Source: a virus (lineage: Duplodnaviria > Caudoviricetes). Taken from it: a DNA stretch of 64,000 bases. Location: the IMG/VR virus record IMGVR_UViG_3300037067_002734, positions 29,886-93,885 of that record; one strand, 5' to 3'. Below, piece after piece: positions 1 to 64,000 of the stretch (the stretch's first letter is position 1; the number at the start of each line of letters is the position of its first letter). Position numbers and translations under genes: made by a program. The notes under the pieces were generated by a model that saw only the letters and a list, made by a program, of their open reading frames with translations, did no database searches and was not told the origin of the DNA.

Positions 1-92
1 CTTCTATTATGGAATATCCAATGGAAACTTCATATGAAGGAGAATTTTTCGTACAAAATATAATAGTTATTACACAAAAAAGAAAGAAATAG
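1..92 (+). CDS. 3' end of a hypothetical protein running in from the window edge
   Basis: Open frame ...SIMEYPMETSYEGEFFVQNIIVITQKRKK* ending TAG at 90-92, just before the next ATG at 95. Confidence 0.55.
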   Translation, partial: SIMEYPMETSYEGEFFVQNIIVITQKRKK

Positions 93-94
93 TT

Positions 95-475
95 ATGAAT
101 AAAGAATTACAATTAGAAGAAGATGGAGATATTACTAATGAAGTAGGATATACTATCAGTAATAATATAGCAAAAGCTCCACCAATAATAGATACTGAAG
201 ATGAAAAATGTTACGCTAAAATAGTAATAACACAATGCAAAGATATTCAAAAAGAAAAATTTTATGTAAAAGGAACAAGATCTGGATTTTTATTGAATCC
301 ATTTGATAACTCAGAATCTGATAGACAAAGAAGAGTTTTTGGAAAAATTGGACAAGATGGATATTTTTTTGTTCCTATTACACAGGTGGGTTTTAAAAAT
401 TATTTAGAATATCTTCGTTCACAAAATTCAATGTATTATAAAAGAGCAGAATGGGAGCTTAAAAATGCCAATTAA
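95..475 (+). CDS. hypothetical phage protein
   Basis: 126-aa ORF overlapping the next gene; no recognisable motif. Confidence 0.75.
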   Translation: MNKELQLEEDGDITNEVGYTISNNIAKAPPIIDTEDEKCYAKIVITQCKDIQKEKFYVKGTRSGFLLNPFDNSESDRQRRVFGKIGQDGYFFVPITQVGFKNYLEYLRSQNSMYYKRAEWELKNAN

Positions 476-848
476 ATTACCAGAAGTTGTAAAAGAATAT
501 ATACAAAAATATAAAGATTTAAATCCTCAAGATTTAGCTAAAAAAATTAATATGAAGGGAATTGGAGCTAAAAAAATAGAGAAATATATAAAAGAATTAA
601 ATCAAGAAACCCCAACATCCAATATCGATGTAGCCCCAATTATTAAAGAACTATCTCCACCCCCTATTGATATTTCAGAATTAGCAGGCAGACATGAAAG
701 AGGTGGAGTATTAGTAATGACAGAAGTATTATCAGAAAACTTAGATGAAATTGCTAAAACTAAAAAAGAAGTATATGATTATAGAGGAAAGGTTGCTAGA
801 ATTAAAAAAGATAAACCAATTCCTAAGGGTATAAAAATTGACGATTAA
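465..848 (+). CDS. hypothetical phage protein (possible N-terminal HTH)
   Basis: 127-aa Lys-rich ORF in the operon. Confidence 0.7.
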   Translation: MPIKLPEVVKEYIQKYKDLNPQDLAKKINMKGIGAKKIEKYIKELNQETPTSNIDVAPIIKELSPPPIDISELAGRHERGGVLVMTEVLSENLDEIAKTKKEVYDYRGKVARIKKDKPIPKGIKIDD

Positions 849-864
849 TTAAAAGGAAAGTAAT

Positions 865-1032
865 ATGAAATTAGAATTATTATCAAATCAAATAAAATTA
901 ATCCCCGAAAGTATGTTCGAGGAAGAGTATCTAAGAAATTTTATGTCCAGTATGTCTTATGGACATTTTGAGCATATTCCAGATGTAGATATAGATAAAG
1001 TTTTATCATTAATTTTACCCAAAAGTATATGA
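865..1032 (+). CDS. small hypothetical protein (55 aa, not in ORF track)
   Basis: AAGGAAAG SD, then ATG at 865: MKLELLSNQIKLIPESMFEEEYLRNF...LPKSI*; stop overlaps next start (ATGA). Confidence 0.65.
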   Translation: MKLELLSNQIKLIPESMFEEEYLRNFMSSMSYGHFEHIPDVDIDKVLSLILPKSI

Positions 1033-1460
1033 ATAAATATATATCAGAGTGCGGGGCTGGAGAAATTACTGCTCAACAATATGTAATGGAGCAATTTCTA
1101 ATTATATTAGCCAGACAAGAACATTCTACTTTGCCTGATTTTTTCTGGAAAATTGATAAATATAAAAAATTATGGAAGAGACATGTACGGGCAATTAATG
1201 CCAGAATTAAGGAATATGGAGAGGTGCCTATGATTAGGGCACTACAAGATAAAAATTTAAGCAGGTTGCGTTCGTTTGATTATAAGGCCGCTTTTATGTG
1301 GAAGCCAATTTTAGAAAAGTATAAAAAAGAATATGATTTGGAATGTAAAGAGAAGTCAAACCAACCACATATGGGTGAAATTATTAATCCACATATTCGT
1401 TATAACTTCAATAATAATAATGAGTTAGGAAAATTAAAAGAATTAGATAATATAGGATAA
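1029..1460 (+). CDS. hypothetical phage protein
   Basis: 143-aa ORF coupled to recA. Confidence 0.75.
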   Translation: MNKYISECGAGEITAQQYVMEQFLIILARQEHSTLPDFFWKIDKYKKLWKRHVRAINARIKEYGEVPMIRALQDKNLSRLRSFDYKAAFMWKPILEKYKKEYDLECKEKSNQPHMGEIINPHIRYNFNNNNELGKLKELDNIG

Positions 1461-1462
1461 AA

Positions 1463-2443
1463 ATGAGGGAAGATTTAAGAAAAGATATTGAAAAGAAATA
1501 TGGTATTAATATTATCAGCAGTGCTAAACATATTGTTGATAATCCCAGAGATGTAATTTCAATTAGTCCTGCATTTGATATTGGATTGGGCGGTCCAATA
1601 CCCAAAGGGACTATGGCAATGTTCTCTGCATTATATTCCTATGGGAAAACTACTACTGCACTAACTTTTGCAGCTAATGCCCAAAAGGCAGGAATGGAAG
1701 TTTATTATGATAATATTGAACATAAACTACAAAGAAGGGATTTGTTGGGAATAAAAGGATTGGATATTGAGGCCCTTCATATTATCGAATCTGTTTCGGG
1801 TAAAATTCTTAGTGCTGAAGACCATTTACAAATAGAAGATAATATATTAAATAATGAAACTAATGTAATGGTTATTCAAGATTCTTCGTCGCAACTTTGT
1901 TCAGCAGAAGAATTTAGTTGTGAAATAGGTGAAAAGAAACGGGCTCCTGGTGCAGTTCTACTTGCACAATTTACCAAAAAAATGCAAAGTGTGTTACCAG
2001 TAAATAATAATATATTAGTTTGTATAGTCCATATGATTGCTAATACTGGGGGAATGTATGGAGGTTTAACAGAAAGCGGTGGAAATAAAATAAAATATGC
2101 TGCAAGTATGCATGTTCGTGCTAAAACAATGGAATACTTAAATGTTGGCAATAATGATCCATACGGACAAAAGGTTATATGGGAAATACAAAAATCTCCC
2201 ATAGGACCACCAAAATGTAAAATAGAAAGTTTTATTAGATATGGTATTGGAGTAGATGAACTTGCCGAACTTATAAATATAGGAGTTCAATTAGGTGTTG
2301 TAAAACAGGCAGGGGCATGGTTTAGTATCGAAGATAAAAAAGCCCAAGGTAATGAAAAACTATATAAATTAATTGAAGATGATACTGAATTATATAAAGT
2401 ATTAAAAGAAAAGGTGTATGAGATGGTTGGAATAAAATTATGA
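1463..2443 (+). CDS. recA: RecA/UvsX-family recombinase
   Basis: ISPAFDIGLGG, Walker A ..YSYGKTT, Walker B VIQDS, ESGGNKIKYAAS, GIGVDEL, GVVKQAGAWFS and QGNEK all match RecA motifs. Confidence 0.93.
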   Translation: MREDLRKDIEKKYGINIISSAKHIVDNPRDVISISPAFDIGLGGPIPKGTMAMFSALYSYGKTTTALTFAANAQKAGMEVYYDNIEHKLQRRDLLGIKGLDIEALHIIESVSGKILSAEDHLQIEDNILNNETNVMVIQDSSSQLCSAEEFSCEIGEKKRAPGAVLLAQFTKKMQSVLPVNNNILVCIVHMIANTGGMYGGLTESGGNKIKYAASMHVRAKTMEYLNVGNNDPYGQKVIWEIQKSPIGPPKCKIESFIRYGIGVDELAELINIGVQLGVVKQAGAWFSIEDKKAQGNEKLYKLIEDDTELYKVLKEKVYEMVGIKL

Positions 2444-2847
2444 AAGTAATTGATTTTGCTGGTTATACTCATAATTGGCCACCTCAAACATGTATCCCTG
2501 ATAATGAAGATACAAGACCTCGTTCTTCGCTCCATCTAAAATGTCGCAAATTATTACAAGAATTATATCCAACTCGTACACTATTTGAAGAAGTTCCTCT
2601 ACCAGGAACACAAATGAGTTTTGATTTCGTTCTTCTTCACAGAAAGATATGTATAGAAGTTCAAGGACAACAACATTTTGAAAATACATCTTTCTTTTTT
2701 AATAATAAATTTGAATTTGCTAAGGCCAAAAATCGCGATTCCACTAAGCATAAGTGGTGTGATACCAATGGGTTACGACTTATAGAACTTTTATATAATG
2801 AAACGGAAGAAGAATGGAAGAACAAAATATTGCAGATAAAAAATTAG
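2440..2847 (+). CDS. PD-(D/E)XK / Vsr-DUF559-like endonuclease
   Basis: FEEV..FDFVL..CIEVQGQQH..RD..K..WC motif. Confidence 0.75.
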   Translation: MKVIDFAGYTHNWPPQTCIPDNEDTRPRSSLHLKCRKLLQELYPTRTLFEEVPLPGTQMSFDFVLLHRKICIEVQGQQHFENTSFFFNNKFEFAKAKNRDSTKHKWCDTNGLRLIELLYNETEEEWKNKILQIKN

Positions 2848-3279
2848 AAGAAGCAAATCGTCTTATTGAAGAATATGTTAAAAAATTAGGTATCAATATT
2901 GTAGCTACTAATGATGATATTTCTAATTATTTTAATATGAGTGCCGAACAATTAAGAAGAATGTGATATTGCTAGTATATTATTAAATCAAAAATCTTCT
3001 CAGATACAAATAGAAATCAATTATCATACAAGAATTCAAAATTGGGCAAATGAAAATATTAATGCTCATATATCTGATAAACTTAAAAGGTATGGAGATA
3101 AATTTACTAAATATGAAACTAAAAGAATTTTAGCAATTCAAGAAAATGAATATACAAAAAAGTTACATACTATTTGTAGAACCTCTCAGGCTTATTTAGA
3201 TACACTAGAATATTTACCAATGTCTATCAAAAATCATGCAGATTTATTTATAAATCTTGCAAAATCAAAACGGAGATAA
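2814..3279 (+). pseudogene. frameshifted helical protein, probably a UvsY-like recombination mediator
   Basis: ATG 2814 reads MEEQNIADKKLEE...EQLRRM* (TGA 2964-2966); the +1 frame continues EECDIASILLNQK...NLAKSKRR* to 3279 and fills the gap exactly. The UvsY call rests on size, helical character and position next to recA. Confidence 0.6.
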
Positions 3280-3280
3280 T

Positions 3281-3646
3281 ATGGCAAAAACTACTTTACC
3301 TCAATTGTTAAAAAATGGAATAGAAAATGGTGACTGGTCCATTATTTGTTCTTTATATAAAAGTATTACGGGTTTAACTATTGAACCACCAAAAATAGTA
3401 AAAGTAAAAAATACTTTTGTAGATGATGGATCATTGGTAAAAAAAGAAAAACCAGAAGAAAAAAAATTATATAATCCTCCTAATCTAACTAATAGAAGAG
3501 ACCCCATTAGATATATTAAAGTTAAATGTGGTTGTGGTAAAGTAGATGAATTGCCAGAAGGAATAGCAAAAGTTTATCTCGCAAGGGGTGAAGATGCCCC
3601 CCAATATAAATGTCAAAGATGTATCTCAAGAAATAAACATGAATAA
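3281..3646 (+). CDS. hypothetical protein with C-terminal zinc ribbon
   Basis: CGCG...CQRC; ATG 3281 follows CGGAG SD. Confidence 0.7.
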   Translation: MAKTTLPQLLKNGIENGDWSIICSLYKSITGLTIEPPKIVKVKNTFVDDGSLVKKEKPEEKKLYNPPNLTNRRDPIRYIKVKCGCGKVDELPEGIAKVYLARGEDAPQYKCQRCISRNKHE

Positions 3647-5033
3647 ATTAAAAGATATCATCACAGAAAAGGTGGTATTAGCTGGATTATATAATCATGG
3701 AGCCGATTTATTTTATGAATTAGCTAGTATCGTAAACGCCGAAACATTTACTGATGAAACACATCAGGCAATGTTTGTTAGTTTGCGAGATCTATATTCA
3801 ATAAAAAATCTAAATAAGTTAGATGAACCATCTTTTTTTGCTACTCTAAATGAATTAGGTTATGGACATTTAATTGATAATAAAAATGAATTAACTCATT
3901 TAAAATCTATTATTAATACTTTTACAGAAAAAGAAAATATTCAATCTTGGTGTATAAAATTAAGAAAGTTGCAAACAGCAAGAGATTTAATTGATCAAGA
4001 AAAAGATGTAATTAAAAAATTAGAAAAAGTTGATGGTTCACAAAGTTTTGGAGAAATTTTAGGATTAGCAGAAGAACCTTTAATTAATTTTTCTCAATCA
4101 TTAGATATAAATAATAGAAATGATATAATTTTATTACATAATAAAATAGATGAATATCTAGATTATGTAGAAAATAATCCATGTGATATAGTAGGAATAA
4201 GTACCGGATATCCTATATTTGATGAAAGTATAGGAAGTGGTATGAGAAATGGCACCATAACATTAATGGGAGCAAGAACTGGATTTGGTAAATCTTTATT
4301 TTCTATAAATGTAGGAACTTATATATCGTCACAACTGAAGTTGCCAGTTCTTTATCTTGATACAGAAATGTCAGTTCCAGACCATCAGCCCCGTATTTTA
4401 TCATTACTTACTTATGATATGGATTTTAAAGTAGAAATTAGAGAAGTTGAAAGAGGTACCTATGTCAAATCTGAAAAGCAAAAACAAAGTATAAAAGAAG
4501 CTACTCAAATCTTCAAAAATTCACCATTTTTCTATAAAAATCTTAAAGGAGTACCATTTCAAGAACATCTACCAGTTATTAGAAAATTTATTTATAGAAA
4601 TGTTGGTCTAAAAAATAATGGAGAAGCCAATCCCTGTGTTATAATATATGATTATTTTAAATTACATGATATTAGTGATCTATCTCAAAATGTCCAAGAA
4701 AGACAGGTATTAAGAGATATGATGCAAAAAATTCATGATTTTGCTGGTAGATATAATTTTCCGGTATTAATGTTGACACAATTAAATAGAGATGGTATAG
4801 ACAAGGAGGATCAAGGGGTTATTAGGGGATCTGATAGTGCCTTAGATCCCGTAACTACATTTTGTATATTTAAGGAAAAAAGTGCAGATGAAATAAATGT
4901 TGATACACCAGAAAAAGGAAATTCTAAAATAAAAATATTGAAATCTAGACATGCAGAAAAACATAATCGCGGTAGTTATATATCATTTATGAAAATTGGC
5001 AAATATGGCAAAATTACAGAAATCAAACCTTAA
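3639..5033 (+). CDS. dnaB: replicative DNA helicase, DnaB family
   Basis: GISTGY, Walker A GARTGFGKS, LYLDTEM, IIYDY, LTQLNRDG, KSR; likely start MNKLK at 3639. Confidence 0.93.
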   Translation: MNKLKDIITEKVVLAGLYNHGADLFYELASIVNAETFTDETHQAMFVSLRDLYSIKNLNKLDEPSFFATLNELGYGHLIDNKNELTHLKSIINTFTEKENIQSWCIKLRKLQTARDLIDQEKDVIKKLEKVDGSQSFGEILGLAEEPLINFSQSLDINNRNDIILLHNKIDEYLDYVENNPCDIVGISTGYPIFDESIGSGMRNGTITLMGARTGFGKSLFSINVGTYISSQLKLPVLYLDTEMSVPDHQPRILSLLTYDMDFKVEIREVERGTYVKSEKQKQSIKEATQIFKNSPFFYKNLKGVPFQEHLPVIRKFIYRNVGLKNNGEANPCVIIYDYFKLHDISDLSQNVQERQVLRDMMQKIHDFAGRYNFPVLMLTQLNRDGIDKEDQGVIRGSDSALDPVTTFCIFKEKSADEINVDTPEKGNSKIKILKSRHAEKHNRGSYISFMKIGKYGKITEIKP

Positions 5034-6108
5034 ATATTCATTAGAAGTATCTGCTAAGGGATCATATTTAGCATCACAATATATAGATGAAATATTAACA
5101 CATTTTAATGTAGAATATAGATATAGTGGAAATCTAATTTTAGGAAAATGTCCTATTCATAATGGAGACAATACTACAGCTTTTAATTTATATCCAGATT
5201 CAGATAATGATGTTCCATGTACATGGGTATGTAATACTCACCAATGTCATAAAAAATATCCTAAGAATATCTATGGTTTAGTACAAGCTTTATTAATTAA
5301 AACAAAACCTGATACTACATACCAACAAGCTATGGATTGGGTTATGAATTTTGTTGGGTTAGTAAACACTTCAACAAACCCCAATTATCTGGATCATAGT
5401 AGATTTGATAAAATTTTCAAAATTAAAAGAGGAAGTGTAGTGAAAGAGCGGTGGGCTAGACAGGATATTAGAAAAAGTTTAATTATACCGGCTGATTATT
5501 ATTTAAAGAGACATTATACTGCCAATATATTATCTAAATATGACATTGGGGTGCATAAAAAGACGGGGCGAATTTATATTCCAATTTATGATAATGACTA
5601 TAAATTTGCAGTGGGTTTTACAAGTAGATCACAATATGAAAAATGTAGTAAATGTAGTAAATATCATGATAGACTTGCTCAATGCCCCCAAAAGACAAAT
5701 AAAATCTATGAAAAATGGGTGAATAGTCCACCAGGATTTAATAAAGGCAACTTCCTTTTTAATTATTGGTTTGCAAAACCATATATAAAACAAGACAAAT
5801 TAGCTATATTAGTTGAAGGGCCAGGAGATGTATTAAAATTAGAAGATAACAATATTCATCATGGTATTGCAACATTCGGCGTTTCTTTAACCCAAGAACA
5901 AAAATCCTATCTGGAAAGATTAGGTGTGACAAGCATCGTCTGTTTATATGATAATGATGAAGCAGGAATAAAAGCTAAAAATACTTTAGAAAGAGAATTA
6001 AATAGAAGTTTTAATTTATATTTTCCATCTTTTAAATCTAAAGATGTTGGAGATGCCACCCCCGAAGAACTATCTTTTATTAAAGATTATATTAAAAAAC
6101 TTATATAG
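5005..6108 (+). CDS. dnaG: DNA primase, DnaG family (zinc finger + TOPRIM)
   Basis: CPIHNGDN..CNTHQC zinc finger, GRIYIPIYD, LVEGPGD, YDNDEAG, KDVGD. Confidence 0.92.
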   Translation: MAKLQKSNLKYSLEVSAKGSYLASQYIDEILTHFNVEYRYSGNLILGKCPIHNGDNTTAFNLYPDSDNDVPCTWVCNTHQCHKKYPKNIYGLVQALLIKTKPDTTYQQAMDWVMNFVGLVNTSTNPNYLDHSRFDKIFKIKRGSVVKERWARQDIRKSLIIPADYYLKRHYTANILSKYDIGVHKKTGRIYIPIYDNDYKFAVGFTSRSQYEKCSKCSKYHDRLAQCPQKTNKIYEKWVNSPPGFNKGNFLFNYWFAKPYIKQDKLAILVEGPGDVLKLEDNNIHHGIATFGVSLTQEQKSYLERLGVTSIVCLYDNDEAGIKAKNTLERELNRSFNLYFPSFKSKDVGDATPEELSFIKDYIKKLI

Positions 6109-6116
6109 GAGAAATT

Positions 6117-6872
6117 ATGATTAAACTACTAGGTATATCGGCTCGAAAACAAGGAGGAAAAAATACTTCTGCAAATATCGTGGCAGGAACTATTTTACAT
6201 TCAGTTGGATATGTTACTTCTGTAGATCCAAATACTGGAGATTTATTGTTTTTGGATGATACTGGTAAAAATATAAAACTAGATATTGCCAGTAGAAATC
6301 CCATGGTCAAGGTATGGCTAGAAGAAAATATACATCCATTTGTTAAACTATATGATTTTGCAGATTCATTAAAAGAATTCTGTATAAATATGTTTGGATT
6401 ATTAGAAGAACAAGTTTATGGAACTGATGAGCAAAAAAATATTAAAACTAAATTTAAATGGAATATTTTTCGTAAATTTTTAAACAAAGATACATATGAA
6501 GAAGTAAATAAAAATAATTGCTGGAATAAATATATGACTGGCAGAGAATTTATGCAAGTCATGGGCACCGATATTATGAGAAGCATTTATAATGACTGTT
6601 GGGTAAATGATACTTTAAATAAGATTGATAAAGAAAAGGTAAGATATGCCATTGTGAGAGATATTAGATTCCCTAATGAAGTAGAAGGAATAGAACAAAA
6701 GGGTGGTATTGTTATAAGATTATTACGAAGTCCATTTAAAAATGAAGATTTACATTCAAGTGAATTAGCTTTAGATAATTATACATTCAAACATATATTA
6801 GATAATAGTGCAATGACAATTTCTCAACAAAGTGCTGCCTTAGCAGAAACTCTTAAAAATATTGGATGGTAA
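6117..6872 (+). CDS. deoxynucleoside monophosphate kinase (T4 gp1-like)
   Basis: GISARKQGGKNT P-loop, FADSLK, REFMQVMGTDIMR, DIRFPNE, HSSE. Confidence 0.88.
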   Translation: MIKLLGISARKQGGKNTSANIVAGTILHSVGYVTSVDPNTGDLLFLDDTGKNIKLDIASRNPMVKVWLEENIHPFVKLYDFADSLKEFCINMFGLLEEQVYGTDEQKNIKTKFKWNIFRKFLNKDTYEEVNKNNCWNKYMTGREFMQVMGTDIMRSIYNDCWVNDTLNKIDKEKVRYAIVRDIRFPNEVEGIEQKGGIVIRLLRSPFKNEDLHSSELALDNYTFKHILDNSAMTISQQSAALAETLKNIGW

Positions 6873-6873
6873 T

Positions 6874-6999
6874 ATGATCCATATTAGTGAATGTTTTTTT
6901 TGTCAAATTTGTTATAAGTGGTTTGCTGTAAACGACTTATGTCACGAAGAAATATGCGAAGAATGTTTAAAAGAATATACTGGAGAAAATAATGCCTGA
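6874..6999 (+). CDS. small Cys-rich protein (41 aa, not in ORF track)
   Basis: MIHISECFFCQICYKWFAVNDLCHEEICEECLKEYTGENNA* fills the gap. Confidence 0.5.
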   Translation: MIHISECFFCQICYKWFAVNDLCHEEICEECLKEYTGENNA

Positions 7000-7354
7000 A
7001 AAAATATGTGAGTGTGGACAAAAATGTCATGTTCGTGTAAAAATTTGCCCAAAATGTAATAAAGAATTTGAGAAAAAAATTAAAAAAGAAAAGGTAGAAA
7101 AAATAGATGAATCTATAACTGTAGGTAATTGGGCTAAAGATAAAACTAAAGGGCTTCCAGAAATTGTTATTCCTGAACCATTAATCGGAACATCGTTAAG
7201 TAATGAAGAAATTAAAAGTTATATTTCTTACGAGGGACTTGGCTACTGTCTCCTAACATATATTGATGCTAAAAAAATTAGTGATAATAAATTGAAAGAA
7301 TTATGGATTGATGCAAAGAGTAAACTTAAAGAAATTATACAATACTTATATTAA
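6992..7354 (+). CDS. hypothetical protein with N-terminal zinc ribbon
   Basis: CECG...CPKC. Confidence 0.7.
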   Translation: MPEKICECGQKCHVRVKICPKCNKEFEKKIKKEKVEKIDESITVGNWAKDKTKGLPEIVIPEPLIGTSLSNEEIKSYISYEGLGYCLLTYIDAKKISDNKLKELWIDAKSKLKEIIQYLY

Positions 7355-7365
7355 AAAAATAAATA

Positions 7366-8340
7366 ATGGATATATCATTCATAAGAAGTTCATCATATAA
7401 TTGTTGGGATATATGTCAATTTCAATATTATATAACATATGTTTTAGGATATGAATCAATATCAGGCATTGCTGCCAATCGAGGTACGGTTTTTCATAAA
7501 ATGATGGAATGTTTAGCAAAAGCAAAATATGCTGATCAAAATAACAAAAAAAGTATTTCAGATAGTGCTTTAGGTTCCATCAATATTCTAACTAAATCTA
7601 AACCATATACTAGTAATGCTTTTGTAGATAATATTATTACTAAGATATATAAATTTTATGATGAACAAGAACAAATTAATTTTACACAATCTGATAGAAA
7701 ATTATTAACAAAGTGGGTCTACAATGTTATTGATGATAAAAAATTTGATCCAAGAAATCTCAATATATTTGCTATAGAAAAACCATTTGATATAGAAATT
7801 AAACAAGATTGGGCAAAATTATCCAACAATAAGTATTTAAGAATTAAAGGAACAATGGATTTAGTAATAGAACACGATGGTTATTTAGAGTTATTAGATT
7901 GGAAATCTGGTAAAAAAATTGATTGGAAGACAGTTACTCCCAAAACTTTTAGTAATTTTATGGATGATTTTCAACTTCGATTATATCATTATGTTTTAAG
8001 AAATATATATCCAGAATATAAAAATATATTAGTAACCATCAACTATATTAATGATGGTGGAGCTATATCAATAGCCCACGACGATAAAAATATAATTGAA
8101 ACAGAGAATAGAATTAAAAAAAGATTTAATATTATTAAGAATTGTAAATCTCCAATATTAAAAAGTAATGGAACACATTTTTTCTGTAATAGAATATGTC
8201 AATATGGAAAAGAAAAGGTTGGAAAAGATACACAATGCCAATACTTATATCATATAACTAATGCATTGGGTTTAGAAAAAGCTGTATTAGAACTACGAAA
8301 AAAGGGATTTTCCATCGATTATTATGAAAAACCAGGATAA
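7366..8340 (+). CDS. Cas4/RecB-like PD-(D/E)XK exonuclease
   Basis: SSYNCWDIC, GTVFHKMME, IEKPF, KGTMDLV..LLDWKSG, QLRLY, and C-terminal Cys cluster (FCNRICQY..QC) as in Fe-S Cas4/AddB-type nucleases. Confidence 0.85.
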   Translation: MDISFIRSSSYNCWDICQFQYYITYVLGYESISGIAANRGTVFHKMMECLAKAKYADQNNKKSISDSALGSINILTKSKPYTSNAFVDNIITKIYKFYDEQEQINFTQSDRKLLTKWVYNVIDDKKFDPRNLNIFAIEKPFDIEIKQDWAKLSNNKYLRIKGTMDLVIEHDGYLELLDWKSGKKIDWKTVTPKTFSNFMDDFQLRLYHYVLRNIYPEYKNILVTINYINDGGAISIAHDDKNIIETENRIKKRFNIIKNCKSPILKSNGTHFFCNRICQYGKEKVGKDTQCQYLYHITNALGLEKAVLELRKKGFSIDYYEKPG

Positions 8341-8344
8341 TAAA

Positions 8345-8773
8345 ATGAATAATTTTCAATTAGATTTGTTTAATAAAGTCAAAGAAATAAGAGGCGAATA
8401 TAGACATACAGAAAACTCAAAAGAAATATATGGTATTCTTTCTGTTTTACTACATAATTTAGCTGGTCTTATTGTTGATATTGATGATGAAGGTTCTTCA
8501 ATAGAAGATTTATATCCGTTATTATTACAGATTGCTGCCGAATGTCAATATGGATGCGAACAAATAAAATTAACTGAACCACAATTAGAACAAGAACAAC
8601 AAGATACATTATATAAAAAGAAATATGAACAAGCCCATAAAATGTTGGAAACGATATATTCAACTATCCATAATTCATCTCCATATTATCATATTATCCA
8701 AAAAGGACAATCTCCGACTAGATATTATGAAATAAGTAATGATTTATTACATATGATGAAAGATGCAATATGA
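8345..8773 (+). CDS. hypothetical protein
   Basis: ORF coupled (ATGA) to dnaE-N. Confidence 0.7.
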   Translation: MNNFQLDLFNKVKEIRGEYRHTENSKEIYGILSVLLHNLAGLIVDIDDEGSSIEDLYPLLLQIAAECQYGCEQIKLTEPQLEQEQQDTLYKKKYEQAHKMLETIYSTIHNSSPYYHIIQKGQSPTRYYEISNDLLHMMKDAI

Positions 8774-10698
8774 CATATATTGCCCTTCACTGCCATTCTG
8801 CATTCAGTATTTTAGATGGCCTTTCAAAATGTAAGGATATAGCAAAAAGATGTGTTGAACTGAACTTATCAGCTTGTGCTTTAACTGACCACGGAAATAT
8901 TTGTGGTGCTATTAAGTTTTCAGAAGAATTAAAAAAGAAGGGTATAAAACCTATTTTGGGTTGTGAATTATATATTTGCGAACACCACTCCTCAATTCAA
9001 TCTGATGCCAATTCTGATTTACAACATTTAGTAGTATTAGCAAAAAATCTTACTGGATATAAAGATTTATTGAAAATTATTTCTAAATCCAATTCAAAAG
9101 ATTCTTTCTATAAAAAACCACGACTTTCATTACAAGAATTGAAAGAATTAAATAGTGGTAATCTAATAGGAATTAGTGGGCATTTAGGTTCACATATGTC
9201 CACCTGCATGTTCGATAATATTAAAGATGTGGCTAATTTAAAGGATTTATCAGAAATTAGATTACATCTAAAAAAACCAATTGACCAAATATTAACTGAA
9301 CAAGCCAACATATTAATTGATATTTTTGGAAAAGATAACTTCTTTTTAGAAATTCAATTAATCGATCAAGATAATCTTCCTATTAATAAGGTTATAGCTG
9401 CTGGGCTCCGCTATATTGGTAAAAAATTAAATATTCCTAGAGTAGCAACTCCCGATGCCCACTACTGTAAAAAAGAAGATGCTATAGACCAAAGATTATT
9501 ATTATGTAATAATTTTCGTACCACAATCACAGAAGTATATTCTAAAATAAAGTCTGGAGAAAAAACTCCCCTAACCTCCTTTTTTAATTCTTCAAATTAT
9601 CATATTCCATCTTTTGAAGAGATAAGTTTAGTTAATACAAAAGATGAAATTGAAAATACTTTAAAGATTGGGGAGATGTGCGAAGAATACGATATTACTT
9701 TACCCCCAAGTATTCCATTATTCAAGAAAACTAATGGACTTAGTGCTATAGAATATTTAAGACAGGAAATAAAAAGGGGATTTGAAAATAAAAAATCTAA
9801 AATAGAAGAAGTATGCAAAAGAAAAAATCTTACTATTGATGATTATCGCAAAAGATATAAATATGAAGAATCTATTATTATTAATGCTGAAAATAATCTA
9901 GAACATTATTTTTTAATTGTGCAAGATATTGTTAAATTTGCTAAAAATAGTGGACAAATGGTAGGTTGTGGCAGAGGTAGTGCTGGGGGATGTTTATTAT
10001 CTTATTTATTAGATATAACAGATGTTGATCCCCTCGAATACAATTTATTATTTGAAAGATTTTATAATAGTAGTAGAAAAAAATCTTTACCAGATATTGA
10101 TGTTGATTTTGAAGCTGGCAAACGCAACTTAATTATTGATTATATTAAACAAACATATGGAGAAGATTATGTAATTAGAATTGCAACATTTGGACAAATG
10201 AAGTGTAAAGTAGCTCTTAAAGATGTCCTTCGTAATAACAATATTGATTTTAATATAGCTAACGAAATAACCAAGCATCTTGTAGATGAAGCTAAAATAT
10301 CAGATCAATTACAAGAAATACATGATGAAGGAGATGATGATTACACCGCATTAGATTGGAATGTTGATTATAATGATAAAATTAAACCTTATTGTTATAG
10401 AAATGATGATGGAACATTAGGAGGTGATTATGCTCAACATTTTGAACAAGCAATACGACTAAATGAATGTATTAGAAATGTTGGTGTTCATTCGTGTGGT
10501 GTTGCAATATCAAATATTCCAATCAAAGAAGTATGTCCAATGATTAGAGCTAAAGATGGGAATTTAGTTGCTGGATATGGCAAAGATATAGAACAAGTGT
10601 CTCTTGTAAAAATGGATATTTTATCATTAAATACCTTAGATAAATTACATATTGTCACAGATTTAATTAATGAAAGAGAAAAAAATGAAACTATATAA
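8770..10698 (+). CDS. dnaE: DNA polymerase III alpha, N-terminal subunit (PHP + palm/thumb)
   Basis: LHCHSAFSILDG, ALTDHG, KPILGCE, TPDAHY, GRGSAGG, FERF, PDIDVDF, HSCGV and KMDILSL; ends right after the third catalytic Asp motif. Confidence 0.95.
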   Translation: MTYIALHCHSAFSILDGLSKCKDIAKRCVELNLSACALTDHGNICGAIKFSEELKKKGIKPILGCELYICEHHSSIQSDANSDLQHLVVLAKNLTGYKDLLKIISKSNSKDSFYKKPRLSLQELKELNSGNLIGISGHLGSHMSTCMFDNIKDVANLKDLSEIRLHLKKPIDQILTEQANILIDIFGKDNFFLEIQLIDQDNLPINKVIAAGLRYIGKKLNIPRVATPDAHYCKKEDAIDQRLLLCNNFRTTITEVYSKIKSGEKTPLTSFFNSSNYHIPSFEEISLVNTKDEIENTLKIGEMCEEYDITLPPSIPLFKKTNGLSAIEYLRQEIKRGFENKKSKIEEVCKRKNLTIDDYRKRYKYEESIIINAENNLEHYFLIVQDIVKFAKNSGQMVGCGRGSAGGCLLSYLLDITDVDPLEYNLLFERFYNSSRKKSLPDIDVDFEAGKRNLIIDYIKQTYGEDYVIRIATFGQMKCKVALKDVLRNNNIDFNIANEITKHLVDEAKISDQLQEIHDEGDDDYTALDWNVDYNDKIKPYCYRNDDGTLGGDYAQHFEQAIRLNECIRNVGVHSCGVAISNIPIKEVCPMIRAKDGNLVAGYGKDIEQVSLVKMDILSLNTLDKLHIVTDLINEREKNETI

Positions 10699-10870
10699 AA
10701 GTATTATACAGAATATAATATCAAATAATTTTGATGAGATTTATTTACCAGATACAACAAAAGAAGGTGATAAAATCATTATTAAAAAACCTGATTCATC
10801 ACAAGTATTTAATGTTAGGGCTATATTAGCAGATGAAAGTGTGATTGTGGGAGAAGATAATGAACAATAA
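10685..10870 (+). CDS. small hypothetical protein
   Basis: ORF overlapping both neighbours. Confidence 0.6.
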   Translation: MKLYKSIIQNIISNNFDEIYLPDTTKEGDKIIIKKPDSSQVFNVRAILADESVIVGEDNEQ

Positions 10871-11513
10871 TTATTTATGTGTATATGATTTTGAGACATC
10901 TTCTCCTAAACCATTATCTACCCAAATCTTACAAATTGGTGCTGCAATAATACACCCCAAATCATTTGATATAGTAGCTGAATTTAATGCAGTAGCTAAA
11001 TATGAAAATTGGGATCAAGTTGAATCTAAAGCATTAGAAGTTAATCATTTAACTAAGGAACAATTAGATAAAGCCCCTGATATTAAAATAGTATTCGCAG
11101 ATTTTGTTAGTTTTGTGCAAAAATATAATATTGGAAATAATAGTTGGGGATATCCTATTCCATGTGGTCAAAATATAGGAAACTTTGATAGTATAATATT
11201 AGATAGATATTGTCAAAGGTTTAAGGTATGGAATAATAAAGAAGAGCGAAATAAGTTATTTCATCCATTTTTATCAATAGATACTGCATGTTTATTCTTT
11301 GGATGGTTCGAAAATGAAAAAGAACCTAGAACATTAGGACAAGTTGCGGTAGCAAAACATTTAGGTATAACAGAAGAACAATTAAACAAAGCCCACAATG
11401 CCATTGAAGATGTAAGAATAAATGCCCAAATATTAATTAGATTTCTCAAATTCCAGCGTAATATAATGAATAGTTATAGGGATAAAATTAAAGGATGTTT
11501 TAATGATTCATAA
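10860..11513 (+). CDS. DEDDh 3'-5' exonuclease (DnaQ/epsilon-like)
   Basis: ExoI VYDFETS, ExoII GQNIGNFD, IDT, ExoIII AHNAIEDV. Confidence 0.9.
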   Translation: MNNNYLCVYDFETSSPKPLSTQILQIGAAIIHPKSFDIVAEFNAVAKYENWDQVESKALEVNHLTKEQLDKAPDIKIVFADFVSFVQKYNIGNNSWGYPIPCGQNIGNFDSIILDRYCQRFKVWNNKEERNKLFHPFLSIDTACLFFGWFENEKEPRTLGQVAVAKHLGITEEQLNKAHNAIEDVRINAQILIRFLKFQRNIMNSYRDKIKGCFNDS

Positions 11514-11880
11514 AGCAATATGTAAAAATTGTAAATTTTGGCAAAGACGCACTCTATATAAATATGTATATAAACATGAGATTGAGTGGGAAGATAGACC
11601 AAACAAACATCATCATAGAAATAAAAAACCAATTATTCAAGAGAGTAAGTTTGGAGATTGTTCTTGCGATAAGATTATTTATACAAGTGGCGGTGGATGT
11701 GTAGAAGATGATGATGTAGATAACGAAAATCAACCAGATGCCTTTCTTTATAGTGATGGAGAAGCGTATGGAGCATATTGTTATACTGGGGAACAATTTG
11801 GATGTATACATTTTTGTATAAAACCAGATATAAAACAAGAAAAGAAATATAAAATTATAGAAGATTATAATGGACAATAA
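11503..11880 (+). CDS. Cys-rich hypothetical protein
   Basis: CKNCKFW...GDC...FGCIHF. Confidence 0.7.
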   Translation: MIHKAICKNCKFWQRRTLYKYVYKHEIEWEDRPNKHHHRNKKPIIQESKFGDCSCDKIIYTSGGGCVEDDDVDNENQPDAFLYSDGEAYGAYCYTGEQFGCIHFCIKPDIKQEKKYKIIEDYNGQ

Positions 11881-12082
11881 AGAAAAAATTACAGAAGATA
11901 TAAAACTCAATGGAACACTATTAATTGCTTACTGGTGGGAAGATGATTATTTATATTTAGAAACAGAAGATGGTAAAATTACAAGAATGTATAATCCATA
12001 TATTTCTAATATAACATATGAAGGATTAGATTACGATAATAAAGAAAGTATAGCAATTGTAGGTAATAATAAGATATGGTAA
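11870..12082 (+). CDS. small hypothetical protein
   Basis: overlap-coupled 70-aa ORF. Confidence 0.6.
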   Translation: MDNKEKITEDIKLNGTLLIAYWWEDDYLYLETEDGKITRMYNPYISNITYEGLDYDNKESIAIVGNNKIW

Positions 12083-12318
12083 TGAATGATAAAATAAAAG
12101 CCCCGCCTCCTGGGGATATAATTGGTCATTTTATCGAAACTGGGAAAATAACACAAGAGGAATATGAAAAAGAATTTATTGAGGAATGGAATAAAATTTT
12201 TCCAAATGGTATCGATAATGCTATAGATAAAATGTATAATATGTTGAAACAATCTGGACATTTTGAACACTTTCAAGAAGTTGCAAAAAGGACATTAAGG
12301 ATTATGTATAATGAATGA
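12076..12318 (+). CDS. small hypothetical protein
   Basis: overlap-coupled 80-aa ORF. Confidence 0.6.
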   Translation: MVMNDKIKAPPPGDIIGHFIETGKITQEEYEKEFIEEWNKIFPNGIDNAIDKMYNMLKQSGHFEHFQEVAKRTLRIMYNE

Positions 12319-12517
12319 TGAATATTTAGAAATCAGTAAAGATTTTAGAATACTTAGAAAATATGGTATAAAAGAAGTTAATTTAGATAGATACAGAGTA
12401 AAACATATATTGGATATATATAGAGATGCTTATGGTTATCTTGTTAGTGACAATGTTCCCTATATAAATGAAATAGACCACATATTTATTTATGGAGTTA
12501 AAGTTACATGGGAATAG
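12311..12517 (+). CDS. small hypothetical protein
   Basis: overlap-coupled 68-aa ORF. Confidence 0.6.
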   Translation: MNDEYLEISKDFRILRKYGIKEVNLDRYRVKHILDIYRDAYGYLVSDNVPYINEIDHIFIYGVKVTWE

Positions 12518-12831
12518 AATATACAAATCCAAAACAAAAATACATTGACGAATTAAGAGAAATATCAGATTGTCCCCCAGATTGTTCATTAAGAGAATGG
12601 TTAAAAATATTAGCTAATTTTTTTGATAAATATGAAGGTGGACAAAAAATATATTTGTTGGAACAAGAATTACAAAATTATAAAGAATATGTTGGTGATA
12701 GCATATATCAAAGTGATTATAAATCCGTGGACGACATGAGAAAAACTATTGATGTATTACAAAAAGAAATAGATCAATTATTAAAATATATAAATATAAT
12801 AATGAAGGAAAAAATTTATGAAATATTATGA
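12508..12831 (+). CDS. hypothetical coiled-coil protein
   Basis: 107-aa ORF, GGAG SD upstream. Confidence 0.6.
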   Translation: MGIEYTNPKQKYIDELREISDCPPDCSLREWLKILANFFDKYEGGQKIYLLEQELQNYKEYVGDSIYQSDYKSVDDMRKTIDVLQKEIDQLLKYINIIMKEKIYEIL

Positions 12832-13006
12832 TGATATAGTAGTAAAAATGTTAGGTTTAGGACAATTTGACATAATTCCATATGAGTTGTTAGACAAACT
12901 TGAAAAAATAAACGATTTATGTGAAAAGGCTGGAGGGATGCTTGCTAGTAGACAAACTATTGCTATTATTGTGAATGATTATTTAGAAAAACATAAAGGA
13001 GAGTAA
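12818..13006 (+). CDS. small hypothetical protein
   Basis: 62-aa ORF, AAGGA SD. Confidence 0.6.
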   Translation: MKYYDDIVVKMLGLGQFDIIPYELLDKLEKINDLCEKAGGMLASRQTIAIIVNDYLEKHKGE

Positions 13007-13007
13007 A

Positions 13008-13154
13008 ATGGGAGAATTTGCAGACGATTTCTTAGATGATGTTATAGATTATGAAGATTATAGATGGCAATATAGACACGGGCAAATAAGTGATGAAGAT
13101 GCGTATGATATGGGTCTTATTGATGAAGATGGTTACGAATTAGATGGGGAATAA
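13008..13154 (+). CDS. small highly acidic protein (48 aa, not in ORF track)
   Basis: AAGGAGAG SD; MGEFADDFLDDVIDYEDYRWQYRHGQISDEDAYDMGLIDEDGYELDGE*. Confidence 0.7.
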   Translation: MGEFADDFLDDVIDYEDYRWQYRHGQISDEDAYDMGLIDEDGYELDGE

Positions 13155-13454
13155 ATGATAAAATACGAAATTAAAAAGGGAAAGATATATGTTGGGGAAT
13201 CAATTTTACCAATCCAAACAATTATGGATAAATTAAACATATTTGAAGAAATTATACAAACATGTACAAAACATAATATTAAGGAGTTGGGGGGAGATTT
13301 GAGATTATTGGCTGATTTTTTCGATAAAAAAGATGATGAGGATGAATTGCCACATAGTACAGAAGTACAAGATTCTTTGCATAAAAGTGCTAACATTTTT
13401 AGTTTTTTAGGGCAAAAGATAATAGAAAAGATAGATAAAAATGAAAAAATATAA
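13155..13454 (+). CDS. hypothetical protein
   Basis: 99-aa ORF, GGGGA SD. Confidence 0.65.
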   Translation: MIKYEIKKGKIYVGESILPIQTIMDKLNIFEEIIQTCTKHNIKELGGDLRLLADFFDKKDDEDELPHSTEVQDSLHKSANIFSFLGQKIIEKIDKNEKI

Positions 13455-13845
13455 ATTAATTATAGCTGGATCTCGTTCTATTAACAAGATGGATATTTTA
13501 GAAAAAGCTATTGCTTATTTCAAGATAAATCCAGAAGAAATAAAAGAAGTTGTATCAGGATGTGCATATGGAATTGACACACTAGGAAAATGGTGGGCTG
13601 AAAAAAATAATATTAAAGTGAAGGAATTTCCAGCAAAATGGGATGATTTAGAAACTCCACCATTATTTATTAAAGAAAATAATAGAGGAAAATATAATGC
13701 TTTAGCGGGTATTGTAAGAAATAGACAAATGGGTGATTATGCAGATAGATTATTATGTATTTGGAATGGGGAAAGTAAGGGATCTGAAAATATGATTAAT
13801 TATATGAAAGAATTAAAAAAGGAAGTTATGGTGTATGAGATATGA
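13441..13845 (+). CDS. SLOG/YspA-like (DUF2493-type) nucleotide-binding protein
   Basis: IIAGSR, VVSGCAYGID, AGIVRNRQMGDYAD, WNGESKGS. Confidence 0.85.
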   Translation: MKKYKLIIAGSRSINKMDILEKAIAYFKINPEEIKEVVSGCAYGIDTLGKWWAEKNNIKVKEFPAKWDDLETPPLFIKENNRGKYNALAGIVRNRQMGDYADRLLCIWNGESKGSENMINYMKELKKEVMVYEI

Positions 13846-13993
13846 AATAGATGATGAAGATTTATATTGTCCAATCTGTGGTCGTATATTTGATGTTGTA
13901 TTAGATCATAACAATATATGTAATTTAGATCATGGTCCATATGATAGAGAAGAATTGATTAGAGAAGATGAAGATTATGAGTGGGTTTTTTAA
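13835..13993 (+). CDS. small acidic zinc-ribbon protein (52 aa, not in ORF track)
   Basis: MRYEIDDEDLYCPICGRIFDVVLDHNNICNLDHG...EWVF*. Confidence 0.6.
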   Translation: MRYEIDDEDLYCPICGRIFDVVLDHNNICNLDHGPYDREELIREDEDYEWVF

Positions 13994-13994
13994 T

Positions 13995-14243
13995 ATGAAT
14001 AAATATCAATTAGCATCAATTTTACTATCATATGAAATAGATGAACCCCATTTTGGAGAAAAATGGAATTATAGTCCATTTTTACCATCTCAAATACAAG
14101 ATTGGGAAAAAGAAGAGCATTGTGGAGATTGTACTCACGAACCTCAACCGTGTACTAAATGTTTGATTGATGAATTATTATATAAAGCAGAATGGTTAAT
14201 AAATCATTTAGAACAAATGGGATATAAAATAAATAATGTTTAA
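13995..14243 (+). CDS. small Cys-containing hypothetical protein
   Basis: HCGDCTHEPQPCTKC. Confidence 0.65.
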   Translation: MNKYQLASILLSYEIDEPHFGEKWNYSPFLPSQIQDWEKEEHCGDCTHEPQPCTKCLIDELLYKAEWLINHLEQMGYKINNV

Positions 14244-15807
14244 TATAGATAATATTCCTTTAAATGATATTGAAGTATATAAGAATATTTATCACAAAGG
14301 AAATTGTTTTGGTATTTTTCAATGTGATTCTAGTATTGGCATTAGAACATGCAAAAGATTTCAACCGTCAAATATTTTAGAAATTTCTCTTGTAATATCT
14401 ATAGTAAGACCAGGAGTATTGCGTTTTTATGTTGGTGATAAATCTATGACAGATATTATAATAGAGCGTAAACATGGAATAGAAAAAATAGAGTATTTAC
14501 ATCCAGCACTTGAGCCAATATTAAAATCTACATATGGAGTAATAGTTTATCAAGAACAAGCAATACAAATAGCACAACAAATAGCAGGTTTTACACCACT
14601 AGAAGCTGATAATCTAAGGCGAGCAATAGGAAAAAAATTATCACATTTAATGTCACAAATTGAAAATCAATTTATTGAAGGATGTATAAAAACAAATGTA
14701 GTAAATTTAGAAATAGCTAAACAATTATTTGATAATATTAAAGCTAGTCAAAGATATTCTTTCAACTTGAGTCACGGAGTATCTTATAGTATTAATTCAT
14801 ATAAAACAGCATATTGCAAACATTATTATCCATTAGATTTTTTTACTGGATGTTTAAAAACTGCAAATACACATCAAAAACCATTAGAATATGTAAAGCA
14901 GTGTGTATTAGATAGTCGCAATAACAATATAGATATTGTAGTACCAGATATTAGAGATAAACAAATAGACCCTTATATTAAAAATAATAAATATGTAAGT
15001 TTTGGACTATCAAATATCAAGGGTATTGGAGAGGCGGCAATTAGAGGATTATTTTTAACCCTAGAAACAATAGAAAAATCATTAGATCAATTTAAATGGG
15101 TTGACTTTTTATTCTTATTATCTGGAAAGATTAGTTCTGACGTTCTTGAAGGATTAATTTATAGCGGAGCCCTAGATTATTTTAAGAAAACTCGCTCTGC
15201 TATGTTTTTTGAATTAGAAAAATGGCATATGCTAACTAAAGGAGAAAAAGCGTGGATAATAAAGCATCACTCTACCTCTCCTTTTAATTCATTATTAGAT
15301 GCCGTTGCTTGTGTGGCGGCTACAAAAAAGAACGGTGGTGGATGTCATACACAGAAAAAAGCTGATTTTTGCCTTGGTTTAGCGGAAAGTATTAAAAATC
15401 CTACAATTAATATAAATGATAGTCCATATTTTATTAGTATGATGGAGGAAAAATACTTAGGATGCGGTATTTCATGTGTAAAACACGATGGAACATCTCT
15501 TAATGAATTAGCTAATTATACTTGTGAACAAATTAATAAGGGTTGTGGATCAACCAATATTAGTTTAGCAATAGAAATTGTTAGATTTAAAGAACATAAA
15601 ATTAAAAAGGGAAATAGTTCTGGTAAATATATGGCGTTTTTAGATGTTTTTGATAAAAGTGGACTACTTTCAGAATCTGTGGTTGTATTTGCTGAAAAAT
15701 GGGAAGAAATAAGAGATCAATTTGATGAAAAAGGAGCATATTTTATAGTATGTAATAGATCAAAGAAAAATTCATTAATTGTTGAAAATATTCAAAAAAT
15801 TTGTTAA
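14236..15807 (+). CDS. dnaE: DNA polymerase III alpha, C-terminal subunit (fingers, HhH, OB)
   Basis: IPLND..GIFQCDS, SIVRPG, LKSTYGVIVYQEQ, ADNLRRAIGKK, YSFNLSHGVSY, FGLSNIKGIG, GKYMAFLDVFD OB fold. Confidence 0.95.
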   Translation: MFNIDNIPLNDIEVYKNIYHKGNCFGIFQCDSSIGIRTCKRFQPSNILEISLVISIVRPGVLRFYVGDKSMTDIIIERKHGIEKIEYLHPALEPILKSTYGVIVYQEQAIQIAQQIAGFTPLEADNLRRAIGKKLSHLMSQIENQFIEGCIKTNVVNLEIAKQLFDNIKASQRYSFNLSHGVSYSINSYKTAYCKHYYPLDFFTGCLKTANTHQKPLEYVKQCVLDSRNNNIDIVVPDIRDKQIDPYIKNNKYVSFGLSNIKGIGEAAIRGLFLTLETIEKSLDQFKWVDFLFLLSGKISSDVLEGLIYSGALDYFKKTRSAMFFELEKWHMLTKGEKAWIIKHHSTSPFNSLLDAVACVAATKKNGGGCHTQKKADFCLGLAESIKNPTININDSPYFISMMEEKYLGCGISCVKHDGTSLNELANYTCEQINKGCGSTNISLAIEIVRFKEHKIKKGNSSGKYMAFLDVFDKSGLLSESVVVFAEKWEEIRDQFDEKGAYFIVCNRSKKNSLIVENIQKIC

Positions 15808-15813
15808 AAGAGG

Positions 15814-15842
15814 TTGACAAAAAGTGATTTATGATATATTAT
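15814..15842 (+). promoter_or_regulatory. sigma70-type promoter
   Basis: TTGACA (15814-15819), 17 nt, TATTAT (15837-15842) in an intergenic gap; same arrangement at 45027. Confidence 0.75.
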
Positions 15843-15876
15843 ATAAAGACAGATCATTATATTATAAATCAAACAA

Positions 15877-16353
15877 ATGAATATACAAAATTTACTAAAA
15901 AATGTTGGTTATCAAGTGGAAGTAATGCTTACTCCAGACGAATGGATAGCTACTTTTCCAGAAAGATTTGAGGACGAATATAGTCCAGATTTGGAGGTTT
16001 CATACAATATTGAAGAATTAATTCAAAATAATATACCAAAATATTGTGTTTGTTATTATATATTAGCCCATATTATTAAACACTGCAAAAAGATTCATTA
16101 TGCCATTAATTTAATAAGATATTATGATGAAGATGACAATACTATATGTGAAGAAAATGTTGCTCATCATATGATTGATACACTAAAGGAAGATGAAAAA
16201 AATAGACTTATATTATTAAGTGATTTTATTGCAGATGTTGCAGTACAAGGACTAACCAAAGAATTAATTAAAAAAACTAAAAAAAGTGGAGTGTATAAAG
16301 ATTTTATTCTAATTTATAGTATTGTAAAAGGAGAAGTCGATGAACGAGTATAG
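15877..16353 (+). CDS. hypothetical protein
   Basis: 158-aa ORF directly after the promoter. Confidence 0.7.
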   Translation: MNIQNLLKNVGYQVEVMLTPDEWIATFPERFEDEYSPDLEVSYNIEELIQNNIPKYCVCYYILAHIIKHCKKIHYAINLIRYYDEDDNTICEENVAHHMIDTLKEDEKNRLILLSDFIADVAVQGLTKELIKKTKKSGVYKDFILIYSIVKGEVDERV

Positions 16354-16741
16354 ATGTATTGGTCGTTTTGTTTCAGATCCATATTTATCTAGTATTACTA
16401 AAACTGATGGTGGAGAAACTTATTTAACAAAGTTTAAACTAGCAGTAATAGATAAATTTAAGAAAAATAATAGTGAAGAATTAACTAAGAGGGTAGCTTA
16501 TATACCTTTTGAGGCTTATGATAGTGGAGCTAAGGTTATATGTGCTAATTATAAAAAGGGTGACCCTATCCTAATATATGCTTTAGTTAAGACATATAGA
16601 GATAAAATAGATTTATCTAAAGATAATGTAATATTTAGAGTAAATCATTTTGAACCATTACCATATCCAAAATCATCTCTTAATAATGAGAATGATGAAG
16701 AGCCCGAATGGATAAACAATAACGATAGTAATGTTACATAA
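16340..16741 (+). CDS. ssb: single-stranded DNA-binding protein (OB fold)
   Basis: MNEYRCIGRFVSDP, FKLAV, YIPFEAYDSGAKVICANYKKGDPILI, acidic tail. Confidence 0.82.
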   Translation: MNEYRCIGRFVSDPYLSSITKTDGGETYLTKFKLAVIDKFKKNNSEELTKRVAYIPFEAYDSGAKVICANYKKGDPILIYALVKTYRDKIDLSKDNVIFRVNHFEPLPYPKSSLNNENDEEPEWINNNDSNVT

Positions 16742-17168
16742 TGAGAATGAACTTATAAGTAACTATACAAGTTTAGCGAAAGCGTGCGTGTCTAAATATA
16801 TCAAAAATAACTGTTATGAAGATCTATTACAAGAAGCATTTATAGCACTAATTTTAGCATATAGATCATATAAAGACACGCATAGCTGTTCGTTTACTAC
16901 ATGGGCATATATTTGTATTAACAATAGATTAAAGAAAATAGAATATACAAAAAACTATAATATTGATCAAGATATAATAAATAAAGAATATATTAATATT
17001 GAAGATGTATTACCACAAACTCTTAACGATATTGAAAGAGAAATAATTTATTTAAGATTATATAATTATAGTTTTGTAGAAATTGCTGATTTATATAATA
17101 TCAAATTAAATACAATTAAAAGTAAATATAGACGGACAATAGAAAAGATTAGGAAGGCTAATGTATAA
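16731..17168 (+). CDS. phage RNA polymerase sigma factor (sigma70/ECF-like, regions 2 and 4)
   Basis: EDLLQEAFIALILA..Y..SFTTWAY..I.NRL; LNDIEREIIYLR..YSFVEIA..TIKSKYRR. Confidence 0.88.
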   Translation: MLHNENELISNYTSLAKACVSKYIKNNCYEDLLQEAFIALILAYRSYKDTHSCSFTTWAYICINNRLKKIEYTKNYNIDQDIINKEYINIEDVLPQTLNDIEREIIYLRLYNYSFVEIADLYNIKLNTIKSKYRRTIEKIRKANV

Positions 17169-18837
17169 ACCAAAAGTATTGTGGGTGGGGGAAGCTTCTT
17201 ATCTAAATACTGGCTATTCTAGAATAGGATTTGAAATTTTACAAAGATTATATAATACTGGTAAGTGGAATATTTCCGAATTTTCTTCTTATGGAGATTA
17301 TGAAGAGGCATTCAAAAATGGTATTCCATGGAAATTCTATCCTAATCTACCAAATAAAAATAATAAACAAGAAGTTGATACATATTTAGCTAAACCAACA
17401 AATCAGTTTGGGGAATGGAGATTTGAAGAGGTTTGTTTGGATTTTGAGCCAGATATTGTTATAAGTATTACAGATCCATGGATGCACGAATATCAATTCT
17501 TATCTCCTTATCGACGCCTATATAATCAAGTAGTAATGCCAACTGTAGATAGTGATCCGCAACAACCAGCATGGATTGCAATGTATATGGGGGCAGACAG
17601 GGTGGCTGCTTATTCTGCTTATGGTAAGAGAATTTTAGAAGAACAAAGTAACGGAAAGATTTCTGTTTTTGATGTATTAAGACCCGGATTTGACGATCAA
17701 AACTTTAAAGTTTTGCCGAACAAACAAGAAATTCGCCAATCATTATTAATGCCAGTTCCAAAAGATGCTTTTGTTATTGGTACCGTTATGAGAAATCAAA
17801 AACGCAAATTATATGATGATTTATTTCTATCGTTTAAAACTTTCTGTGAAAAATATCCTAGAATAGGGGAAAACTCCTTTTTATATTGTCATACATCTAT
17901 AATAGACAATGGGTGGGATATTCCCCGTTTATTAAAAGAACATGGGATAGCAAATAAAGTTTTATTTTCCTATGTTTGTAGGAATTGTCACAACATAATA
18001 TCATCATATTTTAACAATACAAATAGATTTTGTCCATTTTGTGGTGGGCAGATGACATCTCCAAATACAAGATATGGAGCAAATAATGAACAATTAGGAA
18101 GAATATATAATACATTCAATATATACGTACAATATTCTATCGCTGAAGGAGCAGCTATCCCCCCAGTTGAAGCAGCAGCATGTGGAATTCCAGTATTAGA
18201 GGTTGATTTTTCAGCTATGGAAGATTATGTAAGATGTCTTGGTGGAGTTCCAATTAATGTTCTTAAAAAATTTAGAGAAACAGAAACACATTGTTATAGA
18301 GTTTATCCAGATAATAATCATTTAATCGAAATATTACATCAAATAGCTATTATGCCAGAAATTGATAGACATATTTGGTCATTAAAAACAAAAGCACTCG
18401 CAAATAAATATTTTAATTGGGATGATGTAGCAGAAAAATGGTCTATTATGTTAGATTCTCTACAAATAGCCGGTTCTAGATGGCACTCCCAACCATTTAT
18501 TCATCAACCAAATTTAAATATTCCACAACAAATTTCTAATACTAATTTTATTGACCATGCAATAGCAAATATTACAGGAAGAACCGACCTAATTAATACT
18601 TATTTTGCAATAAAAATCTTAAGAGATTTGAATGCTGGTGCAAAAATACAAGGATTTGGTGGAAATTTATCATATAATGATGATTCAATGTTCTCTCAAA
18701 ACTTTGGATTCAAACCATATTCTAGAGAAGATATGGTTAATGAATTATTGAGAATGAATAATAATACAAACGAATGGGAACAAAAAAGATTAGCAAAAAT
18801 GAACGGACAATATAAAAAACCAGAGTGGATATTATAA
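17161..18837 (+). CDS. GT-B (GT4-like) glycosyltransferase with zinc-ribbon insertion
   Basis: TGYSR, GTVMRNQKRK, EGAAIPPVEAAACGIPV (Ex7E), insertion CRNC...CPFCG. Confidence 0.88.
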   Translation: MYKPKVLWVGEASYLNTGYSRIGFEILQRLYNTGKWNISEFSSYGDYEEAFKNGIPWKFYPNLPNKNNKQEVDTYLAKPTNQFGEWRFEEVCLDFEPDIVISITDPWMHEYQFLSPYRRLYNQVVMPTVDSDPQQPAWIAMYMGADRVAAYSAYGKRILEEQSNGKISVFDVLRPGFDDQNFKVLPNKQEIRQSLLMPVPKDAFVIGTVMRNQKRKLYDDLFLSFKTFCEKYPRIGENSFLYCHTSIIDNGWDIPRLLKEHGIANKVLFSYVCRNCHNIISSYFNNTNRFCPFCGGQMTSPNTRYGANNEQLGRIYNTFNIYVQYSIAEGAAIPPVEAAACGIPVLEVDFSAMEDYVRCLGGVPINVLKKFRETETHCYRVYPDNNHLIEILHQIAIMPEIDRHIWSLKTKALANKYFNWDDVAEKWSIMLDSLQIAGSRWHSQPFIHQPNLNIPQQISNTNFIDHAIANITGRTDLINTYFAIKILRDLNAGAKIQGFGGNLSYNDDSMFSQNFGFKPYSREDMVNELLRMNNNTNEWEQKRLAKMNGQYKKPEWIL

Positions 18838-19940
18838 TGAAAGTATTAATAATTTCAAATTTTAGAGATAATTCTGGATGGTCATTTGCTGCCCAAGATT
18901 ATGCTTTAGCAATGGATGCGGCAGGTATTGATGTTGTAATTCGCACCATCAAACTAAATCCAGTTGACGGAGAAGTACATCCTCGTATAGAAGAATTAGA
19001 AAAGAAAAGTGATAAAAATTGTGATGTAGTAATACAAAAAGTTCTTCCACATATGATGTCATATAATGGGAATTTTAAGAAAAATATAGGATTATTTGTA
19101 ACAGAAACGTCCCACTTTAAAAATAGTTCTTGGCCGTCCTATCTAAATATTATGGATGAAATTATAGTCCCAAGTAATGGATGCAAAGAAGCATGTCATA
19201 ATTCTAGAATTATTAAACCAGTACATGTGATTCCAGAACCATACGATGATGATAAATTTAGTTTAGGATATGAACCATTTGATTTGGGCTTACCAGAAGA
19301 TAATTTTAAATTTTATTTTATTGGAGAAAATATTAAAAGGAAGAATCTGGTAGCTTTAATTCAGGCTTACCATATAGAATTTAAACCTTGGGAACCAGTA
19401 GAATTAGTAATAAAAACTAGTATTCCTGGTAAAAATGAAGATGAATCTGAAAAAATAATTAATGAATTTATTAACAAAATTAAATATCATCTTAAACTAT
19501 ATAATAATCTAAATAAATATCATGGGGAAACGATAATTTTAGGACGACTTTCTAATAATGATATTATGAAATTACATGCCGCCTGTCATTGTTATGTAGC
19601 CCCATCATACGGAGAGGCTTGGAATCGCGGCTGTTTTGATGCTCTTGCATTTGGAAATCCAGTATTAGCTACAAAAGGGTGTGGGATGGATGACTACTTA
19701 CCACAAGAATTCCGTGTTAATTCTAAAAAGGTTCCTGCTATAGGTGCCATAGATTCATTCGGTGAATTGCTCGTATCCAATGAAGAATGGAACGAAATAG
19801 ATTTATTAGGATTGATGTCAAAGATGAGAGATGTTTATGAGAATTATCAAGGATGGAAACAAATTGCTGTAAATACTAATTTAGACAGGTTCACTTATAA
19901 ATCTGTCGGACAACAAATAAAGAAAATATTAGAAAATTAA
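18837..19940 (+). CDS. GT4-like glycosyltransferase
   Basis: FIGENIKRKN, PSYGEAWNRGCFDALAFGNPV. Confidence 0.88.
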   Translation: MKVLIISNFRDNSGWSFAAQDYALAMDAAGIDVVIRTIKLNPVDGEVHPRIEELEKKSDKNCDVVIQKVLPHMMSYNGNFKKNIGLFVTETSHFKNSSWPSYLNIMDEIIVPSNGCKEACHNSRIIKPVHVIPEPYDDDKFSLGYEPFDLGLPEDNFKFYFIGENIKRKNLVALIQAYHIEFKPWEPVELVIKTSIPGKNEDESEKIINEFINKIKYHLKLYNNLNKYHGETIILGRLSNNDIMKLHAACHCYVAPSYGEAWNRGCFDALAFGNPVLATKGCGMDDYLPQEFRVNSKKVPAIGAIDSFGELLVSNEEWNEIDLLGLMSKMRDVYENYQGWKQIAVNTNLDRFTYKSVGQQIKKILEN

Positions 19941-19952
19941 AAGGAAAGGTGT

Positions 19953-20132
19953 ATGGATAATAAGAATCTCCCATGGGAAATAAAGTTGTTGGATTTTAGT
20001 AATAGAAAAACTATTGGCATTACAACTATTGCTTCTACCAATACTAAAAGAGAGGCTTGTAAATACTTGGTTGGATACAAAAATATATTAAAAATTGGTA
20101 GAACATATTTGGTGGAAAAGGGTGGAAAATAA
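19953..20132 (+). CDS. small basic protein (59 aa, not in ORF track)
   Basis: AAGGAAAGG SD; MDNKNLPWEIKLLDFSNRK...VEKGGK*, stop overlapping next ATG. Confidence 0.6.
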   Translation: MDNKNLPWEIKLLDFSNRKTIGITTIASTNTKREACKYLVGYKNILKIGRTYLVEKGGK

Positions 20133-21133
20133 TGTCACAAATAGCTAGTATTTTACAAAGGGCTACTAGAAATAAATTGGATAGATTAAATGTTATTACT
20201 TATCCAACACATGAAAGATACCAGACAAGTTTAGCTAATACAAACATTGACTTTTATCTCTGGCAAGGAGATGGTATCAAAACCTGGGAATCTAAATATG
20301 CCCCACTTCCTTTTAATCATATTTTATTAAATCCTAAATATAAAGAAAATCAGATACCAGATTATATTACTCCAGACATTATATTCAGTCAAAATAAATT
20401 AGCACATTATTCTATATCTGCAAAATTAGCTCAACAATATAAAATTCCATTAGTTAATCTAGAACATTGTTTACCTTGGTCAAATATTACAAAACAACAA
20501 TTTGAACAATTACACAGAATGCAGGGTAATGTAAATGTATTTATTACAGATTATAGTAGAAGAAAATGGGGTTTTGATGAATCAAATTCAGTAGTTATTG
20601 AACATGGTCTTGATACAGAAGTATTTAAACCCAAAGATATAGACAAAGAGTATGGAGTTTTAGTTGTTTGTAATGATTATATCAATCGGTCTTGGTGCTG
20701 TGGGTATAATATTTTTCAACAAGTGACTGGGCATCCTAATCCTATTTTTCCATACAAAGTTTTAGGAAGCACCCCTGGATTATCAGAAGCAGCAAAAGAT
20801 GTTGAAGATTTAGTTCTACATTATAATAAAAGTAAAGTTTTTCTATGTACAGCCACAATTTCTCCAATATCATTTGCTTTATTAGAAGCTATGTCATGTG
20901 GATTACCAGTAGTAGCTATGGCTACTTGTGCTGTTCCAGAAATAATTAAACATGGTTATAATGGTATGATTTCTACAAATCCACAAGATTTACAGAATTA
21001 TTGTAAAGAATTATTAATGGATGAAGATATGAGAAAAGAATTAGGGAAAAATGCCAGGAAAACAATTCTTGAAAGATTTAGTTTGGCAAAATTTGTTAAT
21101 AAATGGGAACACGCCTTTAGGAGTCTTATATAA
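20132..21133 (+). CDS. GT4-like glycosyltransferase
   Basis: IEHGLDTEVF, ALLEAMSCGLPVV, PEIIKHGYNG, LGKNARKTI. Confidence 0.9.
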   Translation: MSQIASILQRATRNKLDRLNVITYPTHERYQTSLANTNIDFYLWQGDGIKTWESKYAPLPFNHILLNPKYKENQIPDYITPDIIFSQNKLAHYSISAKLAQQYKIPLVNLEHCLPWSNITKQQFEQLHRMQGNVNVFITDYSRRKWGFDESNSVVIEHGLDTEVFKPKDIDKEYGVLVVCNDYINRSWCCGYNIFQQVTGHPNPIFPYKVLGSTPGLSEAAKDVEDLVLHYNKSKVFLCTATISPISFALLEAMSCGLPVVAMATCAVPEIIKHGYNGMISTNPQDLQNYCKELLMDEDMRKELGKNARKTILERFSLAKFVNKWEHAFRSLI

Positions 21134-21618
21134 TGAGTGAAGTAAAATTAAATATTATTTATAATAATGCTGAATTTTTAAATGGTTATGATAATATATC
21201 ACCAGTAGTATTAGAAAATAAAGAAATAATAGTTGGTAATGTTTATAATTTAGATTGGATAGTTGATAATGGTGAATGTATAGAAATCATAGCTCTAGAT
21301 ACAATAGAATATCTTCCAATTACTCAATATGAACAAGCTATATCAAATTGGGTATCAAAATTAAAAGTTGGAGGAACACTAATTTTAGGTTTTGTAGAAA
21401 TAATAGAATTATTTAAAGGATACGATAGAGGAATTATTAACTATGAAGATTTTAATGTATTATTACATGGAAAACAAACTGATAATAGATTAGTAAAATT
21501 ATCTTCTTATTCAGCTCCAATATTAATAGAAAAATTAACTACACAACATACAATAAAACTTAAAAAACATACATTAAGTGGGATTGATGTTACTTTATCT
21601 TTTGGGAGATATAAATAA
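21133..21618 (+). CDS. minimal class I SAM methyltransferase-like protein
   Basis: GYDNI..IIALDTIEYL..W.SKLKVGGTLIL. Confidence 0.6.
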   Translation: MSEVKLNIIYNNAEFLNGYDNISPVVLENKEIIVGNVYNLDWIVDNGECIEIIALDTIEYLPITQYEQAISNWVSKLKVGGTLILGFVEIIELFKGYDRGIINYEDFNVLLHGKQTDNRLVKLSSYSAPILIEKLTTQHTIKLKKHTLSGIDVTLSFGRYK

Positions 21619-22391
21619 TGCCCAAAATTCATACTTGTTGTAAAGATTGTGTCTTCAGTCAATACGAAGGAATAACTCAATTAGATTGTAGTTTAGGAAA
21701 AATAGATAAATTTGAAAGATTAGATATTCCAATTATTGAAGCATATGATGATGAAAAGGAATTCTATATTATAGAGAATAGAAAATGTCAATTTTATCGT
21801 AATAAACAATGGATGTTACAAAATATAGATGTAGGTGATGCTCCTAATACAATTAATTTTTTAGTTAAAAAAGAAACACAAATAAGTCCAGATATATTAA
21901 TATTAGTAGAAACAAATACATCTCTTGAAGATATAAAAACTACAGTTTTATCTATCAAAAATTCTACTATTAAACCACTATCTATTATTTTTACTTTTGA
22001 AAAAAATATTGAAAAACTTCATTTGTCAATTTTCCAATGGATTAAACATAATGTTGAGATTCCTTATAGTTATGAATATGTTCATATAGAAGATAATAAA
22101 ATTAATTTTGGGGTTCGCAGAGTAAAATTATTCTATATTTGTTTAGAAGCAGGAAAAGAATTAAAAGAGAAATATATAGAAAATATAAATAATCGCATTA
22201 ATAATGAGATGTGGCCTATTCTATATATACGGGCGGAAGAACCATACCAATATCACCATATGTTTGTAAGTAAACAATTACACAACTTTGTGGGTGGTTT
22301 TGGGAAAAGAACTATTGATGATAAAGTAAATGAATTAAAAGAGGATGAAGAATGCTTAATGAATATGATAGTTACATACGAGATGATTTAG
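21618..22391 (+). CDS. hypothetical protein (N-terminal Cys motif, degenerate GT-A-like C-terminus)
   Basis: CKDCVF..C..C N-terminus; context in GT cluster. Confidence 0.55.
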   Translation: MPKIHTCCKDCVFSQYEGITQLDCSLGKIDKFERLDIPIIEAYDDEKEFYIIENRKCQFYRNKQWMLQNIDVGDAPNTINFLVKKETQISPDILILVETNTSLEDIKTTVLSIKNSTIKPLSIIFTFEKNIEKLHLSIFQWIKHNVEIPYSYEYVHIEDNKINFGVRRVKLFYICLEAGKELKEKYIENINNRINNEMWPILYIRAEEPYQYHHMFVSKQLHNFVGGFGKRTIDDKVNELKEDEECLMNMIVTYEMI

Positions 22392-23209
22392 ATATAAAAT
22401 TCGATAACACACAAGAATATCCAGTAATTGGCGTATTAATGCCACTATATAATCATGGGCATTTTTTACCAAAATCTATTCCAAGTGTAATAAATCAAGA
22501 TTATCCAAATAAATTAATTATTATAATAGATGACAAATCTACTGATGATAGTTTAGAGGTTGCTAAATCTTTTATTAATATAAAACAAGAATTGAAAGAT
22601 ATAGATGGGAATTATATATATATAGGAAATATTATTCCAGAACAGATTTTTGATGGAGTTATGAATAATGATATTCCAATAATATTAATTGGATTACAAA
22701 TCAATGGAAAACAAGCTAATGCCAGAAATATGGGAATTAGTACAACCTGGAATTATTGTGATTATTATTGTCAATTAGACGCCGATGATGAATATTTGCC
22801 ACATAAATTAATAACTATGATGAGAGTTATGAAAACTGACCAAGATAATATTGGATTAGTATACAATGATGTTATTATTAGAAATCAAATAAATAATATT
22901 ACTATCCATGAATTTAGAGAACCCTATTTATACGAACGATTATATCAAGAGGATATTATTTCTAATCAACCACTTATTAATAAAAAAGCATTAAAAGAAG
23001 TTGGATTATTTGATAAACAATTATCAGTTGCAGAAGATTGGGATTTATGGTTAAGAATAGCACAACAATATATGTGTATACATATCGCAAAGCCACTACA
23101 AATATATAATGTGGTTCCATCAAGTTGCACCATCACTGTATCTAAAGATAGATGGAATTGGTGCTGGGCAAGAATAAGAGAAAAATTACAACAAAGACAT
23201 GCAAACTAA
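22352..23209 (+). CDS. GT2-family glycosyltransferase
   Basis: MPLYNHG, IIDDKSTD, ANARNMG, LDADD, AEDWDLWLR. Confidence 0.92.
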   Translation: MLNEYDSYIRDDLDIKFDNTQEYPVIGVLMPLYNHGHFLPKSIPSVINQDYPNKLIIIIDDKSTDDSLEVAKSFINIKQELKDIDGNYIYIGNIIPEQIFDGVMNNDIPIILIGLQINGKQANARNMGISTTWNYCDYYCQLDADDEYLPHKLITMMRVMKTDQDNIGLVYNDVIIRNQINNITIHEFREPYLYERLYQEDIISNQPLINKKALKEVGLFDKQLSVAEDWDLWLRIAQQYMCIHIAKPLQIYNVVPSSCTITVSKDRWNWCWARIREKLQQRHAN

Positions 23210-23930
23210 TAAAAATTATATTGCCAGAATTAAACTGGATAAACAACCAGAAAATGGTGAAAATCTATCTATTATAATACCGTGTGCTCGTTGTGGAAAA
23301 AATCTTAGAAAACAAGGATTAAAAAGTTTATTTAATATTGGCGATACAACAATCATTGAAACACAAATTAATCTTTTAAATAAGATATATCCAGAAAATG
23401 AAATTATTTTAGTGTTAGGAGAAGAAGCATATAGAGTTAAAAATCTTCTAAAAAATAAATATAAAAATGTTCGCTATATTTATAATAGTTGTTATGAAAA
23501 TCATAATGTATTATATAGTATTGGTTTAGGACTTTATAATAGATTACGAAATTCTGCATTAATTATATATGGCGATCTTATATTTAATAAATATACCATT
23601 ACTGATATTATAGAGGGTCCATCAAAATTATTCACAGACACGGATAATACAATGAAGGATAGTGAACCCGGAATCATTATGATAGATGGAAAAATACAAA
23701 GATTGGTATATGGAATCAGACCCAAATGGGGACAAATATGTTTTTTAGTAGATAAAGAACTTAAGTTATTTGAGAAGTGTGCCCTGAAAAATCCAAATTG
23801 GTGTGGACATGAAGCCATAAATTATGTAATGGAAAATGGTGGAATATTTCAACCATTTGTAAAAAGTGGATATAAATTATTTGAAATTGACACATTACAA
23901 GATATAGAAATATTAAAGAGGATGAAATAA
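23199..23930 (+). CDS. sugar/choline-phosphate nucleotidyltransferase (LicC/NTP transferase-like)
   Basis: IIIPCARCGKNL..KSL, YSIGLG, IYGDLIF, EIDTLQD. Confidence 0.8.
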   Translation: MQTNKNYIARIKLDKQPENGENLSIIIPCARCGKNLRKQGLKSLFNIGDTTIIETQINLLNKIYPENEIILVLGEEAYRVKNLLKNKYKNVRYIYNSCYENHNVLYSIGLGLYNRLRNSALIIYGDLIFNKYTITDIIEGPSKLFTDTDNTMKDSEPGIIMIDGKIQRLVYGIRPKWGQICFLVDKELKLFEKCALKNPNWCGHEAINYVMENGGIFQPFVKSGYKLFEIDTLQDIEILKRMK

Positions 23931-23946
23931 TAAAAATTACATTTTT

Positions 23947-23982
23947 TTGATAATTCTCTAAAAAATCGTATAATATATTAGG
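23947..23982 (+). promoter_or_regulatory. promoter, copy 1 of motif ATCGTATAATATATTAGGA
   Basis: TATAAT at 23969-23974, possible -35 TTGATA at 23947-23952; 19-nt identity with 49416-49434. Confidence 0.7.
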
Positions 23983-24078
23983 AAAAGATATTATGAATCA
24001 TATATTACAACCAAATATTACCCGAACGGTTAGATTCTATTCATAGTGTCTTTTCCCAACCGTCTCGGGTATTTTTTT
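23981..24078 (+). ncRNA. putative structured leader/small RNA, copy 1 (interleaved helices + U-tract)
   Basis: 23981-23998 pairs with 24039-24056 (18 bp, 2 G-U); 24019-24031 pairs with 24058-24071 (13 bp, 1 bulge); T7 at 24072-24078; same architecture at 49432-49513. Confidence 0.7.
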
Positions 24079-24089
24079 ATGGATATTAT

Positions 24090-25154
24090 ATGATATGTAA
24101 ACGATGTAAAGAATATATTAACGCTGGAAAAACTCAAATTTGTCTAAATTGTGGGTGCAAAACTAATAATAAAGTAAAAACTTTAGAAGAAGAATTCCCA
24201 GATATAACTAAAGAATGGGATTATTCAAAAAATGAATTATCTCCATCTTTAATAAGTAGTAGAAGTGGTAAGAAGGTTAGTTGGATTGGGAAATGTGGAC
24301 ATCGATGGGAAACCTCTATATCTAATAGGACAACAAAAAATAGCAATTGTCCAATATGTGCTAATCGTACAACTATGCCTGGATATAACGACATTAGAAC
24401 TACACATCCGAATCTTTTAATAGAGTGGGATTATAGTAAAAATATTATAAAACCAACCGAAGTAAGTTTTGGTAGTGATAAAATAAAAATTTGGTGGAAA
24501 TGCTGTAAATGTTCAAATTCATGGTTAGCCACTTCTAACCAAAGAACAAACTTAAAAAGTAATTGTCCATACTGTTCAAATCAAGCAATTATTTATGGAT
24601 ATAATGATTTATTAACAACTCATCCAGATATTGCTAAAGAACTAGCTGATATTGATTTAGCTAAGAGAATTAGTCATGGATATGATAAAAAAGTTTTATT
24701 TAAATGTAAAAAATGCAACTATCAATGGAAAACATTCATTTATTCTAGACTTAGAGGAACAGGGTGTCCAAAATGTAATTTTTCAACATTAGAAATTAAA
24801 ACAAAGAAAATATTAGATAATTTGGGTATTAGTAATGAAACTCAAAAAAGATTTAATATTTGTAAAGATAAACGAGAATTACCATTTGATTTTTATATAC
24901 CACAATATAATGTTTGTATAGAATGTCATGGTATTCAACATTATCCATATAGATATAAAAAATCTTCTTTTTCTAAAACCTCTAGAGGTAAAAAACTTAA
25001 TTTATCTATTATAAAACATCATGATAAAATAAAATATCATTTCTGTAAAAATAATGATATTAAACTAATTAGAATTCCATATTGGAAATATAATAATATA
25101 CAAGACATTTTAATAAAGAAATTAAATCTATATGAAAATACTCTGTCGTCATGA
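24090..25154 (+). CDS. zinc-ribbon-repeat (DUF4379-like, 3 repeats) PD-(D/E)XK endonuclease, homing-endonuclease-like
   Basis: Repeats of THP..EWDYSKN..P..GS..K.WW.C..W....R....CP.C; C-terminal LPFDFYIPQYNVCIECHGIQHY..D.IK..FC..I.LIRIPYW. Confidence 0.8.
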   Translation: MICKRCKEYINAGKTQICLNCGCKTNNKVKTLEEEFPDITKEWDYSKNELSPSLISSRSGKKVSWIGKCGHRWETSISNRTTKNSNCPICANRTTMPGYNDIRTTHPNLLIEWDYSKNIIKPTEVSFGSDKIKIWWKCCKCSNSWLATSNQRTNLKSNCPYCSNQAIIYGYNDLLTTHPDIAKELADIDLAKRISHGYDKKVLFKCKKCNYQWKTFIYSRLRGTGCPKCNFSTLEIKTKKILDNLGISNETQKRFNICKDKRELPFDFYIPQYNVCIECHGIQHYPYRYKKSSFSKTSRGKKLNLSIIKHHDKIKYHFCKNNDIKLIRIPYWKYNNIQDILIKKLNLYENTLSS

Positions 25155-26118
25155 AAGCTGTGCAAGTCATTATATATACACGGCTTTGGGTTTAGAACTA
25201 AAAAATAGAGGTTATGAATTTATTTTCTGGCATCCAGAACAAAATAGTTTTTTTGATATATATAATCAAATTCAACCAGATATATATATAGGACAATCTT
25301 ATCATATAACTAGAGCAGAATTAAAAATAATAAATCAAAATCCACAATTAAAAGTTATTTTAAAAGTTGGTATTTGGGGAGATATTAATAATGAATTAGA
25401 TATTGATAATTATACTATTTTAATAGCTAATGATGAAGAAAAAGCAAATCTTGATAGTATAAATAATAAAGAAAGATTATATTTATTTAATTATCATGCA
25501 AAAAGCTATAATAACTACATTCTTGGTAGATGGACAAAAGAGGGTTACAATACTTTTTCTATGGCTCCAGTAGCAGATATATATAATTTTTATCCAGATT
25601 ATAATTCTAATTTATCATCAGATATTTCATTTATTGGTGGAGCATGGGGATATAAATTACTCAATATCAATCCATATATAATTAATAATTTCTGTTATCC
25701 GGTTGGTCAATATAACATAAAGATATTTGGAAATCAGTATGGATGGAGTATCCCACAATTTAATGGTATTGTTAGCGATAAAATGGTACGACAGATATTG
25801 TCTTCATCCAAAATAGGACTATCAGTCCATGAACCACAATCAACTAAATTTCATTTTGAAGCATTGTCTCGTGTATTTAATACTATTGCTTGTAAATCTT
25901 GTGTTATATCAGATTATGTTGGATGTTTATATACAGACTTTTTTATCAATAAAGAAATATTAATGTTTGATAATCCACAAGATTATAAAGAAGCTGTAGA
26001 TTTTTATCTAATCCACGAAGATGAAAGATTAGCATATATAGATAAATTATATAATATTGTTATAAATAATCATACTTATAAACAAAGAGTAGATGAAATA
26101 TTGGAGATTATTGAATGA
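25132..26118 (+). CDS. CgeB-like glycosyltransferase
   Basis: DISFIGG, KIGLSVHE, RVFNTIAC, NHTYKQRV. Confidence 0.8.
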   Translation: MKILCRHESCASHYIYTALGLELKNRGYEFIFWHPEQNSFFDIYNQIQPDIYIGQSYHITRAELKIINQNPQLKVILKVGIWGDINNELDIDNYTILIANDEEKANLDSINNKERLYLFNYHAKSYNNYILGRWTKEGYNTFSMAPVADIYNFYPDYNSNLSSDISFIGGAWGYKLLNINPYIINNFCYPVGQYNIKIFGNQYGWSIPQFNGIVSDKMVRQILSSSKIGLSVHEPQSTKFHFEALSRVFNTIACKSCVISDYVGCLYTDFFINKEILMFDNPQDYKEAVDFYLIHEDERLAYIDKLYNIVINNHTYKQRVDEILEIIE

Positions 26119-27056
26119 AAAGAATACTAGTTACTGGTGGAGAAGGATTCATTGGTTCTCATATCGTAAATGAATTATGCCAAGTCCAAGATAATGTAAT
26201 GCCAGCATATACAATTATTAGTGCAGATAATTTATCAAAATATGGAAAAGAAAGAAATGTAAAACATAAGAATTATATATTTTGTGAAACAGATATTTTA
26301 TCCTCATCTTATTCAGATTATATATTAGATTTAGAACCACATGTTATAATAGATTTAGCTTCTATTGTAGGTGGAATTAATAAAATAAATAATTCAAATG
26401 ATGTAGTAGCAAATATCAATATTTTCAATCAAACTTTTGAAGTAGCAAAACAACTAAAAAATCTTGAACAATATATATTCTTTTCATCATCAATAGTTTA
26501 TGATAGAATTAATACATTTCCAACACCAGAATTATCTTTAAAAGATATTCCAATACCAAATTCTCCATATGGTTATTATAAATATACTTGTGAATACTTA
26601 TTGCAAGAATCTAACTTACCATGGACAGTAATTAGACCATATAATTGTATAGGAATTGGTGACGATAATGAAGATTATGCTCATGTATTTACTGATTTTA
26701 TTAGACAAGCTAAAAGAAATGGAGTAATAAAAGTTAAAGGTGGAAACCAATATCGTTCATTTATAGATTGTGAAGATGTCGCTGAAATTATAGAATCCAT
26801 TATATATTATAATAATTCTATCCATAATATATATAATATTGGAAATCCATCCAATTATTTAAAAATAAAAGAATTAGCCTACAAAATTTGTGATAAAATA
26901 CAAAACACATCTATTATTATAGAAGATAATCCTAATGAAAAATATGATGTTAAAAAAATGCTACCAAATATAAATACAATAAATAAGGAACTGTGTGTAT
27001 ACCCACATCATACACTTGAAGATTCATTAGATAAATGTATAGAATATTATAATTAA
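26115..27056 (+). CDS. NAD-dependent nucleotide-sugar epimerase/dehydratase
   Basis: ILVTGGEGFIGSH, FFSSSIVY, YGYYK (YxxxK), RPYNCIG. Confidence 0.9.
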   Translation: MKRILVTGGEGFIGSHIVNELCQVQDNVMPAYTIISADNLSKYGKERNVKHKNYIFCETDILSSSYSDYILDLEPHVIIDLASIVGGINKINNSNDVVANINIFNQTFEVAKQLKNLEQYIFFSSSIVYDRINTFPTPELSLKDIPIPNSPYGYYKYTCEYLLQESNLPWTVIRPYNCIGIGDDNEDYAHVFTDFIRQAKRNGVIKVKGGNQYRSFIDCEDVAEIIESIIYYNNSIHNIYNIGNPSNYLKIKELAYKICDKIQNTSIIIEDNPNEKYDVKKMLPNINTINKELCVYPHHTLEDSLDKCIEYYN

Positions 27057-27068
27057 AAGGAAGTATAT

Positions 27069-28091
27069 ATGGTTGAAATATTAAAGACAGATTCCATATT
27101 AATTACTGGCGGAACAGGATTTCTTGGAAAATGGATAGAAAAAGAATTAAAAGAAAAGGGGTATGAAAAAGTATGGGCTATTGGTTCTCAAGAGTGTGAT
27201 TTAAGAAATCAAGTAGATACTAATACTTTTATCTGGCAATATAATCCCAATATAATTATTCATGCAGCGGCAAATGTAGGTGGAATTGGTAAAAATTTAG
27301 TGGAAAGTGGCACTTTATGTTATGAAAATTTGGTTATGGGAACCAATATTATTGAGGCAGCAAGACAACAATGTAATAATTTGAAGAAATTTGTATTATT
27401 ATCCACTATTTGTAGTTTTCCTAAATATACTCCCATACCATTTAAAGAAGAAGATATATGGGGGGGCTATCCAGAGGAGACTAATGCGGGATATGGTCTT
27501 GCCAAAAAAATGTTAATGGTTTTATTACAAACATATAAACAACAGTATAATTTTCCAGGTATAACACTAATTCCGGTAAATTTAATGGGTGAGGGGGATA
27601 GTTTAGATTTGACAAATAATCATGTTATTCCTGCACTTATTCTAAAAATATTAAAAGCTAAACATAATCAAGAAGAATTTGTAGAAATTTGGGGAGACGG
27701 TAGCCCATCTAGAGAATTTTTATATGTTAAAGATTGTGCAAAAGCAATAGTTTTAGCAATGGAAAAATATGAAAAATTAGACCCAATAAATATAGGAACA
27801 GGAAAAGAAATAAAAATTTCAGAATTAGTAAAAATATTAGTTGACAAAATTGGCTTTTCCGGCTATATTAAATGGGATACGACTAAACCAAATGGACAAC
27901 CCCGTAGATGTTTAGATGTGTCAAAAGCAGAAAAAGAATTTGGGTTTGTAGCAGAAACTAATTTATGTGAAGGATTAGATAATACAATAAAATGGATTAT
28001 ATCAAAAATTGAATGTTTAAAAAGTTATTATGGAGATGTAGTAATGCATTATCCAATTATAGATGTAAGGAAAAAAAATGACAAAATATAG
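27069..28091 (+). CDS. fcl: GDP-L-fucose synthase
   Basis: HAAANVGGI, PEETNAGYGLAKK, PVNLMG, HVIPALI, WGDGSPSREFLYVKD, KPNGQPRRCLDVS. Confidence 0.92.
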   Translation: MVEILKTDSILITGGTGFLGKWIEKELKEKGYEKVWAIGSQECDLRNQVDTNTFIWQYNPNIIIHAAANVGGIGKNLVESGTLCYENLVMGTNIIEAARQQCNNLKKFVLLSTICSFPKYTPIPFKEEDIWGGYPEETNAGYGLAKKMLMVLLQTYKQQYNFPGITLIPVNLMGEGDSLDLTNNHVIPALILKILKAKHNQEEFVEIWGDGSPSREFLYVKDCAKAIVLAMEKYEKLDPINIGTGKEIKISELVKILVDKIGFSGYIKWDTTKPNGQPRRCLDVSKAEKEFGFVAETNLCEGLDNTIKWIISKIECLKSYYGDVVMHYPIIDVRKKNDKI

Positions 28092-28380
28092 AAAAAAACC
28101 AGTCATAGTTGATGCCATATCTTTTGATGAATTAGTAGAATATGGAATAAATAATGGTGCTTATATAATTAATAATATGCCTTGGTCATTTAATTATAAT
28201 GGGCATCCTATTACCCATGAGAATGATAATTGTTATTTAATACCAACATTAGAAGGAACTATGAAGATGACCAGAACGGATATGTTGATAACAGGCATAA
28301 ATAATGAAATTTATCCCTGTAAAATTGATATTTTTGAAAAAACATATGAAAGAGTAGAAGATGAGCATTACACTAATTGA
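28078..28380 (+). CDS. conserved phage protein (KYRKKPV...IPTLEG...YPCK.DIFEKTYE family)
   Basis: Characteristic motif string. Confidence 0.75.
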   Translation: MTKYRKKPVIVDAISFDELVEYGINNGAYIINNMPWSFNYNGHPITHENDNCYLIPTLEGTMKMTRTDMLITGINNEIYPCKIDIFEKTYERVEDEHYTN

Positions 28381-28597
28381 TATTAATTGCCCTCACTGTT
28401 TAAATGCGTTATGGTATAATGCTGGTGATATTGATGATATCACTCAATGTGATGTAGAAGTATTAAAATGTGTTTATTGTAAAAAATGTTTTGTTATTTT
28501 TGAGGAAGTAGAATATAAATATGATAAAAATGATTTAGAAACTTATGCAGATGATACTTATAAAACTGCAATAAAGGCTATAAATAATGAAAATTGA
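28361..28597 (+). CDS. small zinc-ribbon protein
   Basis: CPHC...CVYC. Confidence 0.65.
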   Translation: MSITLIDINCPHCLNALWYNAGDIDDITQCDVEVLKCVYCKKCFVIFEEVEYKYDKNDLETYADDTYKTAIKAINNEN

Positions 28598-28886
28598 AGA
28601 TGCAATTAAAATTGTAAATAGTTGGCCGGAATGGAAAAAACATTTAGTTGAAAATTCTATGAATCCAACTTGTCCAACAAGGGGATATGGAAAAAGGATA
28701 GAAAGTACAACGGCAAATAAAATGGATAATAAAACAAAAGAAGAATTAAAAAAGGAAGTTATAGAATATATAAAAGATAATCTAACAATAGATATTAAGA
28801 GATATTTAGACCAAAGTGTGCATATTGAATTATCATTAGAAGGTAAGGTTTTTTCTAAAGGAATTATATCTATAAAAAATGAATAA
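28587..28886 (+). CDS. hypothetical protein
   Basis: overlap-coupled 99-aa ORF. Confidence 0.6.
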   Translation: MKIEDAIKIVNSWPEWKKHLVENSMNPTCPTRGYGKRIESTTANKMDNKTKEELKKEVIEYIKDNLTIDIKRYLDQSVHIELSLEGKVFSKGIISIKNE

Positions 28887-29568
28887 TCAAGAATATATTA
28901 AAAATCGTCCGTCTTGGGACCATACATTTATGACCATGGCATATGAACTTGCTAAAAGAAGTCATGATTGTCAAACTCAACATGGTTGTGTAATAATAAA
29001 TGATAGAAAACAAGTATTAGGGACTGGATACAACGGTTTTATTAAAGGAATTGATGATTCACAACTTCCAAATACTAGACCTGATAAATATCCATGGATG
29101 ATTCATTCAGAAATTAATGCTTTATTAAATTGTGAACATAGACCTGTTGGTGCCACAGCATATGTAACCGGACACCCATGTCTTCATTGTTATCAATGCA
29201 TGTATCAAGCAGGAATTGCGGTTATTATTTATGATGCAGCACCAGAAAGAAATGCGGTAATGATTGATGAAGCAATGATGGATAATATTAAGAAGTTGGA
29301 AGGGTTGATTGCTAATAGAATATTGAAAGTTCCATATTATTATAAAATGGAAGAAGCATTTGAATTAGGGAAAAAAGAATTAGATAATTTTTCAAATATG
29401 ATACAACACATAAATATTTCTACTGATTTAGGTAGAGAAGAAATATTAGAATTAGGTAGAAGACAAACATATCATTCATATCCAATAGAAATAAAACCTA
29501 TTTCATTTAATACCCCTCCAATAATTGGGGATGTAACAGAAACAATTATAGAAACTGACCCAACATAA
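28879..29568 (+). CDS. dCMP deaminase (ComEB-like)
   Basis: RPSWD..FM, GTGYNG, HSEINAL, PCLHC. Confidence 0.9.
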   Translation: MNNQEYIKNRPSWDHTFMTMAYELAKRSHDCQTQHGCVIINDRKQVLGTGYNGFIKGIDDSQLPNTRPDKYPWMIHSEINALLNCEHRPVGATAYVTGHPCLHCYQCMYQAGIAVIIYDAAPERNAVMIDEAMMDNIKKLEGLIANRILKVPYYYKMEEAFELGKKELDNFSNMIQHINISTDLGREEILELGRRQTYHSYPIEIKPISFNTPPIIGDVTETIIETDPT

Positions 29569-30399
29569 ATGAACATAATAATTTTTAGTAAAGATCGGGC
29601 GTGTCAATGTGATCTCACTCTTACTTCATTATTTAAAAATGCCAAAGAACTCTGTCATAATGTGTCTGTTTTATATACGGGAAGTAACGAAAGATATTTT
29701 CTCGGCTATAATAAACTTATTGAAAAATGGAAAAAAGATGTAGTATTTGTTAAACAAGGAATATTTAAAGATGACCTTATTAGTTTAGCTCATACCACCT
29801 TTGCTTTTAATTGCTTTTTTACAGATGATGATATTATCTATAGACCAATCGAAGATTGCGAAATCATTCGTTCTTTACTAGAAAGAAGTCCAGAGATATG
29901 TACATTTTCTTTAAGAATGGGATCTAATATTACTATTCAAGATTATCATCGAAATATTCCAATAGTTAGACCAGATATTACATACTATAACGATATAAAC
30001 ATATGGAAATGGAGAAACGCTTTTCCAAACACTAATTATTCATATCCATTATCTGTAGATGGACATATTTTTAGAACAGAAGAAATCAATAGATTTTTAG
30101 ATAAATTTGATTATGATAATCCTAATAGTTTTGAAGGTAGGATTCAACAATTTAATGATAAACTACCCCCACTAATGTGTTCATTTTCAAAAAGCGTAGT
30201 AGTTAATACCCCAATTAATAGAGTTCAAGAAACTTGTACAAATCTTGCTGGTGTTCAATATGGAATTACTCCAGAGTATATGAACGATTTATGGATACAA
30301 GGATTTTCAATAAATCTTGATAAAATGAATTTTTCTAATATTTATGGATGTCATCAAGAATTACCTATTCCTTTAAGAAATATAATAAATGAAAATTAA
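29569..30399 (+). CDS. GT-A fold glycosyltransferase-like protein
   Basis: IIFSKDRACQ, FFTDDDI, FSLRMG, YPLSVDGHIF, PNSFEG. Confidence 0.7.
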   Translation: MNIIIFSKDRACQCDLTLTSLFKNAKELCHNVSVLYTGSNERYFLGYNKLIEKWKKDVVFVKQGIFKDDLISLAHTTFAFNCFFTDDDIIYRPIEDCEIIRSLLERSPEICTFSLRMGSNITIQDYHRNIPIVRPDITYYNDINIWKWRNAFPNTNYSYPLSVDGHIFRTEEINRFLDKFDYDNPNSFEGRIQQFNDKLPPLMCSFSKSVVVNTPINRVQETCTNLAGVQYGITPEYMNDLWIQGFSINLDKMNFSNIYGCHQELPIPLRNIINEN

Positions 30400-30937
30400 T
30401 ATACAAGATATTATAAATACAACCATTAATAATTTTGATGGAAATTATTCATACGATCATAGATTATTAGCATATTTTGGATATCAATTTAATAATAAAA
30501 ATTTAATAGAAATAGGTACAAGACATGGACTTGGGGCATTAGCTTTAGCCCAAAACATAAATAATCAAGTTACTACATATGATATTGAAATATTCAATAG
30601 ATCAGAAATGGCTTGTAATAGATCAAATATAAATTTTGTTATTAGAAATGTAATTAACGATTCAAATATACAAGAAATATTAAATTCCTCATTTATATAT
30701 TTAGATATTGATCCACATACTGGAGAACAAGAAGATATCTTTATTAAATTGTTAGAACAAAATCACTATTCAGGAATAGTATTATTAGATGATATTTTTG
30801 ATAAATTTACTTCATTATATAATTGGTTTAATGATTTAAACACTACTGCAAATAAATATTATTTACCCAATTATAGTCCATTATTATATAGATGGGCTAT
30901 ATTAGATTTTACAAAAGAATTAGAAATAATAAACTAA
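30389..30937 (+). CDS. class I SAM methyltransferase
   Basis: IEIGTRHG, TYDI, IYLDIDPH.G, VLLDDI. Confidence 0.8.
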   Translation: MKINIQDIINTTINNFDGNYSYDHRLLAYFGYQFNNKNLIEIGTRHGLGALALAQNINNQVTTYDIEIFNRSEMACNRSNINFVIRNVINDSNIQEILNSSFIYLDIDPHTGEQEDIFIKLLEQNHYSGIVLLDDIFDKFTSLYNWFNDLNTTANKYYLPNYSPLLYRWAILDFTKELEIIN

Positions 30938-30947
30938 GGATCAAAAA

Positions 30948-31595
30948 ATGAATAATAAACTATATGATGATTTCGACTGGCAGAATGTCTATCCATATGC
31001 ACATTATAATCAAACAGTGGAATTAGAAAAGGATCATCAGTTTGATCTACCAAAAGAGCATACTATTATTGATGGAAAATTGATTTATAGCGGAAAGCCA
31101 CTCGTAAAGAATGCTGAGTGGTTATACGAAAAAGTATATGAATTAAGACCATCTTCGATATTTGAGGTTGGATTTGGATATTGTAATCATTTATTGAGTA
31201 TAAATAGGATGATGCCAGAAATAAAACTTTCTGGGTGCGATATTTCATATTACCAGTTTTCTAATGGATATAGGAAATATGGAGAAGAACTAAAGATTCT
31301 TCAGGAAAAATCTAAACTATTTATTGGCGATTTTACCGAAATCTCCATTGATGAAAAATATGATTTAGTTTATAGTCAAGCGGTAGTTATGCATATGTCT
31401 ACAGAAAAAGCAATGAGAGCTATAACTAAAATGTGCTCCATTTCAAAAAAATATGTAATATGTTTAGATGGTGGATTGATTATTCCAAATATTAGAAATT
31501 GGTTAGAAACTCTTGGAAAAGTAACTTATTTTGACGATTGGGCTGATCAATACTGGACTCATAATAATATTAGTCCATTTATTATAGAGGTATAA
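30948..31595 (+). CDS. class I SAM methyltransferase
   Basis: FEVGFGYC, GCDIS, YDLVYSQAVVMH. Confidence 0.82.
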   Translation: MNNKLYDDFDWQNVYPYAHYNQTVELEKDHQFDLPKEHTIIDGKLIYSGKPLVKNAEWLYEKVYELRPSSIFEVGFGYCNHLLSINRMMPEIKLSGCDISYYQFSNGYRKYGEELKILQEKSKLFIGDFTEISIDEKYDLVYSQAVVMHMSTEKAMRAITKMCSISKKYVICLDGGLIIPNIRNWLETLGKVTYFDDWADQYWTHNNISPFIIEV

Positions 31596-31640
31596 AATGT
31601 CAACATTTACAAAAGATATCCTAATATTGAAAAAAGAACT

Positions 31641-32387
31641 ATGAATTTTACATTTGGTATAGTAACGTCTTCTGATCATAAACACGATATTAATCTTGAT
31701 AATAATCAAAGATTGGATATTATAGTTGATAGTATAGAAAAACTCAATATACCAAACTATGAAGTTATAGTAGTTGGTAAATCTAACATAAATAGAGTCC
31801 ATACGACCGTAATTGATTTTGATGAAAATATAAAACCAGGATGGATTACAAAAAAGAAAAATATAATAACAAAAAATGCTAAATATGACAATATTGTTTA
31901 TTTACATGATTATGTATATTTTGAACCAAATTGGTATAGTGGTTTTATAAAATTTGGTGAAAATTGGGATATTTGTATGACCGTTATAAAAAATACCGAT
32001 AATACTAGATTTAGGGACTGGATTATATTTGAATTAGACGAAACTAACTATCCTCGCGTATTAGAATTTGGACAAGATTTAGGCGAACCAAATAGAAAAA
32101 TCGCCCCATATTTACCACTATATAATAAAGGGGATTCAACAAAAACATATATATCTGGAATGTATTGGATTGCTAAAAAATCTATAATGGAAAAGTATCC
32201 ACTAAATGAAAAATATGTGTGGAATACACCAGAGGATATAGAGTGGTCTCAGAGAGTAAGGAGGAATTGTAAATATGTTATGAATCCGTACTCATCAATA
32301 AAAATGATGAAATATAAAAATTCAAATTGGTATAGTCATCATCCATACTATATGACTGAAGAATACATTAACAAGGAGTTAATATGA
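31641..32387 (+). CDS. GT2-like glycosyltransferase
   Basis: FTFGIVT, WITKKKN, YLHDY, EDIEWS. Confidence 0.75.
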   Translation: MNFTFGIVTSSDHKHDINLDNNQRLDIIVDSIEKLNIPNYEVIVVGKSNINRVHTTVIDFDENIKPGWITKKKNIITKNAKYDNIVYLHDYVYFEPNWYSGFIKFGENWDICMTVIKNTDNTRFRDWIIFELDETNYPRVLEFGQDLGEPNRKIAPYLPLYNKGDSTKTYISGMYWIAKKSIMEKYPLNEKYVWNTPEDIEWSQRVRRNCKYVMNPYSSIKMMKYKNSNWYSHHPYYMTEEYINKELI

Positions 32388-33187
32388 TTCCTGGTAACTC
32401 TGGATGTGGTTTTATTTTTGATAAAAATGCTGGATTAGCAATAAAATATTCAAATAATTTTCCATCATCTAGACTTGAAAGTCAAATTCTTAAACAACAA
32501 TATTTCAAAAGTCCTTCACCATCATTTATTAAAACACCACGAATATACACTACTTTTAGAAAAAATACCAATTTTTATGCCATTATGGAATTTATTAATG
32601 GTAAAGATTTTATTGAATATATAGATAATTCATATGATATAAAAAGAAGTATGGATTATATATTTTCTTTATTATCAACGATGATTGATGATTATTTTTT
32701 AAGATCTTATAAACTTGATATTCAAACCTTTCTTTTTTATAGAAAAATCAATGAAATAAAACAGAAAATTTCATCTGAAATTGCTAATCAATTAGATATA
32801 CAAATACCAGAATTTAGTGCGTGGCAAGGTCCATGTCATGGAGATTTAACTTTATCAAATCTATTAATAAATGATTACCAGCGTATATTTTTATTTGATT
32901 TCTTAAACACATATTGTGATTCACCAATTCAAGATATTGTTAAACTACGTCAAGACACACATCATAAATGGATTAAATTAAAAGCAAGTAGCTATAATGA
33001 AAAAACAGAAAAAGCATTAAATATATTAGATAAATTAATAGTAGAAAAATATAGTAATAAAATTGATCCAGAAACATATTATATTTTTCAATACATGAAT
33101 TTGATTAGAATACTTCCTTACTCTACAAGTTTAGAAATGACAAACTTTATTCTTCAGGAATTACAAAATATATCATGGGAACTTTAA
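32384..33187 (+). CDS. APH/choline-kinase-like phosphotransferase
   Basis: GNSGC, MEFING, CHGDLTLSNL, LFDFL, DIVKLRQD. Confidence 0.82.
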   Translation: MIPGNSGCGFIFDKNAGLAIKYSNNFPSSRLESQILKQQYFKSPSPSFIKTPRIYTTFRKNTNFYAIMEFINGKDFIEYIDNSYDIKRSMDYIFSLLSTMIDDYFLRSYKLDIQTFLFYRKINEIKQKISSEIANQLDIQIPEFSAWQGPCHGDLTLSNLLINDYQRIFLFDFLNTYCDSPIQDIVKLRQDTHHKWIKLKASSYNEKTEKALNILDKLIVEKYSNKIDPETYYIFQYMNLIRILPYSTSLEMTNFILQELQNISWEL

Positions 33188-34194
33188 TACTACCAGTTTG
33201 TGGTGACTCTACCAGATTTCCAGGAACACGCCCCAAATTTTTATTAACACATCCAAATGGAAAAATTATGGTACGGGCAGGTATTGATGGATTAAATCTA
33301 ATTAATACCGAAAGAATTATTCTAACAGTCAGACAAGACCATCTCAATAAATATAATTGTGAAGAACTTATAAAAAAACAATTTAAAGGTTTACCTTTTG
33401 AATTATGTATACTAGATCAACCAACGCAGGGTCAAGCAGATACAGTATTTAATACATTAGTCAAAAATCATGTAACTGGACCATTCCAAATAAAAGATTG
33501 TGATAATTATTTTGAATGTAATATTTTAAATACAAATTTTGTAGCAACATCTGATTTACAACAACACCCTTACATTAATCCATCCAATAAAAGCTATGTT
33601 CAATTACATGCCCATAGTGGACATTTAATAGATAAAATATATGAAAAAAAGATAATTAGTAATCTATTTTGTTGTGGATTGTATGGTTTTATGTCTCCCC
33701 AGGAATACACAAAAGCTTTAGTTACTTTATCTCCAACTTCATATATTTCAGATGTAATTAATAAATCATTAGATATTTTTGAAACAATTCTAGCTACCAA
33801 TTATTTGGATTGGGGAACTTATGAAGATTGGAATAATTATAGAGATAAGTTTGAAACTCTATTTGTAGATATAGATGGTGTTTTAATAGAAAATTCTGAC
33901 GAGATTGGATGGGGTCATAAGCCAGCAATTCAAAAAAATGTAGAATTTCTACAACAAAAGAAAAACAATGGAAAAACATATATAGTTCTTACAACATGTA
34001 GAAAAATAGAATGTGCTGAAATTACAGAAAAACAATTGGAAAAATATCAAATTCCATATGATGTAATCCTATATGATTTACCACACTGTCGAAGAACCAT
34101 CATAAATGATTATTCAAAAACAAATAAATATCCCTCATGTCAGGCAGTAAATATACCAAGAAATATGGATATTTTGTCAGAATTAATAAATTAA
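33175..34194 (+). CDS. nucleotidyltransferase fused to HAD (capsule-biosynthesis-type) phosphatase
   Basis: LPVCGDSTRF..PKFLL, GQADT, KDCDN, DWGT; then FVDIDGVL, LTTCR, IIND. Confidence 0.82.
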   Translation: MGTLILPVCGDSTRFPGTRPKFLLTHPNGKIMVRAGIDGLNLINTERIILTVRQDHLNKYNCEELIKKQFKGLPFELCILDQPTQGQADTVFNTLVKNHVTGPFQIKDCDNYFECNILNTNFVATSDLQQHPYINPSNKSYVQLHAHSGHLIDKIYEKKIISNLFCCGLYGFMSPQEYTKALVTLSPTSYISDVINKSLDIFETILATNYLDWGTYEDWNNYRDKFETLFVDIDGVLIENSDEIGWGHKPAIQKNVEFLQQKKNNGKTYIVLTTCRKIECAEITEKQLEKYQIPYDVILYDLPHCRRTIINDYSKTNKYPSCQAVNIPRNMDILSELIN

Positions 34195-34206
34195 AAGGAA
34201 GGGTGC

Positions 34207-35178
34207 ATGAAAAAGATAGGAATATACTTTCTACAACATAGACGAAATTTTGTTCCATTATTGATGTATTTCCTAAACAGGGTTAAACAAGAAAATAGAA
34301 ATCAAATTAAATTATATTTTTTAGAGACAGCTAATTTATCATATGATTGGATAAAAACAGATATAGAATATGAAGTAATACCTTTTCACGGAAGTATTCA
34401 TATTGGAAATTATAGTAAAAAATTTGAATTTATTCTATCACAACAACATCCATATTGTGTAAAATTAGATGAAGATTATTTTATAAGTAATTATGTGTGG
34501 GATTTCATTATAGAAAATGTCGAAATATTAGATAATAAGCAACTTTTATCATTATCTCCTGTAACTAATATTGGGGTGCCAACTACAGATTTATTTATTG
34601 AAGATTTTTGTGAAGAGTGGCAAAAACAAGAAATTCACAAGATATTTTTGGGTGTAGATTTTGCAAAAACATGTGGGCAACGATGGGGGACTAACGAGTA
34701 TGACGAATTAAATAAACATACTATTGGGGCTCAACAATGGAATATAACAGCTTTTCATAATGATTTAGATGCTTTGTCTACCAATATTAAAGGGGTCCAT
34801 CCCGTACGTTTTAGTTATGAGGCACAAAAATATTTAGCTGATGTTGTATTAAGTAATGTTCCAAGGTTCATTTCCCAACAATACTTTATCATAGACACAC
34901 AATACAAGCCGTATATGTGTAATGATATGTGTGTTATGCGGGCCGATGTATTGCGAGATATTGATAAAGAAGAAAAATTTATTCCATACGATGAAATTCC
35001 AATAAATAACTATAAAAGAAAATATAAATTAGATTATGCTTTCATAAGAAAAGGATTTGGAGTACATACCATGTTTGCTTTTGTTGGAAGATACAATATT
35101 GATAGACAACCAGAAGAAGTAATTATACACGATACTTTATTAAAACTAACCAAAGAATGTAATCATTATGAATTATAA
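34207..35178 (+). CDS. glycosyltransferase-like protein
   Basis: VKLDEDYF DxD-type motif, YDE; cluster context. Confidence 0.55.
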   Translation: MKKIGIYFLQHRRNFVPLLMYFLNRVKQENRNQIKLYFLETANLSYDWIKTDIEYEVIPFHGSIHIGNYSKKFEFILSQQHPYCVKLDEDYFISNYVWDFIIENVEILDNKQLLSLSPVTNIGVPTTDLFIEDFCEEWQKQEIHKIFLGVDFAKTCGQRWGTNEYDELNKHTIGAQQWNITAFHNDLDALSTNIKGVHPVRFSYEAQKYLADVVLSNVPRFISQQYFIIDTQYKPYMCNDMCVMRADVLRDIDKEEKFIPYDEIPINNYKRKYKLDYAFIRKGFGVHTMFAFVGRYNIDRQPEEVIIHDTLLKLTKECNHYEL

Positions 35179-35833
35179 AAATTTAGTAGAAATAGCAAAA
35201 GAAATTCCAAATCATTCTAAATTAGAAGATCCAGAACTGCATGACTTTTTATCTGTATATGAACAATACTTTATTAAAAGAAAAAATGATAATATTAAAT
35301 TAATAGAAATAGGGATTGGACAAGGTGGATCACCCAGAATCTGGAAAGAATATTTTCCAAACGCACAAATATATGGAGGCGATTACGATAGTAATAAACT
35401 TTATCAAGAAGATCGTATTACTACCTTCCTTTTTAATCAAAATAATGTAAATAATATGATTGAAGTTGGGGAAAATTTTGGAAAATTTGATATTTTTATA
35501 GATGATGGTAGTCATCAAATGGTTCATCAAATCAATTGTCTAAAAACTATGTGGCACTATATTAATAATGGTGGAATATATATAATTGAAGATTTACATA
35601 CATCATATTGGCCTACTTTTGGTGGAAAACTACATGCTAACACAACAATAGAATTTCTCAAATATTGTGTAGACGCAATTAATTCATTAGCTATTGGAAT
35701 GGGTGATTGGGTTAAAATACCAGTAAATGCTAATGAAGTAAGAAATATATGTGAAGAAATTATACCAACTATAAATACAACATTATCTTTTATTCATTTT
35801 TATCAAGGTTTATGTATTTTAGGGAAAAAATAA
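35168..35833 (+). CDS. class I SAM (sugar) O-methyltransferase
   Basis: IEIGIGQGGS..WKEYFPNA, FDIFIDDGSH, GGIYIIEDLHTSYW. Confidence 0.88.
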   Translation: MNYKNLVEIAKEIPNHSKLEDPELHDFLSVYEQYFIKRKNDNIKLIEIGIGQGGSPRIWKEYFPNAQIYGGDYDSNKLYQEDRITTFLFNQNNVNNMIEVGENFGKFDIFIDDGSHQMVHQINCLKTMWHYINNGGIYIIEDLHTSYWPTFGGKLHANTTIEFLKYCVDAINSLAIGMGDWVKIPVNANEVRNICEEIIPTINTTLSFIHFYQGLCILGKK

Positions 35834-36096
35834 TGATAGCAAGTATATTAGGATGGGTAGCAACAATAATTTTTAGTTTAATGCTAATTCCACAAATAAT
35901 TAAAACAGCAAAATCAAAAAGTATAAATGATATTAGTTTATCATTATTTATTTTATATCTAATAGGTAATATATTTGCTATTATATATGCATATCTTATT
36001 TGGCAACCTCCATTATTATTAAAATACTCTTTAGCAATTATTACAACAATATTTTATATATCTTTATACTTTTATATTAAAAATAAGGAGATATAA
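35833..36096 (+). CDS. SemiSWEET / PQ-loop membrane protein
   Basis: 87 aa, three hydrophobic segments, LIPQIIKT.KSKS..DIS. Confidence 0.85.
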   Translation: MIASILGWVATIIFSLMLIPQIIKTAKSKSINDISLSLFILYLIGNIFAIIYAYLIWQPPLLLKYSLAIITTIFYISLYFYIKNKEI

Positions 36097-36656
36097 TGAT
36101 TTTAGTTTCTCGTCATTTAACAGATTATATCGATTTTCCGCCCTATTTTATTATTAGAATTAATTTAGCTTGGGAACATGATTTACAAGAATTATTAAAC
36201 CATATATCAACACTAAGTAATCCAATTTTCTTAGATATTCCTATAGGTCGTAAAAAACCACCAAATAATCAATGGAATATAGATAATATTATAACAGCTT
36301 GTAAAGAAGAACCATTAATTCAATATTTGGCAATATCTAATGTAGAATGCCAAAAAGATTATAATGAAATACAACAAAAATTAACAAATGATCACCTAAC
36401 AAATAGGGTATGTATTGTTCCAAAAATAGAAAGTATAAAAGCTGTTGAAAATATAGATAATATTATTATCGCATTAGACACAGAACCGCAAAGAACTATA
36501 ATGATAGATCACGACGATTTATTTACTGATTTAATGAAAAATAATGTAGAACCATCTAAACTTTATAATGAATATATTTTACCAGTAGTTAGAAAATGTA
36601 AAAAATATGATACACGAGTATTACGAACTGCTGGCGTAGTATTTTGCGACAATTAA
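36096..36656 (+). CDS. pyruvate-kinase/HpcH-like barrel protein
   Basis: IRINLA, IFLDIP, AISNVE, IVPKIES..AVENIDNI, IMIDHDDL. Confidence 0.6.
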   Translation: MILVSRHLTDYIDFPPYFIIRINLAWEHDLQELLNHISTLSNPIFLDIPIGRKKPPNNQWNIDNIITACKEEPLIQYLAISNVECQKDYNEIQQKLTNDHLTNRVCIVPKIESIKAVENIDNIIIALDTEPQRTIMIDHDDLFTDLMKNNVEPSKLYNEYILPVVRKCKKYDTRVLRTAGVVFCDN

Positions 36657-36671
36657 TATAATGGAGAATAA

Positions 36672-37592
36672 ATGTTACCAATAGTAATAGCATCATCAGT
36701 TATTAGATCAACTAGAAGAGGTGAAAGTCATGGTGGATTATATGTTGTTGATTTTAATGACGATACAGTAGAACAAAAATTAGATTGGAATTATCCACAT
36801 ATTCGTTGGGATAGTGGAGGAGGAGATCGTGGGCTTCGTGGTATGATATTCCATAATGATTTATTATATACTGCTGGAGCCACAGCACTCTTTGTTTTTA
36901 ACAAAAATTTTGAATTAGTTGAACAATATACATGTCCAACATTTGATGGTAGTCATGAATTATTTTTATATAATAATAAAATCTATAGTATTTCTAATCA
37001 ATATGATGCTATTCTAGTTTTTGATTTAACAAAAAATGATTGGGTATTAGGCTATCAACATATTTTAAATCAACCACCAAGAATATTTGATCCATATTGT
37101 ACTAATTTACAAAGAAGTGATAGTTTACATCTTGATTCTATTTCTGTATACAATGATATAATGTTTTATGCTGGAAGTACAACAAAATATATATATGGAT
37201 TACATATTTACACATTACAACAACGTGCATATTTATTAGCAAAACCAAATACACATAATGCACAATTTTGGAAAGATGGGATAGTATTTAATAGAGCATT
37301 AGAAAGTGATACTATATATCAAGTTGGAGAAAATATAATTCATAGGTGGGCAACTCCTATAATGAAAAAAGAAACGGTTACTCATATGGATTATAGTGAT
37401 TATGCAAGGACAGAATATACTAGAGGTATGGTAGTATATAAAGATTTTGTATGTATAGGAACATCTCCCGCAAGTGTTCATATGTTAAATTTAGATAGTA
37501 TAGATCCAGTAAAAAGTTCTATTATATCTCACGATATTAGAAATAGTGTATGTGGGATGTCCCATTACCCATGGAAATATAATAATGAATAA
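36672..37592 (+). CDS. beta-propeller-like protein
   Basis: Repeated short beta blades with GLRG, HE, HLDS, HN, RG signature residues. Confidence 0.55.
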   Translation: MLPIVIASSVIRSTRRGESHGGLYVVDFNDDTVEQKLDWNYPHIRWDSGGGDRGLRGMIFHNDLLYTAGATALFVFNKNFELVEQYTCPTFDGSHELFLYNNKIYSISNQYDAILVFDLTKNDWVLGYQHILNQPPRIFDPYCTNLQRSDSLHLDSISVYNDIMFYAGSTTKYIYGLHIYTLQQRAYLLAKPNTHNAQFWKDGIVFNRALESDTIYQVGENIIHRWATPIMKKETVTHMDYSDYARTEYTRGMVVYKDFVCIGTSPASVHMLNLDSIDPVKSSIISHDIRNSVCGMSHYPWKYNNE

Positions 37593-38145
37593 TTTATTAG
37601 CAGAACATCATGGTATTACAGATCAACAAATGAATTTTATCTTTAGTGCCATAAAAGAACTCAAAGAAGAAACTAAAAATATTACCTATATAGAAATAGG
37701 GATATTATATGGTGGAGTTCTAAGAAGAGTATTAGAAAAATTAGATATAACAGATTTTGCTATAGGGGTAGATCTATTTGAGGATTTATTAACATATGAT
37801 GGTATAGATAATACTCATAAAGAAGATTTCTGTTACCAACATGAATTAGAATATGTACTAACACAATTAGGATATAACAATTTTATTTTATATAAAGGCG
37901 ATGCAGCAAAAATAGTTCCATCATTACCACGAATAAATAATGGAATTGCTGTTATTGATGCAAATCATACTTATGAAGGATGTAAAATAGATTTCATCAA
38001 TATCTATAATTTAATAAATAATGGATATATATTCTTTCATGATACTGATTGGGATGGTCCAGGAAGAGTTGCTAAAGAAGTAGAAAAAACTCATAATCTT
38101 AAATTAGTTAATGCGTGTTTTGGTGCCTCAATATATAGGAAATAA
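37585..38145 (+). CDS. class I SAM methyltransferase (Methyltransf_24-like)
   Basis: YIEIGILYG, GVDLF, IDANHTYEG..D, FFHD. Confidence 0.85.
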   Translation: MNNLLAEHHGITDQQMNFIFSAIKELKEETKNITYIEIGILYGGVLRRVLEKLDITDFAIGVDLFEDLLTYDGIDNTHKEDFCYQHELEYVLTQLGYNNFILYKGDAAKIVPSLPRINNGIAVIDANHTYEGCKIDFINIYNLINNGYIFFHDTDWDGPGRVAKEVEKTHNLKLVNACFGASIYRK

Positions 38146-38146
38146 A

Positions 38147-39313
38147 ATGAAAGAATGTTTTTTAGATTTAGGTAAGCAACCAATAGCTAACAAGTTTATA
38201 TATGACAATGAAATTAATGATGAATATTTTTATAACCTATTAGTCTGTATAGACTTAGATAACTTACTCGTATCTTTATGTAACTTCGTTCCTCCAGAGA
38301 AAATGTTTAATGATACATATGTATACCATTCATCTAATTCTATTACTATGTGTAATCATTTCTTTAATATTGCGAATTTTATTCAAAAAGAATATAACCC
38401 AAAATTAGTTTTAGAGATTGGCAGTAATGATGGTGTTTTTATAAGAAATTTTAATAAAGAAAATGCGATTTGTATTGAACCTTGTGGTAATTTTGCCAAA
38501 ATAACTAAAGAAATGGGCTACACAACATATAATGAATTTGCTACCACTTCTCTTTTTAATCAAATTAAAGATAACCATGGTAAATTTAATATAATATTTT
38601 CTGCAAATTGTATGTGTCATATACAGAATATTTATTCTACATTTGAAGGAATTCATTCTTTATTATCTGATAATGGTGTATTTATTATGGAAGATCCATC
38701 ATTATTACATACATTACAAAATAATGCTTACGATCAGTTTTATGATGAACATGCCCATATTTTTTCGCTTATGGCAATCAAAAATATTGCAGAACAATTT
38801 GATTTATATGTATATGATGCAGAAAAATTAAATGTACATGGACAATCTAATAGAATATACATTTCCAAAAAATATAAAGCAAAAACTTCTAGATTAATAT
38901 CATTATTAAATGAAGAAACAAATTTTGGCATTACTTATTATGATACTTATAGAAATTTTGCGGATAATATAATAATGTCCCGAGATAAACTTATACAACT
39001 ATTGAATAAATTAAAAGGAAAGGGTATAGTAAGTTATGGAGCGACATCTAAATCTACCACAATTTTTAATTATTGTAATATAGGGACTGATTTAATTCCA
39101 TATATTATTGATACAACCCCGGATAAACAAGGAAAATTATCACCTGGAACACATATCCCAGTAATTAAATACAAAGAAAATTGGTGGAAAAATAATAAAT
39201 ATGCATTTTTGGGGGCCTGGAACTATTTTGAGGAAATAAAAAATAAAGAAGGAGATTTTATTAATAATGGAGGTAAATTTATTACTCATGTTCCAGAGGT
39301 GAGATATTTATGA
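38147..39313 (+). CDS. NDP-hexose C-methyltransferase
   Basis: LDLGKQPIAN, LEIGSNDG, YDQFYDEH, YGATSKS, KQGKLSPGTHIP, LGAWNY. Confidence 0.88.
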   Translation: MKECFLDLGKQPIANKFIYDNEINDEYFYNLLVCIDLDNLLVSLCNFVPPEKMFNDTYVYHSSNSITMCNHFFNIANFIQKEYNPKLVLEIGSNDGVFIRNFNKENAICIEPCGNFAKITKEMGYTTYNEFATTSLFNQIKDNHGKFNIIFSANCMCHIQNIYSTFEGIHSLLSDNGVFIMEDPSLLHTLQNNAYDQFYDEHAHIFSLMAIKNIAEQFDLYVYDAEKLNVHGQSNRIYISKKYKAKTSRLISLLNEETNFGITYYDTYRNFADNIIMSRDKLIQLLNKLKGKGIVSYGATSKSTTIFNYCNIGTDLIPYIIDTTPDKQGKLSPGTHIPVIKYKENWWKNNKYAFLGAWNYFEEIKNKEGDFINNGGKFITHVPEVRYL

Positions 39314-40209
39314 ACATATTAATTACGGGCGGTTTAGGACACATAGGTTCATATATCATAGAAAAAGGATTATATAATATAAAAATTGTAGATAATATAT
39401 CTACTCAAAGATATTCTACTTTATTCTTAAATAAAAAATTCTTATTTCAAGAAAAAGATTTTGGAGATATTACTAAAAATGACTTATGTAATATTGATGT
39501 AGTAATACATTTAGCAGCTTTAACAGATGCACAAAATAGTTTTAATAGAAAAGATATAGAAAAAGAATATATTGAAAAAACACATAATTTTATTAATATT
39601 TGCAAAGGTATAGTACCATATTTTATTTTTCCTTCTTCAACGAGTGTTTATGGCATAGCTACGGATATAGTTACTGAATATCCAAAATATCTTAACCCCC
39701 AAAGCCCATATGCAGAAACAAAATTAACTATAGAAAAAATTATTCAAGAAGAATTAGGGCAAATAACAAAATATTTGATATTAAGATGTGGCACTATTTT
39801 TGGAACAAGTATAGGAATGAGATTTCATACCGCTATAAATAAATTTTGCTTTCAGGCTTATTTTAATCAACCATTAACTGTATGGAAGGATAATTATAAT
39901 CAAGTTCGTCCATATTTAGGATTGGGTGATTTATATTATACATTAATATCATTTTTAAAATCCCAAACTGGGTGGAATGATATTTATAATACAATTAGTG
40001 AAAATAAATCTACTGAAGATATAATTAATATTATCAATAAATATAGATCAATACAAATTAATTTTGTTACTACTCCATTATTAAATCAATATTCATATAA
40101 TGTATCAAATGATAAAATATTACCATTTTATACACCAGTTCAACATATCAAAGATGGAATTATAGAAACAATTAATACATTGTCAGGAAAAAATAGGTGG
40201 TTTTCATGA
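39310..40209 (+). CDS. NAD-dependent nucleotide-sugar epimerase/reductase
   Basis: ITGGLGHIGS, SSTSVYG, PQSPYAETK, LRCGTIFG. Confidence 0.88.
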   Translation: MNILITGGLGHIGSYIIEKGLYNIKIVDNISTQRYSTLFLNKKFLFQEKDFGDITKNDLCNIDVVIHLAALTDAQNSFNRKDIEKEYIEKTHNFINICKGIVPYFIFPSSTSVYGIATDIVTEYPKYLNPQSPYAETKLTIEKIIQEELGQITKYLILRCGTIFGTSIGMRFHTAINKFCFQAYFNQPLTVWKDNYNQVRPYLGLGDLYYTLISFLKSQTGWNDIYNTISENKSTEDIINIINKYRSIQINFVTTPLLNQYSYNVSNDKILPFYTPVQHIKDGIIETINTLSGKNRWFS

Positions 40210-40943
40210 ACGATTGGTCAGCAGTATCTCTAACTACAGAATATAATTATATTGAATTAATAAAAGAAGCACTAAATAACCCAGAAATTTTTGATTCTTT
40301 TAGAATTCATCCATATTATACTTATATTATCGGAAATGGAATGTCCGGTAATGAAATAAATGCTTATTTTGATGAACTTAAAACTAATCAAATTATAATG
40401 GATAAATTTGAACAAATTAAATTAATGGATAATATTGGTGGGGCACCAATCGAACCTATTGCTAATACTAATTGTCGTAATTTAAAATATATGTATACAG
40501 CAATGATGATTAAAAAATATTTTCCATCAGATATCAAAGACATAATAGAAATTGGCGTTGGATATGGAGGATTATGTTATATTATAGGACAATATTTAGA
40601 TTTAAATAGTTATACTTTAATAGATATTCCAGAAGTAGTATCTTTAGCAAAATTATTCTTATCTAAACTTCCTTCTTTAAATATTGATTTTTATAAAAAT
40701 CCACCTTATAGTTTATGTATATCTGAATGTGCTATTACAGAATTAAGTGATGATATAATATATCAATATTATGAAAAATATATATCACAATCAAACTATC
40801 TTTATATTAGATTAAATTATTTAGATAATTATAGATTAACAAGATTTATGGATATTATAAAAAGAGATTTTAAAATAGAAATGATTAAAGACTATCCTAA
40901 TGCTAATGAAGCACCAAATACAATTTTGGGATGGAAAAAATGA
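40206..40943 (+). CDS. putative sugar O-methyltransferase
   Basis: IIEIGVGYGGL, YTLIDIPE, ISECAITEL. Confidence 0.78.
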   Translation: MNDWSAVSLTTEYNYIELIKEALNNPEIFDSFRIHPYYTYIIGNGMSGNEINAYFDELKTNQIIMDKFEQIKLMDNIGGAPIEPIANTNCRNLKYMYTAMMIKKYFPSDIKDIIEIGVGYGGLCYIIGQYLDLNSYTLIDIPEVVSLAKLFLSKLPSLNIDFYKNPPYSLCISECAITELSDDIIYQYYEKYISQSNYLYIRLNYLDNYRLTRFMDIIKRDFKIEMIKDYPNANEAPNTILGWKK

Positions 40944-41596
40944 ATAAAATTATAGTATCGGGTGGAGAAGGACATCTAGCAAAAGCCCTATCAAAATATG
41001 ATAATATAATTCCTATTAATAGAAAAGAAATGAATGTACATAATAAATATGATATTATGGCAGCTATTAGAAAACACGAGGCTACTCATTTTATTCATGC
41101 TGGAGCTCTTACTCGACCTATTTCTCAACATGATTTAGATATAGATTCAAGTATTAAAACTAATATCATAGGTACAGCAAATGTTGTCATGGCGTGTAAT
41201 TGGTTTGATACTAAACTTATTTATATATCTACTGATTATGTTTATCCAGGCACTATTGGTAATTATTCCGCTAATAATGGAGTACTACCATTTACCAATT
41301 ATGGTTGGTCAAAACTTGGTGGAGAATGCTCAGTTGCGATGTATAAAAATTCTCTAATTATTAGAATAGCTTTATGCGAAAAACCATTTCCTCATGAATA
41401 TGCATGGGACAATGTTTATAAAAGTTATATTTATCATGAAGATGCTGCTCCGTTAATATTAAAAAATATAGATAAATTTGGTATTATAAATATTTGTGGA
41501 AAATCTCAATCTATATATAATTTTACAAAAAACAAGAAAAAACATATATGTACTGATCCAAATATCCTTTCACACAATGATACAACAATGGTGTAA
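40940..41596 (+). CDS. dTDP-4-dehydrorhamnose reductase-like (RmlD-like)
   Basis: VSGGEGHLA, IHAGALT, YISTDYVY, YGWSKLGGE. Confidence 0.85.
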   Translation: MNKIIVSGGEGHLAKALSKYDNIIPINRKEMNVHNKYDIMAAIRKHEATHFIHAGALTRPISQHDLDIDSSIKTNIIGTANVVMACNWFDTKLIYISTDYVYPGTIGNYSANNGVLPFTNYGWSKLGGECSVAMYKNSLIIRIALCEKPFPHEYAWDNVYKSYIYHEDAAPLILKNIDKFGIINICGKSQSIYNFTKNKKKHICTDPNILSHNDTTMV

Positions 41597-41597
41597 T

Positions 41598-41978
41598 ATG
41601 AAATTTTATGAAGACGATAGAATACAAAGTTTACATGACATTTTTCCTATCAAAGAAGGACAAATTAATATATCAATAGCCAGGAATACTAATAATGTAG
41701 TAGCATGGCATAAACACGAAATTCAAAAAGATTATTGGTGTTGTATTAAAGGATCATTTAAGGTAGGGATAGTAGATAATGGAAAAGTATATTGGAAATA
41801 TTTATCCGATAAAGACTTTCAAGCACTATCAATCTTTCCAGGACAATATCATGGATATAGAGCATTAGAACCCAATTCTATAATGTTATATTATTTAGAT
41901 CAAAAATATGATAAAAATGACGAATTTAAAAAACCCCCAGGATATTTTGGTGAAATATGGGAATCAGAAAACAAATAA
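41598..41978 (+). CDS. dTDP-sugar 3,5-epimerase-like cupin (RmlC-like)
   Basis: EDDR, AWHKH..QKDYW, IFPGQYHGY. Confidence 0.78.
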   Translation: MKFYEDDRIQSLHDIFPIKEGQINISIARNTNNVVAWHKHEIQKDYWCCIKGSFKVGIVDNGKVYWKYLSDKDFQALSIFPGQYHGYRALEPNSIMLYYLDQKYDKNDEFKKPPGYFGEIWESENK

Positions 41979-42889
41979 ATCTATTTTCTACAATAAAAAT
42001 CGATCCAATATCAGATTTTGATCATTATTTGCATGGATCTGTAGTCCATCAATATGAAGAAGCATTTGCTAATTATGTTGGTGCTAAATATGCCTGTGCG
42101 GCTAATAGTGAAAGTAGTCTAATCTTTATATTATTTAATCATTTCGTATTATCAGATAATATTAAAATTCCATCCATTTTGCCCCCAGTAGTAGCCAATG
42201 CCATTATAAATAGTAGACACAAAATAAGATTTGTAGATAATGTAGATTGGGTTGGTAATAGTTATCAATTATATCCAAATGTATTAGATTCAGCACAAGA
42301 AATACAACGCAATCAATACAAAAATAATAATTATGATTTTATATTATATAGTAATTATCCTACAAAACCTGTTGCCGGAATAGATGGTGGCGTAATAGTA
42401 TCTAATGATAATAACTTCTTAAATGAAATAAAAGGTTATCTATATAATGGTACCAATATGGCCATAAATAGTTGGGAAAGGAAGCAAGTAAAAGTAGGTT
42501 GGAAAATGTATATGAGCACAATACAAGCTGCTGTTGCTCTAAATTCACTTAAAAATATTGAAGAAAAAAAAGAAAAATTAACTATAATTAGAGAAAAATA
42601 TAATAACTCGTTTAGTTTAGTAAATACAAGCGATCATCTATATAGAGTAAAAGTCGAAAATAATTCTAAAACACTAGAAGAATTAAAAGAGAAAGGTATA
42701 GTATGTGGTATTCATTATAGGCCACTTCATACCCAATCTCTTTTTAATCATTATAGAACAGATGTAGGAAAAACTTTTCCATTATCAGAAAGAGAGGGGC
42801 AAACTACATTGAGTATACCTTTTCATGAAGATTTAACAGATAGTGATACAGATAGGATTATTAATGAGGTTTCTCCATGGTTGATATAA
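41957..42889 (+). CDS. DegT/DnrJ/EryC1/StrS sugar aminotransferase
   Basis: EEAFANYVGAKYA, DSAQ, SNYPTKPVAGIDGG (PLP lysine), GIHYRPLH, LSIPFH. Confidence 0.88.
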   Translation: MGIRKQINLFSTIKIDPISDFDHYLHGSVVHQYEEAFANYVGAKYACAANSESSLIFILFNHFVLSDNIKIPSILPPVVANAIINSRHKIRFVDNVDWVGNSYQLYPNVLDSAQEIQRNQYKNNNYDFILYSNYPTKPVAGIDGGVIVSNDNNFLNEIKGYLYNGTNMAINSWERKQVKVGWKMYMSTIQAAVALNSLKNIEEKKEKLTIIREKYNNSFSLVNTSDHLYRVKVENNSKTLEELKEKGIVCGIHYRPLHTQSLFNHYRTDVGKTFPLSEREGQTTLSIPFHEDLTDSDTDRIINEVSPWLI

Positions 42890-43242
42890 AACAAATATCT
42901 ATTCATGATGATAGAGGAATTTTACATTCATTTGATATAACAAAACTCCCATTTATAATTAGGAGAATATTTTATATTGATGGAATTAAAAAAGGAGTTA
43001 AACGAGGTGGACATGGACATAAGATATGTCAACAATATTTTATATGTTTAGAAGGAACTATTTTTGTTAAAACTATAGATATTAAAACAAAAGAACAAAA
43101 ATGTACAATCCTCAGTAAAAATGAAGGATTGTATATCGGGACTTATAAATGGGCTGAACAAGAATATTTACAGGATAATTCTATATTATTGTGTTTATGT
43201 TCAGAAGAATATGATAAAGATGACTATATAACAGAATGGTAA
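42877..43242 (+). CDS. dTDP-6-deoxy-3,4-keto-hexulose isomerase (FdtA/QdtA cupin)
   Basis: DDRGIL, LPFIIRRIFYI, RGGHGHK..Q, CSEEYDKDDYI. Confidence 0.88.
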   Translation: MVDIKQISIHDDRGILHSFDITKLPFIIRRIFYIDGIKKGVKRGGHGHKICQQYFICLEGTIFVKTIDIKTKEQKCTILSKNEGLYIGTYKWAEQEYLQDNSILLCLCSEEYDKDDYITEW

Positions 43243-43246
43243 TAAA

Positions 43247-44242
43247 ATGAAAACAATACTAGTAACTGGAGCTGGAGGATTTATAGGTTCTCATTTTGTT
43301 GAATTATTCTACAAGACACATCATCTAATATTAATGGATTCTTTTGTTCATAAAGGATTATATTCAAGATTAGACGAGATTTTACCAAAAGATTACTTAC
43401 CCTTTATTATTAGACATGACTTAAATTGTCCTATAGATGATTATCTTATAAATAAAATTAGCACCAGTATTAATAGTGGAGATAAACTAGATATTGTAAA
43501 CTTTGCTAGTGATAGTGCCGTAGAAAGATCAATTTCAAATCCTGGGGCTTGTTGGAATAATAATTGTAATTTAATCCTAAATGTTTTAGAAATGGCTAGA
43601 AAATTAAAAGAGAAGGGATATTTGAGAAGAATATTACATGTTTCGACTGATGAGGTAATTTCTGATTCTATGGAATATAAAAAGGAGTGGGCCGTTCATC
43701 GTCCATCTAATATATATTCTGCTAGTAAATCTGCCCAAGAGGCTTTATGTTATTCTTATTGGCGAACTTACGATTTACCAATAATAATTACTAATTGTGT
43801 TAATAATTATGGTTTTAGACAAGATATTGAGAAGTTTATTCCATTAGTAATCAAGAATCTACTATACAACAAACCTCTATTGGTTTATTTAGATAAAGAA
43901 GGAAAAATAGGAAAAAGATATTATCTTCATGCTTATGACCACTGTTTAGCAATTAAAAAATTATTAACTAGCACAGATTTAGATAAAGATGACCTTACTA
44001 AATACAATATATGTGGAGGTGAAGAATATGGCAATGATGAAGTAATTAATATTATAGCTGCATATATGAATAGAAAACCTATTTTGACATATATAAAACC
44101 AGAGCACAGAAAAGGTTATGATAGTTGTTATAAAATAGATGATAGTAAAATTCATAATATAGGTTGGTTACCACTCTATTCATTCAATTCTATACAAGAT
44201 ATTATAAAACACTCTCTCAATAATACTCACTGGATATCATAA
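43247..44242 (+). CDS. rmlB: dTDP-glucose 4,6-dehydratase
   Basis: VTGAGGFIGSHFV, FASDSAVERSI, HVSTDEV, YSASKS, TNCVNNYG..Q..EKFIP. Confidence 0.9.
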   Translation: MKTILVTGAGGFIGSHFVELFYKTHHLILMDSFVHKGLYSRLDEILPKDYLPFIIRHDLNCPIDDYLINKISTSINSGDKLDIVNFASDSAVERSISNPGACWNNNCNLILNVLEMARKLKEKGYLRRILHVSTDEVISDSMEYKKEWAVHRPSNIYSASKSAQEALCYSYWRTYDLPIIITNCVNNYGFRQDIEKFIPLVIKNLLYNKPLLVYLDKEGKIGKRYYLHAYDHCLAIKKLLTSTDLDKDDLTKYNICGGEEYGNDEVINIIAAYMNRKPILTYIKPEHRKGYDSCYKIDDSKIHNIGWLPLYSFNSIQDIIKHSLNNTHWIS

Positions 44243-45018
44243 TGAAAAGAAAAGGTATATTATTAGCTGGCGGCAAAGCCACACGACTATATCCACTAAC
44301 AATATGTGTAAGCAAACATTTATTGCCAATTTATAATAAACCAGTAATTTATTACCCCCTTTCCCTTTTAATTTTATCTGGGATTACCGATGTATTATTA
44401 ATTACTTCTAGAGAATATATAGACGATTTTCAAAAATTATTAGGAGATGGAAATCAATTTGGAATAAAAATAGATTATCAAATTCAGGATAAACCTAATG
44501 GGTTACCCGAAGCTTTTATTTTAGCAGAAAAATGGTTAAACGGAGCCCCATCATGTTTGGTTCTAGGAGATAACATCTTATATGGTAACGATTTAAGTTT
44601 AATTCTACAAAATTGTAATAAAACAGAAAATGCTAAAATTTTGGCTTGTTATAATAAAACACCAGAAAAATATGGAGTAATTAGTTGGGAAGATGATGGA
44701 TCAATAATTATTGAAGAAAAACCTAAGCAACCTAAATCTTCATATATTATTCCTGGTATATATTTCTTGGATGAAAGTGCTCCAAAATATGCCAAAACTC
44801 TAAAACCTTCAAAAAGAGGAGAACTGGAAATTGTTGATCTAATTAATATTTACTATAATCAATACAGATTAGAAGTTGAAATTTTTGGACGAGGAGTAGC
44901 GTGGTTTGATGTGGGAAATTTTGATTCTTTGTTAGATGCCAACAATTTTATAGCCGCCATAGAGCGTAACCAAGGACTTTCGATAGGAAATCCTTCAGAT
45001 TTTTTGAAAAAAACATGA
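44242..45018 (+). CDS. rmlA: glucose-1-phosphate thymidylyltransferase
   Basis: KGILLAGGKATRLYPLT, SKHLLPIYNKP, LVLGDN, EEKP, KPSKRGELEI, GRGVAWFDVG. Confidence 0.95.
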   Translation: MKRKGILLAGGKATRLYPLTICVSKHLLPIYNKPVIYYPLSLLILSGITDVLLITSREYIDDFQKLLGDGNQFGIKIDYQIQDKPNGLPEAFILAEKWLNGAPSCLVLGDNILYGNDLSLILQNCNKTENAKILACYNKTPEKYGVISWEDDGSIIIEEKPKQPKSSYIIPGIYFLDESAPKYAKTLKPSKRGELEIVDLINIYYNQYRLEVEIFGRGVAWFDVGNFDSLLDANNFIAAIERNQGLSIGNPSDFLKKT

Positions 45019-45026
45019 AAAATGTA

Positions 45027-45055
45027 TTGACAAATCTCGTAAGATTGACTATTAT
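45027..45055 (+). promoter_or_regulatory. sigma70-type promoter
   Basis: TTGACA (45027-45032), 17 nt, TATTAT (45050-45055), followed by ATA as at 15814. Confidence 0.75.
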
Positions 45056-45140
45056 ATATAGAAAAGAAAGGATCATGAATGCAACTTTATTTTTTGATAG
45101 GTATAGCCCGAAGTGGAAAATATTTTATATAGAGGATAAA

Positions 45141-45827
45141 ATGGCTGGCAAAAGATGGACACAAGAAGAAAAAGATACAGTAAAACAATTTTATTTGCAA
45201 GGGTTAAAATATAAACAAATATCTAAACTAACAAATAGAACACCAAAAGCTATATTTCATCAAATTAAAAAACATTTCCAAATTTCTAAAAATTATAGTT
45301 TAGTATATCCAGGTTTTATATGTAATAAATTAACTGTGTTACGGTTAGCTACAACAAATACGCGACAGGGTGATATTTGGTTAGTTAAATGTCAATGCGG
45401 AAATTATGCACAAATTGATGCTTATAGATTGTTTAATAAAAAAATAATAAGTTGTAATAAATGTAAAATGAATAAATTTAAATCTGGATATAATAATATA
45501 TCCGCAGCATTTATGAGAAATATCAAAAACGGAGCCAAAAAACGCAATATAGAATTTAATATTACAATTCAATATATAGATAAATTATTTATAGAACAAA
45601 ATAAAAAATGTTCCCTCACTGGACAAGATTTAATTATTATACAAGGAAAATCTAACAAAAATACAACAGCTTCATTAGATAGAATCGATAGTTCAAAAGG
45701 ATATGTTGAAGGTAATGTACAATTTGTACATAAATATATTAATGTAATGAAATGGGACTTATCCACAGATGAATTTATCAATATTTGTCAAATGGTAGTA
45801 AATTATAATAAGGATAAAAATGAATAA
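45141..45827 (+). CDS. free-standing HNH-like homing endonuclease with N-terminal HTH
   Basis: GAGGA SD then MAGKRWTQEE HTH; VKCQCG; AKKRNIEFNIT..CSLTG..ASLDRIDSSKGYVEGNVQFVHKYINVMK. Confidence 0.82.
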   Translation: MAGKRWTQEEKDTVKQFYLQGLKYKQISKLTNRTPKAIFHQIKKHFQISKNYSLVYPGFICNKLTVLRLATTNTRQGDIWLVKCQCGNYAQIDAYRLFNKKIISCNKCKMNKFKSGYNNISAAFMRNIKNGAKKRNIEFNITIQYIDKLFIEQNKKCSLTGQDLIIIQGKSNKNTTASLDRIDSSKGYVEGNVQFVHKYINVMKWDLSTDEFINICQMVVNYNKDKNE

Positions 45828-46344
45828 ATTATATTTCTTAATAGGTCTTCCAAGATCTGGAAAAAGTTTTTTTGCACAGAAATTTCTTAATTATAAAATA
45901 AATATACTAAACAATAATTGTTATACAGAAAACAAACCATGCTGTGTTTTAAATTTAAATCCTAGAGCTATCGTGTGTGCTGATGACATTAGATTGGCTC
46001 TTGGTCATCGTTGGAATAGTTATACTGAAGAATTTGTTAATGCAATTAAAATTGTTATGATTAGGACATTACTTAAAAAACATGATGTATTAGTGGACGG
46101 AACCCATACAACAGAAAGAAGTATTAGAGAATTATTAAATATTGATAAAACCGCAATTCCTTTTGTAATAAGAGCTACTTGTGAAGAATGCAAAAAACGA
46201 GCCAAAGCTACTAATCAAGAAGATTTATATCCAATAATAGATAGAATGTATAATCAATTATGTTCATTAGATGGAGATTATGGTATATATCAAACTATAG
46301 ATAGCTGGAGAGATAAAACATTTTTACCGGAGATAAGAGATTAA
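45820..46344 (+). CDS. P-loop kinase (polynucleotide-kinase/AAA_33-like)
   Basis: IGLPRSGKS, CADDIR, VLVDGTH. Confidence 0.82.
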   Translation: MNKLYFLIGLPRSGKSFFAQKFLNYKINILNNNCYTENKPCCVLNLNPRAIVCADDIRLALGHRWNSYTEEFVNAIKIVMIRTLLKKHDVLVDGTHTTERSIRELLNIDKTAIPFVIRATCEECKKRAKATNQEDLYPIIDRMYNQLCSLDGDYGIYQTIDSWRDKTFLPEIRD

Positions 46345-46345
46345 T

Positions 46346-46657
46346 ATGATTACTGCACAAAAACTACAATTAATACATGAACAACGAGGATATGATTATG
46401 TTAAGCAGATAGAATTGCCTAAAAATGCCTGGATTTTGTCAGCATCTGGTTTAGGAACTCCGGGTGAATTTTTATTAGTAACTATAAATATTTTTAGCAA
46501 TTCTAACGCAGACAAAGAAATAAAAGAATTTTTAGTTATGTGTCATCATAATAAAGAAGTAAAAAATATAGAAGAAATGTATGAAAATTTACTATTTTTA
46601 AATAGTTTTGACATAGAAGATGAAACATATTCAGTATTCGAAATAATAAAGGAATAA
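46346..46657 (+). CDS. hypothetical protein
   Basis: 103-aa ORF in operon. Confidence 0.65.
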   Translation: MITAQKLQLIHEQRGYDYVKQIELPKNAWILSASGLGTPGEFLLVTINIFSNSNADKEIKEFLVMCHHNKEVKNIEEMYENLLFLNSFDIEDETYSVFEIIKE

Positions 46658-46658
46658 T

Positions 46659-47150
46659 ATGCAAATAGAAAAAGTGGGGATTTTATTACCCCATCTACAT
46701 AACAATCAATTAGGATATGAAGTTACAAAACAATTAAATGATTTAAAAACAACTCATCCACATATTGATAGTATAGTATTTACAGAAGAAGATCGTCCGC
46801 AAACTATAATGGCAAAATTCGCTATTATGAATGTTAGTGAAGCTTACGATCAAAAAGGATTAATGATAGCTACAACTCCTAGTACAGCAGCTAAATTAAT
46901 TTATTGCTGGGGGGCTGATAAAAAAGTATTTTATAATTATGATTGTTATTGGTTGAGGGGGCAAAGGACTAATTATGAATATCTAATGAATCTTTATTTA
47001 AATAATGAATTTGATTTAATAGTTAGAAGTGAATCCCACAAATTATTATTAGAAAATAATTTTACAGCTAAAGTAAAAACAGTTGTAGAAAACTTTAATA
47101 TAAAAGAAATGTTAGAATTATATTCCACAGAAGAGGCCTTAAATGTCTGA
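46659..47150 (+). CDS. hypothetical protein (possible degenerate GT-B N-domain)
   Basis: 163-aa ORF, AAGGA SD. Confidence 0.6.
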   Translation: MQIEKVGILLPHLHNNQLGYEVTKQLNDLKTTHPHIDSIVFTEEDRPQTIMAKFAIMNVSEAYDQKGLMIATTPSTAAKLIYCWGADKKVFYNYDCYWLRGQRTNYEYLMNLYLNNEFDLIVRSESHKLLLENNFTAKVKTVVENFNIKEMLELYSTEEALNV

Positions 47151-47928
47151 TGAATTAAATATCGATGATATCAAAAATATGTATGAAAAACAAAAAATGT
47201 CCTGGGCTCAAATAGCCGAACATTATGATACATATGTAAACAAAATAATTAGATTTGTTAAGAGAAATGGTAGTGTTGAAGCCCGCAGTATGTCAGAAGC
47301 ACAAAGTTTATCCTTAAAGAAAGGGAGACGTAAACATCCAACTAAGGGACAAAAAAGACCAGAATCAGTCAAAAACGCCATTGGAGAAAAACAATCTCAT
47401 CACTGGAAAAATGCCTCGGTCACAGAAAGAAAACATAGATCTGATGTTGCAAAAGAATTATGGAGTAATAAAAGTGCAGAAGAAGTAGCTAATATGAGAG
47501 AAAATGCTATTCAGGCAGTGTTAAAAGCTTCTAAAGAAGGATCTAAATTTGAGAATTATGTATGTGAAAATCTAATTAAAGATGGATATTCTGTTGAAAC
47601 ACATAAAGAAGATTTAATTCCTGTTGAAAAAGTCCATATTGATGCATTTTTACCTGAACTTGGAATTGCTATTGAAATAGATGGACCAGCACACTTTCTT
47701 CCTATTTGGGGACAAGATAAATTAGATAAGCATATTGCTAAGGATACACATAAAAATTCAATATTATTGGGATATAAATTTACTGTTTTGAGAGTAAAAT
47801 GTTTGACAAAAAACATTAGTAAGACTAAAATGTCAGATGCTTACAAAAAGGTAGTAGAGGAAATCGAAAACATTAAAAATAATCCTGGCATTAAAAATGC
47901 CCAATTAATTGAGATCGAGGTACAATAA
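47143..47928 (+). CDS. Vsr/DUF559-like endonuclease with HTH and basic NUMOD3-like N-terminus
   Basis: HPTKGQKRPESVK; GSKFE..HIDAFLPELGIAIEIDGPAH..D..KN..VLRV. Confidence 0.75.
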   Translation: MSDELNIDDIKNMYEKQKMSWAQIAEHYDTYVNKIIRFVKRNGSVEARSMSEAQSLSLKKGRRKHPTKGQKRPESVKNAIGEKQSHHWKNASVTERKHRSDVAKELWSNKSAEEVANMRENAIQAVLKASKEGSKFENYVCENLIKDGYSVETHKEDLIPVEKVHIDAFLPELGIAIEIDGPAHFLPIWGQDKLDKHIAKDTHKNSILLGYKFTVLRVKCLTKNISKTKMSDAYKKVVEEIENIKNNPGIKNAQLIEIEVQ

Positions 47929-47929
47929 T

Positions 47930-49027
47930 ATGCACGGATATGAAAAAACTCCAATAACTGAAATTAGAAGATTATTAAAAGAGAAGTATGGGGTTGACGA
48001 GACAACATTACTACAGACAAAGAAACTGTTGGTAGCATTGTTATTGGCATATGAAGATGGAACAGCGGCACCTAGGACCATTCAAATTACAGAACTAAAA
48101 GAGGAAGAAATGGGTGAACCTACAACATTAGATGATACTACCCAAGATAATAATGAAATCGACGAAGACGATGATGAAGACCTAACAGCATTTAATGATT
48201 TAGAAGTTGAAATTGAAGATGGAGAAGTTATTAATATTGAGGGAATTGCCGAAGTTTTAGAGGAAATTAAAAAGGAAGTTGTAGTTGAGGGATCTGTAAA
48301 AGAACCGGATGAAGAATATGTGGAGGAAAAAAGTCAGAAAGAAACAGTTCCTACTACACCTTATTTTAATTCTCCTGAGTGGTCAGATTATCTAATATCA
48401 CAATTACGCCCAGATGAATTATTTGAGAAATATCCGAGGTTACGCGGTCTTCGCAGGTTAACAGAAATATTTATTGGTCCTATTATAAGTAAAGAATTAT
48501 ACTGTCACAAATGTCCAGATGATAAATCGGACTCTTCTACTATAAGTGTAAAAATAATTTGTTCAGTAAATAATCCAAATCATCCATTATATAAAAAAAC
48601 TATTGTAGAAACATCTATTGCTGACGCAAATATAAATAACAATAGCGTAAATCCATTTTGTTATCATATGAGTAGTGTCTCTGAAAATAGAAGTGAGGCT
48701 AGATGTTATAGAAATATATTACGAATAAATGTAGTAACGGCTGAAGAGGTCAATGCTGGTATGAATATGGAAGAGAATATAAACAATGATAATGGCAAGA
48801 TTAGTCAAATACAAATCATTGCCATAGATACTATATGTAAGCGTCAAGATATAAATGTTTTTGAGTTTATAAATGTTGGTAGTAGCGGTAAAACATATTC
48901 AAGTATAAATGATATAGATACTAATACTGCCTTAAAAATAATACAAACCCTAAATGAAATAACTGAAGGGAAAAGAACAAAACCAGAAAATGTTGGCGTT
49001 TATGATAATAACTGGGTGAAACAATAA
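47930..49027 (+). CDS. putative single-strand annealing protein (Rad52/Erf-like) with long acidic N-terminal region
   Basis: PRLRGLRRL...SIADA...MSSVSENRSEARCYRNIL..VTAEE resembles the AETxAxxRAL..EE helix of Rad52/Erf-type SSAPs. Confidence 0.5.
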   Translation: MHGYEKTPITEIRRLLKEKYGVDETTLLQTKKLLVALLLAYEDGTAAPRTIQITELKEEEMGEPTTLDDTTQDNNEIDEDDDEDLTAFNDLEVEIEDGEVINIEGIAEVLEEIKKEVVVEGSVKEPDEEYVEEKSQKETVPTTPYFNSPEWSDYLISQLRPDELFEKYPRLRGLRRLTEIFIGPIISKELYCHKCPDDKSDSSTISVKIICSVNNPNHPLYKKTIVETSIADANINNNSVNPFCYHMSSVSENRSEARCYRNILRINVVTAEEVNAGMNMEENINNDNGKISQIQIIAIDTICKRQDINVFEFINVGSSGKTYSSINDIDTNTALKIIQTLNEITEGKRTKPENVGVYDNNWVKQ

Positions 49028-49041
49028 TAAAAGGAGAATAT

Positions 49042-49389
49042 ATGATTAAAGCAAAAGTAAAGATCGGTGAAGATTGGTTTGAAGTAGAGTCGTCAGATCA
49101 GAAAAAAATGCATGCTGAATTATCTTCATTATATGAAGTTTTTGGTAATAATATATGTCAAAAATGTAAATCAAAAGCTGTCCCCACAATTCGTGAGAAC
49201 GATGGTAATACTTATTATGAGTGGAGATGTACAAATCCAAAATGTAGAGCCAAACTATCTATGGGGTGTCATAAAACATCTCCGACATTATTTCCTAAAA
49301 GAACCACAGAAGATGATACTGGAAAATCTACATATTTACCAGATGGTGGATGGTTAAGATATAATAAAGAAACTGGGAAAAATGAATAA
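49042..49389 (+). CDS. conserved phage zinc-ribbon protein
   Basis: CQKC..YYEWRC..CRAKL.MG..LFPKR..GW; AAGGAG SD. Confidence 0.7.
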   Translation: MIKAKVKIGEDWFEVESSDQKKMHAELSSLYEVFGNNICQKCKSKAVPTIRENDGNTYYEWRCTNPKCRAKLSMGCHKTSPTLFPKRTTEDDTGKSTYLPDGGWLRYNKETGKNE

Positions 49390-49410
49390 ATTTTTAGAGT
49401 TTTTTTGGGA

Positions 49411-49433
49411 AAAATATCGTATAATATATTAGG
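49411..49433 (+). promoter_or_regulatory. promoter, copy 2 of motif ATCGTATAATATATTAGGA
   Basis: TATAAT at 49420-49425; identical core to 23965-23983; no good -35. Confidence 0.68.
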
Positions 49434-49513
49434 ATAAAGTCGCATATAAACAAATATAAATAGCCTCGCGGTTAAAGTCTTGCGACTTTTATCCCAACCG
49501 TTGAGGCTTTTTT
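49432..49513 (+). ncRNA. putative structured leader/small RNA, copy 2
   Basis: 49432-49444 pairs with 49481-49494 (13 bp, 1 bulge); 49462-49473 pairs with 49496-49508 (12 bp, 1 G-U, 1 bulge); T-run to 49513; AGGAG SD at 49518-49522. Confidence 0.7.
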
Positions 49514-49527
49514 ATTTAGGAGTTTTA

Positions 49528-50478
49528 ATGAGGAAAGAGTGGACAAATGAAGAAGAAATAGAATTACAAAATTTGATAAATCAAAATTTAGATCATTTGG
49601 ATATTTCTAAAATATTACAAAGAACTAAAAATAGTATCAATCTAAAATGTTCAGAATTAAGAATCAAATGTAAAAAATATGATATAAATATAGGTTATAA
49701 ACAACAAAATGGATTTTTAGAAATTATAGATTTATTACCAAATTCTAAAGTAAAATGTTTATGTCATAATTGTAATAAATATTGTATTTACGATAGATGT
49801 GATGTTCGTAATTCTAAATATAGAACATGTGGTTGTTTATCTAATAATAAAATATGCCCAATATGTATATCTAAACATAATAAAAGAGTGCAAATTTGTT
49901 CCAAATGTGGTTATAAATTTGATAAAAATTGTAAATCCTTTGCTGAAGAACATAAAGAGTTACTTAAGGAATGGGACTATGAAAAAAATATTATAAATCC
50001 GCATTATATTGTACATAAATCTAAATATAAAATATTTTGGATATGTAAAAAATGTAATAATTCTTGGCAATGTAAAATATCAAATCGTACTCAAGGTAAA
50101 CATGGATGTCCAAAATGTAGCTCAAGTAAAGGTGAAAATTTACTTGAATCCATATTAAACAAATATAATATTGTATATAATAAGGAACAAATATTTGATA
50201 AATGTAAAGATATTAAAAATTTACGATTTGATTTCTATTTACTGGATTATAATTTATGTATAGAATATCAAGGAGAGCAGCATTATAATAATAGATTATC
50301 ATCAAGATATAATGAAGAATTCTTTGCAAATATTCAAAAAAAAGATAATATCAAACGAGATTTTTGTAAAAATAATAATATAAAACTACTTGAAATACCA
50401 TACTGGGAACAGAAGAATATAGAGGATATATTAAAGAAGGAATTAAATATAGATGGCAAAATTACAACCAGGGATTAA
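49528..50478 (+). CDS. HTH + zinc-ribbon PD-(D/E)XK endonuclease, homing-endonuclease-like
   Basis: Likely start ATG 49528; WTNEEE HTH, Cys motifs, one EWDYEKN repeat, SKGE..LRFDFYL..CIEYQGEQHY. Confidence 0.8.
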   Translation: MRKEWTNEEEIELQNLINQNLDHLDISKILQRTKNSINLKCSELRIKCKKYDINIGYKQQNGFLEIIDLLPNSKVKCLCHNCNKYCIYDRCDVRNSKYRTCGCLSNNKICPICISKHNKRVQICSKCGYKFDKNCKSFAEEHKELLKEWDYEKNIINPHYIVHKSKYKIFWICKKCNNSWQCKISNRTQGKHGCPKCSSSKGENLLESILNKYNIVYNKEQIFDKCKDIKNLRFDFYLLDYNLCIEYQGEQHYNNRLSSRYNEEFFANIQKKDNIKRDFCKNNNIKLLEIPYWEQKNIEDILKKELNIDGKITTRD

Positions 50479-51679
50479 TGATTTACAAACTACTCATCCA
50501 GAACTAATACAAGAATGGGATTTTGAGAAGAATACTATTAAACCTACAGAGATAATATTTGGAAGTGGAAAAAGGGTGTGGTTTTTATGTTTAAACCATA
50601 AACATAGTTATTCAACAAGATTATTTGATAAAATTAATAAAAAAATACAATGTCCGATATGTACTGGACACAGAGTATTAATTGGATTTAATGATTTACA
50701 AACTACTCATCCAGAGTTATTAAATGAATGGGATTTTAAGAAAAACACTATAAAACCAACAGAAGTTTCTTATGGTAGTCATAAAAAGATTTGGTGGAAA
50801 TGTAAATTAAATCATTCCTGGATAATGAGTCCTAATAATAGAACATCAATGCCCAATCAAGGTTGCCCATATTGTTCTGGGCGTAGAATACTGATTGGAT
50901 TTAATGATTTAGCCACTACACATCAAGAGTTGTGTGAAGAATGGGATTATGAAAAAAATAAAATCAAACCAACAGAAGTTACACATGGTAGCAATAAAAA
51001 AGTATGGTGGTTATGTAAAACGCACAAGCATAGTTTTATATCATCTATTGGTAATAGAAAAAGTGGTAGAAAATGTCCAATATGTTGTGCTTATGGAAGT
51101 GCTAAAATTATTTTATCGGGATTTAATGATTTACAAACAACGCATCCAATATTATGTGAAGAACTTATTGACGAAATATACAATTCTACACAATTATCAT
51201 CTGGTAGTGATAAAAAAGTAAAATGGAAATGTAAAAAATGTAATTATATATGGAAAGCATCTATTTCATCTAGAGCAGGAAAAGGAAAAAATGGATGCCC
51301 TAAATGTAATTCAAGTAAGGGTGAAATTAATATCTGTCAAATTCTAGATAAATACAACATTAATTATAATAAAGAAAAGACTTTTGATGGATGTGTAGAT
51401 AAAAGAAAATTAAAATTTGATTTCTACCTTTTGGAATATAATCTATGTATTGAATATCAAGGGCTTCAACATTATCCAGAAAAATATAAAAAATCTAAAT
51501 TTTATTCATATTCAACTATACATAATGAAGAATCTTTAAAAAATCTACAAAAACGAGACCAAATCAAGCGTGATTTCTGTCTTAAAGAAAATATTAAACT
51601 AATAGAAATCCCATATTGGGATAAAAACAGAATAGAAGAAATATTAATTAAAGAACTTGATATTCCTTTAATTTCCTAA
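50453..51679 (+). CDS. zinc-ribbon-repeat (4 repeats) PD-(D/E)XK endonuclease
   Basis: Four NDL.TTH..L..E repeats; SKGE..LKFDFYL..CIEYQGLQHY..RDQIKRDFC..IPYW. Confidence 0.82.
   Translation: MAKLQPGINDLQTTHPELIQEWDFEKNTIKPTEIIFGSGKRVWFLCLNHKHSYSTRLFDKINKKIQCPICTGHRVLIGFNDLQTTHPELLNEWDFKKNTIKPTEVSYGSHKKIWWKCKLNHSWIMSPNNRTSMPNQGCPYCSGRRILIGFNDLATTHQELCEEWDYEKNKIKPTEVTHGSNKKVWWLCKTHKHSFISSIGNRKSGRKCPICCAYGSAKIILSGFNDLQTTHPILCEELIDEIYNSTQLSSGSDKKVKWKCKKCNYIWKASISSRAGKGKNGCPKCNSSKGEINICQILDKYNINYNKEKTFDGCVDKRKLKFDFYLLEYNLCIEYQGLQHYPEKYKKSKFYSYSTIHNEESLKNLQKRDQIKRDFCLKENIKLIEIPYWDKNRIEEILIKELDIPLIS
50470..51310 (+). repeat. intragenic tandem repeats of about 200-220 nt (four zinc-ribbon units)
   Basis: TAATGATTTACAAACTACTCATCCAGA near 50476 and 50689; variants near 50902 and 51124. 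Confidence 0.8.
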
Positions 51680-52361
51680 AAATATCACTTATAATTATCT
51701 CTCTTATGCAATCTTTTTCCATATCAAATTCAACCAATCCAATATCAGGAAGTTCAGCCAAGAATTTTGCAAATTTAACTATATCAAATCTTTTTTCTAT
51801 TGGTAAATCAGATTGATTACAATCTCCTTCTAAAATCATTTTTGATTTTCTACCAAAGCGACTTAAAATAAGCATCATTTGTTGGTAAGACACATTTTGA
51901 ACTTCATCTACTATACAAAAAGTGTTATGCATATTAATTCCACGACAAAAAGCAATTGGTAATATTTGTAGTTTTCCTTCTTGAATAAGTTTTTGAACTT
52001 CTCCATTTACAATTCCATATGAAGCAAGTTCGGCAAAAATTGGTTGCATATACGGAAAAAGTTTTGCGGTAGAATCTCCTGGTAAAAAACCTAATGATTC
52101 ACCACACGCTTCTACTGCTGCTCTAATAATTGTTAATTTATCATAATTACCTCTTAATAATTCCTGAGCTCCATACATAACAGCTAATGCAGTTTTTCCA
52201 ACACCACTTCCATTAAGTGCAAATATAATCTTTTTTTCCTTCATTAAGTCAAGATATTTCTTTTGATTGATGGATTTTGGTTTAATTTCCTTCATACCCA
52301 CCCTTTCTATATTTGGAATATCTATTTTAGGAATTTTAGTAGCTCGTGGTTTTTTTGTCAT
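51648..52361 (-). CDS. phoH: PhoH-family ATPase
   Basis: GSGVGKT, RAAVE..ESLGFLPG, PIAFCRG, IVDEVQN, LSRFG..SK, GDCNQSD. Confidence 0.92.
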   Translation of the reverse strand: MTKKPRATKIPKIDIPNIERVGMKEIKPKSINQKKYLDLMKEKKIIFALNGSGVGKTALAVMYGAQELLRGNYDKLTIIRAAVEACGESLGFLPGDSTAKLFPYMQPIFAELASYGIVNGEVQKLIQEGKLQILPIAFCRGINMHNTFCIVDEVQNVSYQQMMLILSRFGRKSKMILEGDCNQSDLPIEKRFDIVKFAKFLAELPDIGLVEFDMEKDCIREIIISDIFRKLKEYQVL

Positions 52362-52370
52362 CACCTTCCT

Positions 52371-53342
52371 TTATAATAAATGATATAGTGTTGGGCACAT
52401 AGTAATTGGATGTCTTAATAATGGATTCTTTAATATTTGTAAGAATTCTTGATGATCAGGATGCTTCGGATCACAAATATTCATACTATCATATAATTCT
52501 TGCGAATGCCACACCTTTAATATTTGAGCTAAATGTGCGTGTTGAAAACCAAAATCTATACACATTTGTATAAAAGCCGGTATTTCTCTAAAATTATCGG
52601 CTTGTACTACAAAATTTATTTGAACTACTTTTTTAAGAGTAGAAACAAATTTTAATGTCTCGTATATATGTTCCCATTTAGATGGAAATCTTACCTTTTC
52701 ATAAACTTCTTTTGAAGCTGCATCAATAGATATATTAAATTTCCATATCTGATTCTGTGGTAAATCTTCCCACTTATTCAATAATAATGTAGCATTAGTA
52801 AATAATTCTATCTTCAAATTTAAATAATCCTTCGCTATATTTAATATTTCTAATGACGATGGGCTAACCAATGGATCACCAGAAGACATCAAAACTAATT
52901 CTTCTGCTGTGGGAAAGAATTCTTCACAAATTTCAAAAACTTTTCCATCTCTCTTTTTTTGATGATCTCCATATTTAGCAAATTCATTCCTACATGAAGG
53001 ACATTTTAAATTACATGTTCTATCATGCTCTAACCAAACTCTTTTAGGAGGAATATCCATTATGGGTTTCATCCATGGTAATCTTTCTTTTTCTAAATGT
53101 CCCGCTGTAATTTTAGAACATTTTTTACAATATGTATTAAAATCATCATTTAAAATAGCTACTCTTAATTTCTGAAAATTTGGATGATTCCAAATTTCCC
53201 AGGGAGTTAGATTATGAATTAAATTGTAATCTAAACACCAATCCCCAACATAGACATTATGATCTAGCCATGCAGTACAACATGTTGAATATAAAGTTAC
53301 ATTTGGTCTAAATTCTACAAATGGGTTCCAGCAGCATCTCAT
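52371..53342 (-). CDS. radical SAM protein with N-terminal SPASM/twitch-like Cys domain
   Basis: CNLKCPSC, SGDPL, FTNA, ISIDA..YEKVR; N-terminal CC..IWN..LR..C..C. Confidence 0.88.
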   Translation of the reverse strand: MRCCWNPFVEFRPNVTLYSTCCTAWLDHNVYVGDWCLDYNLIHNLTPWEIWNHPNFQKLRVAILNDDFNTYCKKCSKITAGHLEKERLPWMKPIMDIPPKRVWLEHDRTCNLKCPSCRNEFAKYGDHQKKRDGKVFEICEEFFPTAEELVLMSSGDPLVSPSSLEILNIAKDYLNLKIELFTNATLLLNKWEDLPQNQIWKFNISIDAASKEVYEKVRFPSKWEHIYETLKFVSTLKKVVQINFVVQADNFREIPAFIQMCIDFGFQHAHLAQILKVWHSQELYDSMNICDPKHPDHQEFLQILKNPLLRHPITMCPTLYHLL

Positions 53343-53995
53343 TTTATATCCTTATTATATTTTGGTGGTGTAAAATTAAATTTTTCTATATCCAAATAAC
53401 AATGATTACCAACTTTATCTATAATATTCTGATTCCAACAACCACAATCTGATATTGCATGATTTAAATAAGGAAGAGGAAGAGAAATAATACCTATTCT
53501 CCTACAAATATCTTCCCATTTATTTAATAAATCATTACATAAAATAACATCTATGTCCAAATCATTACCAGCTTTGTCACAACAAAAAGTTTTCCAAAAA
53601 CCTCCTTCATATACTAATTGATTCTCACTTTTAATTAAATATTCATGTTCTACAAATTCTGAAAAATTAGGATAAGAAAATACTCTATTAACTCTCTGCA
53701 ACCACCAATTTCCTATAAGTTTTTCTGGAGGATGTACAATTCTTGGTAATCTATGTACATGTCTCCAATCACTCTCTATTATTTCCCAAGGAGAACGAAG
53801 GGTTGTAAATTTATAATAAGCATCCCATTCATCATCTCTAATTAAAAATTTAAATTGAGGAGCATGTACATGTTTCCATTCTAACTCATCAATAAGTGAA
53901 TTTGGACAAATTTGAAATAATGTTTTTGTTACAGAGGTTCCAGCACATCTAGGTATATGTATATATAAAAATTTCCTAAAAACATTAAGTAACAT
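53339..53995 (-). CDS. sulfotransferase (Sulfotransfer_2-like)
   Basis: FLYIHIPRCAGTSV (5'-PSB), KFTTLRSPWE.IES (3'-PB), LPYLN, DIEKFNF. Confidence 0.82.
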   Translation of the reverse strand: MLLNVFRKFLYIHIPRCAGTSVTKTLFQICPNSLIDELEWKHVHAPQFKFLIRDDEWDAYYKFTTLRSPWEIIESDWRHVHRLPRIVHPPEKLIGNWWLQRVNRVFSYPNFSEFVEHEYLIKSENQLVYEGGFWKTFCCDKAGNDLDIDVILCNDLLNKWEDICRRIGIISLPLPYLNHAISDCGCWNQNIIDKVGNHCYLDIEKFNFTPPKYNKDIK

Positions 53996-53999
53996 ATTA

Positions 54000-54542
54000 T
54001 TATCCTTTGTTTACTACTAATCCATAACTATAAAATACTGGTTCTAGTGTTATATATAATATTTTATATAATCCTTTATTAACAACTTCGTATACGGCGG
54101 AATTCACGCTATGTAAGTTCATATCGTGCCCTAACACCAGCCCATTAGGTTTTGTTTTTGTATATAATAATAATAAATCTTCTAATACATATTCATATAA
54201 ATGACAGGCATCCAAATAAGACCAATCAAAAAAATTATCTGGTAAATTTAATAAAGCATTTTTTGAATAATCTTTTATAACTTTCACTCTATTATCATTT
54301 TTATATCTTTCCACAACATCTTCATACATAACATTCCATAATCTATCAGAACCACCCATAGCTAAAGGAAATTGTCCCTCAGTATCAATCCAACAATCTA
54401 TTAAATATAATTCTTTAGGATTAGATTCTGTCAATATTATCTGAGAAAAATTTCCCATATAAACACCTATTTCAGCACAAATACAATTCTTAGGCATTAA
54501 TTTAATTAACTCTATTCTATTTTGAATATATTGTACTTTCAT
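54000..54542 (-). CDS. class I SAM methyltransferase (Methyltransf_24-like)
   Basis: CAEIGVYMGNFS, LIDCW, FDWSYLDACHLYE, GHD. Confidence 0.88.
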   Translation of the reverse strand: MKVQYIQNRIELIKLMPKNCICAEIGVYMGNFSQIILTESNPKELYLIDCWIDTEGQFPLAMGGSDRLWNVMYEDVVERYKNDNRVKVIKDYSKNALLNLPDNFFDWSYLDACHLYEYVLEDLLLLYTKTKPNGLVLGHDMNLHSVNSAVYEVVNKGLYKILYITLEPVFYSYGLVVNKG

Positions 54543-55876
54543 TAATTCTCACTTTTATTATTAGATAATACATATCCTATTTCTGGACATAATACATTTT
54601 TTTGTGTAATACGAAAAATTTCTTCAGCTTGATAAGGGCATGATTCAACAAAAATATCCAATGGTGAATCTAAATATTCACTCGCTTTCAAATCTATAAC
54701 TTTTTGTACTGTCCTATGTTTTAATTTCTCCCAATTCCCCATAGTAAGCTTTTCTACTTTCATCCCGTGTTTATCAAGCCAATATAATGTCTCGCTTCTA
54801 TATTTTTCCATTCTAGCAGTAACTATATGTCTAATTGGAACCCTACGAACAAAATTCTTTGGAATAGCATTTTTAATAAAATTAGCATATTTCTCACCAT
54901 CATCATCATCTTCTTTTTTAGCATCTTGACAGAGAATTCCATCAAAATCTATCATAGCATGTTGAACCATGGCAGAATTAAATAAATTCCATTCAAGGTA
55001 ATGATTACCATTTAATTCAGCTACATAATAATTCACATGATCTAAAGATCTTGTATGACAATAAATAACAGTTTTTAAAATTTGGGCATTTGGATATTTA
55101 TTCTGTATAACATTTGTACATTTATCAATAGTATTTCCATTATATACAGTATCTTCAATTAATAATATCTTTTGGGGATTTTCTAGTTGAAAATCCTTAA
55201 GTCTCCATCCATTACCAACATAACTCATATGAGCATCATCAACAGAATATAATGGTCTATGATAATGACATGCTAAAGTAGTTGCTGGTAACATTCCAGA
55301 TCTAGCTGAACCAACAACAATATCAATATCGGTTGGTAATATCTTAACTAATTCATAAGTATCAATAATGAGCTTTGATGTCTTAATATAAGATAATGGA
55401 TTTTCTTGTCTTGGTATATATATTTCACCATTAGACATTTCAAATCCACGAATATCTATCCATTTATCTATTGGACATTTCTCACTTGATAACCATGCTT
55501 TTGTACTTAAAAAACATCCACATCCTACATGTTTACATCTACCATTATCATAATGTTCACATGTACTACAAATATTTAATCTATTTTTATATTGTTCTGG
55601 TGTTACATTTTTAAAACCAGATTTAGCATAATTTATTACCGCTTTTCCAAAATTTGAAGCAAGTCCAAATAAACCAGGATATTGAATAGTATCATCATCT
55701 GCCAATGAATTAATATTTACTTGTTTCTTATTGGGACACAAATCACAAACGATTGGTAAATTTTCTGGTTTTACAGTAATAATTGGAAATTTATTTTCTG
55801 TACATTTATATTTATTATTTCCTAAATATTCCATACATTGTGGATATTTATTTCTTGGTGGTATAAATTCTTGCAT
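54542..55876 (-). CDS. fusion: Cys-rich domain + type I phosphoribosyltransferase + HAD phosphatase
   Basis: RLNICSTC..C..CGCFL..K..CPIDKW; VVGSARSGMLPA and ILLIEDTVYNGNT (PRPP loop); MIDFDGILC, IVTAR, FVES (HAD). Likely start MQEFIP at 55876. Confidence 0.8.
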   Translation of the reverse strand: MQEFIPPRNKYPQCMEYLGNNKYKCTENKFPIITVKPENLPIVCDLCPNKKQVNINSLADDDTIQYPGLFGLASNFGKAVINYAKSGFKNVTPEQYKNRLNICSTCEHYDNGRCKHVGCGCFLSTKAWLSSEKCPIDKWIDIRGFEMSNGEIYIPRQENPLSYIKTSKLIIDTYELVKILPTDIDIVVGSARSGMLPATTLACHYHRPLYSVDDAHMSYVGNGWRLKDFQLENPQKILLIEDTVYNGNTIDKCTNVIQNKYPNAQILKTVIYCHTRSLDHVNYYVAELNGNHYLEWNLFNSAMVQHAMIDFDGILCQDAKKEDDDDGEKYANFIKNAIPKNFVRRVPIRHIVTARMEKYRSETLYWLDKHGMKVEKLTMGNWEKLKHRTVQKVIDLKASEYLDSPLDIFVESCPYQAEEIFRITQKNVLCPEIGYVLSNNKSEN

Positions 55877-55878
55877 AA

Positions 55879-58800
55879 TTATCTTATTCCTTGAACCGTC
55901 ATTGATGCCCCTAGAGTACAACAAGTTTCAGATGGTGACTCGATTGTATTTGTATATGGATATAATGTCCAACTTCGAGTAAATCCATTAATTGTTTTAT
56001 AATCTATAAAATTCATATCTGAAGAATCAAAACTTGGTGTTACAATACTACAATAATATTGTCCTACTAATAATCCAGTACCAGTAATATTTGCAACTTG
56101 TTGTTGCGTATAAGTATCATATATTAATGGTTTGTTACCACTATAAGCAACCAATTGATCTTCATGATATACTATAAACCATCGTCGTCCTATGGCTCCA
56201 GAAATATCTACAAAATCATGAGTTTTAGTATAATAATTATCTCTATAATAATATGAAAAATCTTCTCTAGTACCAGCAGGATCAACCATAACTTTTAAAA
56301 CATTTCCACTCGTCTCAGTACTCACATCAATACCAGTATCTTGCCAATATGTGCTTGCTGTTACCGCTGAATATATATTATCAAATCCTATTTTTGTTCC
56401 ATCTCCACTAATAACTGGTCTAATATCATATAGTTCATAATTAAAACTATTGTTTAAATCTGGATCTCCACTCCAATGCACTTCTACTAATGGTAATGTA
56501 GATGCATTATGTCCACTAACCCTAACAATATCTCCATAATTATTAAAAGATAATCTATAAGGACTATCATTATAACTATAATTAATATACATATAATTTA
56601 TAGCTAATCTTGAAGATGTATCGAGACCAGTCCCATGATATCTAATATAAGCAATACCAGATTGAGCCATATAAGATGACATTGTATAAGTGCTAGTTAT
56701 AGAACCAAAATTAGGATTTATAGCTCCAACCTGAGTACCTATTGATTCCCAATTATTAGAAATAAAATTATATCCATAAATATCTACAGAAGAAAGTGTT
56801 CCGCTTAATACATCATAAGATGTAAATTTATATGGTCTAATAGTTTCTGGTCTTCCTGTATCAAAAACATATACAATATCAATTTCATTACTATCTTCAA
56901 ATATATTGTGGTATACAGTACCTATACTTACTGTATCTAAATATGTTCCAACTTGAGTACCGACAAAATTTGTCCCCAATAATGAAGTAGATGTATTATC
57001 TCCAGTACACATTTTATAAGTAGAAGAAGAAACATATGATAATTTATGATAGGTTGTAGGTTTTTTATAATAATTATAAGAATAAAATTCAAAATTTTCA
57101 CCAGTAGGAACTAATTTTAATAAGTTAACACCTTTTCCATATTCGTAATCAATATCATGAATCGTAAAATCATCTAAATTTTTATATGTAGAAATATTTT
57201 GATATGTAGTACCATAGGGATATGCAAGCTGTTTTTGACTATTTTGTGTCATCGAAGTTATTGTTGGAGAATAAGTAAATTTTCCTAAATAATAATTATC
57301 GGCAGTATTAGCTCCAGTATATATAATTCCACTCTCAAAACTATATGCTATATCTTCACCGTATCTTGCTACATCTCCAGTTTTTATAATATTTATAGAT
57401 TTACCAGATGGTATAGAATATAATATATCATCATGAATTAAATCTAATCTACCAAGAGTAAAAATTCCAGAATTATAATTTGTTGTATAATTTTGTAAAT
57501 AAACAATACCATTATCATATTTTGATGGATCTAATAAAGATATACAATTATGATCCCATGAACAACGACAATCTCCCACCCCAGTACTCATTGTTGCATT
57601 ACTAACACATCCAATATTAGTATATCCGCCAGGAGTTGGTAATGTATTAGTTAGAATTGCATTACTTCCACTTATAAATACAGATGATTTAGGGCCAAAA
57701 ATAGAAGTATCTAAATCTAACAATCCATAATAAGGATGATAATAAATAGTAGAATTTGTATTTCCACTACCATTACTATTTATATTATACATTCCATTAA
57801 CAAAACCAACTAAAGCACCATAATCAGAATTGCTGTATCCAGTAGTTGTTTCAAAACGATCATTTTCATATGGGTTTGTAAATGCTAATGGATAACTATA
57901 TGCCCATATATCGCTCCAACAAGTGTCTCCACTACATCCTCCAGTATCAGGATATTCATAATAAATCTTAGATTGATACATATATCCAAGATAACCCTTT
58001 TGCAACGTGGTATAAATTCTTTTATCATCTGGTTTACAAACCGATTCAGAACAACAAGTTTCAAAATCTGAAGCAAGACATGTGGTAGGTTGGGTTGGTG
58101 ATAAACATTTTTCTCTAGTATCCCATACTACATCTGGTATAGCATCATTTACTCCCAATAATGAAGCAGTATGTCTAATATCAGAAATATATGTTCCATT
58201 AAAACCTGAACATGAACATGTATAATGAGACCCACATTCATATAATCCATCTACAGTAATTTGAACTATATTTGGAGCTAAAACAGAAATATTGTGAGGT
58301 TTATCATAATATATAGAATTAATTCCAGCATCACCACTAGGATTATCTAATAATTCAATAGTAATGTCTGGATTTGTAATATGTTCATTTGTACTTATAT
58401 TTCCAATAATTAAAAATCCTGGATCAATAGCAGTACCAATGGAATATAATGGATGAGAAATACAATTATGAGAATCGCTAGCAATATATAACTCTCTTGG
58501 ATATAAAGTTACACCAAAATAAGTCTCATGATATATATGCCCATCATATTCTACTCTATAATCTCTGGTGGCTTCACAACCAGAATAAGGGAAACGAACA
58601 TTATCATATATATAAATATTATCATTAATTTTCCAACTAGCCCTAGAACCAAAAAATTGAATTCTAGCACTCATATTAACACCAGTAATAGCACTTCTAT
58701 TAGAAATATCATAATCATGATAAAATCTAATACTTCCAGTACCTGATCCTGGAGATAGAATATATTCTGTAGTAGAAGGTGGAACAAATACAGGATTTAC

Positions 58801-58992
58801 TTTCCAATCTCCAACATTAGAATCCCACAATAATGGATGAGCATTCCAACCAGAAGAACTAATAGTAGAACTACCACCAAATCCATCTGCTAATGGAGTA
58901 AAAGCGTTTAATTTTATTACTTTTCCATCAGAGAGAGAAGTTGATTGACTCCATCCTTCTTGATTTGTAGCAAAATGAGATCTATTTGCCAT
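55879..58992 (-). CDS. large virion-type (tail fibre/receptor-binding-like) protein
   Basis: 1037 aa, S/T/G/Y/N-rich, Lys-poor beta-type composition with Cys clusters; follows other structural-type genes. Confidence 0.6.
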   Translation of the reverse strand: MANRSHFATNQEGWSQSTSLSDGKVIKLNAFTPLADGFGGSSTISSSGWNAHPLLWDSNVGDWKVNPVFVPPSTTEYILSPGSGTGSIRFYHDYDISNRSAITGVNMSARIQFFGSRASWKINDNIYIYDNVRFPYSGCEATRDYRVEYDGHIYHETYFGVTLYPRELYIASDSHNCISHPLYSIGTAIDPGFLIIGNISTNEHITNPDITIELLDNPSGDAGINSIYYDKPHNISVLAPNIVQITVDGLYECGSHYTCSCSGFNGTYISDIRHTASLLGVNDAIPDVVWDTREKCLSPTQPTTCLASDFETCCSESVCKPDDKRIYTTLQKGYLGYMYQSKIYYEYPDTGGCSGDTCWSDIWAYSYPLAFTNPYENDRFETTTGYSNSDYGALVGFVNGMYNINSNGSGNTNSTIYYHPYYGLLDLDTSIFGPKSSVFISGSNAILTNTLPTPGGYTNIGCVSNATMSTGVGDCRCSWDHNCISLLDPSKYDNGIVYLQNYTTNYNSGIFTLGRLDLIHDDILYSIPSGKSINIIKTGDVARYGEDIAYSFESGIIYTGANTADNYYLGKFTYSPTITSMTQNSQKQLAYPYGTTYQNISTYKNLDDFTIHDIDYEYGKGVNLLKLVPTGENFEFYSYNYYKKPTTYHKLSYVSSSTYKMCTGDNTSTSLLGTNFVGTQVGTYLDTVSIGTVYHNIFEDSNEIDIVYVFDTGRPETIRPYKFTSYDVLSGTLSSVDIYGYNFISNNWESIGTQVGAINPNFGSITSTYTMSSYMAQSGIAYIRYHGTGLDTSSRLAINYMYINYSYNDSPYRLSFNNYGDIVRVSGHNASTLPLVEVHWSGDPDLNNSFNYELYDIRPVISGDGTKIGFDNIYSAVTASTYWQDTGIDVSTETSGNVLKVMVDPAGTREDFSYYYRDNYYTKTHDFVDISGAIGRRWFIVYHEDQLVAYSGNKPLIYDTYTQQQVANITGTGLLVGQYYCSIVTPSFDSSDMNFIDYKTINGFTRSWTLYPYTNTIESPSETCCTLGASMTVQGIR

Positions 58993-59005
58993 ATAAAATC
59001 CTATA

Positions 59006-62000
59006 TTATGAACTTATTGTTGTTATTGGGGTGTTGTAAGGTTCAGCATTAACAACATTCCATAATCCATTGCTTGTAGAATTATTCCAAGTAATATATA
59101 CTTTAATTCCATCGGCTATATCTAAAGCATTATTTATAGGAAGAATTTGAGTATTACCACCAGCAATATATGCTACAGTATCTCCAGTCATTATACCATT
59201 AAGTGTTACTACAGGATAAGTAGTTGGTAGAAATTCATTTTCTCCATACAACTCATTATATTGATAATAAGTACAAGTATAATTTTGTCCAGAATATGCT
59301 GCACCACCTAATATAATATTATTCTGCATATCTTGATAACCAGAAAAACTTGGGGTTGCAGATGTAATTTTACCAGAAGCCCCAACTAATAAACCATCTC
59401 TTGACGCTGGTCCATAAGTTTGAAGTACAAAAGTAGGATTATCCCAATATAATAATTCGTAGTTTGTATAGTTACCAGAAACTCCAACCGCTTTATCTGG
59501 ATTGAACACAGCCCATCCATAAGTTCCACTAGCTGAACTATATCCCATAGGGTTCGACAAAGCTATATATTTTGGAATTTCAATTCCAGAAATATCAAAA
59601 CATGGTATATTATCATCTACAATTTCGGCATTAATCACATTGTTCCACCCTAATGTGCTTTGTCTCATTTTTACTCTAACTATTCTATATGATGGAGCTG
59701 ATGTCCATACACCTCTTTTGTAGTCCCATCTTATATCAAGTGGTCCAGCTTTCCACATATTGGGTTTCTGCAACCAATTATCTAAAAATTTATGTGATCT
59801 ACCACCACTACCTGCTACTTCATCATAGTTAGGAACTGGCTTACCAGCAACATCAAATCCCCATCCAACAATTACTGGTGGACCCTTAATTCCTATACTC
59901 CTATACCATTCTTCACTACTATAATTAGTTTCTGGATACTTAATAGATAAATCAAGAGGATATGTACCATCTCTAATAACATATTCTATATCGTGCCCAT
60001 AACCACTGCCCATAGTAAAATATATGTTTGTGGGATCTTGACAATCTCTAATATCAATCATATCACCAGAATTTGGATTAGTTCTACTCTGCATAAATGG
60101 ATTAAGAGTTCCACACATAATAGGTGGTAAAGCCTCATTATATACTGGACCCCTAAACATAAAAGTACTATTGTTGGAATAATTATGCATCATATCGGGA
60201 TGTTCTGGTTCATCCCAGGCAAGTCGTACTCCCGTTGGAAATGAAGCCATTAAACTCGCTTCACCACTTTTAGTAGTAAATGGTCTATATAAACCAGGAA
60301 TTTCTACTCCTGCTCTTCTTAACCATAAATCACCACTACCAGCACCAAAAGTAGGAATACATTTACTGAATTCTGTATCCACAACACTATTAATTACACG
60401 ATCTGTTTTATATAATTGGTTAATTCCGGTTACAGAAGCATTAGATATATTACCGCTATTAGCATATTCATATTCTGTATGAGAAATTAAAAAGGAATGG
60501 GATGAGGTTCTTCTATAACGATCTGGTCTGTTTAATACGGTGCCGAGAGCATTATTAGTAGTGGGGGTTCTTGTTTGATTAATGCGAGCTAAATTATTAA
60601 GACGCTGTATATCTCGTATTTTACCGGCATTTTTCTTTAAATTATCAATACGGGTTTTACTAAATGAATTATAATCTGGAGTAAATGTTCTCAACTGATA
60701 TGTAGTTTTTAATCCATCTACACCAACACTAACATCCATATTAGTTATTTCGGGAGCACCATCAGCAAATGTAGATCCCATATTATATGCTGGAGCACCA
60801 GGAACTGTAATAGATCCAAACTCTATAACTTGTTGATTCATTACCTGATTATCTGCTAGTGCATGTCCAGCAGTATTCATTATAGTTGTACTGCCATAAG
60901 TCCAAGGATTTAAATCTTGCATAATCTCAACATTTGTAGGACCAGCAGTAGCAAATGATGAAGCATACCATGGACCATATCTTAATACATTACTTTTAAG
61001 AGGAACTACGGTAGATGTTGGAACCATTGGCATAGGATATCTATCCCACAATGTAGTATCGTCTGCTGGAACTGTAACACCAAATCTCATTATAGCAGCA
61101 ATATCTTTTTTATTTATCATTCCATATTTTTCTAAATAAGCAGCAGCCGCCATTTTTCCATATATATGAGTAGTAGCATATCCTAATTCTAATTGATCTA
61201 AATATACTTTATCTGATGTCACTGGCTTATCAATTCCAACAACTATTCGTGGATATAATCTATTAACTGGATCTAAAAATACTATTTCTTCGGCAGTAGC
61301 TTCAACATAAATTATTCCACTATCTGGCTGATAATATTTAGTAGAATCCCAATTACTCATATCAACTCTACTTCCGTTATTATCAAATTTCATCATACAT
61401 TTAATACGACCATCTTGTAATCTAAACAATTCCATAGTCGTATTATTTAATCCCCACGGATTTATATCACTCCAAGCCCCATCTGATTCTGTCCAGTTTA
61501 ATTGTATATTATAAGGAGAATCAACATCAATAGCACTACAAATTACTGGAGGAGCAACTAAAAATTTACGTCCTAAATATTCATTAGCATATCCTTCTAA
61601 TTTTTCAAACAATCTATCACCAATAGGTTTATCTTCATTGACTGCCTCCGATAAACCCTTTGTTGCAGTATATATACTTGTGCTTTTCCAATTATCAGAT
61701 TTTATTTGAGAAACAGCCCCTTTCATAGTTACAATATTATATTCACTACCTTCACCACAAATATCTAATAATTCTAATAATCCACTACCATGGAAAGTGG
61801 TTCCTAAAAGAACCTTATCGGTTTTTTCTATATAATCTTCCCAATTACTTCTACCACCATCAGCTAATAAAGCTAATAATTCCCCCTGTTCAACATTATA
61901 TGTAGAACCTAATTGTCCAGATTTAATATCATCAATTATATATTCATAAATATCAGAAATATCAATATTAAAACTATGTTTATCATATAATCCAGAACTA

Positions 62001-63135
62001 ATAATTGGATAACCATAAGCATCTTTTCCCCAATAATTCCAAATATTACTATTATAAGTGTCATTACCAGAAGATACATAATCCATTGCCCATAAATCCT
62101 GTCTTTGGTCTCCAACAATGAGAGCATTAGTTATTTCTGGTCTTAACTCAATACCTCTATCTGAGCTAGCTCTTTTTGTTGTACTAATAAAAGATGTTAG
62201 TGTACCTAAAGCCAAACGAGTGTCTATTGCAGCAGCACTAGCATCAATACTAGCAGCAGAAGCTGGTTGAGTTTTTCTATCTGATGTTTGAATTTTAATA
62301 TATAAATGGGCATCAGAAGGTATTGTTCCCTGAATAGTTGAGGTATTAAAGTTCCAATATTTAAAGGATCTAAATACATATCAGCAAACCAATCTAAACC
62401 GGCATAATCACAAACAGTATTAATAATGTCTAATAAAGAAATACTGTCCCCACCTATTCTCAAATCATCCATTGTAAGAGGTAACTCTGAAATATCAATA
62501 TAATAAGAATATCCCTTAAATGAAGGTCTAACCCCAAATTTACCAGCCAATTGTGAGGAAGAATTAATTAAAAGGGAAAGGGCAGATTTTAAACTATTCC
62601 AAGATATTCCTGCATCATTGCGGGCTGCACCCCCAAAACCTAGAGCTGGATAATATCCTAATAAAGTATACAAAGAAGGATCTATTGGACATCCGCCGCC
62701 AGAATATTCTTCTAGAAAACCATAAGCATTAATAACATTGGGGATACCAAATACATCACCAGTATATCCACCAACTATTACTTTTACTGCATCAAGAATA
62801 ATATTGGGGCCTGAACAACTGACTAAATAAGTTTTAGAATTATCATACTTTTCTTTCCAGTTTCTTAAAATACCCATATAAGCAAGACTTCCAAACTGGA
62901 AATATATAGGGGCACCCAAGGTAGGAGGAATAAAAGAATCTACTCCGGTATATGCTTGGGCATTAGTAGCACAATCATAATATACTTTATCTAAAGAACA
63001 TGGATCTTCTATTACTTCAACATCTAAACTACTTTCATTAGAGTTCCACCCAATCCTAGTAGAAAAACTAACAATGCTAGCCCCCATAAACATGGTTTGT
63101 GAAAATGGTCCGTAAATATTTGCGTCACATGCCAT
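59006..63135 (-). CDS. large virion (tail/baseplate-type) protein interrupted by a -1 frameshift near 62360 (about 1376 aa if joined)
   Basis: Frame of ORF 59006..62215 stays open upstream to ~62380 (..YWNFNTSTIQGTIPSDAHLYIKIQTSDRKTQ..) and overlaps the end of ORF 62224..63135; no strong start for the downstream part. Confidence 0.65.
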
Positions 63136-63164
63136 ATGCTACTTCCTTTTTAATTTATTGACCA

Positions 63165-64000
63165 TTAACTACAATCACCAAGAGTCCATGACACACTTCT
63201 GTTATATCTACCAGTTTTTATTTCCCAATTATCAGTAGTGTTATCTACAAATACTTGATTATAAACTCCTGTTAAATAAGCATAAAAGGCATTGACAATA
63301 ACATCAGTTTGAGTTTTGGGGGTTGCTGCATATAATGCAGTAAAACCAGCCCCAGTAATAAGCGATGTTCCAGAATAATATGGCATAATAACATCTATAT
63401 TGATTGCTTTTTTAGGAGATGTTACTGTATTCATATCTTGTAGAATTGGACCAACTGTTCTTCCGGGTATTGCCACGCTACCAAAAACATCGGTTTCAAA
63501 AGTATCCTGAATAGTAATACTTTCATAAATAGCACCACTAACATAATTTGTGGGACGAGTATCATATTCCCAAGTATAATTTATGGTTCCCATTACAGGA
63601 TTTCTTGCAATGGTTTTTGTAAGGGCTGTAGGATTAATAGAAGAATAACCAGAATAAGTTAATGTTCTATCATAAATAGTATTAATATCACTACTGCCAA
63701 CTAAATTATTATATTTTGCTACTGCGTTATCCCATTTTGTATTAGATATACTATTATAATTACCAGATGTCTCCAATCCTCTAATATTACCTTCTGCTGT
63801 AATACTAACAATATAACTATCAGATGGAACTCTTACATTTACAGTAAAATCTTCTATAGTGGAACCACTAGTTACCACCCATGTTTCGTTTACTGTATAG
63901 TTACCACCCAATTCATCAGTTTCTTCTGTTCTTTTATAATTAAATCCACTATAATATGCTGGCAAACCAATTCCGCTTGTACCAGCTAATTTTGTCTGGT
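63165..64000 (-). CDS. virion-type protein, 5' part outside window
   Basis: Frame is open to the window edge (QTKLAGTSGIGLPAYY...); T/S/G/Y-rich. Confidence 0.65.
   Translation of the reverse strand, partial: QTKLAGTSGIGLPAYYSGFNYKRTEETDELGGNYTVNETWVVTSGSTIEDFTVNVRVPSDSYIVSITAEGNIRGLETSGNYNSISNTKWDNAVAKYNNLVGSSDINTIYDRTLTYSGYSSINPTALTKTIARNPVMGTINYTWEYDTRPTNYVSGAIYESITIQDTFETDVFGSVAIPGRTVGPILQDMNTVTSPKKAINIDVIMPYYSGTSLITGAGFTALYAATPKTQTDVIVNAFYAYLTGVYNQVFVDNTTDNWEIKTGRYNRSVSWTLGDCS

Follow-up and report, generated by a model that had tools for sequence, protein, structure and literature searches.

To our knowledge, how free-standing homing endonucleases are kept tolerable to phage hosts has been worked out for only a few T4 genes. 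[quoted passage not shown] T4-type phages are also the source of the PeSLs, repeated cassettes that consist of a promoter and a stem-loop (PMC2839356, PMC4122927). Here we analyze a promoter-leader-terminator cassette located in front of nuclease genes in a phage genome. Judged from its sequence, the cassette is probably a regulatory leader of phage homing-endonuclease genes, one that is built unlike the T4 examples and would serve the same end.

The cassette and its two copies in the window

The window is a stretch of 64,000 nt that comprises bases 29886-93885 of a 93,885-bp IMG/VR virus record, the completeness of which is estimated at 62%. The source phage is uncultured and AT-rich, with a GC content of 26-34% in the window. 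Up to ~51.7 kb of the window, the + strand is densely packed with genes. The gene content of the window includes a DnaB-like helicase, a primase, a polymerase split into two genes and many glycosyltransferases, and no tRNA gene was found in it.

At two intergenic sites, a first-pass annotation of this DNA had described a promoter followed by two interleaved helices, A and B, and a U-tract. All of these elements are present at both sites (Table 1), and the joints and helix A of copy 1 also proved to be as described there. The same annotation had listed a CAAATAT motif in the linker that follows A; this linker is indeed A-rich, but the motif is not kept across the wider family described below. 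The two copies have in common the 19-mer ATCGTATAATATATTAGGA, found at 23965-23983 and 49416-49434 and nowhere else in the window as an exact match, while shuffled sequences give a mean of 0.22 matches at three or fewer mismatches.

The promoter of copy 1 reaches 11/12 in a consensus scan, and transcription would start at G 23981, 7 nt past the -10 box. All 18 positions of A pair with A' in this copy, two of them as G-U, and B pairs with B' over 13 bp with a bulged C at 24064. The + strand RNA of copy 1 folds at -25.4 kcal/mol (z = -4.1), a value matched by no shuffle, and the - strand fold has a z of -2.0. In copy 2, the order of the elements and the 7-nt and 1-nt joints are those of copy 1; its A' contains one bulged base and its B' a bulged T at 49502.

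Two further sites in the genome touch on the promoter. A promoter-only copy, with no leader, stands before a non-nuclease gene at genome position 18274, and an ordinary terminator-then-promoter site at genome 6083-6170 has a canonical terminator and a similar -10 at ~6150. Given the promoter-only copy and this similar -10, the shared 19-mer is in part simply the general promoter type of this phage.

Table 1 Features of the two cassettes in the window and of the nuclease genes behind them (window coordinates).
Feature	Position	Strand	Description
Copy 1 promoter	23947..23974	+	-35 TTGATA 23947-23952, 16-nt spacer, -10 TATAAT 23969-23974
Copy 1 helix A, 5' strand	23981..23998	+	18 nt; opens with GGA at the putative 5' end
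Copy 1 A-rich spacer L1	23999..24018	+	3' part complementary to the U-tract
Copy 1 helix B, 5' strand	24019..24031	+	Outer 7 nt and inner 6 nt
Copy 1 linker	24032..24038	+	AGATTCT, 7 nt; helix C with A' is only 4 bp, the weakest of the family
Copy 1 A' (helix A, 3' strand)	24039..24056	+	Inside the loop of hairpin B; ends TCC
Copy 1 joint base	24057	+	C (sequence)
Copy 1 B' and T-run	24058..24078	+	B' 24058-24071, then T7 24072-24078; intrinsic-terminator signature
Nuclease 1	24090..25154	+	Three DUF4379 zinc fingers and a C-terminal nuclease domain; Pfam DUF4379 4.4e-41
Copy 2 promoter core	49416..49431	+	-10 TATAAT 49420-49425
Copy 2 leader RNA	49432..49517	+	A 49432-49443, L1 49444-49461, B 49462-49473
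Copy 2 leader, 3' half		+	Linker 49474-49480, A' 49482-49494, C 49495, B' 49496-49508, U-tract 49509-49517
Nuclease 2	49528..50478	+	Myb/HTH-like N-terminus, CapR-like zinc module, DUF4379, nuclease domain
Nuclease 3	50453..51679	+	Four DUF4379 units and a nuclease domain; start overlaps the 3' end of nuclease 2; lacks a cassette

A family of eight copies in one phage clade

A third full cassette (copy 0) lies outside the window, at genome positions 1510-1611, and was found (E 1.7e-6) with R1, a covariance model that contains helix B alone. Its promoter core is the same, and its helix A, in a different sequence, pairs perfectly over 12 bp with one bulge. Because helix A is absent from R1, this pairing is an independent confirmation of the helix. 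The inner part of B in copy 0 reads CAGAT/ATCTG as against CGGTT/AACCG, which amounts to two double compensatory changes.

Altogether we obtained eight distinct copies, three in this genome and five in relatives from Logan, JGI and ENA samples, the latter reached via homologs of the flanking genes or of the nuclease. Short Logan contigs encode homologs (39-71% identity) of the 372-aa and 115-aa proteins whose genes precede copy 2, and the cassette lies at the syntenic site on L271, L273 and L274 (R1 E-values of 3.6e-10, 1.9e-11 and 1.5e-10). Full-length homologs of nuclease 2 (48-52% identity) led to two further copies. One of them, on L397 (copy 6), is syntenic, with a flanking protein that is only 36% identical; the other (copy 7) is the same element on L398 and L399, which come from one JGI and one ENA sample.

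The architecture is kept throughout the family. Seven of the eight copies have the promoter core (C)GTATA(A/T)TAT, and copy 6 has only a weak -10, TACCAT. In every copy, A starts with GGA, A' ends with TCC, and the spacer L1 is A-rich and 18-25 nt long. The stem of helix B measures 11-13 bp and carries a one-base bulge at a fixed position in seven copies. The linker is followed by a spacer of 0-4 nt before A', and a single joint base (C or A) separates A' from B'. All eight copies have the makings of an intrinsic terminator, namely the stem of B with its GC-rich outer 6-7 bp and, directly 3' of it, a run of 6-9 U, to which an upstream A-tract is complementary. The Shine-Dalgarno (SD) sequence and ATG of a zinc-ribbon nuclease gene come next in each case, so that the link to such genes, first noticed for two copies, extends to eight of eight, always directly upstream.

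The family was found in one phage clade only. Upstream of 79 homologous nuclease genes from other viral contigs, the interleaved element is absent throughout, and a simple terminator precedes eight of them. Searches of viral_contigs, metagenome_contigs and genome_contigs with exact and degenerate cassette DNA patterns gave only chance matches, none confirmed by R1 or R2, and the one match at E 0.02 (L186) turned out to be an ordinary terminator. When the cassette plus nuclease was compared with GenBank phages by blastn, the nuclease domain was matched and nothing else. Relatives found through the polymerase at 38-46% identity (L021-L025 and G001-G003) carry no cassette, and the glycosyltransferase adjoining copy 1 has no relatives in viral_contigs.

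None of the copies matches an Rfam family, in keeping with the initial impression that this RNA is not a known one. The window gave no match to Rfam 15 at the gathering threshold. Copies 1 and 2 searched at E <=10 gave noise, the best being TD-1 with an E of 0.059 and 23.5 bits against a gathering threshold of 64.5, and the six other loci gave no match at E <=0.1. The int-alpA motif (RF02996) resembles the cassette RNA in being a phage-associated 5' leader motif, but a search of the entire genome (93.9 kb) with its model at E <=10 returned no candidate. Several other identities were considered and rejected. ARAGORN finds nothing tRNA-like in any cassette. As for a leader peptide, copy 1 contains a 17-codon open reading frame (23993-24046) and copy 0 one of four codons, and the copy 2 leader contains no ATG. 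A group I intron P3/P7-type or HDV-like ribozyme topology was rejected on inspection, as joints of 7 nt and 1 nt leave no room for equivalents of P8, P3 or P4 and Rfam gives no such match.

Both helices are maintained by compensatory changes

To assess covariation we used an alignment of the eight copies fitted to a covariance model, with A and B written as a pseudoknot, because MAFFT alignments of the copies were inconsistent with the structure; it is fitted to helix A and therefore biased in that direction. Standard pairs fill 92.7% of the 192 cells of this eight-sequence alignment, compared with 73.5 ± 2.0% in shuffles. Changes on both sides occur in 14 of 25 pairs and are carried by 37 cells, and the covariation score is 0.529 versus 0.163 in shuffles. 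Not one of 500 shuffles reached the observed value on any of these measures. As a register control, we slid the 3' partners by 1-3 columns, and pairing dropped to 36-53%.

Additional evidence is independent of the model fitted to helix A, namely the comparison of own with cross duplexes and the results for helix B and helix C. Each A paired with its own A' gives a mean of -16.4 kcal/mol, compared with -5.5 kcal/mol for A paired with the A' of other copies, and none of the 56 cross pairs is as good. In helix B, which is absent from the fitted model, six pairs show double changes.

The G-U pairs fall on the + strand. This strand specificity together with the compensatory changes indicates that selection acts on the RNA and not on the DNA, and the covariation in both helices (0/500 shuffles) thus bears out the + strand RNA-level selection that had been suspected from the first reading. 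Between relatives, the leader is 68-77% identical, the 5' coding part of the nuclease 53-70% and the upstream gene 60-79%; the leader thus exceeds the former and equals the latter. The fold of the cassette RNA is conserved through compensatory changes.

The linker competes for A'

In five of the eight copies, the linker repeats a word of 5-7 nt from the upper part of A (TAAAGTC, AAAATCT, AAAGT, AGAAATC and AAAAGTT), and this sharing is copy-specific, as only 76 of 20000 permutations do as well. Since the linker copies the word of upper A, it can pair with the same nucleotides of A'; and since the linker also pairs with A', the A:A' helix and the full terminator hairpin are mutually exclusive. 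The partner of A' is thus either the 5' end of the transcript (helix A, 11-18 bp) or the adjoining linker (helix C, 4-7 bp). The linkers are alike, which makes a duplex-energy control for helix C weak (own -4.5 versus cross -2.6 kcal/mol; 12 of the 56 cross pairs do as well as the own ones), and the word-sharing test is the better evidence.

With A blocked, constrained folding predicts a single long irregular hairpin for all eight copies. It is made up, in order, of outer B, the one-base bulge, inner B, a 6-7-nt 3' bulge that corresponds to the TCC end of A', and helix C (4-7 bp) closed by a small loop. Helix B alone would enclose a loop of 21-26 nt, and a compact hairpin is predicted only once helix C forms. 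In seven of the eight copies, calculation favors the terminator form over the A:A' form by 1.5-10.9 kcal/mol; copy 1, in which A measures 18 bp and C 4 bp, is the exception, with a difference of +1.4 kcal/mol. For growing transcripts, A:A' is the best predicted fold until B' emerges. Two exclusive and maintained pairings thus meet on A', one of which completes the terminator, as in an attenuator. Taken together, the folds predict a bistable leader with A' as the contested strand.

The first-pass annotation had suggested a pseudoknotted RNA; a classical pseudoknot in which both full helices exist at once would be sterically unlikely. Only 1 nt joins A' to B', and in pseudoknot geometry a joint of this length makes the full double-helix form improbable. 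A partial form is possible, in which the lower 5-6 bp of A combine with C and B in a three-way junction; if the RNA is released in this shape, its two ends would both be protected.

The nucleases and the mobile unit

Nucleases 1 and 2 contain DUF4379 treble-clef zinc fingers and match the homing-endonuclease families phrog_559, phrog_9084 and phrog_7140 of PHROG. They are 43% identical to each other, and this identity is confined to their C-terminal halves. The nuclease behind copy 0 consists of CapR-like repeats and an MTES_1575-type nuclease, matches phrog_559 and is ~24% identical to nuclease 2. Scans against Pfam, PHROG and PADLOC returned DUF4379 and homing-endonuclease or PD-(D/E)XK-like matches only. 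By family membership, the nucleases thus appear to be homing-endonuclease-like. Nuclease 2 has the SD AGGAG at 49518-49522 and begins with the ATG at 49528 and not at 49519. A fifth nuclease paralog, at genome 26575-27651, has no cassette and follows a tRNA-Met gene.

A comparison with L398 shows how the cassette is placed in the genome. On this contig, the cassette and nuclease stand between homologs of two genes that, in the window, overlap by 14 nt at 10685-10698 (ATGAAACTATATAA). The gene on the upstream side matches the end of the window gene for the polymerase N-fragment at 60% identity, and the one on the downstream side matches the window gene starting at 10685 at 66% identity. The separation of the two genes on L398 is exactly the cassette plus the nuclease, and the last codons and stop of the nuclease recreate the same overlap with the downstream start. 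L398 therefore presents a presence/absence difference at a conserved gene junction, and this insertion between genes that overlap in the window argues that promoter, leader, terminator and nuclease were gained together. In addition, a more distant relative (39% identity) seems to have no intergenic gap at the site of copy 2.

These sequence comparisons place the cassette within a mobile homing-endonuclease unit. Where the first-pass annotation spoke of an RNA-nuclease system, we prefer to speak of the expression module of such a unit.

A proposed attenuator and its alternatives

The cassette RNA most likely limits the amount of nuclease that is made. As to how, it looks like an attenuator, and we put forward the proposal, to which we give about an even chance, that it is a bistable attenuator dosing transcription into the homing-endonuclease gene. 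The module would comprise a strong promoter of the sigma-70/sigma-A type, a bistable leader of ~90 nt and an intrinsic terminator just before the nuclease RBS. With the linker bound to A', stacking of helices C and B would give the long irregular hairpin followed by the U-tract, and transcription would stop. This C + B hairpin would stop most transcripts, so that mainly a short RNA is made and nuclease mRNA is scarce. If A' is captured by the 5' end instead, a rigid duplex of 11-18 bp would lie within the loop of hairpin B, tethered to B through only 1 nt at one end and 7-11 nt at the other, so that inner B could not close. With inner B open, RNA polymerase would read through into the nuclease and the coupled downstream genes. 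The balance would be set by the relative strengths of the helices and possibly also by a factor acting in trans, and the outcome would be that a potentially harmful nuclease is dosed while the downstream genes stay supplied.

Among the options first offered for this RNA was an attenuator with A:A' acting against the B:B' terminator. It remains the best fit, now extended by the pairing of linker and A' that had gone unnoticed. At copies 0, 1 and 7, the stop of the nuclease is overlapped by the gene behind it (the gene that overlaps the 3' end of nuclease 1 starts at 25132), and no strong + strand promoter inside nuclease 1 is among the promoter-scan matches listed. From these two observations it follows that the terminator would not be absolute and that some read-through would be required. 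A and A' have no nucleotides in common with B and B', so antitermination would have to be steric; the main weakness of the attenuator model is that the outer 7 bp of B might pair despite A:A'. Across the eight copies we found no conserved unpaired core suggestive of a ligand pocket, and no effector was found. We also considered whether helix strength is tuned to the downstream genes and rejected this; copy 1 fits, yet copies 0 and 7 favor the terminator although they precede coupled genes.

The near-consensus promoter and the canonical terminator signature would equally suit a reading that we regard as unlikely, in which the terminated RNA is itself the product, a stable small RNA of ~90 nt that acts in trans, for example by binding and restraining the nuclease as an antitoxin or cofactor would, or by pairing with other messages. 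The bulge or loop of the terminator hairpin would clamp the 5' end of this RNA, and the nuclease would come only from rare read-through. Indeed, the 6-7-nt bulge of the terminator form is complementary to the 5'-terminal GGAxx, so both ends could be protected, and helix lengths are near-constant, with 11-13 bp in B and a fixed bulge in 7/8. However, the helix sequences vary freely and the unpaired positions are barely conserved, which would be unusual for a protein-binding or seed RNA, and the coupled downstream genes need read-through. The nucleases behind the cassettes also differ in the architecture of their zinc modules. DUF4379 domains have been solved only in mitoribosomal proteins or assembly factors, and this RNA-rich setting provides a lead towards RNA binding, albeit a weak one.

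The layout of such a small RNA and its nuclease resembles that of type III toxin-antitoxin (TA) loci, another option of the first-pass annotation, which does not hold up, as neither tandem RNA repeats nor a ToxN/AbiQ-type protein is present. TRF found no repeat array in the cassette RNA of copy 1 or copy 2, its sole match (49510-49534, 1.9 copies) lying over the U-tract, SD and start codon of copy 2, and toxins of the ToxN, AbiQ, CptN or TenpN type are absent from the Pfam, PHROG and PADLOC matches. A more specific version, in which the self-clamped ~90-nt RNA binds the DUF4379/CapR-like arrays of the nuclease behind it and inactivates or licenses it, is a long shot. If true, it would be a new kind of RNA-nuclease pair on mobile units, with a logic like that of type III TA and unrelated to it.

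The triplets at the ends of helix A invite an improbable third explanation, acting at the level of translation and perhaps alongside attenuation. A opens with GGA, A' ends with TCC and the SDs of the nucleases are all GGA(G), so A' could serve as an anti-Shine-Dalgarno on the nuclease RBS of read-through transcripts, with A as the decoy that releases A'. Copy 1 has GATATTAT in common between A and the SD-to-ATG region, copy 6 has GGAGCCA in common between A and the SD region, and in copy 7 the duplex of A' with the translation initiation region (TIR) reaches -12 kcal/mol. T4 homing endonucleases, moreover, use RBS-sequestering hairpins (PMC2988022). Yet five copies match only by the generic GGA/TCC triplet, and the A'-TIR duplexes average -6.9 kcal/mol for own and -5.7 kcal/mol for cross pairs, with 1590 of 20000 permutations as good, and are thus not copy-specific.

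It is very unlikely, in our judgment, that the cassette is a genome-level module without switching, be it a portable promoter-terminator insulator, an RNase III-type processing site, an mRNA 5' stabilizer or a PeSL-like repeat that favors recombination and the shuffling of accessory genes. Promoter plus stem-loop cassettes do flank accessory genes in T4-type phages (PMC2839356, PMC4122927), and the present genome contains three copies, each with a fully paired 5' end and an irregular helix of 18-20 bp in the terminator form. However, none of these roles needs two conserved competing pairings, and the strand-specific G-U pairs and compensatory changes point to RNA-level selection. The order of promoter and then terminator is the reverse of that of an insulator, the normal order being that at genome 6083-6170. 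Lastly, a guide or scaffold RNA that targets the nuclease to nucleic acid, also proposed initially, is scarcely credible, as we found no evidence for it beyond the fact that a structured RNA stands next to a nuclease gene: all variable segments lie in intramolecular helices and leave none free, the proteins have modular DNA-binding arrays of their own and belong to homing-endonuclease PHROGs, and there is no match to HEARO, omega-RNA or other Rfam families.

Comparison with known systems

The cassette is a compact and portable module, probably one of control, and comparative support for it is strong: it comes in eight variants, both of its helices covary and a further pairing competes with one of them. 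It travels with its nuclease gene when this enters a new site. It offers a testable model of a selfish gene that brings its own dosing device, and a possible case of antitermination by stiffening the terminator loop instead of sequestering the stem. The cassette RNA represents a new RNA family, which could be added to Rfam.

Like the cassette, PeSLs are intergenic repeats of a promoter and a stem-loop or terminator tied to accessory mobile genes. They are short, however, with a stem-loop that overlaps or adjoins the promoter boxes and acts on upstream transcription, whereas the cassette has a transcribed RNA of ~90 nt with two covarying interleaved helices after the promoter. Type III TA loci (ToxIN, CptIN and TenpIN) share with the cassette the succession of a promoter, a structured RNA, a terminator and a potentially toxic nuclease gene. 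In both, the terminator would set the ratio of RNA to mRNA. The cassette differs from them in containing no tandem repeats or processing sites, and its nucleases are of the DNA homing-endonuclease type and not endoribonucleases like ToxN or AbiQ.

Classical attenuators, such as Firmicute leaders and riboswitch platforms, have in common with the cassette a short leader, exclusive helices that share one strand, and a terminator before the gene. In the cassette we identified neither a conserved core resembling an aptamer nor a leader peptide or known protein-binding site. In contrast to classical attenuators, its antiterminator shares nucleotides only with helix C and not with stem B, on which its effect would be steric.

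The homing-endonuclease genes of T4, to which the cassette has no sequence or family relation, resemble it in having their own promoters and RNA structures, in the lowering of transcripts by intrinsic terminators and in neighboring genes that stay supplied. In T4, either a hairpin with a late promoter inside it masks the RBS, or a terminator lies inside the coding region. In the cassette, by comparison, the whole promoter-leader-terminator unit stands 5' of the RBS, and the 5' end of the RNA pairs with the terminator loop in competition with the linker.

Possible turnover of the cassette units and their insertion sites

The cassette, a promoter followed by a leader RNA with two interleaved helices and a terminator, was compared at the place syntenic with copy 2 in three contigs of related phages (L271, L273 and L274; Logan SRR33452761 and SRR12915195). 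The proteins encoded upstream (111-123 aa) all fall into one 90% cluster, and yet both helices of the leaders differ and the nuclease type in L271 is not that in L273 and L274. Because leaders and nuclease types vary behind same-cluster upstream proteins, sequence comparison suggests that cassette and nuclease are exchanged faster than their own flank. In our genome, the copy 2 unit is located where the block of + strand genes meets that of - strand genes, and the end of nuclease 3 overlaps that of a convergent gene.

The DNA polymerase (phrog_405) is encoded by two separate genes about 3.5 kb apart; several small ORFs and a gene resembling that of an exonuclease subunit occupy the interval. 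Since a cassette and nuclease are inserted in a relative, L398, exactly at the end of the polymerase N-fragment gene, this junction is a hot spot for endonuclease insertion.

Coordinates of features (window, or whole record where marked genome)
Feature	Position	Strand
Polymerase N-fragment gene	8770-10698	
Split-polymerase region, further intervals	10685-11513, 14236-15807	
17-codon ORF	23993-24046	
Nuclease 1	24090-25154	+
Nuclease 3/convergent gene overlap	51648-51679	
Convergent gene	51648-52364	-
Terminator hairpin and promoter-like site	genome 6083-6170 (outside window)	
tRNA-Met(CAT)	genome 26470-26543 (outside window)	
Fifth DUF4379 nuclease paralog, 358 aa	genome 26575-27651 (outside window)	

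Nuclease and leader features

Solved-structure matches to the DUF4379 zinc fingers of nuclease 1 (E about 5e-4) are only mitoribosomal proteins or assembly factors of trypanosomatids (mS66, mt-SAF33), a hint that this module is able to contact RNA. A fifth DUF4379 paralog, 40% identical to nuclease 1, begins 31 nt behind a tRNA-Met(CAT) gene preceded by promoter-like GATAATATAAAT; thus one nuclease gene has a tRNA in place of the leader cassette. The ORF within the copy 1 leader (ATG to TAG) is probably due to chance, as it is conserved in neither of the two other copies compared, 0 and 2.

Elsewhere in the genome, promoter-like TATAATATTGTAAGG comes after a canonical terminator, which consists of a GC-rich hairpin of 12 bp and a T-run. 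This is the usual order, terminator then promoter, from which the cassettes differ.

Follow-up and report, generated by a model that had tools for sequence, protein, structure and literature searches.

What kind of element is the structured leader that heads a tandem pair of nuclease genes in this phage, and does it belong to the nuclease genes or merely to the place where they lie? The DNA analysed, referred to here as the window, is the stretch of 64,000 nucleotides that forms bases 29886-93885 of a 93,885-bp IMG/VR phage record; positions are those of the window unless the genome, meaning that whole record, or another contig is named. On re-reading, the sequence of 49411-49527 agreed to the base with what an earlier note on this DNA had described: two interleaved helices, A with A' and B with B', are followed by a U-run and an AGGAG Shine-Dalgarno (SD) sequence, and the leader heads a gene for a nuclease of 316 aa that is followed by a 408-aa paralogue (Table 1). 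Helix A:A' has 13 bp, with one bulged C in A' and one G-U pair, and B:B' has 12 bp with a single bulged U in B'; after B' come UUUUUUAUUU, AGGAG and the start codon.

Copies of the leader and the genes they precede

The earlier note had taken this leader for a second, diverged copy of one motif, and that reading stands. The order of elements and the 7-nt and 1-nt junctions are as in copy 1, ahead of nuclease 1, and a CGGTT/AACCG core and the bulge in B' are common to the two, while the distal part of A and the outer part of B are wholly unlike. The combination CGGTT-N-CAACCG occurs twice in the window, against 0.03 occurrences expected. Altogether the design was found in nine copies (c1 to c9, the first three being copies 1 to 3), three of them in the 94-kb phage record and six in other metagenomic phage contigs, and they come from no fewer than five phage sources and stand before nucleases of three unrelated families (DUF4379, CapR/MTES_1575-like and HNH_3). 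Copies c4 to c8 were located upstream of the closest nuclease homologues in other assemblies.

Table 1. Positions of leader elements, nuclease genes and the empty site (window coordinates unless a genome or contig is named).
Feature	Position	Strand	Details
Copy 2 promoter	49410..49431	+	conserved motif AAAAATATCGTATAATATATTA; -10 TATAAT at 49420-49425; predicted +1 = G49432
Copy 2 helix A, 5' strand	49432..49444	+	GGATAAAGTCGCA; pairs with 49481-49494; at predicted transcript 5' end
Copy 2 linker L1	49445..49461	+	UAUAAACAAAUAUAAAU; A-rich, 17 nt; 3' part can pair with U-tract
Copy 2 helix B, 5' strand	49462..49473	+	AGCCTCGCGGTT; pairs with 49496-49508
Copy 2 linker between B and A'	49474..49480	+	AAAGTCT, 7 nt; conserved (consensus A-R-A-K-U-C-U)
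Copy 2 helix P-C	49474-49479 paired with 49484-49489	+	
Copy 2 A' (helix A, 3' strand)	49481..49494	+	TGCGACTTTTATCC; 5' half alternatively usable for P-C
Copy 2 B' (helix B, 3' strand)	49496..49508	+	AACCGTTGAGGCT; one bulged U; single C separates it from A'
Copy 2 U-rich tract	49509..49518	+	7 U within first 8 nt past B'
Copy 2 SD and start codon	49518..49530	+	AGGAG 49518-49522; ATG 49528
Nuclease 2, 316 aa	49528..50478	+	N-terminal Myb/HTH-like region, one DUF4379 zinc ribbon, restriction-endonuclease-like C-terminus
Nuclease 3, 408 aa	50453..51679	+	four DUF4379 stretches; 26-nt overlap with nuclease 2; without own leader
Copy 1 cassette head	23947..24079	+	TTGATA 23947-23952, 16 nt, TATAAT 23969-23974
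Copy 1 helices	A 23981-23998; B 24020-24031; linker 24032-24038; A' 24039-24056; B' 24058-24070	+	then U-tract; leader span 23981-24078
Nuclease 1, 354 aa	24090..25154	+	three DUF4379 stretches
Copy 3	genome 1523-1612		ahead of zinc-finger nuclease with CapR-like repeats and MTES_1575-like nuclease domain; rIIA/rIIB after that gene
c4	L153 825-910		
c5	L154 227-316		
c6	L173 777-875		
c7	L174 356-458		
c8	L255 1508-1600		identical in two further runs
c9	IMG/VR record G005 7076-7173	-	ahead of 175-aa HNH_3 endonuclease
Empty site / 64-aa ORF	10685..10879	+	44% identity, E 4e-13 to 70-aa ORF of L153

All nine copies head nuclease genes and none heads a gene of another kind. A covariance model picks exactly the three copies in the phage record, and it found the leader nowhere else in that genome, nor in 650 kb of related loci; the divergent c4 escapes the models (R1 and R2) and was picked out by eye on the strength of its architecture and context. 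At 17 IMG/VR and 80 metagenome loci with more distant homologues no leader was found upstream of the nuclease-relative genes, nor was one present at the close homologues P0005, P0006, P0020, P0222 and P0242 or at the tandem nuclease 3. Four IMG/VR relatives with 38-46% DnaE identity carry neither nuclease homologues nor leader, and searches of GenBank phages by megablast and tblastn gave no match. The identical leader occurs in two metagenomes that carry DNA of this phage (groundwater and landfill); in their contigs we found no variant and no empty site, the joints listed being those of other organisms' paralogues. Among pattern searches of IMG/VR, CGGTTA..CCCAACCGT gave at least 118 matches, all of them chance, and CGTATAATATATTAGGA gave 13, none with a leader. 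The pattern ATATCGTATAATA-N-GGA gave 104, of which only contig L314 led to a real relative. A second match in the record that carries c9 is a plain hairpin and not a leader copy.

Nucleases 2 and 3 combine DUF4379 zinc ribbons with a restriction-endonuclease-like C-terminus and match PHROG 'homing endonuclease' families; PADLOC returned only weak PD-(D/E)XK and homing-endonuclease matches for the nucleases, and a PDB sequence search gave no match to the nuclease domain. There are further relatives in the record. A fifth DUF4379 paralogue (358 aa, genome 26575-27651, upstream of the window) has no promoter-leader head and starts 31 nt after the record's single tRNA gene, tRNA-Met (CAU), at genome 26470-26543. 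A 135-aa ORF (2440-2847) matches the C-terminal nuclease domain of nuclease 2 over 2563-2802 (tblastn E 6e-9), lacks the zinc-ribbon part and, on this similarity, would be a stand-alone or remnant nuclease domain. At their 3' ends the cassettes of nucleases 1 and 3 run straight into the neighbouring genes, with no spacer: nuclease 1 shares its last 23 nt (25132-25154) with the start of the downstream glycosyltransferase gene, and the last 32 nt of nuclease 3 (51648-51679) lie antisense over the end of a convergent PhoH-like gene.

Covariation of the helices and mobility of the cassette

In DNA of 28% G+C interleaved helices arise by chance, so that complementarity alone is no proof of a structure and support has to come from comparison between copies. 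When sites were sought by structure alone (interleaved helices with a T-run after them), shuffled genomes gave about the same number as the real genome, and such a descriptor was unable to separate the copies from chance in A+T-rich DNA. The comparison itself bears out the claim of the earlier note that copies 1 and 2 differ in a compensatory manner, since pairing of both helices is kept through two-sided changes. In an alignment of six copies, 8 of the 11 pairs of helix B show two-sided changes and 98.5% of cells are paired; the covariation score is 0.678 against 0.224 in shuffles, with none of 500 shuffles reaching the real value, and it falls to 0.125 or less when the partner strand is slid. 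Helix A was traced in eight copies. Its first three pairs, GGA/UCC, are its only invariant ones, and positions 4-6 show three pair types each, all Watson-Crick. Further out, up to 12 more base pairs differ entirely in sequence from copy to copy and also covary. The proximal 7 bp are 98% paired in register and 39-70% paired when slid (eight copies); in the covariation table of helix A, which was built from the traced pairs, the 100% pairing is partly so by construction. The G-U pairs, seven in A and three in B, fit an RNA of the + strand.

A third helix, which we call P-C, arises when the 5' half of A' pairs with the conserved linker (A-R-A-K-U-C-U) that follows B; 4 of its 6 pairs show two-sided changes. 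It is present in the constrained terminator-form fold, described below, of seven of the eight copies; in c8 it forms without the use of A'. Across copies helix A measures 11-19 bp and helix B 8-14 bp, the A'-to-B' junction is 1-3 nt long and, where it is a single nucleotide, reads C, A or U, and few unpaired nucleotides of the leader are conserved. To judge from the sequence comparisons, the leader is a real and conserved feature. The variable part of A had been thought capable of giving each nuclease its own cognate RNA, an idea that finds no backing here: A covaries only with A', and matches of leader 11-mers elsewhere in the phage genome stayed within the range of shuffles and pointed to no guide or target role.

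That the leader travels with the nuclease gene, as the earlier note had suspected, can be seen by comparing a relative that has the nuclease at a given site with one that lacks it. Contig L153, the source of c4, carries the N-terminal DnaE gene (DnaE-N) to position 792, then promoter and leader (805-910), the nuclease gene (926-1942), a 70-aa ORF (1939-2151) and an RNase T-like gene. In the window DnaE-N (8770-10698, 56% identity to its counterpart in L153) is directly overlapped by a 64-aa ORF, the homologue of the 70-aa ORF, which is followed by the RNase T-like gene (51% identity). Neither leader nor nuclease is present at this junction. The insert in L153, of about 1.15 kb, thus consists of promoter, leader and nuclease, and the nuclease is present in one phage and absent from the other between the same conserved neighbours, as is characteristic of free-standing cassettes. 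The window's genes overlap exactly at the point where L153 has this insert, so the leader is part of what moves, and we regard the leader as the putatively cis-acting head of a mobile homing-endonuclease cassette, cleavage and homing being themselves putative. For copy 2 itself IMG/VR provided no empty site, as it holds no relative of the 372-aa upstream neighbour.

Two side observations concern this region. The 64-aa ORF begins within the end of DnaE-N and runs into the start of the RNase T-like gene; an ORF of this kind is easily missed by length filters. The phage DnaE is itself split into two genes (8770-10698 and 14236-15807) about 3.5 kb apart, and in relatives homing-endonuclease genes lie exactly at the boundaries of DnaE pieces: after DnaE-N in L153 (1-1942), before the DnaE finger domain in the contig of P0222, and before the PHP/N-terminal DnaE part in L258 (2501-5336). 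The split may owe its origin or its persistence to endonuclease insertions.

Two predicted folds and what the leader may do

A TATAAT-type promoter precedes all nine copies, with 3-7 nt between its -10 hexamer and the G that opens helix A, and this spacing to the GGA implies that helix A begins at the predicted 5' end of the RNA. A good -35 element is found only in copies 1 and 3, and the promoter motif may therefore be read by a phage-specific factor. In an extended form (an A-rich stretch followed by CGTATAATAT, at most one mismatch, intergenic) the motif has only four sites in 94 kb, at genome 1509, 18273, 53851 (window 23966) and 79302 (window 49417), three of which head nuclease cassettes. 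The question raised in the earlier note, whether the arrangement is a generic promoter-terminator, thus has a divided answer: the promoter part also stands without a leader before non-nuclease genes, at genome 18273 and in L314, but the structured part is confined to nuclease genes. The promoter lies upstream of the whole structure, and the SD and ATG, 5-26 nt beyond B', are unpaired in all predicted folds. In three copies A' is complementary to the SD region of its own nuclease gene over 6-8 nt (c5, L154 280-326; c8, L255 1567-1610; c6, L173 836-888), and in c5 the heptamer GGAGCCA stands both at the 5' end of the RNA and at the SD; such long complementarity was not seen in either copy of the window.

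The B:B' stem is mostly G-C and is directly followed by a U-rich tract, with 6-7 U within the first 8 nt after B' in all eight copies measured (c1-c8), as in an intrinsic terminator. B and B' lie 22-35 nt apart, where the hairpin loops of intrinsic terminators have about 3-8 nt, and a simple terminator scan does not call them; with P-C stacked on B:B', the apical loop comes down to 4-12 nt and a 6-nt internal loop remains. The A-rich stretch upstream of B pairs with the U-tract in predicted folds. Folds were predicted with ViennaRNA for eight copies and cover the forms without a pseudoknot. In the nascent RNA up to A', helix A:A' is predicted in all eight. The two full-length forms differ little in energy, by no more than about 8 kcal/mol: the terminator form comes out at -20 to -25 kcal/mol and the A form at -16 to -22. 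Of the eight copies, c1 and c6 have the A form as their minimum-energy fold, and the remaining six, c7 among them, have the terminator form. In the terminator form P-C stacks on B:B' to give one long hairpin with a 6-nt internal loop and a U-rich tail. A:A' and P-C both draw on the 5' half of A', and changes in either helix are compensated; between B and the far end of helix A there are just 7-16 nt. The stereochemistry of pseudoknots limits the coexistence of two full helices with such short junctions. From the shared half of A', the 1-3-nt gap between A' and B' and the closeness of B to the end of helix A, we infer that full A:A' and full B:B' do not form together and would be mutually exclusive, at least in c1 and c7.

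In proposing a function we need to explain the observed architecture, the covariation of A and B, the conservation of P-C, the position of the leader and its co-mobility with the nuclease gene; where transcription starts, that it terminates and which fold dominates are points that we infer. Our proposal, to which we would give about an even chance, is that the leader is a two-state attenuator that limits expression of the nuclease. Transcription would start from the TATAAT-type promoter at the GGA that opens helix A, as the spacing suggests, and the resulting leader of roughly 85-100 nt would have two conserved folds. The 5'-terminal A:A' helix (11-19 bp), which emerges from transcription before B:B' and into which the nascent RNA is predicted to fold, would enclose B in its loop; in the other fold the G+C-rich B:B' (8-14 bp), the internal loop and P-C, followed by the U-rich tract, would form an intrinsic terminator. 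The leader would thereby set the fraction of transcripts that stop ahead of the SD and ATG, at a distance of 18-26 nt, metering a potentially harmful nuclease while part of transcription reaches the nuclease and the phage genes downstream. A strong terminator would be polar on the co-directional blocks that follow, the glycan island after nuclease 1 and rIIA/rIIB after the nuclease at genome 1622, so termination should be partial or overridden by the phage. In the leader copies we found no ligand pocket, conserved leader peptide or protein site; short ORFs occur in the leaders of c1, c3, c4 and c7 and not in c2 or c5. As no sensor that would flip the switch was found, the attenuator may be fixed rather than regulated. 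A bolder version, which we consider decidedly improbable, has the leader as a portable RNA device that senses the state of the transcript's own 5' end by pairing this terminus with the terminator loop, or as the source of a released 90-nt pseudoknotted RNA acting in trans on the nuclease or its mRNA; if it were true, a selfish cassette would bring its own RNA safety catch, working in any phage genome that it invades.

Several other readings share part of this evidence. One of them does away with the switch: the terminator hairpin forms, a 5' GGA-stretch of 5-7 nt docks on its internal loop (..UCC), both ends of the RNA are buried, and the product stabilises the mRNA 5' end or is an abundant small RNA. 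Such a compact form is topologically possible and could even be the real final fold. The invariance of GGA/UCC alone among the pairs of helix A fits it well, as do the start of helix A at the predicted +1, the exact coincidence of the proximal A' nucleotides with the 6-nt internal loop of the terminator-form fold, and a layout, promoter and then terminator about 90 nt later, that is that of a small-RNA gene. We nevertheless think it unlikely, because covariation extends for up to 12 bp into the distal part of helix A, which such a form would not need; as for an RNA acting in trans, 11-mer matching disclosed no target in the genome. It is a good deal harder to credit that A:A' is incidental and that we are looking at an ordinary promoter followed by an ordinary terminator. 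Interleaved helices of such size are common by chance in an A+T-rich genome and the promoter is generic, but the complementarity has been kept in nine copies of differing sequence, in a fixed register from +1 to 1-3 nt before B', and we disfavour a reading that the comparison of copies leaves with scarcely any probability.

RNase III processes phage mRNAs at irregular hairpins, as in T7, the lambda N leader and SP82, and the long helices could be processing sites for a double-strand-specific enzyme of this kind, whose cuts would free the nuclease mRNA of upstream transcripts or make it more or less stable. With A of 11-19 bp, B of 8-14 bp and a 1-nt junction between A' and B', coaxial stacking of A' and B' is conceivable; yet no site-specific feature of sequence or length is conserved, helix lengths vary widely, and the conserved U-tract and A-tract flanks would go unexplained, so that we give processing little chance. 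Translational control, for which our expectation is just as low, would have A' (..CUCC) act as an anti-SD, masking the ribosome-binding site except when A' is paired with the SD-like 5' end (GGAG..). Judged by eye, the complementarity between A' and the SD region amounts to 7 nt in c5 (GGAGCCA twice), 8 nt in c8 (GGAGAGAG) and 6 nt in c6, and hairpins that mask the ribosome-binding site do govern endonuclease genes of the T4 family (PMC2988022); against this, only 3-4 nt are complementary in c1, c2, c3 and c7, both window copies included, and no predicted fold places the SD within either helix. There is finally the idea that the leader RNA is a partner of the nuclease, either a cognate inhibitor or cofactor made in excess by way of the terminator, in the style of type III toxin-antitoxin systems, or a guide. 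The order of promoter, structured RNA, terminator and nuclease recalls ToxIN-type loci, and the RNA moves with the gene. The leader, however, has no tandem repeats and is common to three unrelated nuclease families; the proteins are of DNA-nuclease type without a ToxN-like match, and the RNA is absent at close homologues, at the tandem nuclease 3 and at the fifth paralogue, which makes a partnership highly improbable.

Relation to known systems and meaning for phage biology

The nearest precedents for the proposed attenuator come from the T4 family, where the homing endonuclease genes I-TevI/II/III, segB and mobE are restrained by hairpins and terminators and where, in Aeromonas phage 25, a very stable hairpin lies immediately upstream of the ribosome-binding site of seg43(25) without masking it (PMC2988022). 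As in the leader, these hairpins or intrinsic terminators stand at or before free-standing phage endonuclease genes and limit their expression, and seg43(25), with its hairpin upstream of an unmasked site, has the same arrangement. The T4 cases are nevertheless each idiosyncratic, consisting either of a single hairpin that contains a late promoter and masks the ribosome-binding site or of a terminator within the ORF, whereas the leader is one conserved and portable module: its promoter stands upstream of the structure, two interleaved helices covary and a third helix competes, three nuclease families have it in common, and it moves as part of the insert. A translational mask of the T4 type was rejected, as neither the SD nor the start codon lies in a hairpin and the promoter is not inside the structure.

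With terminator/antiterminator attenuators and the expression platforms of riboswitches the leader shares mutually exclusive conserved helices in a 5' leader, one of them a hairpin with a U-tract. It differs from classical attenuators in that the antiterminator pairs, from the extreme 5' end, with the loop and internal loop of the terminator and not with the 5' strand of the terminator, so that exclusion would be largely topological, and in having no conserved leader peptide, ligand-binding core or protein site and no Rfam match. A leader peptide was rejected because none is conserved among the copies, and a riboswitch or an IscB omega RNA because no Rfam family matches. Type III toxin-antitoxin loci of the ToxIN kind consist of a promoter, a structured pseudoknotted RNA, a terminator and the gene for a harmful nuclease; the order of elements is the same, but the leader has no tandem RNA repeats, its cassettes carry homing-type DNA endonucleases and not ToxN-like RNases, and many homologous nucleases have no such RNA. 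In the absence of a repeat array and of an RNase of the ToxN/AbiE type, a type III antitoxin was set aside. In HDV-like ribozymes the strands follow the order P1, P2, P3, P1', P2' and the 5'-terminal nucleotide already belongs to the first helix, much as the leader follows the order A, B, hairpin, A', B' and is predicted to begin with helix A; the leader, however, has no P4 or J4-2 with the conserved catalytic C, and its helix A has 11-19 bp in place of 7 bp. The 1-nt junction, the missing catalytic C and the lack of a match to any Rfam ribozyme model led us to reject this identity as well.

At gathering thresholds Rfam 15, including its riboswitch, HDV-like, twister, pistol, hatchet and HEARO/omega RNA models, had no match in the 64-kb window, and in E-value mode the best match, to TD-1, scored 23.5 bits against a gathering score of 64.5, with nothing credible. 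Full-text literature searches returned no description of such a leader. Within Rfam and the literature searched, then, the leader has no counterpart among described RNA families.

Among the selfish genes of large phages homing endonucleases are the most common, and to our knowledge their restraint is known only from a few idiosyncratic cases in the T4 family. The leader would add a new family to RNA catalogues, and it marks endonuclease insertions in metagenomic phage genomes. Its logic, in which the 5' end of a transcript would pair with the loop of a terminator, is unusual. The presence of one module across three unrelated nuclease families suggests a general and transferable control of expression that is built into the mobile gene.
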